From: Octopus vulgaris
Taxonomy: Eukaryota
Length of the DNA stretch: 64,000 nucleotides
Reading direction: 5' to 3'
Assembly: GCA_951406725.2 (NCBI GenBank)
Contig: OX597815.1
Location: 6,696,001-6,760,000 of the forward strand
The position numbers and the translations under genes are program-made. Positions 1 to 64,000 of the stretch are shown here, piece by piece (position 1 is the stretch's first letter; each line of letters starts with the position of its first letter). A model generated the notes under the pieces. The model was not told the DNA's origin, ran no database searches, and saw nothing but the letters and a program-made list of their open reading frames with translations.

Positions 1-959
1 TTAACGTGCCAGCGGCACGGAAGCCAGCCAGACGGCGCTGGCAACGTTCGGATGGTGCTTTTTATGTGCCACCGGCACAGAAGCCAGTCGGAGCGGCGCT
101 GGCATCGGCCACGTTCGGATAGTGCTTTTTATGTGCCACCGGCACAGGCATCACAACTACTATTTCCATTGATATTTATTTCGACGTTCATGTTCATGAC
201 TCAACAGGTCTCCTCAAGCACAGCGGGACGTTCTGGGATCCAGGGTACTTTGCATGGGCAGGGGCTAGGCGGGACTGATGCAGAGCCATTTTCTGGCAAC
301 TAGCTTATCATCATCATCATTATTGTAGTTTAACCAGCGTTGCTTTACTGGCACTTGTGCCCGTGCTAGTAGGGTGCCAAGAGCACCATCCAAGCGGGAT
401 CGTTGCCAGAGCAGCCAACTGGCTTCCATGCAGGTGGCACATAAAAGGGCACCATTTGAGCGTGATCGTTACCAACGTCGCCTTACTGGCACCTGTGCCG
501 GTGGCATGTGTAAAAAAATTTGAGCGAGGTCATTGCCAGTACCGCCACAACTTTCTCTCACTCTCCTGTTGGCCTGCTCACTTAGCCAGTGGGGTGGCGT
601 CATTTGAAGGCTAAAACAATGCGAAGCGCATTGTGACCAGCGATGTGTAGTAACATCTGACAGCCAGGTCGGTCACGGTGATATATATATATATATATAT
701 ATATACGATGAGCTTCATTCAGTTTGTCAACCAAATCCATTAACAAAGCATTGTTCAGCCTGAGGTTATAGTGGGACTGAAACCCAAGCCATGTGATGAA
801 GTAGCAAACTCCTTACCACACATCCACACCTGCAAGTTTTAAGAACAAAAACATTTTTTATTGTTTGGAAGCCATGGCAACAATCTCCTAAGAAACTGTT
901 CCAGACCCTTCCTGTATTATTAGCAACTGAGTGGGTGAATGAGGCATAATTTCAAGGAT

Positions 960-1260
960 TATGTTCGGTTACAACTAGAGCCAGTAGGTCTTGACAGCGG
1001 GGATGGTAAGTGTCCCCAAAAAATAACCCTCTTCCCATACGAGGGAAGCAGATCCCTAATCTGGGACACAAGTTGTCACATTCTTTGGCTCCAACTTTGT
1101 TGCATTAGCCATAAACTTGGGTATCGCTACCAGTTGCCATCGAAACCTTAGGGGTCCTTGGACCCCACACTGCCGATTTCCTCTGCAAAATCGGGATAAC
1201 TGTAGCCCACCTGAGAAGTGAGCCCTACAAGGGCATGGAGAATTGCAGTAAGTTATGTTA
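960..1260 (+). mobile_element. Degenerate CRE/NeSL-type LINE fragment (restriction-like endonuclease region)
   Basis: LEPVGLDSGDGKCPQKITLFPYEGSRSLIWDTSC resembles the LEPxGLxRxDGKRPDGxTLxPWxxGRxLxWDxTC motif. Confidence 0.7.
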
Positions 1261-1323
1261 GTAAGATGGGGTAGAAATTAAGGGATTCGTTATAAAAAAA
1301 AAAGAAACAATAAACGCCCTTAC

Positions 1324-1412
1324 CTGCTTGTGAGCATCAGTGACCACTGCTTTCTTATATGGTCGAAGATCTTCAGAACCAAAACCAGGAACCCACATAT
1401 TCCAGTTACGTT
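1324..1412 (-). CDS. TAF12: TAF12 coding exon 3 ((E)RNWNMWVPGFGSEDLRPYKKAVVTDAHKQ), 89 nt; terminal exon not found in window
   Basis: Manual translation, absent from the ORF track. Matches TAF12 ERQWNMWIPGFGSEEIRPYKK. Acceptor ctctttag, donor CAG|gtaagg, phase 1 to 0 fits the previous exon. Confidence 0.96.
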
Positions 1413-3135
1413 CTAAAGAGATCAAAACAGACAGTTAAACATATGGAAAAGAAGTGATTTCTTCCACAAATACATAAAATACTAAATAATCGTTTCTGTT
1501 CTAGGCACAAGGCCCGAACTTTTGGGGTAGAGGGGCCAGTCGATTAGATCGACCCCAGTGCGAAACTGGTACTTAATTTATCGACCCCGAAATGATGAAA
1601 GGCGAAGTCGACCTCAGAACGTAAAGACAGTCGAAATACCACTAAGCATTTCGCCCGGTGTGCTAACGTTTCTGCCAGCTCCCCGTCTTAAAATACTAAA
1701 ATAATAATCGCACAATTTCTCAGTCATCATCATGATCACTATCATTTTCTAAAACATGTCATATGGCACTGCGGATCGATGAAGCCAAATTTCCCAAATA
1801 CGACGATGTTTAAGTAATTGTGAGCTGCAACCACAAGGTTGATACAGTAGTTACCTCCCCTGAAGTGTTTCACTTCAGAGAGAACTTGCGTATGTTTGTC
1901 TACATTTTGTATATAACATTTACTTGTTTCAGGATTAGACAGCGACCATGCTGGGGCACCCGCCTTGAAGAATTTTTAGTTGAAAAAATCGATCCCAGTA
2001 CTTATTTTTTTAAAAACCTAGCATCAGTCTCATTTGGCGAACCTCTAAGTTATATATATATATATATATCTGGGTTCAGTCCCACTGCGTGGCACCTTGA
2101 TTGAGTGTCTTCTACTATAGCCTCGGGCCGACCAAAGCCTTGTGTGTGGATTTGGTAGGCGGAAACTGAAAGAAGCCAGTCGTATATATGTGTGTGTGTA
2201 TATGTATGTACGTGTGTGTGTGTGTGTTTGTCCCTCCAACATTGCTTGACAACTGATGCTGGTGTGTTTACGTCTCCGTAACATAGCGGTTCGGCAAAAG
2301 ATACTGATAGAATAAGTACTAAGCTTACAAAGAATAAGTCCCGGGTAGGATTTCTTCGGCTAAAGGCAGTGCTCCAGCATGGCCACAGTCAAATGACTGA
2401 ATATATATACAAACACACACATATATATATATATCATCTTTTATTCTTTTACTTGCTTCACTCATTTGACTGCAGCCCATGCTGGAAGACCATCTTTAGT
2501 TGAACAAATCGACCCCAGAACTTGTTCTATCGGTCTCTTTTGCAGAACCGCTAAGTCACAGGGGAATAAACACACCAACATTGGTTGTGAAGCAATGGGG
2601 AAGGGGGAACAAACACAGATACACAAATACATATATAAATATATATATATATATATACAATTGGCTTCCTTCAGTTTCCGTCTACCAAATCCACTCAAGG
2701 CTTTGGTTGGCCCGGGGCTATAGTAAAAGACACTTGCCCAAGGTGCTACGCAGTGGGACTGAACCTAGAACCATGTGGTTGGGAAGCAAGCTTCTTACCA
2801 CACAGCCACTCCTATTACTTTCAAATTTTGGCTCAGGGCCAGCAATTTTGGGAGTGGGGCTACTTCATTATATCAACCCCCAGAAGGGGACTTTGTCTTG
2901 TCTTGCAAGTTACTTGGGTACCCAGCCAGTGCTGGTGCCACAAAAAAGGCACCCAGTACACTTTGTTAAGTGAATGACATTAGGAAGGACATCCACCCAT
3001 GGAAACCATGCCAAAACAAACAAGAGAGCTGGTCACATCTTTCTGGCCTGTCAGCTTTTGTTTGAACATTCAGCCCATGCCAGCATGGAAAATGGACATT
3101 AAATGACTGAAACAAGTAAATGAAAAAAAAATATA

Positions 3136-3177
<42 letters not shown>

Positions 3178-3406
3178 TTTTAAAATGAGGGTGAGAAATT
3201 AGATATTAATTTAATTAACATCGATTTCACACCAGTGGTCTAACATAAAAAAACTGAAGGTTCAGTAAAATTGTATTATATAAGGGCATCCAGCTGTAGA
3301 AACACTGCCAGATCTGACTGGCCTGGTGCAGCCTTCGGGCTCCCCAGACCCCAGTTGAACCGTCCAACCCATGCTAGCATGGAAAACGGACGCTAAATGA
3401 TGATGA

Positions 3407-3666
3407 TATATTAGAGGGAAACCACTATGTGGACACCCTTATGCTAGAAATAGATCCGCTATGGTCTCCCCACTAAGAAATGTTCTCAAGAAAAATTTAG
3501 CAAAACGAAAAAATAATCCATATTTCTATTACTTTTTCTTTTGTCTTGCTCGATTACGTTTTGGTTGTTTTGCTAAATTTTTCTTGAGAACCTTTCATAG
3601 TGGTGAGACCATAGCGGATCTATTTCTAGCATAAGGGTGTCCACATAGTGGTTTCCCTCTAATATA
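3407..3666. repeat. Long inverted repeat (~100-bp arms) in a TAF12 intron
   Basis: tatattagagggaaaccactatgtggacaccc... mirrored by ...gggtgtccacatagtggtttccctctaatata. Confidence 0.9.
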
Positions 3667-3667
3667 C

Positions 3668-3700
<33 letters not shown>

Positions 3701-3817
3701 TTCACTTAAAAGCTAAACACAATGATGTGACAAAATCCACAAAACAACAAATGTAAAGTTCGTTTATAATATGCCATGCTCCAATTATGTTCCTCAATAG
3801 ATTATAAAACAACTTAC

Positions 3818-3932
3818 CCAGGTGTAACTGGACATCCTTCACTTCTAAGACATTAGATTTGCGGTGTTTAGCTATTTGGCACGCATTAGTAACAACATTC
3901 TCAATGAAGTCATCGGCTATTTGTAATAAGAC
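3818..3932 (-). CDS. TAF12: TAF12 coding exon 2 ([38 protein letters not shown]), 115 nt
   Basis: Conserved TAF12 histone-fold core. Acceptor catttcag, donor CTGG|gtaagt, phase 0 to 1. Confidence 0.97.
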
Positions 3933-4289
3933 CTGAAATGGGAAACCAATTGTCATATCACTAACAAAGTAGAACAGAAGAAAACGTGCTTAGGGTGAAA
4001 TTTAAGCTGAGAGACATCAATAATTTTCCTTTATGATTCAATGAGAAGTTCATTTGCAAAGCTTGGATCAATCTGAGACAAAATTTGGCTTTTATTAACA
4101 ACAGTATTTTTACAGGATGAAAGAAAAACAAAAACCATGAAAAGTATAAAGGGTAAACTTAAGAAAACCTTAACTACCTCACCAAAGAAACAAAGTAAGG
4201 GAGATTAAGCAGCAGAAGATGGCAAAGGTGGGGGTGGAGGTAACAGATTGTATATCCCAGAACCGATGTGTGTTTAGCTGCGCCTTGTG

Positions 4290-4999
4290 GACAGGTTTGC
4301 AAAGGCGTTGCCACAAAGACTGACCGGCAACAGACACTGCAGCATCTGCCCCACATCACAGGGCACATTTCTCAGGTGGGCCACATTTATTGCAATTTTG
4401 CAGTAGTGCAGGGTCCAAGAATAGCTAGGGTCTCAACTGTAACTGCAGCAAACTGGTAGCAGCTGGGAAGGCAGCTGTATTTGTCTGTTTTTCTCTTCAC
4501 TGTGTTACGAGCAGCAACGCCTAGGGTTGTGGACAATGCAGTAAGGTTGGAGCTGAAGAACATGTCACAGCAGATCGCATCCCAGACTAGCAGTATCGCC
4601 CGGCGTTGCTCAGGTTTGTAAGGGAAATAACTATATAAGCATTTTTAGAGAGTTATAGCCAAAAAATAGCAAAAAAAATGCATTAAAAATGGGAAAAAAA
4701 TTATGGTAAATTTTTTTTTAAATCGTTGACTCATCGTAGACATTTTTAGAGAGTTACTTCCCTTATATAATAGCGAAAAAATGCATTAAAATGGAAAAAA
4801 AACCATGGTAAATTTTTTTTTAAATCGTAGACTCATCGTAGACGCGCGCTAATACCCAGAAGGGCTCGATATGAATCACGACTATAAGATACCCTGTTTT
4901 GGTTACACTGCACCGCAAAATGTGGGAGTAGTTAGGAATCTAAATCGTAGGAGACAGACACACAACTTGACTTTTATATATAAAAATTAGGGATCTGAG
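4290..4999 (-). mobile_element. Second CRE/NeSL-type LINE endonuclease remnant, split by a Helitron at 4587-4986
   Basis: Minus strand reads RSLI|WDAICCDMF...KRKTDKYSCLPSCYQFAAVTVETLAILGP...GNA once the Helitron is removed. Confidence 0.7.
4587..4986 (-). mobile_element. Non-autonomous Helitron
   Basis: 3' hairpin plus CTAG end, inserted between A and T. Same family as 17525-17994. Confidence 0.75.
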
Positions 5000-6568
5000 A
5001 TACTTGTCCAAGGTTCTTTGCAGTGTGGAACGATTGATTTGGTGCAGTAGTTTGAATGCAGACAATGTGGCACGGCTAACTGGACATGCAGTGTTTTGAA
5101 GAGGGTGCATTTTCGTGCTGGAGGAAATGGTTCAGCTGCTGGCTCTCCAGATCCCAGTCAAACCATCCAACCCATGCCAGCATAGAAAACAGACATTAAA
5201 CAATGATGATCATGATGAATGGTACATGTACAGAAAGGAAAACAGACAGAGAGATTACAATTTACTAAACAAAATTGAGATTTCCCTCTTCCCATACTCT
5301 TTACTCTTTCACTTGTTTCAGTCATTTTGACTGCGGCCATACTGGAGCACTGCCTTTAGTCAAGCAAATCGACCCCAGGACTTATTCTTTGTAAGCCTTG
5401 TACTTATTCTATCAGTCTCTTTTGCTGAACCGCTAAGTTACGGAGATGTAAACACACCAGCATCGGTTGTCAAGCGATGTTGGGGGCACAAACACACACA
5501 CACAAACATATACACACAGACACATACATATACATGTATACGACAGGCTTCTTTCAGTTTCCGTCTACCAAATCCACTCACAAGGCTTTGGTCAGCCCGA
5601 ATCTATAGTAGAAGACACTTGCCCAAGGTGCCACGCAGTCAGACTGAACCCGGAACCATGTAGTTTGTAAGCAAGCTACTTACCACACAGCCACTCCTAC
5701 GCCTATACTCATACTTATAAAGAGAGAGGGAGAACAAGAGAAATGTTGATTTCAAACTTTGGTACAAGGCCAGGGAGTAAGTTGATTACACTGCCCCTAG
5801 TTTTTCATTGAAAGGATGAAAAGCCAAGTCAACCCTAGCAGAATTTGAACCCAGAACATAAAGATGGATGAAATGTTACCAAACATTTTGCCCAGCTTGC
5901 TAACAGTTCTACCAGCTTGATGCCTTAAATGTGAGAAAAATGTTGGTTTCAGATTTTGGTACAAAAAACAGCAATTTTGGAGGAGGAGATAAGTCAATTA
6001 TATCGACCCTATTGCTCAACTGGTACATACTGTATCAACCCCAAAAGGATAAAAAGCCAAGTCAACCATAGCAGAATTTGAACTCAGGACGTAAAGATGG
6101 ATGAAATACCACTAAGCATTTTGCCCAGCAAACTATTATGCTAGCTCTCTGGCTCCAAAGAGAGATATATTAAAACCTATTTCTTTATTACCCACAAGGG
6201 ACTAAACATAGAGGGGACAAACAAGGACAGACATAGGTATTAAGTCGATTACATCGACCCCAGTGAGTAACTGGTACTTAATTTATCGACCCCGAAAGGA
6301 TGAAAGGCAAAGTCGACCTCGGTGCAATTTGAACTTACAACGTAACAGCGGACGAAATACCGCAAAGAATTTCGCCCAGCGTGCTAACGTTTCTGCCAGC
6401 TCACCACCTTGAGAAAAATTTAGTTCAGTAGCTTTCCAAACAGAAATATTAAAACATCTACAGCCAAGTAAGTCAGCAATGCCAAAACAGCTGAGCCAAA
6501 ATGCCCCACAGCATCAACAGGGGGGATTGAACCAGGAGCTGTGTGGTTACAAAGCAAACTTCACCTAC

Positions 6569-6799
6569 CTCTTCTACATCTTCATCCAGCTGTTCCAAAG
6601 GGTCGACTTCCTTCACAAGTTCCTGGAGTCGTCGTTTGTCAAGGACCTTGCTCTCTGCTGGGGACACAGACATGGCAGGGTTCACCTGACTCGTTGTAAT
6701 GACAGGTCGAAGACCCGCTGGTTGCTGGTTCAAAGCCATCATCTGACTTGTACTCACAACGGGGCAGTTATTTTCGCCCATTCCAGGTAATTTATTCAT
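6569..6799 (-). CDS. TAF12: TAF12 first coding exon (MNKLPGMGENN...VLDKRRLQELVKEVDPLEQLDEDVEE); exon starts about 6812
   Basis: Histone-fold helix 1 matches TAF12 (VLTKKKLQDLVREVDPNEQLDEDVEE type). Acceptor ttttgatag before 6812, donor GAG|gtaggt at 6569, phase 0. Confidence 0.95.
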
Positions 6800-7045
6800 T
6801 GTGAGGAAAACTCTATCAAAAATGAAATGAAGTGAATACAAGAAAAAAAAATACTTTATCAATATTTCAAACTATAATCACACAAAACTGTGTACAAATT
6901 ATAAGAAATTAGCCAAAACCAAATCACTGTCATATATTATATATATATAATAATAATAATAATATTAAAGAGTATAACTCCAAACTTACAGGGAAAAATT
7001 CAATTTAGTATTAAATCAAATTCCAAAATATAAATATATAATATA

Positions 7046-7345
7046 CTAGCAGTATTGCCTGGCGTTGCTTGGGTTTGTTTTGACCCTTTAGAATTGGAAT
7101 TTTTGAAAAGTAAAAATTTTGCATTATAGGGATTTTCATAGGAAAAAAGCACCTTTTTGATGTAAATAATCTTTAGTCTTAATATGGTCTGATTTGAATT
7201 TTATCTTCTATGGAAGGAAGAGCAAGCCTTTTTCTATCATACTCTCAATGTTGGTCAACTTGCGCTGCAGGGTCTCGGAGGAGATAGTGTTAGTTGAAGG
7301 CTACCAAACCTGCCACACACAGACAACTTCAGCTTTATATATATA
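7046..7345 (-). mobile_element. Non-autonomous Helitron (related termini, different interior)
   Basis: actagcagtattgcctggcgttgcttgggt 3' end and TATATATAAAG-type 5' end. Confidence 0.65.
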
Positions 7346-7482
7346 TATATATATAAATTAGAGAAAAACCACTATTATGTAATTCACATATATATATATA
7401 TATGTGTGTGTGTGTGTTAAATAAAATGAGACAACAAAGCCTAGGCTGTGGAATTTTCAGGGCATTTATAAAGAGAAAGTTA

Positions 7483-7530
7483 GTCTTACAGCTGATTCTG
7501 GGATATTAGGGATATCCCTTCCTCAGAGAC
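7483..7530 (-). ncRNA. Degenerate hammerhead-like motif
   Basis: GTCT-CTGAGGA-AGGGATAT(cccta)ATATCCC-A-GAAT-CAGCTG-TA-AGAC, with GAAA changed to GAAT. Confidence 0.45.
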
Positions 7531-7730
7531 GGTATGAGATGGTTAAATAGAGGGAGATATGAGGAGCTATTTTGGAAAAGGAAGCATATATGTATATATA
7601 CACACACCTTAATGATTATATATATATATTAGAAGATTTGGAGATGATGTACAGGTATTATATATTAGAAGAAATGAGGTACTCAGAAATCTAAATATAA
7701 AACCATCCAGATTTCTGAGTACCTCATTTC

Positions 7731-7767
<37 letters not shown>

Positions 7768-8284
7768 TTTGTAAAAAATCATAAATCCGAAAGAAGCACA
7801 CTCTGAGATGAAGAGCAGTATATCTTAAAAATGGGGTAAGCCGGTTTATGGGATCACCTTAGGTTTCCTGTCCATAAAGTTAAACCCTTTATGGATGGGA
7901 AACCTAAGGTAATCCCCCACACCTATATTTTATTTGTTTCGGTCATTAGCCAGTGGCCATGCTGGAACACCGTCTTGAAGAGTCTAGTCGAACAAACTGA
8001 CCCTTGTATTGATTTTCTAAATACAATCTGGCACTTATTCTATCGGTTACATTGCCGAACCGCTAGGTTACCGGAACATTAAGCGGTGGTTGGAGGGAGA
8101 CAGAGACACATACACACACACATAATGTGTTAATTTGTGTGTGCGCGCGTGTAAGGGGCTTCCACACAATTTCCGTCTACGAAATTCATTCATAATGCAT
8201 TGGTCGACCCTGGGCTATAGTAAAAGACACTTCTCCCAAGGCACCGTGTAGGATTGAACTCGAAATCACGGATGTCTCCACACA

Positions 8285-8348
<64 letters not shown>

Positions 8349-8480
8349 CAGGGTGTCCCAAAAAAATGTATACACACCTTAAATAATTGTAAATTTGTTA
8401 TTCTTTGTAAGCCTAGTACTTATTCTATCGTTCTCTTTTTGCCGAACCACTATGTGTATACATTTTTTGGGGACACCCTG
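8349..8480. mobile_element. Tc1/mariner-type MITE
   Basis: TIR CAGGGTGTCCCAAAAAAATGTATACACA at both ends, flanked by TA. Confidence 0.85.
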
Positions 8481-9101
8481 TATATATATATATATATATA
8501 TTTATATACACAGGTGGACTTATCAATATATGCATGAACACACACAGACATCATAGTAAGGAGAGAAGTTCTAATTATTGTAAAGTATTTTCACACTGAA
8601 TGAACATCGAAAAACACGAGACGAAACACAAGTTAATAAACGAGGGATATTTCTAGAAAAGCGTGGAGTTGTGTACATTAATCTTTGGGAAAACGACAAA
8701 CGAGTCACATTTGTAACATATTGTAGGATATTGTCATATAAAAGACAAACTAGGAAACTTTTGTCTTTAATTTACGGTTTTGGGTCGACGATTCATAAAA
8801 GCATGTTTCAGTGAGGACAACAAAATTATAAATATAATGGTTTTATAATGGAATATAATGTATTTTCTTAAATTTCGTTTTGTTTAGGCACTTCTTTATG
8901 TTTCTAAATGTAGTAAAATCATTCAAAAATAGGGAATTTTTTGAATAAATAAATCCAAAGGAGATTTTTTTTTAATGAAAATAACAACAAAGTTCTGAGG
9001 ATGGAATGAAGACAGGTGACTTTAGAGGCTAAACACTCGGTCGCAGCGGCTGTTTTAAACAACGAGATCGTTCTTAAGAAGACAGAAATGTGAATATTTA
9101 C

Positions 9102-9215
9102 CTTGAGCAAAGAAATAAATGCAGATATTCGCGCAGTAGAAGACAAACGGTGGGAAAATCTCCTCAACAGAATCTCAGCAATTTAGCACTGGTGGCCATG
9201 TTGGCGGCCGAGTGG
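9102..9215 (-). other. TAF12: Probable non-coding first exon (5'UTR) of TAF12
   Basis: Donor AAG|gtaaat at 9102 in a locally GC/CpG-rich, non-repetitive patch next to promoter motifs. TSS position is inferred. Confidence 0.6.
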
Positions 9216-9255
9216 AGAGCGCATGCGCAGCGCTCGCAAATGTCGGCCATTTCTG
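9190..9255 (-). promoter_or_regulatory. TAF12 core promoter: NRF1 palindrome GCGCATGCGC (9219-9228) and YY1-like GCCAT motifs (9195-9202, 9246-9252)
   Basis: Motifs seen directly. The combination is typical of metazoan housekeeping promoters. Confidence 0.65.
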
Positions 9256-9731
9256 GGAAAGAGGCAGAAATTCAAATTAATGTCTTTGTTGAAATTTCGT
9301 TGTGGCAGCGATCCATCAATAGAAAGGGAAATACCTGTTTATTATAGCTACACGTCCTATATAAAATGTAAATGAGGTTCTCGTTTAGCTACCTGCCTGT
9401 GAATAAAGTTAATTTGTTTCTTGGTAGTTGTCTCGTTGACTGATGTCTTGGGACTCCTCAATCCGAAATTACGTCTCGAAAATCAATAAAAATATTTTAG
9501 TTATCTTTTAGTTTAGCAGTTTATACTCACTTTTTATTTGTCAGCACTTATGACAAATATGAATGTGATTGCTAAACTTAAGAATGGCCAAAATTTTTAG
9601 AATTAAATTTCTGGCAATTTAATTTGAAATAAGTATTAACTTATTATTATTATTATTGTAATATATAATAAATGTATAATAATAATAATAATAATAATAA
9701 ATGTATAATAATAATAGTAATAATAATAATA

Positions 9732-9788
<57 letters not shown>

Positions 9789-9879
9789 GTATAATAATAA
9801 TACATAATAATAATAATAATAATAATAATAAATGTATAATAATAATAACATATAATAATAAATAAATGTATAATAATAA

Positions 9880-10192
9880 TACAAAGACCTGGAAATAGAG
9901 GTAACTCGAATGTGGAATCTGAAAACAGAAACAATTCCTATCATAGTAGGTGCATTAGGCATGATAAAAAAATATTCAGACAAATACATAACAAAAACAC
10001 CAGGACTTACAAACACATATAACATACAGAAAATTGCACTACTAGGCACTGCACACATCCTACACAGAACACTTTCCATACAATAACCATCAGAGCATCA
10101 CAACAAAACACAGCATATACCCAAGGCACACAGAGCAGCGCTCGGTAGTGAAGTGAAAGCACGCTATAAAAATAAAACTACCGCATAAAAAT
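9880..10192 (+). mobile_element. 5'-truncated R4/Dong-clade LINE 3' end in a (TAA)n microsatellite
   Basis: YKDLEIEVTRMWNLKTETIPIIVGALGMI...IQKIALLGTAHILHRTL* (9880-10086) is a typical R4/Dong endonuclease C-terminus. (AAT)n lies on both sides. Confidence 0.85.
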
Positions 10193-11629
10193 AATAATGA
10201 TAATAAATAAACGTATAATAATAATAATATATAATAATAAATAAATGTATAATAATAAATGTCGTCGTTTAGAGACAAGTTACACCTTTTCTAACACACT
10301 TATAATGACATTCCAACCGGGTCTATTCAATATTTTATTCATATATTTATTTCTTTATTACTCTTGTTTGTCCCCTCTGTGTTTAGCCCCTTGTGGGTAG
10401 TAAAGAAATGGGTATTTTGTCTGCCGTTACGTTCTGAGTTCAAATTCCGCCGAGGTCGACTTTGCCTTTCATCCTTTCGGGGTCGATAAATTAAGTACCA
10501 GTTGCATACTGGGATCGATCTAATCGACTGGCCCCCTCCCCAAAAATTTCGGGCCTTGTGCCTAGAGTAAAAAAGAATGGTTAACATGCCGGGCGAAATG
10601 CTGAGAGACACCTTGTCAGTGTTCGCGTTCTGAATTCCGCCGTGGTTGACTTTGCCTTTCATCCTTTCGGAGTCGATAAATTAAGTTGCGTACTGGGGTC
10701 GATCTAAACGACTGGCCCCATCCCCCAAAATTTCGGGCCTTGTGCCTAAAGCAGAAAAGAATCAATAATGATTACGCTAGCAAAGAAGGTATTTCAAAAG
10801 TGACTACCACATCTTAATTTATTGAGGCGAAATGTCTGAAAATACATTCTTCAGAATGCCATTTAAAAAAAATTTATTTCTCATAATGGTAGAACGTAAG
10901 TGATCCGAGGGATTTTTAACTATGATATTTGATAGACTGAATGAATATACAAGGACAAACTTTCAGGCTTAACAACAGAGTGCCGCACAAAAAGGAAAAA
11001 AAACAAAACAGAACATGCTTTTTAAACACCAGTATTTATTTCTTTACTACCCACAAGGGGCTAAACACAGAGGGAACAAACAAGGACAAACGGATTAAGT
11101 CGATTACATCGATCCCAGTGCGCAACTGGTACTTTATTTATCGACCCCGAAAGGATGGAAGGCAAAGTCGACCTCGGCGGAATTTGAACTCAGAACGTAA
11201 CGGCAGACGAAATACTGCTAAGCATTTCGCCCGGCGTGCTAACACTTCTGCCAGCTCGCCGCCTATACGCAACCAGTAGTGTTGAGCTAGGCAAGTTAGG
11301 CGGCAATCAGTGTCTTCACCGAGATAAGGTCTTCACTCTGAAATAGGGGCTTTGTCTATTTATTCTTTGTTACAAACTACATTCCTTACAGCCCTTTCCT
11401 CTCATGTCTCCTTCTTCTCTTCCAATCAAATGAGTGACCTTCACCCGTTCAATGTAAATACTATCAACATGGTACTCACCCAGTGACCCTTATCTCTAAA
11501 TCTACTCGGAGGGGAAGGGGACCTGCAAACATACTAACGCTATTTTTCCCTGACAACTGAATAAAATATTATTGACTTCCCATCTAAGATGATAGCTAAC
11601 CCGCTTATCAAATCTAGCTAGCTATCCAT

Positions 11630-12350
<721 letters not shown>

Positions 12351-12929
12351 TATTTTGCAATATCTGTAACTAACTTCCATCGTCTGATTCAACAATTTCA
12401 TATCTCTGTAGTTGCCTCCCTTGGACCACTGATGTCCATTTCACTTTCGTTACTTTTTCTTTTTTCCTCCCTATTACTTGCCATTACCATCCCCATACTG
12501 TCATTATTCATTCTATACTTGTTCTTTTCTCTCCCATAAGTTATGGGTCTGTCATCTCTCAAAATTCTTGTGGCACGTTGTCTTCTATCATTGCCCTATA
12601 TTTCTTCACTACATTGCTTTATATTTGATTGCCTATCAAAGACATTTTTCTTTGAAAAAAATAAAAGAACGGAGATGTACTCGCATAGCAAGTAATTTGA
12701 TCTGAGATCGTGTGCTGAAACGAAAACAATTGCAGCGTGGAAGGTGTTTATAAGCTATTTAAGAAACACACAAAAGCCGTTCGATTCACTCCACCATTTA
12801 AGTTTAATTTGTCAAAATATTTTCGTCGCTAAAACGATTTCACCAAAATATCACCCCCGGGTTCTGTAAGCGAAATAGGGTTTACATTACACGCTTTAAC
12901 CGTTTAACTGCGAAATAAAATGTCATTGT

Positions 12930-13400
12930 TGTTCTCGTAATGATGTCGAACATCTATCAAAAACTAGAATCGATATTTTCTTCGAGTCACGTTGCCTCAA
13001 ATACTTCGACATCATTTGCACAATGTGGAATATATACCATCAGCATTGCCCAGACGACCTTAATATTAGATCCAGAATTCATCCAAAGCTGGGCCCACGT
13101 GCCATGCGCATCGTACACAAGTCGGGATCACAACGCATAAATTCACTGCAACACAATTTCTTTTCCTCAACAGACCCTACTCTATTTAATATTATCCCAA
13201 AACAAATCAAAGAAAAAGATCCTATCGCCTGCAAACCAACAAACAAAACTTCTGCAAAAGATACCAGATAAGCCACCTATATACCTGGATACATCTCAGT
13301 CAACAACAATTCCCTACTTGAAAGGGCCGTAATACCACAAAATTTGTCTTCAAAATGACTTAACAGATCCGATCAGGTGGTGCTATTAAGTCAAGCATGG
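12930..13400 (+). mobile_element. Degenerate LINE (CR1/Jockey-like) 3' end
   Basis: MWNIYHQHCP...HNFFSSTDPTLFNIIPKQIK resembles post-RT C-termini (GPxLFNxLP). Confidence 0.55.
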
Positions 13401-13419
13401 CCTGGGCCAATCTTATCTT

Positions 13420-13675
13420 AAGTTTCGTTTTTGGATTTGGTTTGCAAGATTCTTTATATGAGTTCGTGTGTTGAAGCATATTCTGTTGTGTCTGGGGAGA
13501 GTCATTTTCTTTTCGTGCCTATGACACACTCACCGGTAAAATTTCCACTTTTTTCTTATTTTCATTGTCCTAAAATTTTCGTTGCGTCTTGCAGCCTTTT
13601 CAATTTTACCAGTGAGTGTGTTACATTATAAGGCACAAAAAGAAAATGACTCTCCCCAGACACTACAGAATATCT
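13420..13675. repeat. Fold-back repeat family; second copy at 22826-22995
   Basis: Shared ~100-nt left end and internal inverted arms gtgtctggggagagtcatt / aatgactctccccagacac. Confidence 0.75.
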
Positions 13676-14110
13676 TAAGTTATTCAAGTTATATTGGAAA
13701 GTTTCAATCGTGACATTCTTTAACAAAGGATAGACTGGTATATAAAACTATTTTCCGCAGTTTAGGATAATGAAATTTCGAGTGGATGCATCCGATTTCT
13801 GGAGCAACAGGATTAAGGCATTACAGAAATTTTCGCTTAATATGCGCTGCTGAAATCGGGATGCAACTAATATGCCTTTGCGTCTTTTATGCCTTCGAAT
13901 ATTTCACCTCAGAATACTGTGTACCGCTATCATTCATGTCGCTATCATAGACATCTCATTCTGCAAAGTGGCTGGCAAGTAAGTAGACATTTGCAATAGT
14001 GAAGATATGTGTGGGGGAATGAAGGGAAAAAGCCATAGCTGAGAGGGAGTGAATCACCCCCATTGAAGCAGCCAGTACGTCGCCCAGGGGGTAGGACAAA
14101 CTGGAGAGTC

Positions 14111-14808
14111 GATCATGCAAAGCCTCAAATTGTGTAGGTCTTTACCTCAATGAGTCCAAGACTGAATATGTAAACAAGCGCCTGTCCAACAGTGATTTCA
14201 TCATCCATACTCTCAACAATACGCCCTTAAATATGGTTTCTGATTATAAATATCTTGGGTCATACATATCATCATCTGGAAAAGATTTTCTAACAAGAAA
14301 GGGTATGGCCTGGTCAGCATGTAATGACAAGCATAAGATCTGGTCATCAAATCTAAGTAGAGACTTCAAACTTGAAATCTTCAAAGCCACAGTCGAACCA
14401 ATTCTACTATATGGCTTAGAAACTTGGACGTTATCAAAGAAGCTTGAGAGGCGGTTGGATGGAACCTACACTCGCCTCCTTATGAGAGCTCAAAATCTCT
14501 CGTGGAAGCGCCATCCAACCAAAATGCAAATATATGGGAAACTACCACCTGTATCATCTCTTGTGAAAGGTAGAAGTGTCCAGTTTGCTGGACATTGTTG
14601 TAGAGCTGAAAACGAGGTAATTTCTACTCTTCTCCTCTGGAAGCCATCTGCTCGCGATACCAGAGGGTGCACACTCTCCTACCCTGATGTAATCTCCAGG
14701 GATACAGGCATCCAGCAACAGGGCCTCCGTAATGCTATGATGAACCGTGAAGTCTGGCGTAGCATGGTAAGTTCCATTGTCTTGACCACGGTCGAACAAT
14801 GATGATGA
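14111..14808 (+). mobile_element. 5'-truncated RTE/RTEX-like LINE, RT thumb to stop, with (GAT)n tail
   Basis: GLYLNESKTEY...YKYLGSYI...VEPILLYGLETWTL...QFAGHCCR. Candidate TSD AGAGTC at 14105-14110 and 14809-14814. Confidence 0.9.
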
Positions 14809-15758
14809 AGAGTCACATTCCAGTACGAATGGAGATAACCAAGTGTGACGCCGCAGTAGTCAAACGTGGAAGGGTCTACATCTGTTCAGATCGGAGACAG
14901 ACTAGGTGTGGGTGAACCCCACCTAATGCATGGTGCATGAAGTAGTTTACGCTTGGAATAACATATCAGTTGACGGAATGCCGCGACACATCTTGGACGA
15001 TCCGAGGGTGATTAGCTTCTCTGATGATGAAGGAAAGAAAGAGGTTATTCGAAAGCTCATCTTCTTAGCGTAACGTCACTTCCTCTCACTTTTCGCCCCG
15101 TCGTCCCTCTTGCCCCTTTGCTTCTGGTCCTGACGTCTCCCTTCATTCATCCACAATATGTTAAAGACTTTATCACTCTAGCATTGGTATCTCAAAAATA
15201 AAAATGCGCCTAGAACATTCGGCAATGTGTGCAATTGCGAGGAGAATTGTTTAGTCTTGTAGGGGACCGAATGCCTCTCTAGTGCTGGTGTCACAAAAAA
15301 CAAGCATCTAATACTCTCTGTATATATATATAGGCGCAGGTAAGAAGTTTGTGTGGGAAGAAGTTTGCTCCCCAACCATGCGGTTCCGGGTTTAGTCCAA
15401 CTGCGTGGCACCTTGGGCAATTGTCTTCTACTATAGCCTCACTATAGGCTCACGAAAACCTTGTGAGTGGATTTGGTAAACGGCAACTGAAAGAAGCCCG
15501 TCATGTGCGTGTGTGTTTGTCCTCCCCAAACATCGCTTGACAACCGATGCTGATGTGTTTACGCCCCGTCACTTAGCGGTTCGGCAAAAGATACCGATAG
15601 AATAAGTACTAGGCTTACAAAGAATAAGTCCTAGCGTCGGTTTGCTCGACTAAAAATGATGCTCCAGCATGGCCACAGTCGAATGACTGAAACAAATAAA
15701 AGAATATATATATGTGTGTGTACCGATTAGTTCTTCGTTGCAGTCGAGGGTCACCAGT

Positions 15759-16446
15759 TGTAACGGTTGTTGTTGAGGTCTTGCTTGCCAATATGCAAGA
15801 TGGATGAACCGCAATCGAAGTTGTAAATAAATGTTTATTTATCGTTACATTGTATATATTCAAAACCACGACGGGTTGGTAAGTATGATTAGTAAATGGA
15901 AAAGCATGCGAGATAAAAAGAGTTCATTTCGGCCGGGGTGTGTACACGATCTCAGAGTAGTTTATAGAGAGAGATATGGTAATGTTACAGAGAAAAGCAA
16001 GTGAGTTAGTAAAAGTGAGAGTGGTGGGACGAAACAACTGCTTCGTTGGTGAGTTACCAAAGTTGTCCCTTTGTACCTTTTCCTTTAGTGACGGTGTTTT
16101 GTTCAGCCGGTCAGCCAGACTCAGTTCTCACTAACTGACTTAGGCTTACGGAGTTCTTGTTTTTATAACTACCCAAAACCAGCCTAGAAGGATAGACATA
16201 TTGTTGAGAACAATAGATTTCGTTGACGGTCTGTTATCTCTATTATAGCTTTTGGTGGCCTAGAAGAGGTTAGAAGGGTCAAGTGGCAAAGGCATTATTC
16301 AGTTTAGCAAAGGCATCTGGTAAATGTAACTGCTGTCACTCACAGAAAAACTATTGTTTTACCGCGAGAAAATCGCTGTTGAACTGTTAATTGAAATTTG
16401 GCTATCGCGGATTGAATCCACACCAAAGCTGCATGAAGCTACTACA
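15759..16446 (-). mobile_element. LTR of a Gypsy-like retrotransposon (688 bp)
   Basis: Minus strand runs TGTAG...TTACA with TATAAAA (about 16161) and AATAAA (about 15835). PPT GGAGGGGGAATGA is directly upstream and PBS TGGTGACCCTCGAC directly downstream. Confidence 0.75.
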
Positions 16447-17062
16447 TCATTCCCCCTCCAGAGAGGTTCCGAGAAAAGGAAACTAACGATCAACGAAGAG
16501 AAAGAAATGCATGACCGAAGAAAAATTTTGCATATGAGGAGAGAGGACCATTGAAGTGTATACAGGACAGATATTTATTCAAGTGAGTCTGAATAGCAGT
16601 GTCGTCGCTTTGCGTGCCAAAATGTGTGCAGTCAGTGACTGGGGGGCAGTACGGCAAATGAGCTGGTGCATGCGTACGCGTGAGGGCGTATACACGAATG
16701 CAGGTGCGCGTATCAAAATTCACTGTAAAATGAGCTCAGGTGATCGAGTGAGTGTATTCTAAATCCATGATATCGAAGATCTTCCTGCAGGATTGCAGTG
16801 TATGAAATGCGTTGGAGGTTTTTCAGAAGTGAAATGTGTCTGGCGTTTTAAATTGATGTAATGAAATGATTGCATTGTTCAATTAAATGGAGTCGCATGA
16901 AACGATCGTACTGCATTACCTCTGGATATTCCTGTTGCGTATTTTGATTTAAATCACCTTATTTTGAAAATGTATGGATAATACCGTACTAAATTCTGGT
17001 GCCTCAACTTAAGTACCATATTCATCTGAATATAAATTTTTACTGAACTCATGTACCATACC

Positions 17063-17123
<61 letters not shown>

Positions 17124-17381
17124 CATTTTCGTTTGTCGTTACGTTGTGAGTTCAAATTCCGCCGAGGTCGACTTTGCCTTTCATCTTTTCGAGGTCGATA
17201 AATAAAGTACCAGTTTCGCACTGGGGTCGATGTAATCGACTTAATCCCTTTGCCTGTCCTTGTTTGTCCCCTCTATGTTTAGCTCCTTGTGGGCAATAAA
17301 GAAATATATATATTATTATTATTATTATTATTGCCTTGTGTTGATTTATTTTAGCCCTTGTGGTCAATAAAAGAATTTATT

Positions 17382-17510
17382 GATCTTTTCGGTTTGAACG
17401 GCAGTTTGTAACATAATTTCTAGGTAACTAAAAAATTTTAAACTTCGTATACTGGTTGAATGTGTTTATAAAACATTATTTTCTCTTGGTTCGTTCAAAC
17501 CGAAAAGATC
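17382..17510. mobile_element. MITE with 19-bp TIR; partial copy at 21579-21612
   Basis: GATCTTTTCGGTTTGAACG ... CGTTCAAACCGAAAAGATC. Confidence 0.75.
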
Positions 17511-17524
17511 CGAAATTATTATTA

Positions 17525-17994
17525 TCTTTATATATAAAAGTGAAGTTGTGTGAGTGTCTGTCTCCTAGGATTTAGATTCCTAACTACTCCCACATTTTGC
17601 GGTGCAGTTTAACCAAAACCGGGTATCTTATAGTCGTGATTCTACGATGAGTCTACGATTAAAAAAAAAATTACCATCATTTTTTTTCCATTTTAATGCA
17701 TTTTTTCGCTATTATATAAGGGAAGTAACTCTCTAAAAATGTCTACGACGAGTCAACGATTTAAAAAAAAATTTACCATAATTTTTTTCCATTTTAATGC
17801 ATTTTTTCGCTATTATATAAGGGAAGTAACTCTCTAAAAATATCTACGATGAGTCAACGATTTAAAAAAAATTTACCATCATTTTTTTCCCATTTTTAAT
17901 GCATTTTTTTGCTATTTTTTGGCTATAACTCTCTAAAAATGCTCATATAGTTATTTCCCTTATAAACCCGAGCAACGCCGGGCGATACTGCTAG
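17525..17994 (+). mobile_element. Non-autonomous Helitron with internal ~105-bp tandem duplication
   Basis: A|TC 5' end, subterminal hairpin CCCGAGCAACGCCGGG, CTAG|T 3' end, no TSD. Confidence 0.85.
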
Positions 17995-18227
17995 TTATTA
18001 ATATTATTACTATGCAGCAGTTAGAGTGACTCAAAGCCTAAGAGTTTCGTGCGTTTACATTTATCGAACTTGTGAGTGGTAATACACGAAACTCTCGGCC
18101 GTTGAACCACTCTTTAACTTGCGCGCATTAACAATGCGGTCGTGTGTGAGGAAAAAGCATTGATCGCAGAATGAAAGACAACACAGGAAGGAGAAGAGGA
18201 ATTATTTCTCAGAAAAATAAATGCATA

Positions 18228-18389
18228 GGCGCAGGAGTTGCTGTGTGGTAAGTAGCTTGCTAACCAACCACATGGTTCCGGGTTCAGTCCCACTGCGTGG
18301 CACCTTGGGCAAGTGTCTTCTGTTATAGCCCCGGGCCGACCAATGCCTTGTGAGTGGATTTGGTAGACGGAAACTGAAAGAAGCCTGTC

Positions 18390-18462
<73 letters not shown>

Positions 18463-18660
18463 TTCCCCTAGCATTGCTTGACAACCGATGCTGGTGTGTT
18501 TACGTCCCCGTCACCTAGCGGTTCGGCAAAAAGAGACCGATAGAATAAGTACTGGGCTTACAAAGAATAAGTCCCGGGGTCGATTTGCTCGACTAAAAAA
18601 GGCGGTGCTCCAGCATGACCGCAGTCAAATGACTGAAACTAGTAAAAGAGTAAAAGAGAG
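18228..18660 (+). mobile_element. tRNA-derived SINE family A, full length, with internal (TA)n(TG)n (other copies: 2071-2400+, 2440-2814-, 5296-5705-, 15332-15705+, 24995-25390+, 30264-30665+, 34654-35148+, 40941-41317-, 42112-42503-, 42872-43223-)
   Basis: A box TGGCTGTGTGG, B box GGTTCAGTCCC, CORE-like ACCTTGGGCAAGTG, tail (GAGTAAAA)n. At least 13 similar copies. Confidence 0.9.
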
Positions 18661-18984
18661 AGCATAAGAAAAAAAGAGGGAGAGAGAGAGAGAGAGGGAG
18701 AGAGAGAGAATGGATTTTACTGAATTTCTCAATAAAATGAAATCAGATGAGAAATTGCGACAATAACAAACAACCTGTTAAATGTAGGAGTTAAAAAGCA
18801 AATAAATAGAAATAAATGTTGCGAAAATTGCAGCTGATTCCCTTCCCTGATGTGGTTAAGAAATAAGTTTAATTAAAATAGGTCAGTTACTCAATATTGT
18901 GTCAGTCACCCATTGAAACTATTTTAAGCGTTAGATGAGAGCGCGGGAACATTTGAATGAGGACGCGCGCACTAATCGTCCTCC

Positions 18985-19287
18985 CCTTCTCTCTTTATGC
19001 CTTTCTTTCTCTATTCCCCTCTCCGTCACTTTATCTCTCTCTCTCTCTTCCTTTACCCACTCACTTTATCCATCCCTCTCTAGTTCTCTCTCTGTACCTC
19101 CGTCTCCCTCTCACTATTTTTCTTTCTCTCTCTGTACCTCCGTCTCCCTCATTTTCCTTTCTCTCTCTGTACCTCCGTCTCCCTTTCACTATTTTTTTTC
19201 TCTCTCTCTCTCTCTCTGTACCTCCGTCTCTTTCTCACTATTTTTTTTCTCTCTCTCTCTGTATCTTCGTCTCTTTCTCACTATTTT

Positions 19288-19326
<39 letters not shown>

Positions 19327-20030
19327 CTTCGTCTCTTTCTCACTATTTTTCTTTCTCTCTCTGTACCTCCGTCTCTTTCTCACTATTTTTCTTTCTCTCT
19401 CTCTGTCTCTCTCCGTCTCCCTCTCACTATTTTTCTTTCTCTCTCTCTGTATCTCAGTCTCCCTCTCACAATTTTTCTTTCTCTCTCTGTATCTTCGTCT
19501 CTTTCTCACTATTTTTCTTTCTCTCTCATCTCGCTCTCTATCTTTTATTCACTCATTACCCCCTCCTGCTCTTAGTATTTTTCTCTCTACCTCCGTCTCT
19601 ATTTTTCTCGTCCATCCTTATCTTTCCCTCCCTCCCTCTCTCTACTCCTCTTTTCACTTTTATTCCTTTTTTCTCTTCCCCTCTTTTTGTCTCTTTCTCT
19701 TTCTCCTCTTTCTCTGTCTCATTATCTAACTTCCTCTCTCTCTCTTTACTCCTCTCTGTAGCCCTCTTTCTCAGCACCCCACTCTCTATTTCTCTCTTTC
19801 TATCCTTCTCTTTCCCTCCCTCTCTCTACTCCTCTTTTCACTTTTATTCCTTTTTTCTCTTCCCCTCCTTTTGTCTCTTTCTCTTTCTCCTCTTCCTCTG
19901 TCTCATTATCTAACTTCCTCTCTCTCTCTTTACTCCTCTCTGTAGCCCTCTTTCTCTACACCCCACTCTCTATTTCTCTCTTTCTATCCCACTTTCCTTT
20001 CTCTCTTACTCTATCCCTCTCTCTTACACA
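18985..20030. repeat. CT-rich polypyrimidine tract with higher-order repeats
   Basis: Direct reading. A ~190-bp duplication spans about 19625-19990. Confidence 0.95.
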
Positions 20031-21332
20031 CGCACTCACACACAGATACACCCACATACACACGCACACACACACATAACGTAAATATAACCGACCTTAA
20101 CCCACATCCGACCGTCTTCGAGCCAACGATGGAGCGAGCCTCCACGTGGTTACTCGCTTGCTAGAAATAGCAGCTGATTCTCCCTCAAAGCATAAACCTA
20201 CCGTCTTAAAAGGAGATAACATATGAATACTAAAACTTGAAAAAAAAGTCGGAGTGGTCATGGCTGGAACGCATAGGATTGTGCCTGTTCCATCGGGGTT
20301 GATACAGAGTTAGAACTAGCATTATTGCAATGTAGAATTCTGTGCGTGGAAACAAGAAAAATGGGATGGTCACAGCTGGATTAGCCTTGATTTTGAAGTC
20401 TGTACAATCAAGGTCAGCTGAGGGTTAAAACGCGACAGCACACACACACACAAACATACGAACACTCACATACGCATGCATACACAAAACCATACGCTCA
20501 CACACAACATACACACACTCACACAAACATAGAACACATACACACACACACCTGCGCATAGACACACACTCTCACGCGCGCGCACATATATACAAAAGCA
20601 TAACCTCATACACATACACACACACTGGCTTTCTCTCTCTTTTTTCTTTCTCTTTCTTTCTTTCTCTCTCTCTCTTTCTTTCTCTCTCTGTCTTTCTTTT
20701 CTCTCTCGTTTTCTCTCTCTCTTTTTCTCTCCCTCTCTCTTTTTCTCTCCCCCTCTCTCTCTCTCTTATTACACACATGCACATACACCACATTCACACA
20801 TACGCACACACTGGCTTTCTCTTTCTCTCTCTTGCTCTCTCTCTCTTTTTCTCTTTCTCTCTCTTTCTTACTCTTTCTCTCTCTCTTTTTCTCTCTGTCT
20901 TTTTTTCTCTCTCTCTCTCTCCCTCTCCCCCCCTCTCTCTCTCACACACACATACACCACGTTCTCACACACGCAAAGAAAAGCATGGTTTGACTTCCGA
21001 TTTCAAATTGTTTACAAATCTATAACTTTTTTTCTTTTTGATGATGGTGGTGGTGGCGGTGGTATGTTTGTAAGCATGCAATTAGTGTATGCCTGCGTGT
21101 ATGTGTATGTGTGTCTACAAAACACCACACACACATAAAAGTAGCTGATTAAACAGGGTTTTAGAATTGCATATTTACTTTTTTTTTTCTGATTTTTAAT
21201 AAATTTCCATTTTAGATTTAATTGCTACTTCAAAGTTTTTACTTTTAAAATTAAAAGTCTTTTATTATCAAATTATATTATCGACTACGCTAGATTAGAA
21301 CCGGGTCACAGGAAACCCAAACATTAAAATAC

Positions 21333-21397
<65 letters not shown>

Positions 21398-21486
21398 CAT
21401 ACATACATACATACATACATACATACATACATACATACATACATACATACATACATACATACATACATACATACATACATACATAC

Positions 21487-21524
<38 letters not shown>

Positions 21525-21681
21525 TCAGATTAATATGGTACGAACGTTGAGGCACTAGAATTTAATAAGGGGATCTTTGGATCTTTTCGGTTTGAACGGC
21601 AGTTTTTAACATAATAAGGTATTATCCATACAATTTCAAAGTAAGGTGATTAAAATCAAAATAAGCAACAAGGATATCCAG

Positions 21682-21737
<56 letters not shown>

Positions 21738-21768
21738 CATACATACATGCACACACATACACACACAA

Positions 21769-21800
<32 letters not shown>

Positions 21801-22163
21801 TTTTGTACACGCACACTCATACACGCATGCATAGACACTCACTCACAGAAACATAGAAAACATACAGACACATTTCTGCGCATAAATACACACTCTCACA
21901 CCCAAAACAAAAGCATATTTTCATGCACCTACACACACATACGCACACACTGGCTTTCCTTCTCATTTCCACACACACACACACACACACGCACCCAGCG
22001 CAGAGCATTAAACGGCCACACCGAGGGGTATCAAGTTCACACCGTGAAGAGACTGCACCGTTTCTATAACAGGGCTGCAAGTGCAGCGATTACTAATCGG
22101 TGCAAATGAAACATGTGTTGGTCTTTAAAGGCAGAGTATAATTATAGAATTAAAGGTAATGCA

Positions 22164-22215
<52 letters not shown>

Positions 22216-22508
22216 GGTACAGAAGTATTTTTTGATATATTAGCGATATAGGTACTCATGTAGTACCTTTGTGTATATATATGTACATATCTGATATGTA
22301 TGTATATATTTTATTAATTTGCCTGTACGGCTGGTAATTCGCTTACCACTTGTGTATATATTTTAATAATTATCTTTATATTTATTTATGTATATATATA
22401 TATATATAATTTATAAATGTAGGGTGAAAAATTTGATATTAATTTAATAATACCATCAATTTAACACCAAGTGGCTTAGCACATAAAACTAGAGGATATA
22501 AATTTATG

Positions 22509-22539
<31 letters not shown>

Positions 22540-22994
22540 TCCTTATATATATATACACATACATACATACATACATACACACACATACATACATACATGC
22601 ATGCATACATACATACATATATACACACACAGACGAAAGATTGCTATATATATGTGTGTGTGTGTAAGTCGCGGAAAATGCATCTATATGGGGTGGAGGT
22701 AAAGAATATGCACACCACCCGATTTCGGTGCAACCCTAACCCTGAACACCGACTGTGCATATTCTTTACTTTAGCCGCTTTATGATACAAGATGCGTCTT
22801 GTTCAGTTCGGAAAACAGATATATATATTTCGTTTTGGGATTTGGTTTGCAAGATTCTTTATGTGAACTCGTGTGTTGAAGCATATTCTGTTGTGTCTGG
22901 GGAGAGTCATTCTCTTTTAGTGCCTTATAATTTTATCGGTAAGTGTCTTAAATTATAAGGCACAAAAAGAAAATGACTCTCCCCAGACACAACA

Positions 22995-23056
<62 letters not shown>

Positions 23057-23059
23057 TGC

Positions 23060-23455
23060 AGCTGAGATACCAGTGCCGGTGGCACATAAGAGAATCATCT
23101 GAACGTGGCCGTTGCCAGCGCTGCCCCGACTGGTCTCATGCCGGTGGCACGTAAAAAGCACCATCCGTTCGTGGCCGTTGCCAGCCTCGCCTGGCCCCCG
23201 TGCCGGTGGCACGTAAAAAGCACCATCCGTTCGTGGCCGTTGCCAGCCTCGCCTGGCACCTGTGCCGGTGGCATGTAAAAAGCACCCACTACACTCACGG
23301 AGTGGTTAGCGTTAGGAAGGGCATCCAGCCATAGAAACACTGCCAGATCAGACTGGGCCTGGTGCAGCCTTCTGGCTTCCCAGACCCCAGTTGAACCATC
23401 CAACCCATGCTAGCATGGAAAGCGGACGTTAAATGATGATGATGATGATGATGAT
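23060..23455 (+). mobile_element. RTE 3'UTR tail copy (representative; others near 1-190, 330-545, 3283-3406, 26380-26635, 27310-27572, 31878-32170, 44715-44940, 45148-45365, 45645-45895, 46915-47150, 48620-48920, 56358-56680, 59390-59643, 60418-60860, 63395-63582)
   Basis: Variable 5' truncation with a common 3' end GGACGTTAAA(C/T)GATGATG. Confidence 0.85.
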
Positions 23456-23713
23456 ATATACTTTCTAATTTTGGCACAAGGCTAGCAGTGTTGAGCGGAG
23501 GAAACAAGTCGATTATTTCGTTCGAGTGCTTGTACTTATTTCATCGACCCCGAAAGGATGAAAGGCAAAGCTGAACTGAGCGGAATTTGAACACCGAAAA
23601 AGAGCCATAAGAAATGCCATTATGCCTTTTGTTCGACGCACCAATGCAATATCATACTATCTTATTATCCACAGTGGCTGATACGATGATGTAATTTTGT
23701 ATTTTAATAATAA

Positions 23714-24087
23714 CTAGCAGTATCGCCCGGCGTTGCTCGGGTTTGTAAGGGAAATAACTATAAAGCATTTTTAGAGAGTTATAGCCAAAAAATGGAAAAA
23801 GAAATTATGGTAAATTTTTTTGAGAGTTAAAAAGGTCGAGTTGCGTCCCCTAGACAGTCTGTGGTTTGTGTTTCTGATTCTCGACCCCCATGTCGAATTT
23901 ATCGATTTTTTTCAGAACTGGGGGAACTTTTCAAAATTTTCGCTGCGTTAGTTTTGAATTATGACATTGGGCTATGTGTATGTCAAGTTTCATCAGAATC
24001 GGTTGAAAGCCGTGGTCAGGGTGAGGGTACAAAAAAACAGACACACAGAAACACGCACAGACAAACTGCCGTTTATATATAGAGAGA
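23714..24087 (-). mobile_element. Non-autonomous Helitron (same 3' end, different 5' half)
   Basis: Same CTAG/hairpin terminus as 17525-17994 and a TC start on the minus strand. Confidence 0.75.
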
Positions 24088-24140
24088 TATTATTCCCGCT
24101 CTGTTTACCAGAATATGAACGCCTGATTTATCTGACTCAG

Positions 24141-24187
<47 letters not shown>

Positions 24188-24919
24188 AATTGAGATAGGG
24201 GTTGTAAATGCAACCCTCCATGGGATAACATATATCCAGTATACTGCTAGTGAAGTACCCAACAAAGTTAATATATAAATGTTAAGGATTGCGATGCAAT
24301 CAATTCATTTACTGTATTATATGGGCAAAGGTAAAATGATTTACCACAAATTACTAATACAAGATAAGAAAATGGAGAAATACATCTAAATCAAATATCA
24401 ATTACCAGATAATACTCAATCACATACTTTATTAAACCACCACATAAGAGACTGTAGGGTTAAACATAAAAAAGCAGAACAAATCAGTGTACGTAAAGGA
24501 ATGTACATACAAAAGTGTACATAAAAGAGTAATGTTGTATAATAAGTAGAATATATATAAAAAGGAGAATATAAATATAAGTAAATATAAATATATATAT
24601 ATATAATACGTGTATACTTAACTGGCGTAATCTTCATTTTGGGCTACTTTCCAATTTAACCCTCTATTTTTCGAAAATTCTGTGCTACTCATTATGAAAA
24701 TGATACACAAACCCCGTGTCTGAATATATATATATATAGGACGTTAAACGATGATGATGATATATATATATATATATATATACTCATACACCCACATACG
24801 TGCACATGTTTTCTGAAATAAACGTACACTTCATGGCTCCAAGGAAGCTTATAGGATGTTGTTGCACATGCATTCAGCTCTGAGTCTTACTGCATCTTAT
24901 AGTAGCAACAGGTGTAAGC

Positions 24920-25880
24920 TACGTGATGGGGTGCGGAAAAGTTCCTGGCTTTTGGGTAAAAAATACAGGAGGATCGTGATTTTATTCAACATATAGGCAT
25001 AGGAGTGGCTGTGTAGTAAGTAGCTTGCTTACCAACCACATGGTTCTGGGTTCAGTCTCACTGCGTGGCATCTTGGACAAGTGTCTTCTACTATAGCCTC
25101 GAGCCGACCAAAGCCTTGTGAGTGGATTTGGTAGACGGAAACTGAAAGAAGCCTGTCATATATATGTGTATGTGTGTGTGTGTGTGTTTGTATGTCTGTC
25201 CCCCAGGCATTGCTTGACATCAATGCTGGTGTATTTACGTCCCTGTAACTTAGCAATTCGGCATAAGAGACCGATAGAATAAGTACTAGGCTTACAAAGA
25301 ATAAGTCCTGGGGTCGATTTACTCGACTAAAGGCAGTGCTCCAGCATGGCCGCAGTCAAATGACTGTAACAAGTAAAAGAGTAAAGAGTGAGTATATTCC
25401 AATCTCGGATTCTCACACCTATTCCAGCAGTCCTTCAGTTTTTGTAAGCCCTGTTAAGAGAATTCAAAAGGTTGGGGCCCCCAACCAGTCCTCTGTAGCA
25501 GCAATCACTTCCATATATTAATATGGTAAAATTTCCATTCCTTGACATGTTTATGTTTCTTCCAGTTGTGGAAAGAGGTGATAGTCAGAGGGGGCCAAGT
25601 CAGGAGAGTAAGGTGGGTGGTCTACTAACTCAAGGCCAATGTCACGTATTTTTCAGAGTTTCAAGTGCTGGGGCATTGTCCTGCAAAAACAGGACACCAC
25701 AGCTCAGCTTTCCATGGCGTTTCAGCCACAAAGCTTCATACAGTTCCTGCAACAGAGACGTGTAATATTCAGCATTGATGGTGCAACTCTTTGACAGGTA
25801 TTTTGAGGAGTGCTTCATCATTTTCCCACCATACTGAAGCCAGAATCTTTCCAGCCGACTTCTGTGTCCAAAACTTCTTT
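24920..25880 (-). mobile_element. Degenerate mariner transposon remnant, interrupted by a SINE at 24995-25390
   Basis: Minus strand encodes LFLQDNAP (about 25670-25692) and HPPYSPDLAPSDY (about 25580-25620). A mariner-like TIR lies near 24920. Confidence 0.85.
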
Positions 25881-28139
25881 GAGATACGGTTTCACATCCA
25901 TTTTCATGCTGGCATGGGTATTGGATGGTATGACAGGAGTTGGCAAGCTCTACTGTTAATTTCTACACTTGGATAATCATAGTCGTAGCTGATACAGGTG
26001 TTACACAAGTAGCACCTGTGCTGGTGGCGCATAAAAAGCACCTTTCAAGCATTGAGCCTCACAAAGGCAAAGTGGCTGAGCTCCTTTTGAGTGTTGGGCA
26101 TCACAGAAACAATGACCTAGATGGCGGCCAGCTGGCAGTAACATTAGCATGCTGGGCGAAATGTTTAGCAGTATTTCATCTGTCGCTACGTTCTGAGTTC
26201 AAATTCCGCCAAGGTCGACTTTGCCTTTCATCCTTTCGGGGTCGATTAAATAAGTACCAGTTAGAAATTGGGGTCGATATAATCGATTTGATCCATTTGT
26301 CTGTCCTTGTTTGTACTCTTTGTGTGTAGCCCTTTGTGGGCAGTAAAGAAATAAGAAGCAATGACCTAGACCTTTGGCAGTATGTGCTTGAGAAGAAGAC
26401 ACATCAAGCTGAGCAAAATCACAGCTGTGGCAGATACCAGTGTCACACAAATGGCACGTAAAATCACCCATTACACTCTCAGAGTGGTTGGTGTTAGGAA
26501 GACAATCCAGCCATAGAGACCATACCAAATCAGACTGGTGTCTGGTGCAGCCTTCCAGCTTGCCAGCCCTGTCAAACTGTCTGCCAATGTCAGCATGGAC
26601 AATGGACGTTAAATGATGATGATGATGATGATGATACTCTCATGTATATTGTATGTTTGTATATAGGTGTTCAAAAAAAATAGAGTCAGATTTTATGTAA
26701 TGCACCAAAAACAATAATTTCTACAGATCCGCATGTTTTAAGCATCACAGATTACAATTTTAAAAGAAAAAAATTTTAAAAAGACAGCAGTTTTCTTCTT
26801 CCTGGCTTCCTTTTCAGTAACTTTTCAGTTTTGACTTTTATGAAAATTTTATTCATGTTTACACAAATTTTTGAATAATATGAATCTCAGGTGTTTGATA
26901 CGAAATCTGAAAACATTTTCTAAAGAAACTCAAGACTGAAATTACAGATTTAAATTACGGAGAAAGATAAAGGCAAAAAAAATCTACCTGTTCTTTTCCA
27001 TTTCTTTTTTTCTTTCTTTTTTTTTTCTTTTTCACGGGTGATAGGAGCCGAATCATGATCTATAAATGCTTAAACATACACATCCCAAAAAAATTATAGT
27101 TTTTGGCACACTACAACTCTATTCTATAGAAATGCCATCGCCCATATAATACATTAAATGAACTAATTGCATTGCAATTGTAAGCATTTATTTATTAGCC
27201 TTTTGGGTACTTCACTGGTAGTATATTGGATAAATGATATCCCATAGTGGGTTACACTCATAACCCCTATCTCACTTTGTACTTATATATATATATATAG
27301 CCTGAGTGGCTACTGCGTTGGTGGCACATAAAAAAAGCACCATTCAAGCGTGGTCAATGCCAATACCACCTGACTGGCCCCTGTGCTGGCGGCATGTAAG
27401 AAGCACCCACTACACTCTCAGAGTGGTTAGTGTTAGGAAGAGCACCCAGCTGTAGAAACCTTGCCAGATCAGATTGGAGCCGGGTGCAGCATTCTGGCTT
27501 GCCAGTCCTCAGTCAAACTGTCCACACCATGGCCGCATGAAAAGCGGATGTCAAACAACGATGATGATGATATGTATATAAAAGTTCAAATAGAGGTTAA
27601 AATAACCACCTTAAGAGATAAGAAAATACCCAATGAGTTACTGGTTTGTTACCTATTATTTTGTTGTGAACAGTAATATTCATAAAGTAATAGTAATTTG
27701 TATGTATATATATATATAGTTAGAATTCACAAAAAACAAAAGACAAAGACAGGTGTATAAACAACAAACAGGTGTATTAGTTTAACGCTTGAGGTGAGAA
27801 TGTCTTTTACGTTTCAAGCCTACGCTGTTCAACAGAAAGGAACACAAAAAAATAAAAAGGGAGAGAATAAAAAAAGAAACCTTAAGTAGTTAGCAGTCAA
27901 TCATAGCAATGGCCGGACAGAGGTGGTCTGACAGGAGAGCTAGGAAGAATGGGAGATAATAAAGTAGCAGTGATCCCAAAACCAAGGTGTGTGTGTGTGT
28001 GTGTGTGTGTGGATAGGGGCAGGTGACCTTAACATGTGGGTGTGTGGATGATGGTATGGGTGCTGGGAAGTGGTCAGTGCTAGTGTGTGCGGAGTGGTGA
28101 TGGTTGTGTGTTGTGATGTGTTGGTGATATAGCCCAACA

Positions 28140-28445
28140 GGGAGAGAGTCAGTTTAGATGAGATGCAGTTTGGGTTCGTGCCAATGAAAAGCACCACTGA
28201 TGCTATATTTCTGGTAAGACAGCTGCAGGAGAAATACCTAGCCAAAGATAAACCTCTGTACCTGGCTTTCGTTGACATGGGGAAAGCCTTTGACAGGGTC
28301 CCCCGATCCCTTATCTGGTGGTCAATGAGGAAACTAGGGATAGATGAATGGTTAGTGAGAGTTGTATGAACCATGTACAGGGATGCTGTCAGTAAGGTGA
28401 GGGTTGGCAACGAGTACAGTGAGGAATTCCGGGTAGAGGTAGAGT
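28140..28445 (+). mobile_element. RTE-clade LINE reverse transcriptase fragment
   Basis: QFGFVPMKSTTDAIFLVRQLQEKY...LAFVDMGKAFDRVPR (RT domains 2-3) with an in-frame stop. Confidence 0.92.
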
Positions 28446-28969
28446 GACTAGATTAGAGTATTAGTTTTAAAGAGGCAAGTTCCAAGGTCAATAATACTCC
28501 TCATCAAAGCCATCAAATATCTAAACACAGAGGTCATATATATAATATGTGTGTGTGTGTGTGTGTAATGGAAGTGGGATGGTGAACATTCAGCGCTGAA
28601 AAGAAAAATCAAACAGCATTTCAACTTTGTATGAGTATATGTGTGTATGTGTGTGTGTGTGTACAAGGGAAGTATGTGAATGTTTGTATGTGTGAACCAG
28701 CGTTCTTTCAGTAACAAACGATGATGGATGTCACATCTCAAAAGACAACTATTAGATAACACTGACAAGTGTATTAATTTGATTTACCATCCATATTCTG
28801 TCTTTTTGTTAAAAATAATTATTACAATCACACACACCTACACAAACATATACAAACTCATTAGAGAAAATAATAATTGCCTGAAAGTATCAAGAATATA
28901 AAACGACTGCAATTGAAAGGTTTATTATAAATACACATTCAACAGTTCATACATGTGCCTAATTTATTT

Positions 28970-29668
28970 CTTAGGCCTCACCGAGGCAATGACTAGCGAC
29001 CGAGACCTTTGGAAATATGCTGTGCATGAGAAGACCTGGCAGGACAAGTGAGTCCAGACCTGTTGAGGCAAGTGAAGTCGAAATCGAACCTCATCCGACG
29101 ACAGGCACCCATGCCAACCTCCCTTCATTGGACACTAAACTCTGCTTGCGAAGACCTGTTGGGGCAAGTGAAATCAAAATCGAAATTGAACCAATCCTAT
29201 GACTGGCACCTAGCAGTTGCCAGGACCACTGGACTGACTCCTGTGCAGGTAGCAAGTGAAGAAACACCATTATGACCCTGTGCTTGAGGAGATCCATTGA
29301 GTCAAGTACACCAACATCAAAATCAATGGAAACTGCAGTTGTGATCCCTGTGCCGGTGGCATGTAAAAAGCACCATCCAAATCGTAGCCGATGCCAGCGT
29401 CACCTTGACTGGCTTCCGTGCTGGTGGCACATAAAAAGCACCAACCAATTGTGGCCATTGCCAGCCTCGCCTGGCACCTGTGCTGGTGGCACATAAAAAG
29501 CACCCACTACACTCACGGAGTGGTTGGCGTTAGGAAGGGCATCCAGCTGTAGAAACTCTGCCAGATCAGACTGGAGCCTGGTGCAGCCTTCTGGCTTCCC
29601 AGATCCCCGGTCGAACCGTCCAACCCATGCTAGCATGGAGAAAGGACGTTATACGACGATGATGATGT
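28970..29668 (+). mobile_element. RTE LINE ORF2 C-terminus plus full 3'UTR with tandem ~62-bp units and (GAT)n tail
   Basis: LGLTEAMTSDRDLWKYAVHEKTWQDK* followed by GTGCCGGTGGCAC-GTAAAAAGCACC units and CATGCTAGCATG...GATGATG. Confidence 0.8.
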
Positions 29669-29807
29669 TGATTAAGAAATTTATATAATAAATTTTGAAT
29701 AGGGAGTTTTACAGCATCAACTATAAGTCACGGACTGCTTTTTGTGGCTTTAAGTTGTATGAGTTTAAGTTGGTTTCAGTAATGGAGAGTGCAACAGAAA
29801 GGAAACA

Positions 29808-30260
29808 TCACTTCGAAAAAGTTGGTATTTACTTGCCAGCCTTTGTATTTAGTCATGGCCAGCTTTATGTGGCCTTAAGTCATACAAGAAGGAAGAAAAA
29901 CTTTAAAATCTGGCATTCCTTCGATATAACTTGACAAAATCAAAACATTTCACTTCGGGTAGTTCCATGGGTTGTGGAATATAGATATAAAGAAATTATG
30001 CAGGCAATGTCTCGTTTTAAACTTGAAGAAAAAAAAGCCTTGCATATTTGTTGTTATCTGTTTCATGTGTGTATGTAAAATCTGAAAATTTCCAAGTGGA
30101 AAATAGAATCGAACTATCATTTGTTTCCACAGAAATACCCGGAGTGAAATGTTTTGATTTTGTCAAGTTATATCGAAGGAATGCCTAAAATCCTTTTGAA
30201 GGAAACAAGGAGTCAAGGGATGTTAATTGCAGGTAGATTTTTTTCACAAAAAATTTGGTA
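29808..30260 (+). pseudogene. Helitron Pif1-like helicase C-terminal remnant interrupted by a MITE
   Basis: FEKVGIYLPAFVFSHGQLYVALSH matches Pif1/RepHel motifs V-VI. The frame resumes after the MITE (KILLKETRSQG). Confidence 0.8.
29912..30185. mobile_element. MITE with 50-bp TIRs and 8-bp TSD (possibly Merlin-type)
   Basis: TIR GGCATTCCTTCGATATAAC... at 29912-29961 and 30136-30185. TSD TAAAATCT/TAAAATCC. Confidence 0.85.
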
Positions 30261-31218
30261 ATAGGCGCAGGAGTGGCTATGTGGTAAGTAGCTTGCTAAC
30301 CAACGACATGGTTCCAGGTTCAGTCCCACTGCGTGGCATCTTGGGCAACTGTCTTCTGCTATAGCCCCGGGCTGACCAATGTCTTGTGAGTGGATTTGGT
30401 AGACGGAAACTGAAAGAAGCCTGTCGTATATATATATATGTATGTGTTTGTGTGTCTGTGTTTGTCACCCTAGCATTACTTAACAACCGATGCTAGTGTG
30501 CTTACGTCCCTGTCACTTAGCGGTTCGGCAAAAAAAGACCGATAGAATAAGTACTGGGCTTACAAAGAATAAGTCCTGGGGTCGATTTGCTCGACTAAAG
30601 GCGGTGCTCCAGCATGGCCGCAGTCAAATGACTGAAACAAGTAAAAAAAAAAAAAGTAATAAAAGAATTATTAAACTAAAAACTTTTGTACCTTATTTAT
30701 ATATAAAATACGACAATTAGCCCTTATTTTTGATGGCATGGGGCCAGCTAGTTTAACATAGTCCTCAGGAATATACAGTGTGACACAGAATGTGAGAGGA
30801 TGGTCCTTTGAAATACAGGAACAATTTTTGCCAGCTGAGTGGTCTGGCTGGAGCAATGAGAAATAAAGTGTCTCCCTCAAAGACACACAATGCAACACTG
30901 GGAATTGAACTCACAACCTTATGATTGTGAGCCAAATACCACTAACCACTTAGCCACACACCTTCACATGTATAATGTATGAAATATTTTTGCTGAAAAT
31001 GTTAGATTACAGAAGAGGGTCCACTTGTTTCATTCTAGAATTTGTTAGAATAATGATGCAGCATAAGATGGTACAAGGGTCTCTTTGTTAGGAGGCTTTT
31101 CAGCTAAAAATAGAATGTTCTATACATACATACATACATACATGCATACATACATACATATATATGTATTTATGTATATATGTGTGTGTGTGTGCGCGTA
31201 TATATGTATATATATATG

Positions 31219-31307
<89 letters not shown>

Positions 31308-32349
31308 ATATATATATATGTGTCTGTATATATCATCATCATCATCATCATCATCATCATTTAGCGTCCGTTTTCCATGCTAGCATGGGTTGGACTATAT
31401 ATATATATATATATACACACATACTTTCATAAATACACACACACACATGCTTTCCGCACATGTCTAGACTTGTAACTATATGCATGAGAATACATAAAAC
31501 AAAACATCTAAATCTGCACATGCAATGACTCTAAATGCTGCACGTATTCACACAAGCAAGGAAAAAATACTCTGTTGATGTTGTTAAAATTTCAATTTAA
31601 GAGCCTTGGATCTAGGTTAGAAACCAGCTCTTTCTCTATTGGCAAGAAACCTTGAAATAAAACTGAATAATAAATAACACACACACATACAAGAAGAGAC
31701 AGGGGGGATAAAATAAAAGATATATGGATAGGTAAACAGTCAACCCTTTTGATCATACAGACAACCTGACACTGTTCCCTGTTTAATGATACAAACTTCA
31801 TACCTAAAATGATCCAAATTAAAACCTTACAGAGCCTTTTTAATAAACTATTTGTAAGAGCTGCAGAATTATCCTTTCATCATCATCATTTAACGTCCGC
31901 TTTCCATGCTAGCATGGGTTGGACGATTTTGACTGAGGGCTGGCGAACCAGATGGCTGAACCAGGCTCCACTCTTGATTTGGCAGAGTTTCTACAGCTGG
32001 ATGCCCTTCCTAATGCCAACCACTCTGAGAGTATAGTGGGTGCTTTTTACATGCTACCGGCAAGGGGGCCAGTCAGGTGGTACTGGCAATGACCTCACTC
32101 GAATCCTTTTACACATGCCACCGGCACAGGTGCCAGTAAGGCGACATTGGTAATGATCACGCTCGAATGATGAGTTAGAAATATATTTCTAAATCTCTCA
32201 GAGATTTATGTAGTAGCAGCACGATAATCTCTGAGAGATTTAGAAATATATTATTTCTATTTTCAAAAATCAGTGAATGTATATGTATATATATATATAT
32301 ATATGTTTTCAAAGGCGGATAGGCATCGACAGCTAGCAAGCCATGTTAC

Positions 32350-32392
32350 TCCAGACTGATGATGAGCAATAACTCTGAAACTAGTCTCTGGA
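32350..32392 (+). ncRNA. Minimal type I hammerhead ribozyme (unrelated flanks)
   Basis: TCCAGA-CTGATGA-TGAG(caataa)CTCT-GAAA-CTA-GTC-TCTGGA: perfect 6-bp stem I and GUC triplet. Confidence 0.7.
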
Positions 32393-32911
32393 TGCTGGCT
32401 TTGCTGGGTGGAGGTGCTTGCCTCCACTTTGAAACCATAACGACACAGGAAATGTGTCATGTCCAACAGGAAGCGGTGTTTCCTAGGGCTGAATAACAGT
32501 AGCATTCTTCCCTTTTATGGGAAGAATACTATCACTTTATAAGCACTGGTTCTATTTCATCATCATCATTATCATCATCATCAGTAGCAGCAGCAACATT
32601 CAGCATCTGTTTTCCCATGCTGGCATGGGTTGGATGGTTTGACAGGAGCTGGCAAGGCTGGAGAGCTGCCCCGGTTCCATGTCTGTTATGCCATGGTTTC
32701 TACAGCTGGATGCCCTTCCTGATGCCAAACACTTTACAGAGTGTACTGGGTGCTTTATATGTAGCCCCCCAGTACAGGGTTTTTCACGTAGCACCCGCAC
32801 GTATATACATATATATGTAAAGCAAGTATCATCATGAGTTAAATCCAGTCTACAATGGAGAAAGCAAGCCACTAGATTTGGTTAAGAGTCAATGAGCAAT
32901 GGTTAAAAGAA

Positions 32912-33638
32912 TATTCTTTTCTACTCAAGACACAAGACCCGAAATTTTTGGGGAGGACCAGTTGATTAGATTGACCTCAGTATGCATCTGGTACTTAATT
33001 TATCAACCCAGAAAGGATGAAAGGCAAAGTTAACCTCAGAGGAATTTGAACTCAGAACATAAAGACAGACGAAATATCTATTTCTTTACTACCCACAAGG
33101 GGCTAAACACAGAGAGGACAGACAAACGGATTAAGTCGATTATATTGGCCCCAGTGCGTAACTGATACTTAATTTATCGACCCAGAAAGGATGAAAGGCA
33201 AAGTTGACCTCAGAACATAAAGGCAGACGAAATACCTATTTCTTTTACTACCCACAAGGGGCTAAACATAGAGAGGACAAACAAGGATAGACAAATGGAT
33301 TTAGTCGATTATATCGACCCCAGTGTGTAACTGGTACTTATTTAATCGACCCCAAAAGGATGAAAGGCAAAATCGACTTTGGTGCAATTTGAACTCAGAA
33401 TGTAGCGGCAGATGAAATACCAATTTCTTTACTACCCACAAGGGACTAAACACAGAGGAGACAAACGGATTAAGTCGATTATATCGACCCCAGTGCATAA
33501 CTGGTACTTATTTAATCGACCCCGAAAGGATGAAAGGCAAAGGCGACTTCGGTGGAATTTGAACTCAGAACGTAGCAACAGGCGAAATACCACTAAGCAT
33601 TTCGCCCAGCATGCTATCGTTTCTGCCAGCTCACCGCT
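32912..33638 (-). mobile_element. Head-to-tail tetramer of SINE family B
   Basis: Four units; only the first on the minus strand (33422-33638) has the full head. Confidence 0.85.
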
Positions 33639-34802
33639 TTAGTTAAAAGAATATTGAGTGAAGTCTAGTAACCAGTTGATCCTGCAAGCAGGGCCCAATC
33701 TCAATGAGGGGTGGTGACGTGCAATAATGCTGTCGAGAGGAAGGCCCTGAAACAGCACTCATTCTCTCCTGCTGATCCCATAAACCGGCTAGTATCCACT
33801 AAGCAGAGCTTTCAAGTGGTAGCACTTGTATCTGCAAGTTGTTCACAAATAATGTTTGACTGTATGGATGTGTGTGTGTGTGTATTTGCCTCATCCAACT
33901 GTTGACAACCGGTGGTGGTTTGTTTACATCACCATAACTTAGCGATTCAGCAAAAGACAATAGAATATGTATGAAACTTTAAAAAAAATACTGGCGTCAA
34001 TTTGTTTGACTAAAACAAGGTGATGCCCCAGCATGGCCACAGCCAACACCTGAGGCAAAAGATGAAAAAGTTGTATTGGCACTGGAGTGGCTGTATGGTA
34101 AGAAGTTCACTTCCCAACCTCATGGTTCCAGGTTCAGTCCCATTGTGTTTTCTACTATAGCCTCAAAGCTTTGTATAGGGATTTGTTTGATGTATTTTAC
34201 GTGCCACCGGCACAGAAGCCAGTCGAGGCGGCACTGGCATCGGCCACGATTTGGATGATACACAATTCCTATTGATCATTTTTTTCTTTCTTTTTTACGA
34301 TCCCTTTTGATCGAAAACCTACCCCCCTTTTATTTATTCTTTTTCTCCCCAAAAAGAAAAAAACTCTACTTTGTATTTTGTTCCCTCTGTGTTCAGCCCT
34401 GTGTGGCTAATAAATAAACGTGTGTGTGTGTGTGTATACACATTTATCCTTGTGTCTCTCTTTGCCCTCACCGCCGCCACTTGACAATGTTTACCTCCCC
34501 GTAACTTAGCGGTTCGGCTAAAAAGACAATAGAATAAATACGAGTTTTATAAAAATATATATAGGGTTGATTCGATCGACTATAATTCCATTAATGCGGT
34601 GCCCCAGCCTTGCTTCAGTCTAATGACTGAAACAAGTAAAAGATAAAATAAAATGCTGTGAGGTAAGTAGCTTGCTAACCAGCCACATGGTTCTGGGTTC
34701 AGTCCCACTACGTGGCATCTTGGGCAAGTGTCTTCTGCTATAGCCCCGGGCCGACCAATGCCTTGTGGGTGGATTTGGTAGACGGAAACTGAAAGAAGCC
34801 TG

Positions 34803-34952
<150 letters not shown>

Positions 34953-35392
34953 GTGTTTGTGTGTCTGTGTTTGTCCCCCTAGCATTGCTTGACAACCGAT
35001 GCTGGTGCATTTACGTCCCCGTCACCTAGCGGTTCGGCAAAGAATAAGTACTGGGCTTACAAAGAATAAGTCCCGGGGTCGATTTGCTCGACTAAAGGCG
35101 GTGCTCCAGCATGGCCGCAGTCAAATGACTGAAACAAGTAAAAGAGTAGAGCTGTATATACAGGGTGTAGCAGAATAATCTCCCATATTTTACATGGCCA
35201 CTGGTATGGCCCAAGCGAGCAGATGGTAACGGTGCTTCGATGTAGAATTAACCGTTTTACTCCCGTATCGTAATGGTTTTTATTGGTGCAAACTGTGTTT
35301 TTTTTTTCTGTTGAAACGTTTATCATCCTGCAAAATGTGGGAGTCTTATTATTATTATTATTATTATTTTGCCACAGCCTGTAATATGTATG

Positions 35393-35427
<35 letters not shown>

Positions 35428-36394
35428 CAGCTGAGTGTCTCTAACAGAAGCATCAAATCCGTCTAGCTGAATGGTGCAGTGATGGTGAAGGGCGTAAATA
35501 TACTCTGATAGCCATAAACATCTACAAACAGGTGCTTTAGAAATATCCTGAATATTATTACTAATAAAAGGCTAGAAATTTAGAGCAAGGATAACCCCTT
35601 TCCGCCCGAATTAACGCGTAGAAGACACCCAAACAGCCAAGATATAGCGAGACGAAAAGTGAGTGGAGATAGGCAGTTCGCCAGACAGGGAGGGATGTTT
35701 GGCAAGGCAAGCCAAGACTTAGTGTGGAACTTTTGAGTGGGAAAGGGAAAGCAGGGATGCCCGAAGGTTAAGAGATGGGGTACTGAAAATGAGAGATATG
35801 ACATAGGGGTCACAGGAGACGGCATTGGAAACAGCCTGTTCCACCAGGCGTTTGAGCAGGCCACGATTAGGACGATGATGATGATGTGCGCGCGTGTATA
35901 TGTGTGTGTGTGTGTGTTGTAAATTAGCGTTTAATTGCTAAACGCTTATCGAAATCTTAAATACATAGAATTTATTAAATGCGTTCATCGGATATTTTTT
36001 AAAATCCTTCCTACTTTCAGAATGTTAAAAAACAAAAACAAACTTGTAACTTTTTTTTATTATTAATTTCTGGAGTAAATGAGTATAATTTTCGTCATCA
36101 GCTTGCAAAAAAGAAAAAAAAAAAACTACATCCAATGCAGAAAATTTGAGAACATTCTGACGATAGGAAGGTTTTACCCACCTTCATACATGTATGTATA
36201 TTAATATATACATATATATTATATATATATTATATATCTGTAAATATAATATGTGACAATTATTCGGTAGTAGCCAAGATAAAAGTCTGAGTTTCGGATG
36301 CCGAGGTGGAAATCCACACCACCACCTCTTCGGTTATCCGGCCATCGGAAAAACGCTATTTTTACCAACATATATATATATGTGTGTGTGTGCG

Positions 36395-36433
<39 letters not shown>

Positions 36434-36498
36434 ATATATATATACACGCACACACATATATATGACATTCAGTAACATACAGATAATGCAATATCTTG

Positions 36499-36533
<35 letters not shown>

Positions 36534-36729
36534 CTATACACACACACACGAATGTGCGTGCGTGTGTGCTACATATGCTTTGGCCCTTCCTTCTGCCTGA
36601 ACTTGTAAACATGAAATAAAATCTCATTTGACTTCACTTTCCATTTTCCTCCCTTCCTCCCCCCCCCCCCGACCCATCGTCGTCGCATTAATTAAAATCT
36701 CCTCTCAACAATCAATTGCATATACATTA

Positions 36730-37036
36730 TTAACCAATCAAATTAACGCATTCATTTTTAAATTACGCTCCTTCTGCCGGAACCGAACCACTACTAAATA
36801 TGTAATATTTCAAATATCTTTTCAAACCGCTGTAATATTAAAAAATAAGTTATTTTACAGTAAAAGCAGAAAATAAAATAATCATATAGATCGAAATTTA
36901 TCTTTAATAATATGAAACGAATCCATTTTATTGCAGTTTAGTTGGCGCACTATGTTACGAAGCGGAGTAATATTTAGTGCACTCGTTTGTTAGTCCGTTT
37001 TAGTATCATAATATTTGAACGTCGATAGTTTTTCTC
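36730..37036 (+). promoter_or_regulatory. Candidate promoter and non-coding first exon of the Ki-67-like gene
   Basis: Unique sequence with CCAAT (36734), inverted CHR TTCAAA (36809, 36821), E2F-like TTGGCGC (36942), TTTGAA (37014) and donor CTC|gtaagt at 37036/37037. Confidence 0.45.
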
Positions 37037-37863
37037 GTAAGTAATACTTTTCCGTCCACTTTGGTGCTTTAAATTATTTTGCAATCCTTTTTACTATAAA
37101 TTATTATCAATTTTATGTCTCTAGATGAAAGTCAATATCATCTTGAGCGTGCTGAATGTTTTCTTTTAACCCTTTCATTGTCTTTGTTTGTCAAATGTAA
37201 TATTTTAGCTGCAAAACCAATGAAAGAACCGAATCTCATCTTCCTTCTTTCTTAATCTCTTTCTCTGCTTCTCTCCCACCTTGCTTCGCTTATTTTCCTT
37301 CAAATATCACATTTCTCTTATCTCCATTTCACACTTACCCAAGCCAGATGGTTTATTTCACCTTTCTTTTACCTAGAACCAATTATCAATATACATTTCG
37401 ATACTCCAATTAACCCACAGCTTCTCCAATTAACCCACAGTTTCTCCAATTAACGCCGGCGCCCTTTATAAACTCTATGGAAAACACTTGGTCTTCAAAC
37501 TTACAAAGAAGCATTTAAATTAATTTGTAAATAAGTAACAGACCTCCTCACGAAAGATGTCAGTGTATCTATGAATATTACCGTGGGTTTATGCGAAATT
37601 ATAGATTCTCAGTTTAAACTTAGCGCTGTTAACGACATCATCAGAACTTGGCGCAAATTTTGGTTTTCGTTCTCACCCAACTCGGTCTCTTCTCCATAAC
37701 AACTTTATATACACACACACGTTTATGTATATATACACGCATACATATTTTTATATACACTCTCACAAATAATGCACACCGTTGTATTTTTTTTGAGTCC
37801 ACACGTTCCAGCCCATATTTGATCAGGTGTGTGTGTGGGTAATTATAAATATATCTATCTATA

Positions 37864-37902
<39 letters not shown>

Positions 37903-38944
37903 GTATGTTTTTGTATTATCTATAATGACGATTAATTGGTTGATAATTCCTCAAAATATTATTAATTATATAAAAGTTTCCAGTGTGGTCTTAGAACTTT
38001 TATGTGGGTGGTGGTGGGGCCCTACGATATCAAATTTTCCTTTTAATCCCAGGTCAGCTATGATCAGAGACTGTCCAAATGTGAACTTCCCAGCATCTGT
38101 TCAGACAGCATATCTAGGATTCTATATAAGCCAATGTTTTTTTTTTTTTGTTTTACGACAATTGGGATGTTATTCTGAGGAGATTTGACTGCTATTTCTA
38201 GCAGGTCGAATACCACTTTGAGACTCGTTAACTCACTTCCCACTTCTTTCTCGATAGTTTATTTAATCTTCATTTGGCCTATATCTAAGGCATTCCATCC
38301 ATGACCACCCCGTCTTTTTTCTGATACTGTATAATAGACCACATTATCCAGCGTGTCATTTAAAAAAAAAAAAACGCTATTCGTTGAGTGAGGTTTGACT
38401 GTTATTTCTAGTAGATCAAGCGACCGTAGACACCCCTTTGTTGACTGATCTGAAAGTTGTTTTCAGACTGCATTATCGCTTTTTTTTTCCATTAAAGGTG
38501 ATCAATTGTGTTCTCAACGAAAATTTAACTGTTATTTCTAGCAGGCCGAGTGACCACATATAAGCTTCGTTTTGTTGGCTTCATTGACAGTTAATAACTA
38601 TTCCAACCGAGGCCATCGCTTTTGTTAGGGATATATCTACACTTGCCCTTTCTTTTAAAGGGTGTGATTTGAGGACACGTGGCTGCTGCTTTTTCTCGCT
38701 ATCTGAATGGTTTCTTAGCCTCTTAAGTCACCAGCTGAGAAATGGAAACAAAATGTAAATAAGGGCGCTAAAAGTCAAGATTACTCCTTTGATTATAAAG
38801 ATATCTTCGATGTTACAATATAAGTGGCATACTAAATTTTTCTTTCGTTCATTAAAAAACTAATTTCAGAGTTACGTTTGCAAAATTTACCTTCGTGTGG
38901 TTAGATATAGATACTGTACGAGCAGTATTAATCTGTGTCCAGGT

Positions 38945-39116
38945 GTTATATATATGTTATATATATATATATGTATGTATGTATGTATATATATGTATGT
39001 AATCTCAAGATTATATATGTATGTATATATGTCCTGTCCGTGTATGTATATATATGTATGTATATATATGTATATATATATATGTATGTATATATATATG
39101 TATATATATATATATG

Positions 39117-39148
<32 letters not shown>

Positions 39149-39174
39149 TATGTATGTATATATATATATATATG

Positions 39175-39213
<39 letters not shown>

Positions 39214-39220
39214 GTATATG

Positions 39221-39277
<57 letters not shown>

Positions 39278-39364
39278 ATATATGTATATATATATATATG
39301 TATGTATGTATATATATATATGTATGTATATATATATATGTATATGTATATATATGTATGTATG

Positions 39365-39397
<33 letters not shown>

Positions 39398-39448
39398 GTA
39401 TATATATATATATGTATATATATGTATGTATATGTATGTATGTATATG

Positions 39449-39480
<32 letters not shown>

Positions 39481-39523
39481 TGTATATGTATATATATGTA
39501 TATGTATATATATGTATATGTAT

Positions 39524-39554
<31 letters not shown>

Positions 39555-39565
39555 TATATGTATGT

Positions 39566-39606
<41 letters not shown>

Positions 39607-39810
39607 TATGTATGTATATATATATATGTATGTATATATATATATGTATGTATATATATATATGTATATATATGTATGTATATATATATGTATATATATA
39701 TATGTATGTATGTATATATATATATATGTATGTATATATATATATATGTATGTATATATATATATGTATATGTATGTATATATATATGTATATATGTATG
39801 TATATATATG

Positions 39811-39842
<32 letters not shown>

Positions 39843-39918
39843 TGTATATATATGTGTATGTATGTATATATATATGTATGTATATATATATATGTGTGTA
39901 TATATATATATATATATA
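38945..39918. repeat. (TA)n/(TATG)n compound microsatellite, about 1 kb
   Basis: Direct reading. Confidence 0.97.
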
Positions 39919-40320
39919 CGCACATGGCGATAATAGTAGATGCAGGATTAAAACGATGCTAAGGAGCTAAACTGAATATGGACAGGTGTGCATAGTAAAG
40001 ATTAACAGATCCCTATAAGGCATCTTTTTGATATGAATGGAATTATAATAGAATGTGAGGTCAGGAGTTCGAACAAAATTTTACTTTTTCCTCTTTCTCA
40101 ACTGTTTGGTTAAGATCAGACTGAGACTTGAAAGAATTTCGATTGGATCTTTTACCTTTTGACCAAGGTAAAATATCCTTTTGTTTAGTCCCACCTCACG
40201 AACCCTAATCAAGCAGGTCTGTGTGGCAACCTCGCCTTTTTGTTTGTTTGTTTTTTAGGAATAAATAGTAAATGCTAGGTACTCCCTCAAATCGCGCCCT
40301 TATTGTCTTATTGAAGGAGC

Positions 40321-40505
40321 TACGATGTGATTTGAGGGAGATATGGCTGCTATTTCTAGCACGTCGAGCAACCATGTAGAAGTTACGATGTGATTTGAGG
40401 GAGATATGGCTGCTATTTCTAGCACGTCGAGCAACCATGTAGAAGTTACGATGTGATTTGAGGGAGATATGGCTGCTATTTCTAGCACGTCGAGCAACCA
40501 TGTAG
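40321..40505 (+). repeat. 63-bp minisatellite, about 3 exact copies
   Basis: tacgatgtgatttgagggagatatggctgctatttctagcacgtcgagcaaccatgtagaagt repeated. Related monomers near 20150, 38180, 38395 and 38525. Confidence 0.95.
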
Positions 40506-41581
40506 GTGCTCCCCCTAACGCCTCTTCTCACAAGGCATATAGGCGGCGTTTGTTGTGTGTTCGCTTAAATTCGCTAAGTTGTGGGTTCGAATCTAACAGC
40601 AGTCGTTTTTTTTTTTCGCACATTTTGCTCTCTCTGGCTAATATTTTATTCCATTATTATATTTATATCAATGGATAGATTTCACGACTGTGCACCATAG
40701 AAGTTTTCGATTATTTTAAATTTTAATTTAATTTAATTTAATTTCGTCTTGGCGTCACTTTTGATGAAGTGTCTCTTTAAAGGTATGACTTTGGAGACAT
40801 CGGTGCACATTTCTTCATGGACTTCATTTCGTTCCAAACGCCGACATTGTTCTATAACGATGAATGCAATTGTCTTGGCAAAAATGGCAACGGAGAACGT
40901 GCATTCCTCGATCTTCGTGTCACCAAGACTTTGGCATTGTTACTCTTTAACTTGTTTCAGTCATTTGACTGCGGCCATGCTGGAGCACCGCCTTTAGTCG
41001 AGCAAATCAACCCCGGGACTTATTCTTTGTAAGCCCAGTACTTATTCTATCGGTCTCTTTTGCCGAACCGCTAAGTGACGAGGACGTAAACACACCAGCA
41101 TCGGTTGTCAAGCAATGCTAGGGGGACAAACACAGACACACACACAAATATACACACACACATATACATATATACGACGGACTTCTTTCAGTTTCCGTCT
41201 ACCAAATCCACTCACAAGGCATTGGTCGGCCCGAGGCTATAGCAGATGCCACGCAGTGGGACTGAACCCAGAACCATGTGGTTGGTTAGCAAGCTACTTA
41301 CCACACAGCCACTCCTATTTCAATAAATCGTTTGGTTTTTGTTTCAATCACTGAACTGCAGGCATGCTAGGGCACCACCTCGAAGGGTTTTAGTAGTACG
41401 AATCGACACTGGTATTTATTTATTTTAAAATCTGGTGCGTATTCTATTAGTCTCTTGTACCGAAACGCTCAGTCAACAAAACGTCAACAAAGCAACACCG
41501 GTTGTCAAGCGGTGATGAGTGATAACCACAAAGACACTCACACATATAATATTACATGATAGGCTGCTTTCATTTTCCGTC

Positions 41582-41704
41582 GGCAATCCTTCGGTATTGG
41601 TACACGACGTCATTCACCTACACAACCTTCCCTCATGACATAAAGAGGTAAGGATGAATAACGTCGTCTCCTCAAACTTTGTAGACCAATACCGAAGGAT
41701 TGAC
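41582..41704. mobile_element. Small MITE with ~20-bp TIRs and 8-bp TSD, inserted in an old SINE
   Basis: TIR GGCAATCCTTCGGTATTGGT / ACCAATACCGAAGGATTGAC. TSD TTTCCGTC/TTTCCGTT. Confidence 0.8.
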
Positions 41705-44050
41705 TTTCCGTTTACCAAATTCACTCACAAGGTTTTATTCGGTCTGGAACTCTAGCAGAAGACATTCGCCCAACGTGCCACGCAGTGGGACAGAACCTGG
41801 AACCATGTGGAAGACGTGCCATTATTTTTTTTAAATTTTGGTTTCTAACTTTCTCCAGTTATGTAGCTGGAGAAGGACTATTTGAAAGCTCGCTAATCGT
41901 CGTTATTGTTTTATTTACGTTTGCCATATATTGCATGGATGAGAGTGATGTGGGTGGGGTTGTTGTTTACATCTGGTGGTTGTGTTTGAACTAGAGCCAT
42001 CAGAGTTATCGGCCTTGTTCTGTAGCCTACCACTAATACCTGCAGCAGGATTTGAACATAGGACCATCGGCTGTCGTCGTATCCCACCTGTACAAAATAT
42101 ATATCTTTTACTTACTCTCTTAACTCTTTTACGTGTTTCAGTCATTTGACTTAGGCCATGCTGGAGCACCGCCTTTAATCGAGCAGGGACTTATTCTTTT
42201 GTAAGCCTAGTACTTATTCTATCGGTCTCTTTTTGCCGAACCGCTAAGTGACGGGGACATAAACACACCAGCATCGGTTGTCAAGCAATGCTAGGGGGAC
42301 AAACACAGACACACAAACACACACACACACATACATATATACGACGGGCTTCTTTCAGTTTCCGTCTACCAAATTCACTCACAAGGCTTTGGTCGGCCCG
42401 AGGCTATAGTAGAAGACACTTGCCCAAGGTGCCACGCAGTGGGACTGAACCCGGAACCATGTGGTTGTTAAACAAGCTACTTACCACACAGCTACTCCTG
42501 CACCTACTTGTTTCAGTTATTGGACTAGTGGCCGTGCTGAGGCACCTCCTCGAAGGTTTTTAGTTGACCAAATCAACTCCCACCCCACACCACCCCTTTT
42601 TTGTCGCTCTTTCCCGAACCAGTAAACAAACCAACGCCAGTTGTCGAGAGGTGCGAGATACGAACATAAAGACACACACACATACACGACGGGCTTCCAC
42701 ACAGTCTCCGCCTACCGACATAGATACATTGGTCATCCCGGCTCTTTAGAAAGCACTTGCCCAATGTGCTGTGCAGTGGAATCGAATCCGAAACCACATG
42801 GCTGCAAAGTGTATTACCTTCTTAACCATACAGCCACGCCTGTAATTTTATATACTGTATGTATGTGAATTACTTTTTACTTGGTTCAGTCATTTGACTG
42901 TGTCCATGCTGGAGCACCCCAGGACTTATTCTATCGGTCTCTTTTGCCGAACCGCTAAGTTACGGGGACGTAAACACCAGCATCTGTTGGGGAGGACAAA
43001 CACAGACACACAAACATATACATACATGCATACATAAATATATATATATACGTACAAAAATACGACGGGCTTTTTTCAGTTTCCATCTATCAAATCCACT
43101 CACAAGGCTTTGGTCAGCCCGAGGCTCTAGTAGAAGATACTTGCCCAAGGTGCCATGCAGTGGGACTGAACCAGGAACCATGTGGTTGGTAAGCAAGCTA
43201 CCACACAGCCACTCCTATGCCTATTATATATATATACTGTATGTGTATATAGATAGGCACAGATATGACTGATTGAGAAGCTTGCTTTCCGACAATGTGG
43301 AATCAGGATCAATCCCACTGCATGGCACTTTGAGCAAATGTCTCCTACCATGTCCCTGGGCCGATTACAGCCTTGTGCATGGATTTAGTAGGTGGTGAGC
43401 TGGCAGAAACGTTAGCACGCCGGGCGAAATGCTTAGCAGTATTTCGTCTGTCATTATGTTCTGAGTTCAAATTCCGCCGAGGTCATCTTTGCCTTTCACC
43501 CTTCCGGGGTCGATGAATTAAGTACCAGTTATGCACTGGAGTCAGTGTAATCGACTTAATCGCTTTGTTTGTCCCCTCTGTGTTTAGCCCCTTGTGGGTA
43601 GTAAAGAAAATAGGAAACTGAAAGAAACCTGTCGTGTGTTTGTGTCTCCTTGTCTTGACAATGTGTGATTGTTGTCACAATCATACAAGAAGTGTTTCTT
43701 GTTTGCAATCTCCTGTGAAAACATGTCTGGCCCTGGGTAAATATTATCGTACTTGAAATCAAGTGAGGGCTGTTGACAGGAAAGACACCTGGCCACAGAC
43801 AATTTGACTTGATAAACTCTGTTCAACTCCTGCTGACATGGAATAGTGGATATCAGAGGGTAATGATGAGCCATATAGGCTTCCATACCCTTAATTTAGG
43901 CTGGATTCTGGTTGCTGTGCAGTGATTTCCTGTGCCCCTTTGTGAACACTTTATGAAACTCGTGTCCATTGGTCACATATTTGACATGAATAATGAGACT
44001 TGGAATTAAAATTGATGGCAATTTCGTTTTCAGTTTCAGCTTATGGAACC

Positions 44051-44139
44051 ATGCATTATGGAAATATTGTTGTCATCAAACGTGATGGTAAAGATGGGGC
44101 ACATTTCCCCCTGGAAAGCAAATTCTATCTCCTCGGCAG
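44051..44139 (+). CDS. MKI67: Ki-67-like protein, first coding exon (MHYGNIVVIKRDGKDGAHFPLESKFYLLG-R)
   Basis: Resembles the Ki-67 N-terminus (LVTIKRSGVDGPHFPL...LFGR). Acceptor ttttcag (44033) or tttcag (44039), accATG, donor AG|gtaagt, phase 2. Confidence 0.9.
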
Positions 44140-46047
44140 GTAAGTAACTTTTTCTCTAAATATTTATAGGTGCAGATATGGCTGTGTGGATAAAGTTTCC
44201 AAACCGCTTTGTGTTCTGTCTTGATGCATGGCCCCTTGGGTGAGTGTGTTTTACCAATGCCATGCGTATGGAATTGGTAAATGGAGACTTTGGAAGCTCA
44301 TTGTGTGTAAGTGTATGAATACATATAAGTATGTGTGTCTGCGTGAATGCATTTGAATAAAAGCTCTCAGACATACATACATACACACATCATCATCATT
44401 CAACGTCTGTTTTCCATGCTGGCATGGGTTGGACCATTTGACAGGAGCTGGTAAGTCTGGGGACTGTGCCAAGCTCTGCTATCATCTCTCTCGTACTCTT
44501 TGGTAAGTCACAGAAGCCCTTTGAGCTGCTTTATCTTACAAGTTGCATGGCCACCTCACTAGTCCCACAATAAAACCACCCAGTACTCTTTGTACTCTAA
44601 CTGTGGAATGGTATTGCAACGTGCAAGAGGAAATGGCACAAAAGGCTTCCACAATTTATAGAAGAATAATGGCTGGCATTAAAAGCCATGCCAAATTAGA
44701 CAGTGGAGTGCTCTGTCAGTGCCGCCTCGACTGGCTTCCGTGCCGGTGGCACATAAAATGCACCAATCCGACCGTGGCCGTTGCCAGCCTCGCCTGGCAC
44801 CTGTGCAGGTGGTACGTAAAAAGCACCCACTACACTCACGGAGTGGTTGGCGTTAGGAAGGGCATCCAGCTGTAGAGACACTGCCAGATCAGAACTGGAG
44901 CCTGGTGCAGCCTCCTGGCTTCCCAGACCCCGATGATGATGAGTGCTCTGCGGTCCTCTGACTCATTGAATCCTTGTTGAACCAACCAACTCATGCCAGC
45001 ATTGAAGGTAGACATAAAATGATGTAGACTGCTAAATGAATACAATATGTGGTCAGGCTGCTCCATTGCAGTGCATACATTGTTTTCTCTTTCTTTCTCT
45101 CTCTCATAGTATTGTAAGTTCCAGTTATCTCTCACACTTCTTCTTCATCATCATCATCGTTTAACGTCCGCTTTCCATGCTAGCATGGGTTGGACGGTTT
45201 GACTGAGGACTGGCGAGCCAGATGACAGCAGCAGACTCCAGTCTTGATCTGGCAGTGTTTCTACAGCTGGATGCCCTTCATAAATAATGCCAACCACTCC
45301 GAGAGTGTAGCAGGTGCTTTTACGTGCCACCGGCACAAGGGCCAGTCAGGCAGTACTGGCAACGGCCTGTATAGGAAAGACTTCTCTGCAACCTAAAACA
45401 CATTAACATTCTTGTGTCATTTCCTAATTTTCTGCTCGTGGTTGTCTTTCTCGTGCGACCTTACAATTCTAACCAGTTCCTTCATTCTTCAATGATGGCA
45501 TGGCAACCTGGACTCCCTCACCAATACACATGCACAATCATTAATCTTTTTCACACAGAATTTCAGTTGAAATGCACAGCTTTTGCTTCAATTAGTTTTG
45601 AAAAATCGAAATCGCTCAAAAATGAATGGAAATTGTAGTTGTGATACCAGTACCGGTGGCACGTAAAAAGCACCAACTGATTGTGGGCGTTGCCAGCCTC
45701 CCCTGGCACCTATGCTGGCGACACGTAAAAAGCACCCACTACACTCATGGAGTGGTTGGCGTTAGGAAGAGCATCCAGCTGTAGAAATACTGCCAAATCA
45801 GACTGGAGCCTGGTGCAGTCTCCTGGTTTCCCAGACCCCGGTCGAACCGTCCAACCCATGCCAGCATGGAAAGTGGACGTTAAATGATGATGATTACAGT
45901 TGAGCCTGTGTGTGGAACATAACATGAAATTTTGATGGTTTTAATTTCTACGGGGCACTCTGATGGTTATGAGGGTTCCAGTTGATTTGATCCACAAAAC
46001 AGCCTGCTCATTAATTTAACATGCTAGTAGCTGAGCACTCCACATAC

Positions 46048-46435
46048 CTATTTCTTTACTATCCACGAGGGGCTAAACACAGAGGGGACAAAGAAGGACA
46101 GACAAACGGATTAAGTCGATTACATCGACCCCAGTGTGTAACTGGTACTTAATTTATCGACCTCAAAAGGATAAGGCAAAATCGACCTCGGCAGAATTTG
46201 AACTCAGAACGTAGCGGCAGACGAAATACCTATTTCTTTACTACCCACAAGGACAGGCAAGCAGATTAAGTCGATTCTATCGACACCAGTGTGCAACTGG
46301 TACTTAATTTATCGATCCCGAAAGGATGAAAGGCAAAGTCGACCTCGGCGGAATTTGAATTCAGAACGCAACAGCGGACGAAACACCCCTAAGCAGTTTT
46401 CCCGGCATTCTAACGTTTCTGCCAGCTTGCCACCT
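46048..46435 (-). mobile_element. Head-to-tail dimer of SINE family B
   Basis: Junction GACGAAATACC|TATTTCTTTACT at about 46230. Confidence 0.85.
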
Positions 46436-48191
46436 TCCCTTAACGCGTACCCTTAACGTAGTTCTCAGGGAGATTCCATGTGACACAGAATACAACAAAG
46501 CTGGCCCTTTGAAATACAAGTACATCTCATTTTTGCCAGCTGAGTGGACTGGAGCAATATGAAATGAAGAGTCTTGCACAAGGACGCAATGTACTTGGCC
46601 AGGTATCAGACTTCATAATCATCAGCCAAATACCCCAACCACTAAGATTACTTTAAAACTGGAAGTTTGTATCATAGACCCAAAGATGGTCTCTACCCGA
46701 TTGGTATCAAAAGGGTTTAAAGATGTCATGGAAACTGTTACATCACCTTTCTTATACATCAACTTCCTACTGAAACCCCTAAATTTTTGTAACTGCAGGG
46801 CATTACAATCTCATGGAAGCAACACATATGTATAACTTTACTAAGTCTACATTTCAAACCCTAGGTTTTCTCTTTGAGCCCTCTCCTCTTGTGTTTTTTT
46901 GTTTTTATAAGAAGTGTGGCACATAAAATGCACCATTCAATCGCGACCGTTTGCCAGCCTCTTCTGGCACCTGTGCAGGTGGCACGTAAAAAGCACCCAC
47001 TACACTCACGGACTGGTTGGCGTTAGGAAGGGCATCCAGCTGTAGAAACACTGCCAGATCAGACTGGAGTCTGGTGAAGACCCCTGGCTTCCCAGACCCC
47101 AGTTGAATCATCCAACCCATGCTAGCATGGAAAGCGATGATGATGATGATCTATCTTGTTCTAATTGTTGGACTGTGGCCATGCTGGGGCACCAAATTGA
47201 AGGGCTTTTAGTCAAATCAGACAATTGCACTTTTTTAAATCTGATACTTAATCTATTGACCTTTTTGCCTGACTTGTTAAGGGGATGTAAACAAACCAAG
47301 ACCTGTTGTAAATCGGAAGGGAAGGACAGACACACACACACACACACAGGAATCTTTCACAGTTTCCATCTAAGGAATTCACTCACAAAGCATTGTTTGA
47401 CCTATGGCTATAGTAGTAGACACCTGCTCAAGGCCCTCTGCAGTGAGACTGGAACCAAATCCAGGTGGTTGCAAACCAATCCTTTTAATCACGTGTCCAT
47501 GCCTGTTTGGCCCCTTCAGCATGTAAACCTATTTTATGTTAAACTAGCCAAATCCAGCCTTTCACACATGCACTACAATGCCATATCAATCACCAAAATC
47601 TTGTCGCACCCAGTACACTCTGTAAAGCGGTTGGCTTAAGAAGGAAGGGCATTGAGCTGTAGAAATCCTGCCAAAACAGACAACTGGAACCTGGTGCAGC
47701 TCTCTGGCTAGCCAGCTCCAGTCAAACCATCTAACCCATGCCAGCATGGATTGTGGACGTTAAATAAGTATGATGATGATGGTGATGATGAATTTAAAAC
47801 AATGGTTTCCATGCAGGTGGCATGTAAAAAAACACCTTTTGAGCATGGTCGCTTGCCAGTTCCGCCTGACTGGCCCTCATGCATTGTGAGTCTTCTATTG
47901 CGATTGAATTTGATTGAAGGAAACTGTGTGGTAGCCTGTTGTGTGTATGTATATATATATATTTCTTTACTACCCACAAGGGGCTAAACACAGAGGAGAC
48001 AAACAAGGACAGACAAAGGGATTAAGTCGATTACATCGACCCCAGTGCGTAACTGGTACTTAATTTATTGACCCCAGAAGGATGAAAGGCATAGTCGACC
48101 TCGGCGGAATTTGAACTGGGAACGTAACGGCAGACGAAATACGGCAACGCATTTCGCCTGGCGTGCTAACATTTCTGCCAGCTCACCGCCT

Positions 48192-48236
<45 letters not shown>

Positions 48237-49256
48237 CCCATGTCTGCATGGAAGGCGGATGTTAAATGAAGATGCTGTATGTGTGCGTGTCTGCTTGTCT
48301 TGATGTCCCATGATAATCATAAATGGTTGCGCATGTCATACAAATAGTGTCAATCATTTCCAATATTCTGCAAAAACATGTCTGGCCACGGGGAAGTATT
48401 ACCTTGTTTGAAAACAGCTGAGGGTTGGTGACAGGAAGGGCATCCATGCAAGGATGGGCAAGTGGTCAAGAAGCTTGCTTCCTGACCATGGTTTTGGCTT
48501 TGGTTCCACTGCACAGCAAATGTCTTCTACTATATGCCTTGGCTGACCAAGACCTAGTCAGTAGATTTGGTTGATAGAAACTGAAAGAAACCAATCACAC
48601 ACACACACACATAAATGCCTCATGCCAATGGCACATAAAAGGCACCATCCGTTCGTGGCCGTTGCCCGCCTCGTCTGGCCCCCGTGCCAGTGGCACGTAA
48701 AAAGCACCATCCATTCGTGGCTGTTTGCCAGCCTCGTCTGGCACATAAAAAGCACCCACTACATTCACGGAGTGGTTGGCGTTAGGAAGGGCATCCAGCC
48801 GTAGAAACATTGCCAGATCAGACTGGAGACTGGTGCAGCCTTCTGGCTTCCCAGACCCTGGTTGAACCGTCCAACCCATGCTAGTATGGGAAATGGACGC
48901 TAAACGATGATGATGATGATGACATACACCCATGTACATAACACGTATATATGTGTGTCTTTGTGTGTAACTTTGTCCTGACGTGAGATGATGTTTGCCA
49001 ATGAGCAGCTGTGATACAAGTGATGTTGTTTTATGTCCAGTCTTCAATATTTCCACCCACAGGGAAAATGGTACCTTGCTTGGAAGCAAAAGTGAGAGAC
49101 GACAAGTAGGACCGCATCGCTGTAGAGACACACTAACGAATGGAAAAGTCAATTATCTCACTAAGTCTCTTCTAGAATTAATTGAAACACACATTAGTTA
49201 AACGATGATGATGATGATGATTAGTGCATGTCTTTAGAAATAGTCACAAAAGGATT

Positions 49257-49396
49257 AGGAGTGGCTGTGTGGTAAGTAGCTTGTTTACCAACCACATGGT
49301 TCCGGGTTCAGTCCCACTGCGTGGCACCTTGGGCAAGTGCCTTCTGCTATAGCCTTGTGAGTGGATTTGGTAGACGGAAACTGAAAGAAGCCTGTC

Positions 49397-49438
<42 letters not shown>

Positions 49439-49635
49439 CTGTGTTTGTCCCCCTAGCATTGCTTGACAACCGATGCTGGTGTGTTTATGTCCCCGTTACT
49501 TAGCGGTTCGGCAAAAGAGACCGATAGAATAAGTAGTGGGCTTACAAAAGAATAAGTCCCGGGGTCGAGTTGCTCGACTAAAGGCGGTGCTCCAGCATGG
49601 CCGCAGTCAAATGACTGAAGCAAGTAAAAGAGTAA
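49257..49635 (+). mobile_element. SINE family A copy just upstream of the Ki-67 exon at 49710
   Basis: High similarity to 18228-18660. Confidence 0.9.
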
Positions 49636-49709
49636 ATTATACTTCCACTGCCATTAGAATTTTAACCGTTTTTTTTTTTTTTTTTTTTTTTATCCTTACA
49701 TTTTTACAG

Positions 49710-49791
49710 AAGTTCTAAATGTGACATAAGAATCCAACTGCCCAAAGTTGCACCAGAACATTGTCAACTTTCTGTCAACAAACATGGAAAG
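49710..49791 (+). CDS. MKI67: Ki-67-like FHA exon (SSKCDIRIQLPKVAPEHCQLSVNKHGK), 82 nt
   Basis: Ki-67 FHA motif CDIRIQLPxVSxxHC. Long polypyrimidine tract plus tacag, donor AAG|gtgagc, phase 2 to 0. Confidence 0.93.
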
Positions 49792-51484
49792 GTGAGCTGT
49801 AATGTTCAACATTTTAGACTAACTTTTTCATGCAATTAACCCCCTTTCTATTATTTAATCTCTAACACTATGTTAATTAATTACTAATTTGCAAGTCTAC
49901 AGATTTTCGAAAGAAATTAAATTTAGTATTCCCCCACCTAAGTTGAGGGGTTTCACTAACCCTAACTTCACTAATACTGATGCCATGTAAAAAGAATCCA
50001 GCACACTTTGTAGTGGCTGGCATTTGGAAGGAAGGGCATCCATCCCATAGAAACCATGCTAAAAAAAAAGGGGTGTGTGCATTGGAGCTTGGTCCAATCC
50101 TCTGGCTTGCTGCTAGCTCCTGCCATCCGTCCCATGCCAGCATGGAAAATGGATGTTAAACGGTGAGCCATCCTGAGCCAGTTTTCCACCATGTTTCTTA
50201 AAAATCGTGGTAGAGGCCTTGGTCTCAGGGACCACTCATGTCTGGAAACTGAGCCTGGGGGTAAGCAAGGGCATGCTCCCCGTAGAAAATCCAGCTCCCA
50301 AAAAGCCTCATGATAGCAAGGGAGAATGAGCACCAGCCAGCCCAAAGGTTGGGGTGGGCTGCACCTGCCTGCCTCAGTTGCTATGGTATGGAGGTAGATC
50401 TGGCCACCCCTGTTAACAGGGACAAAACCCGGATTTAAAATACTGGATGGATGATGATGGTGATATTTTAATTAGTAATTCTTTACTCTTAATCTTCACC
50501 AGTTTCCACAGTCATCATCTATTCTCCCTTGTTTTCCCTCCAATTTATATTCCTCATCAACCATTCCTCAACCCTTGATTTTTCATTCATATCCCTCCCT
50601 CCTCTGATCTATTACTAACCATTCCTCACTCTCCCAACACACTAATGTAACCATTACCTACCTATGATTCCACTTCTGCTCCCTCTCCTATTCATTTTCT
50701 TAAAGCTGGAGGGTTTATCTTGATACCTCATCACCCCTATGTTATCTCTCTTCCTGGCTCCACCCCATTTATTCCCATCCATTCGTCTATAATGTGGGTA
50801 GTTATGTAGCTCTTCTATAGCAAGAAGCCTGTTCTTTTCAGGTCTCTTCTTCATTACTTTAACCCTTTAGTGTTCACATTCTGCCAAAATGAAATCTTCA
50901 TCTACATTGTCTTGAACAGCCCCCACTCCTTTGTAGGGGGATCTTTTTCTTGCTAATTACATGGTGTCCTCACTAGTGCTGGAGTCACAAAAAAAAATAG
51001 AAGGCACCTAGTACACTGTTAAGTGGCTGGTGTTAGGAAGGACATCTAACCATATAAAACCATGCCAAAACAGACATTGGAACAAGATGCAGTCCTCAAA
51101 CCTGTTGGATCATGTCAAACCATTCAACTCTTGCCAGTATGGAAAATGTACATTAAGAGAAGATGATGATTACTTTCGGCCATAGCACATTTTACCTTCT
51201 TCATAATATTCACTTTTGAAATAGGCACAATACCTCAGATTTGGGAAAAGGGGGATTACAGTGGCCCTGTACTTCACTGGTTTAAATTGAGATGAAAAGG
51301 GACCCGTTTCCTAAAGGGGCATAACTACTGCTAGGTATTTTCTTCCTCACTTCTACACTAATCTTACAATATTTGCCCTTAACCTTTTTGTTACCATATG
51401 TCCATTCCGTAAGGTGGTTGGTATTAGGAAGGGCATCAAGCCATAAAAACCATGCCAAAACATACAGTGAAGCCTGCTGCAGTC

Positions 51485-52018
51485 TTTGACGGATATTTGT
51501 CCTCATCTTGTTTGTTGTTAACACGTTTCGGCTAATATACCCTCCAGCCTTCATCAGCTGGCTTGGAGAAATTTCGAACCTGGGTTCTCATTCCTAAGGT
51601 ATTTTTCCATATTATTATTATTATTATTATTCAGGTCACTGCCTGGAATCGAACTCGGAATCTTGGGGTTAGTAGCCCGCACTTTTAACCACTACGTCAT
51701 ATGCCTGTGGGCAATTAAGGAGTGAATTTTTAGGGTTATAAGTCTAATATTTATTCCATAATTGCCCACGGGCATATGGCCTAGTGGTTAAGAGCATGGG
51801 CTACTAACCCCAAGATTCCGAGTTCAATAATAATAACAATAATAATATCGAAAAATACCCTAGGAATGAGAACCCAGGTTTGAAATTTCCCTGCGACACC
51901 TGATGAAGGCTGGAGAGTATATTAGCCGAAACGTTGTGTTAACAACAAACAAGATGAGGAGAAATATCCATCAAATGTAAATAATGTACATAATTCCTCA
52001 TGTCTTAAATATAGAACT
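51485..52018. mobile_element. Palindromic element: two divergent arms, each tRNA-like head + (AAT)n + minimal hammerhead
   Basis: 51485-51716 (minus) is the reverse complement of about 51760-51975 (plus), with a ~43-nt spacer. Confidence 0.8.
51895..51940 (+). ncRNA. Minimal type I hammerhead ribozyme (Penelope-type)
   Basis: GACAC-CTGATGA-A-GGCTGG(agagtata)TTAGCC-GAAA-C-GTT-GTGTT: stem I, core, stem II, palindromic AACGTT in place of stem III. Confidence 0.75.
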
Positions 52019-52305
52019 GCACACTGCCTTTGTTTCAATTGAGCTAATGTTTGGGACATATGAAATGGCATGAAACCATTTGATGGAAGGTTTTAAAAAA
52101 AGGCAGAATCATAGAACCAGGTGTAGTCTCAGGTAGGTTGGCATCAAAAGGATTAACCGTTTTGTTAACAAATTCTTGCCAAAATACACTAACTCTGTTT
52201 CAATTAATTTTGAACCAAACGAAGAATTTAATAACCTAACTTTGTTTTTATTACTAACTCTGTGTTTGAAGCATGAATTAACATGAAATTTGATGGGAAC
52301 TAATA

Positions 52306-52446
52306 TTAGGTTGTCCCAAAAGTTCGTAAACACTTGTGAAAATTGAATTTTTACTCGCCAAGTACTAACAAAAACAACAAAAATTATTCCTCAAAATAAA
52401 GACCATTATTTTCCAAGACTTTCTACGAACTTTTGGGACAACCTTA
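52306..52446. mobile_element. Mariner-type MITE
   Basis: TIR TTAGGTTGTCCCAAAAGTTCGTA / TACGAACTTTTGGGACAACCTTA with TA flanks. Confidence 0.8.
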
Positions 52447-52611
52447 TATTTCAGATCACTTTAAAACAAAAAGTTTGTATCATAGAACCAATGGGTTGGT
52501 CACATGTGGATTGAGATCAAAAGGACTGAATTTTTTAAATTTCAATCTTGCTGAGGAATTCCATTGTGTAGGGTTTGTTGTGGTTTTGTTTCCTTGTTAT
52601 GAAAGACCAGT

Positions 52612-52989
52612 GTGGAGGCGCAATGGCCCAGTGGTTAGGGCAGCAGACTCGCGGTTTCAATTCCCAGACCGGGCGTTGTGAGTGTTTATTGAGTGAAAAC
52701 ACCTAAAAGCTCCATGAGGCTCCGGCAGGGGATGGTGGTGATCCCTGCTGTATTCTTTCACCACAACTTTCTCTCACTCTTACTTCCTGTTTCTGTTGTA
52801 CCTGTATTTCAAAGGGCCGGCCTTGTCACTCTCTGTGTCACGCTGAATATCCCCGAGAACTACGTTAAGGGTACACGTGTCTGTGGAGTGCTCAGCCACT
52901 TACACGTTAATTTCACGAGCAGGCTGTTCTGTTGATTCGGATCAACCGGAACCCTCGTTGTCGTAACTGACGGAGTGCTTCCATCCATC
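52612..52989 (+). mobile_element. tRNA(Arg)-like SINE family C flanked by a 96-bp direct repeat
   Basis: Head GGAGGCGCAATGGCCCAGTGGTTAGGGCAGCAGACTCGCG and (CCAT)n tail. Flanks 52516-52611 and 52993-53088. Confidence 0.85.
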
Positions 52990-54356
52990 GATATCAAAAG
53001 GACTGAATTTTTTAAATTTCAGTCTTGCTGAGGAATTCCATTGTGTAGGGTTTGTTGTGGTTTTGTTTCCTTGTTATGAAAGACCAGTTATAGAACTTTT
53101 GAAACACGACTAAAGAATTATCAGATTTATCACCATTTTTCAGTTGGTTGGAACCAGCTTTTGTTAGCAGGGGAAACTAGAGCAAACAGTTATATGATTT
53201 GCTCAGGGTCACAACAGCTGTTGTTAGGTTTGAACTTATGACCTTGTAATCAGTAATCCAGCGACTTAACCACATGGTCAGTGTACCTCTGAGGTTCTCC
53301 ATTCTACATGCATTTATTTTTTTAAATTCTTTATTGCAATCATTAGAAATAATGAATGCAATGGCTGTGTAGTTAAGAAGCTGACTTCCTGACCATCTGG
53401 TCTTGGGTTCAGTCTCACAGCACAAGACCTTGGACAAGAGTTTTAGCCTCAGGTCAACTAAACCCTTGTTAGTGGATTTGATAGATGGAAACTGAAAGAA
53501 GCCCATCGTGTGTGTCCCTATAAACACACACACACACACACATACAGAGGCATGTCTGTGTGGCAAGAAGTTTGCTTCTCAAGCCCAAGGTTCCACATTC
53601 AGTCTGAGTATGGCATTTTGGGCAGATGTCTTGTATAGCCCCAGGCTGACCAAAGTCTTGTGAGTGGATTTGGTAGGCAGGAACTGAAAGAAGCCTGTTT
53701 TATGTGTGTGTGTGTGTGTTTGTGCCTCTTTATCATGACATGGTGTGATAGTTGTAAATGAGTGTCACTGTCATACAAGCAGTGTCGTTCATTTCTGATA
53801 TTCTGTGAGGACATATCTGGCTGTGGGGAAATGTTACCTTGCTTGGAAATAGGTGAGAGTTGGTGACAGGAAGAGCATCTGGTCGTAGAAAATCTGCCTC
53901 AAATAAACTCCCTCTGACCGATGCAAGCACGAAAAAGGTACCATGTAGTGATACTGACTGGACCTAAAACTATGCATTTGGGAAACAAACTTCTTGACCA
54001 TAATGTCACACTTGGACTCATAAAATATTTGATTGTAATTTTTTTAGTTTTGTATTCATATCTTGGCTCACTGTTGAAGTTGCATTTCACCTGTTGTAGC
54101 TGGTGTAAGGAAGGACACTGAGCCATATAAGCCACACCAAAAAAAGAACAGACAAGCAACACATGGTCCTCCGAACCATCCATGTGATGGGCAGTGTCTC
54201 CAAAGAAGAATTCACTCAGATTGTAATGATCCATCCAACACATGTTAATATGGGGAATGGACATAAAATGATGGTGATGATGAATGTTACTACTTATCTC
54301 TATCCCCACTGATTGCTAAAGTCCTCCATCTCTGTTCAACTTTATTCCTAATACAC

Positions 54357-54605
54357 TATTTACATTTGACGGATATTTGTCCTCATCTTGTTTGTTGTTA
54401 ACACAATGTTTCGGCTGGTGTACTCTCCAGCCTTCATCAGGTGTCCTGGGGGAATTTCAAACCTGGGTTCTCATTCCTAAGGTATTTTTCTGATGGTATT
54501 ACTACTATTATTATTTTTACGGTCACTGCCTGGAATTGAACTCGGAATCTTAGGGTTAGTAGACCACGCTCTTAACCACTACGCCATATGTCCATGGGCA
54601 ATTAT
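54357..54605 (-). mobile_element. Third copy (single arm) of the tRNA-head/hammerhead element
   Basis: Near-identical to 51485-51716. Confidence 0.85.
54400..54445 (-). ncRNA. Minimal type I hammerhead, CG>CA change in stem III
   Basis: GACAC-CTGATGA-A-GGCTGG(agagtaca)CCAGCC-GAAA-CATT-GTGTT. Confidence 0.6.
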
Positions 54606-54639
54606 TCCTAATGTATGGTGTCTTATATCTAAGTTGTTC

Positions 54640-55004
54640 ACGCCGCCGCCGTGGTGATCTCATTCTCGCTCACAACATCATCAGCGGAAAGTGTAACCTC
54701 TCGAAAGAGCTGTTCTTCACTCCTGCTCCAGAGCGTCGGCTGCGGGGTCATTCCGAAAAGCTCTACCTGCGACGATTTCATCTCAATCGAAGGAGAGGAG
54801 CTTTCTCCGTCCGGGTTGCGGATCTGTGGAACAAGCTGCCAGACGAGATGGTGAAGATGCCGACGACCGCTTTGTTCAAAGTCTCCCTTGACCGCAAGTG
54901 GCCTGAACTCTTTACATGAACACCACCCTGTACATAACTCCATGTCCCCCTACATGGCCTTGCTTTTTGCTTTTGAGCCAAAAAATTAACTAACTAACTA
55001 ACTA
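54640..55004 (+). mobile_element. 5'-truncated CR1-clade LINE 3' end with (TAAC)n tail
   Basis: RRRRGDLI...LRGHSEKL...FSVRVADLWNKLP...FKVSLDRKW is a classic CR1 ORF2 end, followed by TAACTAACTAAC. Confidence 0.9.
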
Positions 55005-55311
55005 AAGAATGGCAATTAGCTGTCCTCAAGAAGCCATGTCCATCTTGGCAGAAATGGGGTGCTAAGAGCATATTGTTTATGTCTATGTTCTTGCACCCAA
55101 TCTGTAATAGTCAAATCTTTCCTCACAAATCCCCTCCCTAACACTTAATCCCTCCATCACTTTTCTAACCACAGCATTATTTCCCTGGCTGCTGTAGTCA
55201 TACGAGAACAGAATTATTATTGGTCCCCACTTTTGTGCTCCCAGTTATCCCTCTCCTTCGAACCGCTTTCATTGTCAACCATCTCACATTCTCAATATCA
55301 TTCCTTATTAA

Positions 55312-55541
55312 GGGCGGGGAGCTGGCAGAATCGTCAGCACACCGGGCGAAATGCTTAGCGGTATTTCGTCTGCCATTATATTCTGAGTTCAAATTCTGCC
55401 GAGGTCGACTTTGCCCTTCATCCTTTCGGGGTCGATTAAATAAGTACCAGTTGCGCACTGGGGTCGATGTAATTGACTTAAACCCTTTGTCTGTCCCTGT
55501 TTGTCCCCTCTATGTTTAGCCCCCTGTTGGCAATAAAGAAA
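55312..55541 (+). mobile_element. tRNA-derived SINE family B monomer, Deu/Nin-like core (others: 1492-1690-, 6178-6410-, 10365-10760+, 11036-11263-, 17146-17305+, 26122-26352+, 43391-43612+, 47960-48192-)
   Basis: Head GGCGGnGAGCTGGCAGAA...GAGTTCAAATTC and core CCTTTCATCCTTTCGGGGTCGAT. The Nin/Deu label is from memory. Confidence 0.85.
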
Positions 55542-57090
55542 TTAATATCATTCCTTATTATTTCACTTTTGATTGAATGACCCTTTCAACTGCGCACAGC
55601 CTCATCTCTACCTTCAATGTTCCCCACCACACACCTTTGTCATTCACGTATCTCTAAAGTCCATCACTGTCAGTGTGTGTCCTTCTCCCTACACTTTACT
55701 TCATCTCCCTATTTCTCATCTGTCTATGGTTTTATTGTTGCTCTTTTTAGAGACTGCCACCTATCACCTCCTCCTCCTCCACCCTGACCCACTTCTTATT
55801 TTTCTTTCACCCCCCCTCCCCCAGCTGAGATTCACCGTTGACCTGGCCTCCACCCATTTACCCCATTCACCTCTATTCCCATCTCTGTCACTCTCCTTTC
55901 ATATTCTTGTGAACCTACCCACCTGGCCATCCTTCATTCTCTGCTCCTATTCTCTCTTATGTCCACCTTATACTTTGAGAGTATGTCCAGATGTTGCATT
56001 TTCGTCATTCCTTTTCCCCTTTTCTGCCAAGGTAGCCATGGACCCCTTCTACAGCAAGACCCCCTGTTTCTGTCCCCCTATCATATTTTAGTGTCTCAAG
56101 TCCATACGCAAAACCATCTTCCTCAGTACTGCTCAGTCTTGCTCTGTTGATGGGTCTTCCTTCGCAAGTTACTTGGTGACCTAACTAGATCCAGTGTCAC
56201 AAAAAGAAGCCTCCCTCCCCCAGCTACACTCTGTACAGTCCGACATTGGGAAGGGCATCCAGCTGTAGAAACCGTGCCAAAACTGAAACTGGAATTCAAC
56301 GCAGTCGTCTGGCTTGTCACATCCTGTTGAACGATACAATCCATGCCAGCATGAAACATCATCATCGTTTAACGTTCGCTTTCCATGCTAGCATGGGTTG
56401 GACGGTTCAACTGGGGTCTGGGAAGCCAGGAGGCTGCACCAGGCCCAGTCTGATCTGGCAGTGTTTCTATAGGTGGGTTGCCCTTCCTAACGCCAACCAC
56501 TCTGTGAGTGTAGTGGGTGCTTTTTACCTGCCAGGCGAGGCTGGCAACGGCCACGATCGGTTGGTGCTTTTTACGTGCCACCAGCATGGAAGCCAGTCAA
56601 GGCGGCGCTGGCAACGGCCACATTCGGATGGTTCTTTTACATGCCACCGACACTGGTATCACAACTACAATTTCCATTGATTTTTGAGCGATCTCGATTT
56701 CGAAACACTGCTGTTAAATGAAGACGGCAGAGAAAGGGCTGTTAGTCTCTTCCTAACCTGCTCACCAAGTTCTACATGGAATCAATATTCTGTGCACTCA
56801 ATACTTGCTCTTTAATTGCATTAATCTGAAACATTTGACGCTCAACAAAGTCAACTTTTTTTGGGGGGGGGGTTATTATTGTTCACTCTCTCTTTCTGTC
56901 CTTTTCATGCTTTTACAACAATCAAATGTCAGTTTTTAAACCAATGTTTTAAATTGGTTTAATTTTTTTTATGTAAAACTCTAGTTTGAATTTTACAACA
57001 GAAAAATTCAAACTAGAGTTTTTTTACTTAAGTTACAGTGAAGTTATGTTTGCGATAATGTTTGTTTTAATTCTTCCAATTCCATTGTAG

Positions 57091-57282
57091 GTGATGCTCA
57101 AAAATCTTTCCAATGAAACTAGAACCAAAGTTAATGGTAATAATATTGATGTGGAGACTCTGAATGACCAAGATATATTTACCATTGACGAGCGTTCTTT
57201 CCGGTTTGAAGTTTTGGAGGATCAAAAATCAAAAGTTGGCAAAAAGACCCCACAGAAAGAGATTAAGATCCTTTCTCCAAAG
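57091..57282 (+). CDS. MKI67: Ki-67-like FHA exon (VMLKNLSNETRTKVNG...DQDIFTIDERSFRFE...ILSPK), 192 nt
   Basis: Matches the FHA C-terminal half (NFSSTNPTQVNG...GDVITIIDRSFRYE). Acceptor ttgtag, donor AAG|gtatag, phase 0 to 0. Confidence 0.92.
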
Positions 57283-57289
57283 GTATAGT

Positions 57290-57502
57290 CTTTTACTCTT
57301 TTACTTGTTTCAGTCATTTGATTGCAGCCATGCTGGAGCACCACCTTTAGTCAAGCAAATCGACCCCAGGACTTCTTCTTTGGAAGCCTAGTACTTATTC
57401 TATCAGTCGCTTTTGCTGAACCGCTAAGTGACAGGGGTGTAAACACACCAGCATCGGTTGTCAGGCGATGTTGGGGAGACACACACAGACACACAAACAT
57501 AT

Positions 57503-57533
<31 letters not shown>

Positions 57534-57697
57534 CGACGGGCTTCTTTCAGTTTCCGTCTACCAAATCCACTCACAAGGCTTGGGTCGGCCCGAGGCTATA
57601 GTAGAAGACACTTGCCCAAGGTGTCATGCAGTGGGAATGAACCCAGAACCATGTGGTTGGTAAGCAAGCTACTTACCACACAGCCACCCCTACACCT
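57290..57697 (-). mobile_element. SINE family A copy starting about 8 nt after the Ki-67 donor at 57282
   Basis: Reverse complement of the family A consensus. Confidence 0.9.
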
Positions 57698-58100
57698 ATC
57701 ATTTTGGCTTGTTTATATTACTTTTAGAAATTGATTAATCTCCTCCTTCCTGGGCCATTCTTATTTCTTTTATCCCCCCAAACCACCACCACCATTGGTA
57801 TTTACCATTGATCGCATCTCCATCCTTGTAAGAGATTCGCTACATTCACCTGTACCCCCATCACTAACAATCTATCACTCTCCACTCACACCCCTATCGA
57901 CCTATCCATCCACCCTTCCTGATTCTTTGTCCGCTTTCCCTCTTATACTCACCTTCTGGTATCTTGAGGGTACACCCTGACACCTCATCACCATTGTCAT
58001 TGTTTCTTTTTCAACTACTCCTACCCACCCTTATATGATGTGGGGTAGTCATGCACCTCCCCTATAGCATGACACTTTTGCCTACCAGCCTGCCTCTCTC

Positions 58101-58144
<44 letters not shown>

Positions 58145-58479
58145 TTCCACACTTTAGCCTCTCAATGCCAGGCATAAAAAACCATCTCCATCTCTCTCCT
58201 ACAACTCCAATCAGTTGAGGAGTCTTTTTCTTTGACTTGCAAGTTACTTGGTCACCTCAATAGCAACAGTGTCACAATAAAAAGCACCCAATACATTCTG
58301 TAAAGGTGTCCAGTATGTGGGAACCGTGCCAAAACAGACATTGGAGTTTGGTACAATGTTTTGGCTGATTGGATCCTGTCAAACCATCCAACCCAAGATG
58401 GTGGTAATGAATTTACTGAGCATGTGACGATGCTTATCTACAACCATCAAGTGATGTCAAAACAAGGCTGCAAACACGT

Positions 58480-59281
58480 GTGCACACACACACACATGCC
58501 CACACACACACGCCCACACACACACGCCCACACACACACGCCCACGCCCACACACACACGCCCACACACACATGCCCACACACACACGCCCACACACACA
58601 CGCCCACACACACACGCCCACACACACACGCCCACACACACATGCCCACACACACATGCCCACACACACATGCCCACACACACACGCCCACACACACATG
58701 CCTGCACACACACGCCCACACACACACGCCCACACACACATGCCCACACACACACGCCCACACACACACGCCCACACACACACGCCCACACACACACGCC
58801 CACACACACTCACGCCCACACACACATGCACGCCCACACACACATATAATCTCATGCTTCTTTTGGTTTCTAACTGCCAAATTCGCTCGCTAGGCTTTTT
58901 TTACACACACGCCCGCACACATTCTCTTGATGCCGTTTGCACACACGCTAAGTTACACACATGTAAACATACACACGCCCACACACACACGCCCACACAC
59001 ACACGTCCCACACACACATGCCCACGTACACACACGCCCACACACACACGCCCAGCACACACACGCCCACACACACACACGCCCACACACACATGCCCAC
59101 ACACACACGCCCACACACACATGCCCACACACACACACACACCCACACACACACGCCCCCACACACACGCCCCCACACACACACGCCCACACACACACGC
59201 CCACACACACATACCTGCACACATATAATCTCGTGCTTCTTTTGGTTTCTAACTGCCAAATTCGCTCGCTAGGCTTTTTTT
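58480..59281. repeat. (CACACGCCCACA)-type minisatellite, two blocks each followed by the same ~60-bp unique segment
   Basis: atataatctc(a/g)tgcttcttttggtttctaactgccaaattcgctcgctaggctttttt at about 58843 and 59223. Confidence 0.93.
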
Positions 59282-61418
59282 AAGCCAGGTACTTATTCTC
59301 TTGATCTCGTTTGCCAAACTGCTAAGTTACAGGGATGTAAATATATCAACATGGGTTATCAAGCGGTGGTGGGGACAAATACACACACGTCCCCTGGCTC
59401 CTGTGCTGGTGGCATGTAAAAAATAACCAACCGAACTTGGCCGTTTGCTAGCCTCCTCTGGCCCCTGTGCAGGTGGCACGTAAAAAGCACCCCCTACACT
59501 CACGGAGTGGTTGGCGTTAAGAAGGGCATCAGTTGTAGAAATGCCAGATCAGACTGGAGCCTGGTCAGCTCCTGCTTCCCAGACCCCGGTCGAACCGTCC
59601 AACCCATGCCAGCACGGGAAAACGTTAAACGATGATGATGATGAAAGGCTTCTTTCAAAACTTTTGTTGGCCCAATAGTAAATCCTTTAAGGTGCCATTT
59701 AAATTTTTTCTCTTTTTACAAATATTTATTTTTGATAAATATCCCAGCTAATTTCAGTAGTTTCATCATTTTATGAATTGCACCATTAGAGCAGTTTTGG
59801 GATCTTCTTCGTGGCACTGGCCCTATCCCTCTCTCTCTCTTTCGGAGAGGCACTGAGCAGCTATACACACACGGCAGTAACTTCCACCTACCGAATTCAA
59901 TCACAAAGCTCCGGTCGGCTCGGGGCTATAGCGGAAGACACCTACCCAAAGTGCCACGCAGTGGGACTGAACCCAAAACCATGTAGTTCAGAAGCAAGCT
60001 CTCTAACCACACAGCCATGCCCGTGCCTCTTGTTGTATAACCCTTCAGCACTTAAACTACCCATACCCAACCCAAGTATTCTACCTCACTCCATATTTTG
60101 TTCATGGTGAGCCATTTGAGTTGCACAGCCAGTCATTGAAGGACAATGATAATATCATAAGAGGGACCTGTCTCTTGTGTCACTTTGCAGTGTCTACAAA
60201 TATTTCCAGTCTTTGTAAATTCCCAGCTGAATTTCAGGAGTTTCATGATTTTACCCCTGTGAAATGCACTGCTTCCCACACAGTCTGGTTGGGGAAAACT
60301 GTGAACTGACTTGGTGTATTTCCACCTATTTGTCTACAGTAAGAAATGCGCTCTCCATTACAAAATACACTGAATAGCTTTCTTATGGTTTCGAATAAGC
60401 CTCAAGCATATTTGAACTCATCATCATCATCGTTTAACGTCCACTTTCCATGCTAACATGGGTTGGACGATTGACTGAGGGCTGTCGAACCAGATGGCTG
60501 CACCAGGCTCCAATCTTGATCTGGCAGAGTTTCTACAGCTGGATGCCCTTCCTAACGCCAACCACTCCGAGAGTGTAGTGGGTGCTTTTTACGTGCCACT
60601 GGCACGGGGGCCAGTCAAGTGGTACTGGCAATGACCTCGCTCGAATCTTTTTACACATGGCACAGGTGCCAGTAAGGCGACGTTGGTAACGATCACGCTC
60701 AAATGGTGCCCTTTTACGTGCCACTGGCACGGAAGCCAGTTGGCTGCTCTGGCAACGATCACGCACATACTAGCACAGGCATAAGTGCCAGTAAGGCGAC
60801 GCTGGTAACTATCACGCTCGAATGGTACCCTTTTATGTGCCACTGGCACGGAAGCCGGTTAACAAGTTTATTTATACACATCTCTATTTAGGATTTCATT
60901 GTGATCCCTTGAGAGATTAACCCATTCAAGCTGATCATCCGTTTAAACCGAGTCACTCAATTTATAAGGGTGTGAAACAAATACTTGATACAAATTATGA
61001 TTTGTGTATGAAGCTCTTTTACCTGTTTCAGTCATTTGACTGTGGCCATGCTGGAGCACCGCCTTTAGTCGAGCAAATCTTACAGTCATGAGTCCAACAC
61101 CCTAACCACTAAGCCATGTGCCTCCACTTCATTTCCCACTGCTCCAATCCACCCAGTTGCTGAAAATGAATAGTCCTATGATGGAATGGTGTCCCATCCA
61201 GGGAGGAATATATATGCCAAGGAAACTGGGAAACCAGCTGTATGCTTCTTATGGGGTGATGTGGACTAAGCACATCATTCCATAAGTGATAGGGACCCCG
61301 GTTGAGAATCCCTGTATTATTGAATTAGTTTTGCCCCAATTGTATAAACTGGATTTGTTTAGTTTCTCCAAAGCTTTATGGCTTTTGTGATTTTTACTTT
61401 GTGTCTCTCTTGTTTTAG

Positions 61419-62426
61419 CTAAATCTCCAAGTGGTGGAACCAATACAAAGTCAAATAGAAGAAATAGCCAAAGAGAAGCGACCTCTTCACCTGAGCCCGG
61501 AAGCAAGGCAGCTTCTCCCAGAAGAACACCACTGAGTGAATTGAGTTCTGCAGGAACAAGTCAAAAAGTGGTTTCAGCTGGTAAAGCGAAAGATTCTTCA
61601 CCTTTGAATGGGATTCCAATTCACGAATGGAGAAGTCGTTCAACTACTCCAAAATCAGCTAAACTTGACCGAACCAGTTCCTCAGAGAAACAAAAGAAAA
61701 GGCACAAATCTCTAGAAAGATTTGAATCTCCTCGGCTGTCTAAGAAAGATAATGTTCTAGATGACCCTTCTCCAAAGAAAACAGAAGCCTCTAACGATCC
61801 TGTTAAAACGCCTAAAGCAAAATCTGTCTCAGCCTCTCCTGCCACGACACCAGCTTCGGCAAGGAAGAGCCGTTCTACAACACCAGTTTCTAAAAGTTCA
61901 AGGCAAAGCGGTGTGAGCTCTGGCTCTCCTAAGAGCCCTGAAGAAGATTCAAAACCAGCATCTGGGAAAAGCAAAAGCCGGGCAAACAGTCCAAAAAGTC
62001 TGGTTAAAAATGGTGACTTGGAATTAAGTGGCAAAAATAAAAGTGAAGAAATCCATTCGGTTAAAGACTTGAAAAGGAAATCTACAACTTCATGTGATAC
62101 GGATGATGCCAGTGACGGCACTAAGACGTCCAAAACTCACCGGACACCTTCAAAGTCTCCAGTTAAAGAAACTGAAAGTAAAGTTTCTAAAAGGAAAAGC
62201 CTGAATTTAACGGAATCGAGTTCGCAGGTGACGAGTGAAACACCTGGTTCCAAGGATAAAAGTAGGAGTCCCTCACCAAAATCACCTGTTAAACAGTTGA
62301 ATAATTCCACAGCAGCAGGCGGTCAGTCTGCAAGATCAAGTCCATCCAGTACGAAACCTTCGCCTGCAAATAGAAAGTCAGTTGGAAATGTTCCTTCTCC
62401 AAAGATGGTGTCAGCTGGCAACTCAG
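61419..62426 (+). CDS. MKI67: Large basic Ser/Lys/Pro/Thr-rich disordered exon of the Ki-67-like gene, 1008 nt
   Basis: Open frame across 1008 nt with many S/T-P-x-K/R CDK-type sites. Acceptor ctctcttgttttag, donor CAG|gtaata, phase 1 to 1. Assigned to this gene by position and composition; see the phase-mismatch finding. Confidence 0.8.
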
Positions 62427-62482
62427 GTAATATGATCTTTCCACACTTCGTTATTTCATTGTTATTATTATTAAGGTAGCAA

Positions 62483-62990
62483 AGGTGGTGAGCTGGCAGA
62501 AACGTTAGCACACAAGGCGAAATGCTTAGTGGTATTTCGTCTGCCACTACGTTCTGAGGTCGACTTTGCCATTCATCCTTTCGGGGTCGATAAATTAAGT
62601 ACCAGTTACGCACCTGGGTCAATATAATCGACTTAATTCCTTTGTCTGTCGTTGTTTGTCCTCTCTATGTTTAGCTCCTTGTGGGTAGTAAAGAAATAGG
62701 TATTTCGTCTGCCGTTACGTTCTGAGTTCAAATTCCACGGTGGTCGACTTTGCCTTTCATCCTTTCGGAGTCAATAAATTAAGTACCAGTTACGCACTGG
62801 GGCGATATAATCGACTAATCTGTTTGTTTGTCCCTTCTGTGTTTAGCCCCTTGTGGGCAGTAAAGAAATAGGTATTTTGTCTGTCTTTACGTTCTGAGTT
62901 TAAATTCCACCTAGGTTGACTTTGCCTTTCGAGGTTGATATAAGTACCAGTTATACACTGGGGCCGATATAATCGACTTAATCCCTTTCC
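62483..62990 (+). mobile_element. Head-to-tail trimer of SINE family B, about 55 nt after the Ki-67 donor at 62426
   Basis: Junctions AAAGAAATA|GGTATTT at 62698 and 62870. Confidence 0.85.
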
Positions 62991-63358
62991 CCTAATTTGA
63001 GGTCTTGTGCTTCCAGTAGAAAAGATGATTAAGGCATTGAGCTTGCAGACTTGTTAGAATGCTGGACAGAATGCTCAGTTTTATTTCATTCGTGTTTTGA
63101 TGCTCTGAGTTCAAATTCCACTGAGGTTGATTTTGCTTTTCATCCCTTTGGGGACAATAAAATAAGTACCAGTTGAGCAGAGGGATCAATGTAATCAACC
63201 AGGCCCCTCCCCCAAAATTTCAGGCCTTATGCCTATAATAGAAAGAATTTTTATTATTACCAATTCTAGGGCAATTTTAGGATTGGTAGAATCATTAGAC
63301 TGTGAAACAAAACGTCTTACAATATTCATTCTGACTCATGTTCCTAGTTCAAAGTTTG

Positions 63359-64000
63359 TTAACCCCTTCGTTACTGTATTTATTTTGAGATGCTGTGCAG
63401 GTGGCACGTAAAAAGCACCCACTACACTCACGGAGTGGTTGGCGTTAGGAAGGGCATCCAGCTGTAGAAACATTGCCAGATAAGACTGGAGCCTGGTGCA
63501 GCCTTCTGGCCCCGGATCCCGGTCGAACCGTCCAACCCATGCTAGCATGGAGAACGGACGTTAAACGATGATGATGATGATGCTCTCTGTTTCTTTCAAT
63601 TAATTTTAAATATAACAAAGAATTTAGTAAAATAACATGGTTATCATTAAGCTAGTGTTAGGAACATAAATTGTGACTAAGGTTTGCTGGAAGATTTTAT
63701 TTCAAAACTTATGAAAACAAAACATTTGCACTTCAGACCCAGAGGCAGTTTCAGCCAGGTTGGTATCAAAAGTGTTAAGAATTGTTTCTCTTTTATATAT
63801 TTTAACCCTTTTGTTACTGTATTTATTTTGAGATGCTCTGTGTTTCTTTCAATTAATTTTAAATATAACAAAGAATTTAGTAAAATAACTTAGTTATCGT
63901 TCAGTTAGTGTTAGGAACATAAATTGTGACTAAGGTTTGCTGGAAGATTTTATTTCAAAACTTATGAAAACAAAACATTTGCACTTCAGACCCAGAGGCA
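63359..64000. mobile_element. Two adjacent copies of a TTAA-bounded (piggyBac-like) MITE; the first is interrupted by an RTE tail at 63395-63582
   Basis: TTAACCC starts at 63359 and 63802 with near-identical ~230-bp bodies. The first ends AAAAGTGTTAA. Confidence 0.6.

Follow-up and report, generated by a model that had tools for sequence, protein, structure and literature searches.

A dispersed repeat of Octopus vulgaris with a tRNA-like head and a Penelope-type hammerhead end, probably mobilised by a Penelope-like enzyme

The analysed stretch of Octopus vulgaris DNA (64 kb, hereafter the window) contains three copies of one ~260-nt element, found when each arm was compared with the whole window by BLAST (E 1e-70 to 1e-77). 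Two copies, a left arm (L) and a right arm (R), lie back to back, and the third (T) stands alone (Table 1). The BLAST match spans were 51717-51485 on the minus strand for L and 51758-51988 on the plus strand, continuing to 52019, for R. A preliminary description of the locus had already named three arms with the third at 54357-54605; all three were recovered, the third at 54605-54352 on the minus strand. Other matches of the arms in the window were just (AAT)n and short A-box-like ones, and BLAST found no fourth copy anywhere in the 64 kb, whether full or a part that includes linker, ribozyme or tail.

Each arm reads in the same order: leader or start, degenerate tRNA-like head with A and B boxes, (AAT)n, linker, hammerhead and AC-rich tail. 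The junction of head, linker and hammerhead is identical in all three copies. The motifs that the preliminary description gave for each arm form a composite that no single arm carries: 19 nt are missing from the head of R, stem I of L is broken and 3 nt are gone at its cleavage site, T is without the stem III palindrome, and the whole hammerhead as quoted there is present in R only. The B box of R is reduced to six letters because of the missing 19 nt. Pairwise identity of L, R and T is 88.4-90.3% over gap-free columns (L/R 90.2%, R/T 90.3%). L and R are no more alike than R and T, so their likeness does not point to a single template for the pair. A stem II change common to L and R was rejected as proof of one template, because ~0.5-0.65 coincident changes are expected by chance.

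Table 1. Features of the three copies and of their surroundings in the window. Papers cited here and in the text stand for the accessible portions of each.
Feature	Position	Strand	Basis
Left arm L: leader, head, (AAT)n, linker, broken hammerhead, tail shortened at the 51975 equivalent	51485..51738	-	BLAST/alignment
Degenerate hammerhead of L: disrupted stem I, 3 nt gone at cleavage site	51520..51562	-	alignment
(AAT)n tract of L, between head and PLE-like part	about 51610-51632	-	sequence, alignment
tRNA-like head of L: A box 51699-51689 (one change), B box 51656-51645	51634..51706	-	sequence, alignment
Two 5' leaders back to back ("spacer"), decayed palindrome centred on TTATAA (51736-51741)	51718..51758	.	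self-complementarity
Right arm R: leader, head minus 19 nt, (AAT)n, linker, intact hammerhead, full tail	51739..52019	+	BLAST/alignment
tRNA-like head of R: tRNA +1 51770, A box 51777-51787, B box ending after 51825	51770..51825	+	sequence, alignment
(AAT)n tract of R, between head and PLE-like part	51826..51847	+	sequence, alignment
Minimal type I hammerhead of R, predicted cleavage after 51935	51895..51940	+	core pattern, fold, features as in PMC4209133
AC-rich tail of R, possible stem-loop 51954-51961 with 51994-52001	51941..52019	+	loose ends, fold
Target-site duplication of T, first copy, 11 bp	54342..54352	+	sequence comparison
Third copy T: single, head complete, end at the 51987/51988 equivalent	54353..54601	-	BLAST, motif patterns
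Hammerhead core of T, stem III palindrome lost	54440-54409	-	core pattern
A box of T head	54586-54576	-	A/B-box pattern
Target-site duplication of T, second copy, 11 bp	54602..54612	+	sequence comparison
Reading frame like 3' end of CR1/L2-type LINE, beside T	54625-54919	+	no Pfam match
TAF12-like exon (PF03847)	6473-6871	-	Pfam
LINE-like RT C-terminal remnant (DUF6451, weak)	14095-14802	+	Pfam
Mariner transposase remnant (PF01359)	25642-25962	-	Pfam
Serine-rich frame, 362 codons, no Pfam match	61391-62479	+	Pfam scan

The surroundings hold remnants of other mobile elements, a TAF12-like exon and a serine-rich frame. By its motifs the frame at 54625-54919 (plus strand) resembles the 3' end of a CR1/L2-type LINE. 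Other tRNA-like heads with A and B boxes, belonging to other repeat families, lie at 30902-30956 and 61103-61123 on the minus strand and at 52613-52670 on the plus strand.

Public sequencing runs were matched to 51455-52084 at 80% likeness, which covered three DNA runs (three organisms) and one RNA run, out of 24 runs from four organisms in which the element was listed. The DNA runs gave 28,922, 36,998 and 35,220 matching contigs, with flank depth near zero. Summed depth is not a copy number; bounded by hand from one of these runs (X1), the family amounts to 10^4 to a few 10^5 copies, the figures used being about 4.4 million over two tails, 13-21 for single contigs and an overlap inflation of up to 31-fold. 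Among the best 24 of 103,092 pieces, at least one contig from another locus spans the unit from the hammerhead to the 5' part of the head (51553-51710), and at least two run from the hammerhead or tail into the 3' part of the head. The element fits the traits of a SINE: it is shorter than 700 bp, non-coding, dispersed and present in many copies, with a target duplication around T.

The A/B-box pattern matched the window twice, against 0.00 expected, in the T arm and in the unrelated head at 30902-30956. ARAGORN at default called 0 tRNA genes in the element head and at 60-80% of its threshold gave weak calls only, mostly on the opposite strand; Rfam did not recognise the head as tRNA; and the head has no cloverleaf fold, the stems mostly failing. 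The best three phage matches of the L head sit on annotated tRNA genes, with E values of 0.2-3 that are not significant. We regard the head as degenerate and tRNA-like; its A and B boxes would fit a tRNA origin that ARAGORN, Rfam and BLAST did not confirm. On the sense strand of the linker, a second B-box-like stretch was seen at 51874-51890 (plus strand), with the same stretch in L and T, and the antisense of this stretch has a weak tRNA-like fold by relaxed ARAGORN.

Element starts in the public DNA runs cluster at 51763-51773, just upstream of the head, and T starts at the equivalent of 51759-51762. The tRNA +1 of R was set by counting 7 nt upstream of the A box. A TATA-like hexamer, TTATAA, lies 22-27 nt upstream of the usual start. 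Runs of four T are absent from the sense strand of all three copies, for which the odds are about even by chance, and the first such run lies 72 nt beyond the end of R. The clustered starts, the hexamer and the lack of sense-strand T4 together suggest that Pol III would start just before the head.

A hammerhead-core pattern matched the window four times against 0.06 expected, and three of these matches are the arms described here; 0 of 100 shuffles reached four. The core CUGANGA, GAAA and the NUH triplet are present in R and T, and L fails at residue 17 (G) and retains 2 contiguous pairs in stem I. In R the hammerhead has a stem I of 5 bp, a stem II of 6 bp, an extra A after the core, G10.1-C11.1, a palindromic stem III and a GUU triplet. 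The minimal hammerheads of Penelope-like elements (PLEs) are described as having an extra base between 9 and 10.1, G10.1-C11.1, a short stem I (4-5 bp), a long stem II (7-8 bp in S. mansoni, 6 bp in D. virilis) and a palindromic 15.2-16.2 (PMC4209133). The R hammerhead matches this signature, and the site proposed earlier, after 51935, is correctly placed in R as a predicted one. PLE hammerheads of this kind are reported to cleave poorly, only as dimers or with protein (PMC4209133, PMC11167929). A dimer in cis is impossible for L and R, since the two arms lie on opposite strands, and an RNA reading through the pair would form a 223-bp hairpin. The palindrome at 15.2-16.2, lost from T through one change, is present in R and in one metagenome contig (L003) described below; the self-duplex has -3.5 kcal/mol with the palindrome vs +2.8 kcal/mol without it. 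Rfam did not recognise the hammerhead of the element, and its mir-5882 match (32 bits, gathering 95) was rejected, as it merely reflects the fold-back.

Stem II pairing had been described as kept between copies. The pairing is indeed kept, but the changes are one-sided exchanges of G-U and G-C and not compensatory; the G-U of R at 51923 is G-C in 98-99% of the family depth. In the public runs the family letters keep the core, both stems and the palindrome, and among the variant rows listed a common variable site, 51916, falls in loop II. Invariance across the three copies was 33 of 35 positions in the tail vs 5 of 8 in the core and stem III, and the comparison of core with flanks, resting on 40 of 101 variant rows, decides neither way. 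A covariation check on four sequences found two double changes in stem I, which is not significant (34 of 500 shuffles as good).

The hammerhead pattern was found at 6 loci in metagenome contigs and at 0 in viral contigs, and head, linker and tail of this family were absent at all 6. Two unrelated contigs among these (L003 and L006), selected for core and stem II alone, carry this palindrome together with a stem I that differs in sequence yet pairs; L006 is a near-duplicate of L003 and was omitted from the covariation pair count. No ORF longer than 113 aa lies within 1.5 kb of their hammerheads (1501-1529, minus strand). Another unrelated metagenome contig (L001) holds, at 83-326, a 244-nt fold-back (86%) that lacks a tRNA head and carries the same core in each arm.

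The 3' boundary of the family does not coincide with the ribozyme. Loose ends of the matches recur at 51988, 51994 and 52019 in all three DNA runs, with 52017 or 52018 as well in two (best 24 of 1672 rows), and those listed for the RNA run are 51987, 51988 and 52019. The family thus ends 53, 59 and 84 nt beyond the predicted cleavage site after 51935. Past 52021 the depth drops ~1000-fold, and in each DNA run 351-475 contigs depart at 52019. T stops at the first end cluster and R at the last; the optional tail between the clusters measures 23-31 nt. No A-tail or simple-repeat tail was found at the 3' end. The preliminary description held that the ribozyme defines the RNA's 3' end, which did not hold up: the copies and the listed loose ends continue 40-84 nt past the cleavage site, and with family ends 53-84 nt downstream, the copied RNA does not owe its 3' end to the ribozyme. 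For PLEs, an optional tail of 30-40 nt has been described, with two RT start sites inside the RNA and an AC-rich stem-loop downstream of the hammerhead (PMC11167929; the optional tail likewise in PMC8557442). By this comparison the discrete downstream ends match the PLE optional tail, although it is 23-31 nt here against the 30-40 nt cited. The possible stem-loop in the tail of R is no more stable than shuffles (z -0.05).

A duplication as good as the 11 bp around T was seen in 4 of 3000 random window pairs. Around the L/R pair no target duplication was found, matches being limited to 5-mers. L ends at the equivalent of 51975, which is not a usual end of the family, and the neighbouring repeat breaks off there too without picking up again farther on. 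Both facts indicate that this end was deleted later, and the deletion accounts for the absence of a target duplication around the pair.

As described before, L and R point outward with ~43 nt between them, but the intervening sequence is not a spacer of foreign DNA: it consists of the two leaders. The two halves of 51719-51757 are complementary to each other about 51738/51739, to a degree that 0 of 1000 shuffles reached, and the majority family letters at 51718, 51752 and 51754 make both leader halves alike. In other copies the leader reaches 4-5% of head depth (DNA runs) or 21% (RNA run), and less than 1% of head depth in the DNA runs crosses its central hexamer. That both arms bear the rare leader and meet at its palindromic hexamer points to one event.

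Head-to-head junctions at varying places account for 11 of the best-supported 15 of 509 joints. In seven of these 11, one arm starts at -7 to +4 of the tRNA +1 and the other is broken off at any point between head and tail. At 51485-51489, four 'opposite strand' joints stem from the cut end of L and were excluded from the inversion count. In X1, 95 contigs begin at 51763, and their loose consensus holds an inverted head (agreement 0.46). Head-to-head pairs are thus recurrent but form no fixed unit, as in PLEs, where an inverted 5'-truncated copy adjoins the 5' end (PMC8557442, PMC8969392) and pairs of minimal hammerheads 100-700 bp apart on opposite strands have been noted (PMC4209133).

The RNA run contains 10,107 matching reads (784 per million) without strand bias, and its depth climbs from head to hammerhead to tail (2426, 3677 and 5835). 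No place with many read starts or ends was found in this run, nor any dip or end at 51935, in a library that is ill-suited to cleavage ends, and 73% of the matching reads continue into unlike sequence. The lack of a pile-up of read ends and the 73% run-on argue for passenger transcription and not for a free Pol III RNA. The depth rises steadily over 51896-52000, part of which may be due to copies of the cleaved 3' product. In 595 RNA reads the same hammerhead and tail are preceded, at 51895, by another 5' sequence that is related but not identical; these reads could come from a sister SINE or from the pLTR of the partner PLE. Places with A>G or T>C number 39 of 86 in the RNA run vs 18 of 48 in the DNA run with the same organism label; RNA editing of the arms is not claimed, as G>A and C>T also occur among the letters specific to the RNA run.

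From these data we read the element as a dispersed Pol III SINE that is probably mobilised by a PLE enzyme, with the back-to-back pair as a by-product of integration, and we put the probability of this reading at roughly 75%. The earlier interpretation as a non-autonomous element that combines a Pol III-type head with a PLE-type minimal hammerhead gains support from the recurrent unit and the PLE integration marks, as far as these can be read from DNA.

Each of the other explanations that we considered accounts for part of the evidence. PLE endonucleases prefer AT-rich and microsatellite targets (PMC11167929, PMC8557442), so (AAT)n tails could be hit repeatedly and a tRNA SINE and PLE ends, as unrelated repeats, become nested by chance; hammerhead and tail depth above head depth would agree with this. 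The constant junction in 3/3 copies, the one duplication around the whole of T and the bridging contigs elsewhere lead us to reject such nesting as extremely improbable. If instead a LINE (RTE, CR1 or other) copied a tRNA SINE in which the PLE end is a passive body segment, the target duplication and 5' truncation would follow as for any target-primed element, and LINE remnants are present in the window. The 3' end without a simple-repeat or A-tail, the two or three discrete ends and the recurrent head-to-head pairs speak against a LINE partner, as does the position of the PLE-like piece at the very 3' end, the seat of partner recognition, and we give it a slim chance.

Similarly unlikely, though a little less so, are two other readings. 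In one of them a longer PLE has captured a tRNA-like segment and is transcribed by Pol II; the unit would be its pLTR, the 5'-truncated end, and the short copies truncations. The longer leader, with its higher share in the RNA run, and the sister form of the 595 reads would suit it; starts clustered at 51763-51773 instead of spread, and more than 99% of head depth stopping short of the leader hexamer in the DNA runs, would not. The other is a retrozyme like SMalpha, whose layout of tRNA-like promoter and type I hammerhead the element shares: the hammerhead would cut multimeric or Pol III transcripts to unit RNAs, possibly circles, which would then be reverse-transcribed. The retention of core, both stems and palindrome in the family letters fits, and a few 'go back' joints exist. 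Against this, the three copies and the listed loose ends extend 40-84 nt past the cleavage site, the window has no head-to-tail array, the joints listed are head-to-head, and the RNA depth, in its ill-suited library, has no dip or end at 51935. For the tested PLE enzyme, moreover, uncleaved RNA was the main substrate in vitro and cleavage was unnecessary for insertion (PMC11167929).

For the preferred reading, a PLE-mobilised SINE, the following course may be proposed. The element would owe its origin to the insertion of a truncated PLE end into the (AAT)n tract that trailed a simple tRNA SINE, the hammerhead being inherited with the pLTR piece and cleaving at best as a dimer or with protein help. 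Pol III would start ~7 nt upstream of the tRNA-like head, read through the whole unit, in which it meets no run of four T, and stop in flanking DNA. The uncleaved RNA would be bound by the RT-endonuclease of an autonomous PLE via its pLTR-derived 3' part (hammerhead and AC-rich stem-loop). This enzyme would nick AT-rich DNA and begin reverse transcription inside the RNA at two or three sites, which would yield the fixed ends with or without the 23-31-nt tail. Products could be full-length or 5'-truncated, and single (as T, with its duplication) or head-to-head; in the window pair, two cDNA ends presumably met at the self-complementary hexamer of the leader, after which both arms would have decayed and the left end been deleted. 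The one tested PLE enzyme cuts at ATT (PMC11167929), and Octopus vulgaris has 190 PLE families that make up 6.83% of its genome (2026 Octopus vulgaris repeat paper). No PLE ORF was found near the hammerheads of L003 and L006 or among the five window ORFs scanned, and five motifs or names looked up in the text supplement of PMC8557442 gave no match in sequence.

Among known systems that resemble the element, the schistosome elements SMalpha and Sjalpha are said to have been described originally as SINE-like by Ferbeyre in 1998 and Laha in 2000, and the octopus tRNA-derived SINEs OK, OR1 and OR2 reportedly by Ohshima and Okada in 1994. SMalpha and Sjalpha are likewise short non-coding retroposons, in which a type I hammerhead follows a tRNA-like Pol III promoter; SMalpha differs in being often tandem, about 335 bp long and freed from multimers by its ribozyme (PMC6765202, PMC8490949, PMC4918200), whereas the octopus element occurs as dispersed singles or head-to-head pairs, has a PLE minimal hammerhead and ends 53-84 nt downstream of the site. 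The coupling of a tRNA-like promoter to a hammerhead is known from SMalpha; a dispersed tRNA-headed, PLE-ended element with PLE marks was not found in the literature searched.

The pLTRs of PLEs share the ribozyme architecture, the optional tail, the inverted 5' partner, the AT-rich targets and the internal RT start (PMC4209133, PMC8557442, PMC11167929); the octopus element differs in having no ORF and a tRNA-like A/B-box head in place of the element body, and the accessible portions of these three papers make no mention of tRNA-headed derivatives. Animal non-LTR retrozymes are also non-autonomous, with a type I hammerhead and a proposed PLE dependence (PMC7229834; 10.64898/2026.07.22.740005). 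They are defined by head-to-tail tandem units that yield circular RNAs (PMC7229834), whereas for the octopus element the window shows no tandem array, and its ends do not fall at the cleavage site. The terms 'tRNA' and 'polymerase III' are absent from the accessible text of the Li et al. 2026 preprint (10.64898/2026.07.22.740005). Retrozymes (PMC7229834) and Chlamys are known non-autonomous PLE derivatives, and a curation guide, in the part available, notes that retrozymes might be classed as a new type of SINE. With tRNA-derived SINEs the element shares a length below 700 bp, an A/B-box head, a target duplication and very high copy number (SINEBase, PMC3531059), and differs in that its partner appears to be a PLE rather than a LINE and that it has no simple-repeat 3' tail. 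In Helenus and Cassandra (TRIMp3) a captured Pol III promoter likewise drives a non-autonomous element of a non-LINE retroelement class; these are LTR elements with PBS, PPT and 4-5-bp duplications, and the octopus element bears PLE marks (PMC10886601).

Judged by its sequence, the octopus element is one that works like a non-autonomous PLE with a SINE head and lies outside tandem retrozymes and SMalpha as defined. No tRNA-headed, PLE-ended dispersed element was found for cephalopods in the literature searched; most subscription papers, Repbase, Dfam and the 1994 octopus SINE sequences lie outside this comparison. The accessible text and text supplement of the 2026 Octopus vulgaris repeat paper contain neither 'hammerhead' nor 'ribozyme'. 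A family this abundant is very likely already in repeat libraries under some label, and if it is merely a mislabelled entry there, the gain is one of annotation.

A Penelope partnership is seldom described for repeats that carry their own promoter, and this one most likely borrows Penelope enzymes. More tentatively, and with somewhat less than even confidence, we propose a class of Penelope-dependent SINEs, in which a Pol III promoter is fused to a minimal PLE recognition module and thereby freed from the tandem-copy promoter of PLEs. Such a class would number some 10^4-10^5 copies here, and its head-to-head pairs would arise when a dimeric PLE enzyme copies two RNA templates and the cDNAs are joined through short self-complementary ends. 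If true, this would complete the set of SINE-LINE, TRIMp3-LTR and SINE-PLE, and PLE start sites and inversion junctions could be mapped from natural insertions. Little is understood of how PLEs transpose, and the process has been reconstituted in vitro for a single element (PMC11167929). An RNA of 260 nt copied tens of thousands of times would define the cis signals that a PLE enzyme needs, and its many insertions would allow start sites, targets, inversion junctions and any use of cleaved RNA to be counted. The definition of a SINE, which now names LINEs as partners (PMC3531059), would widen.
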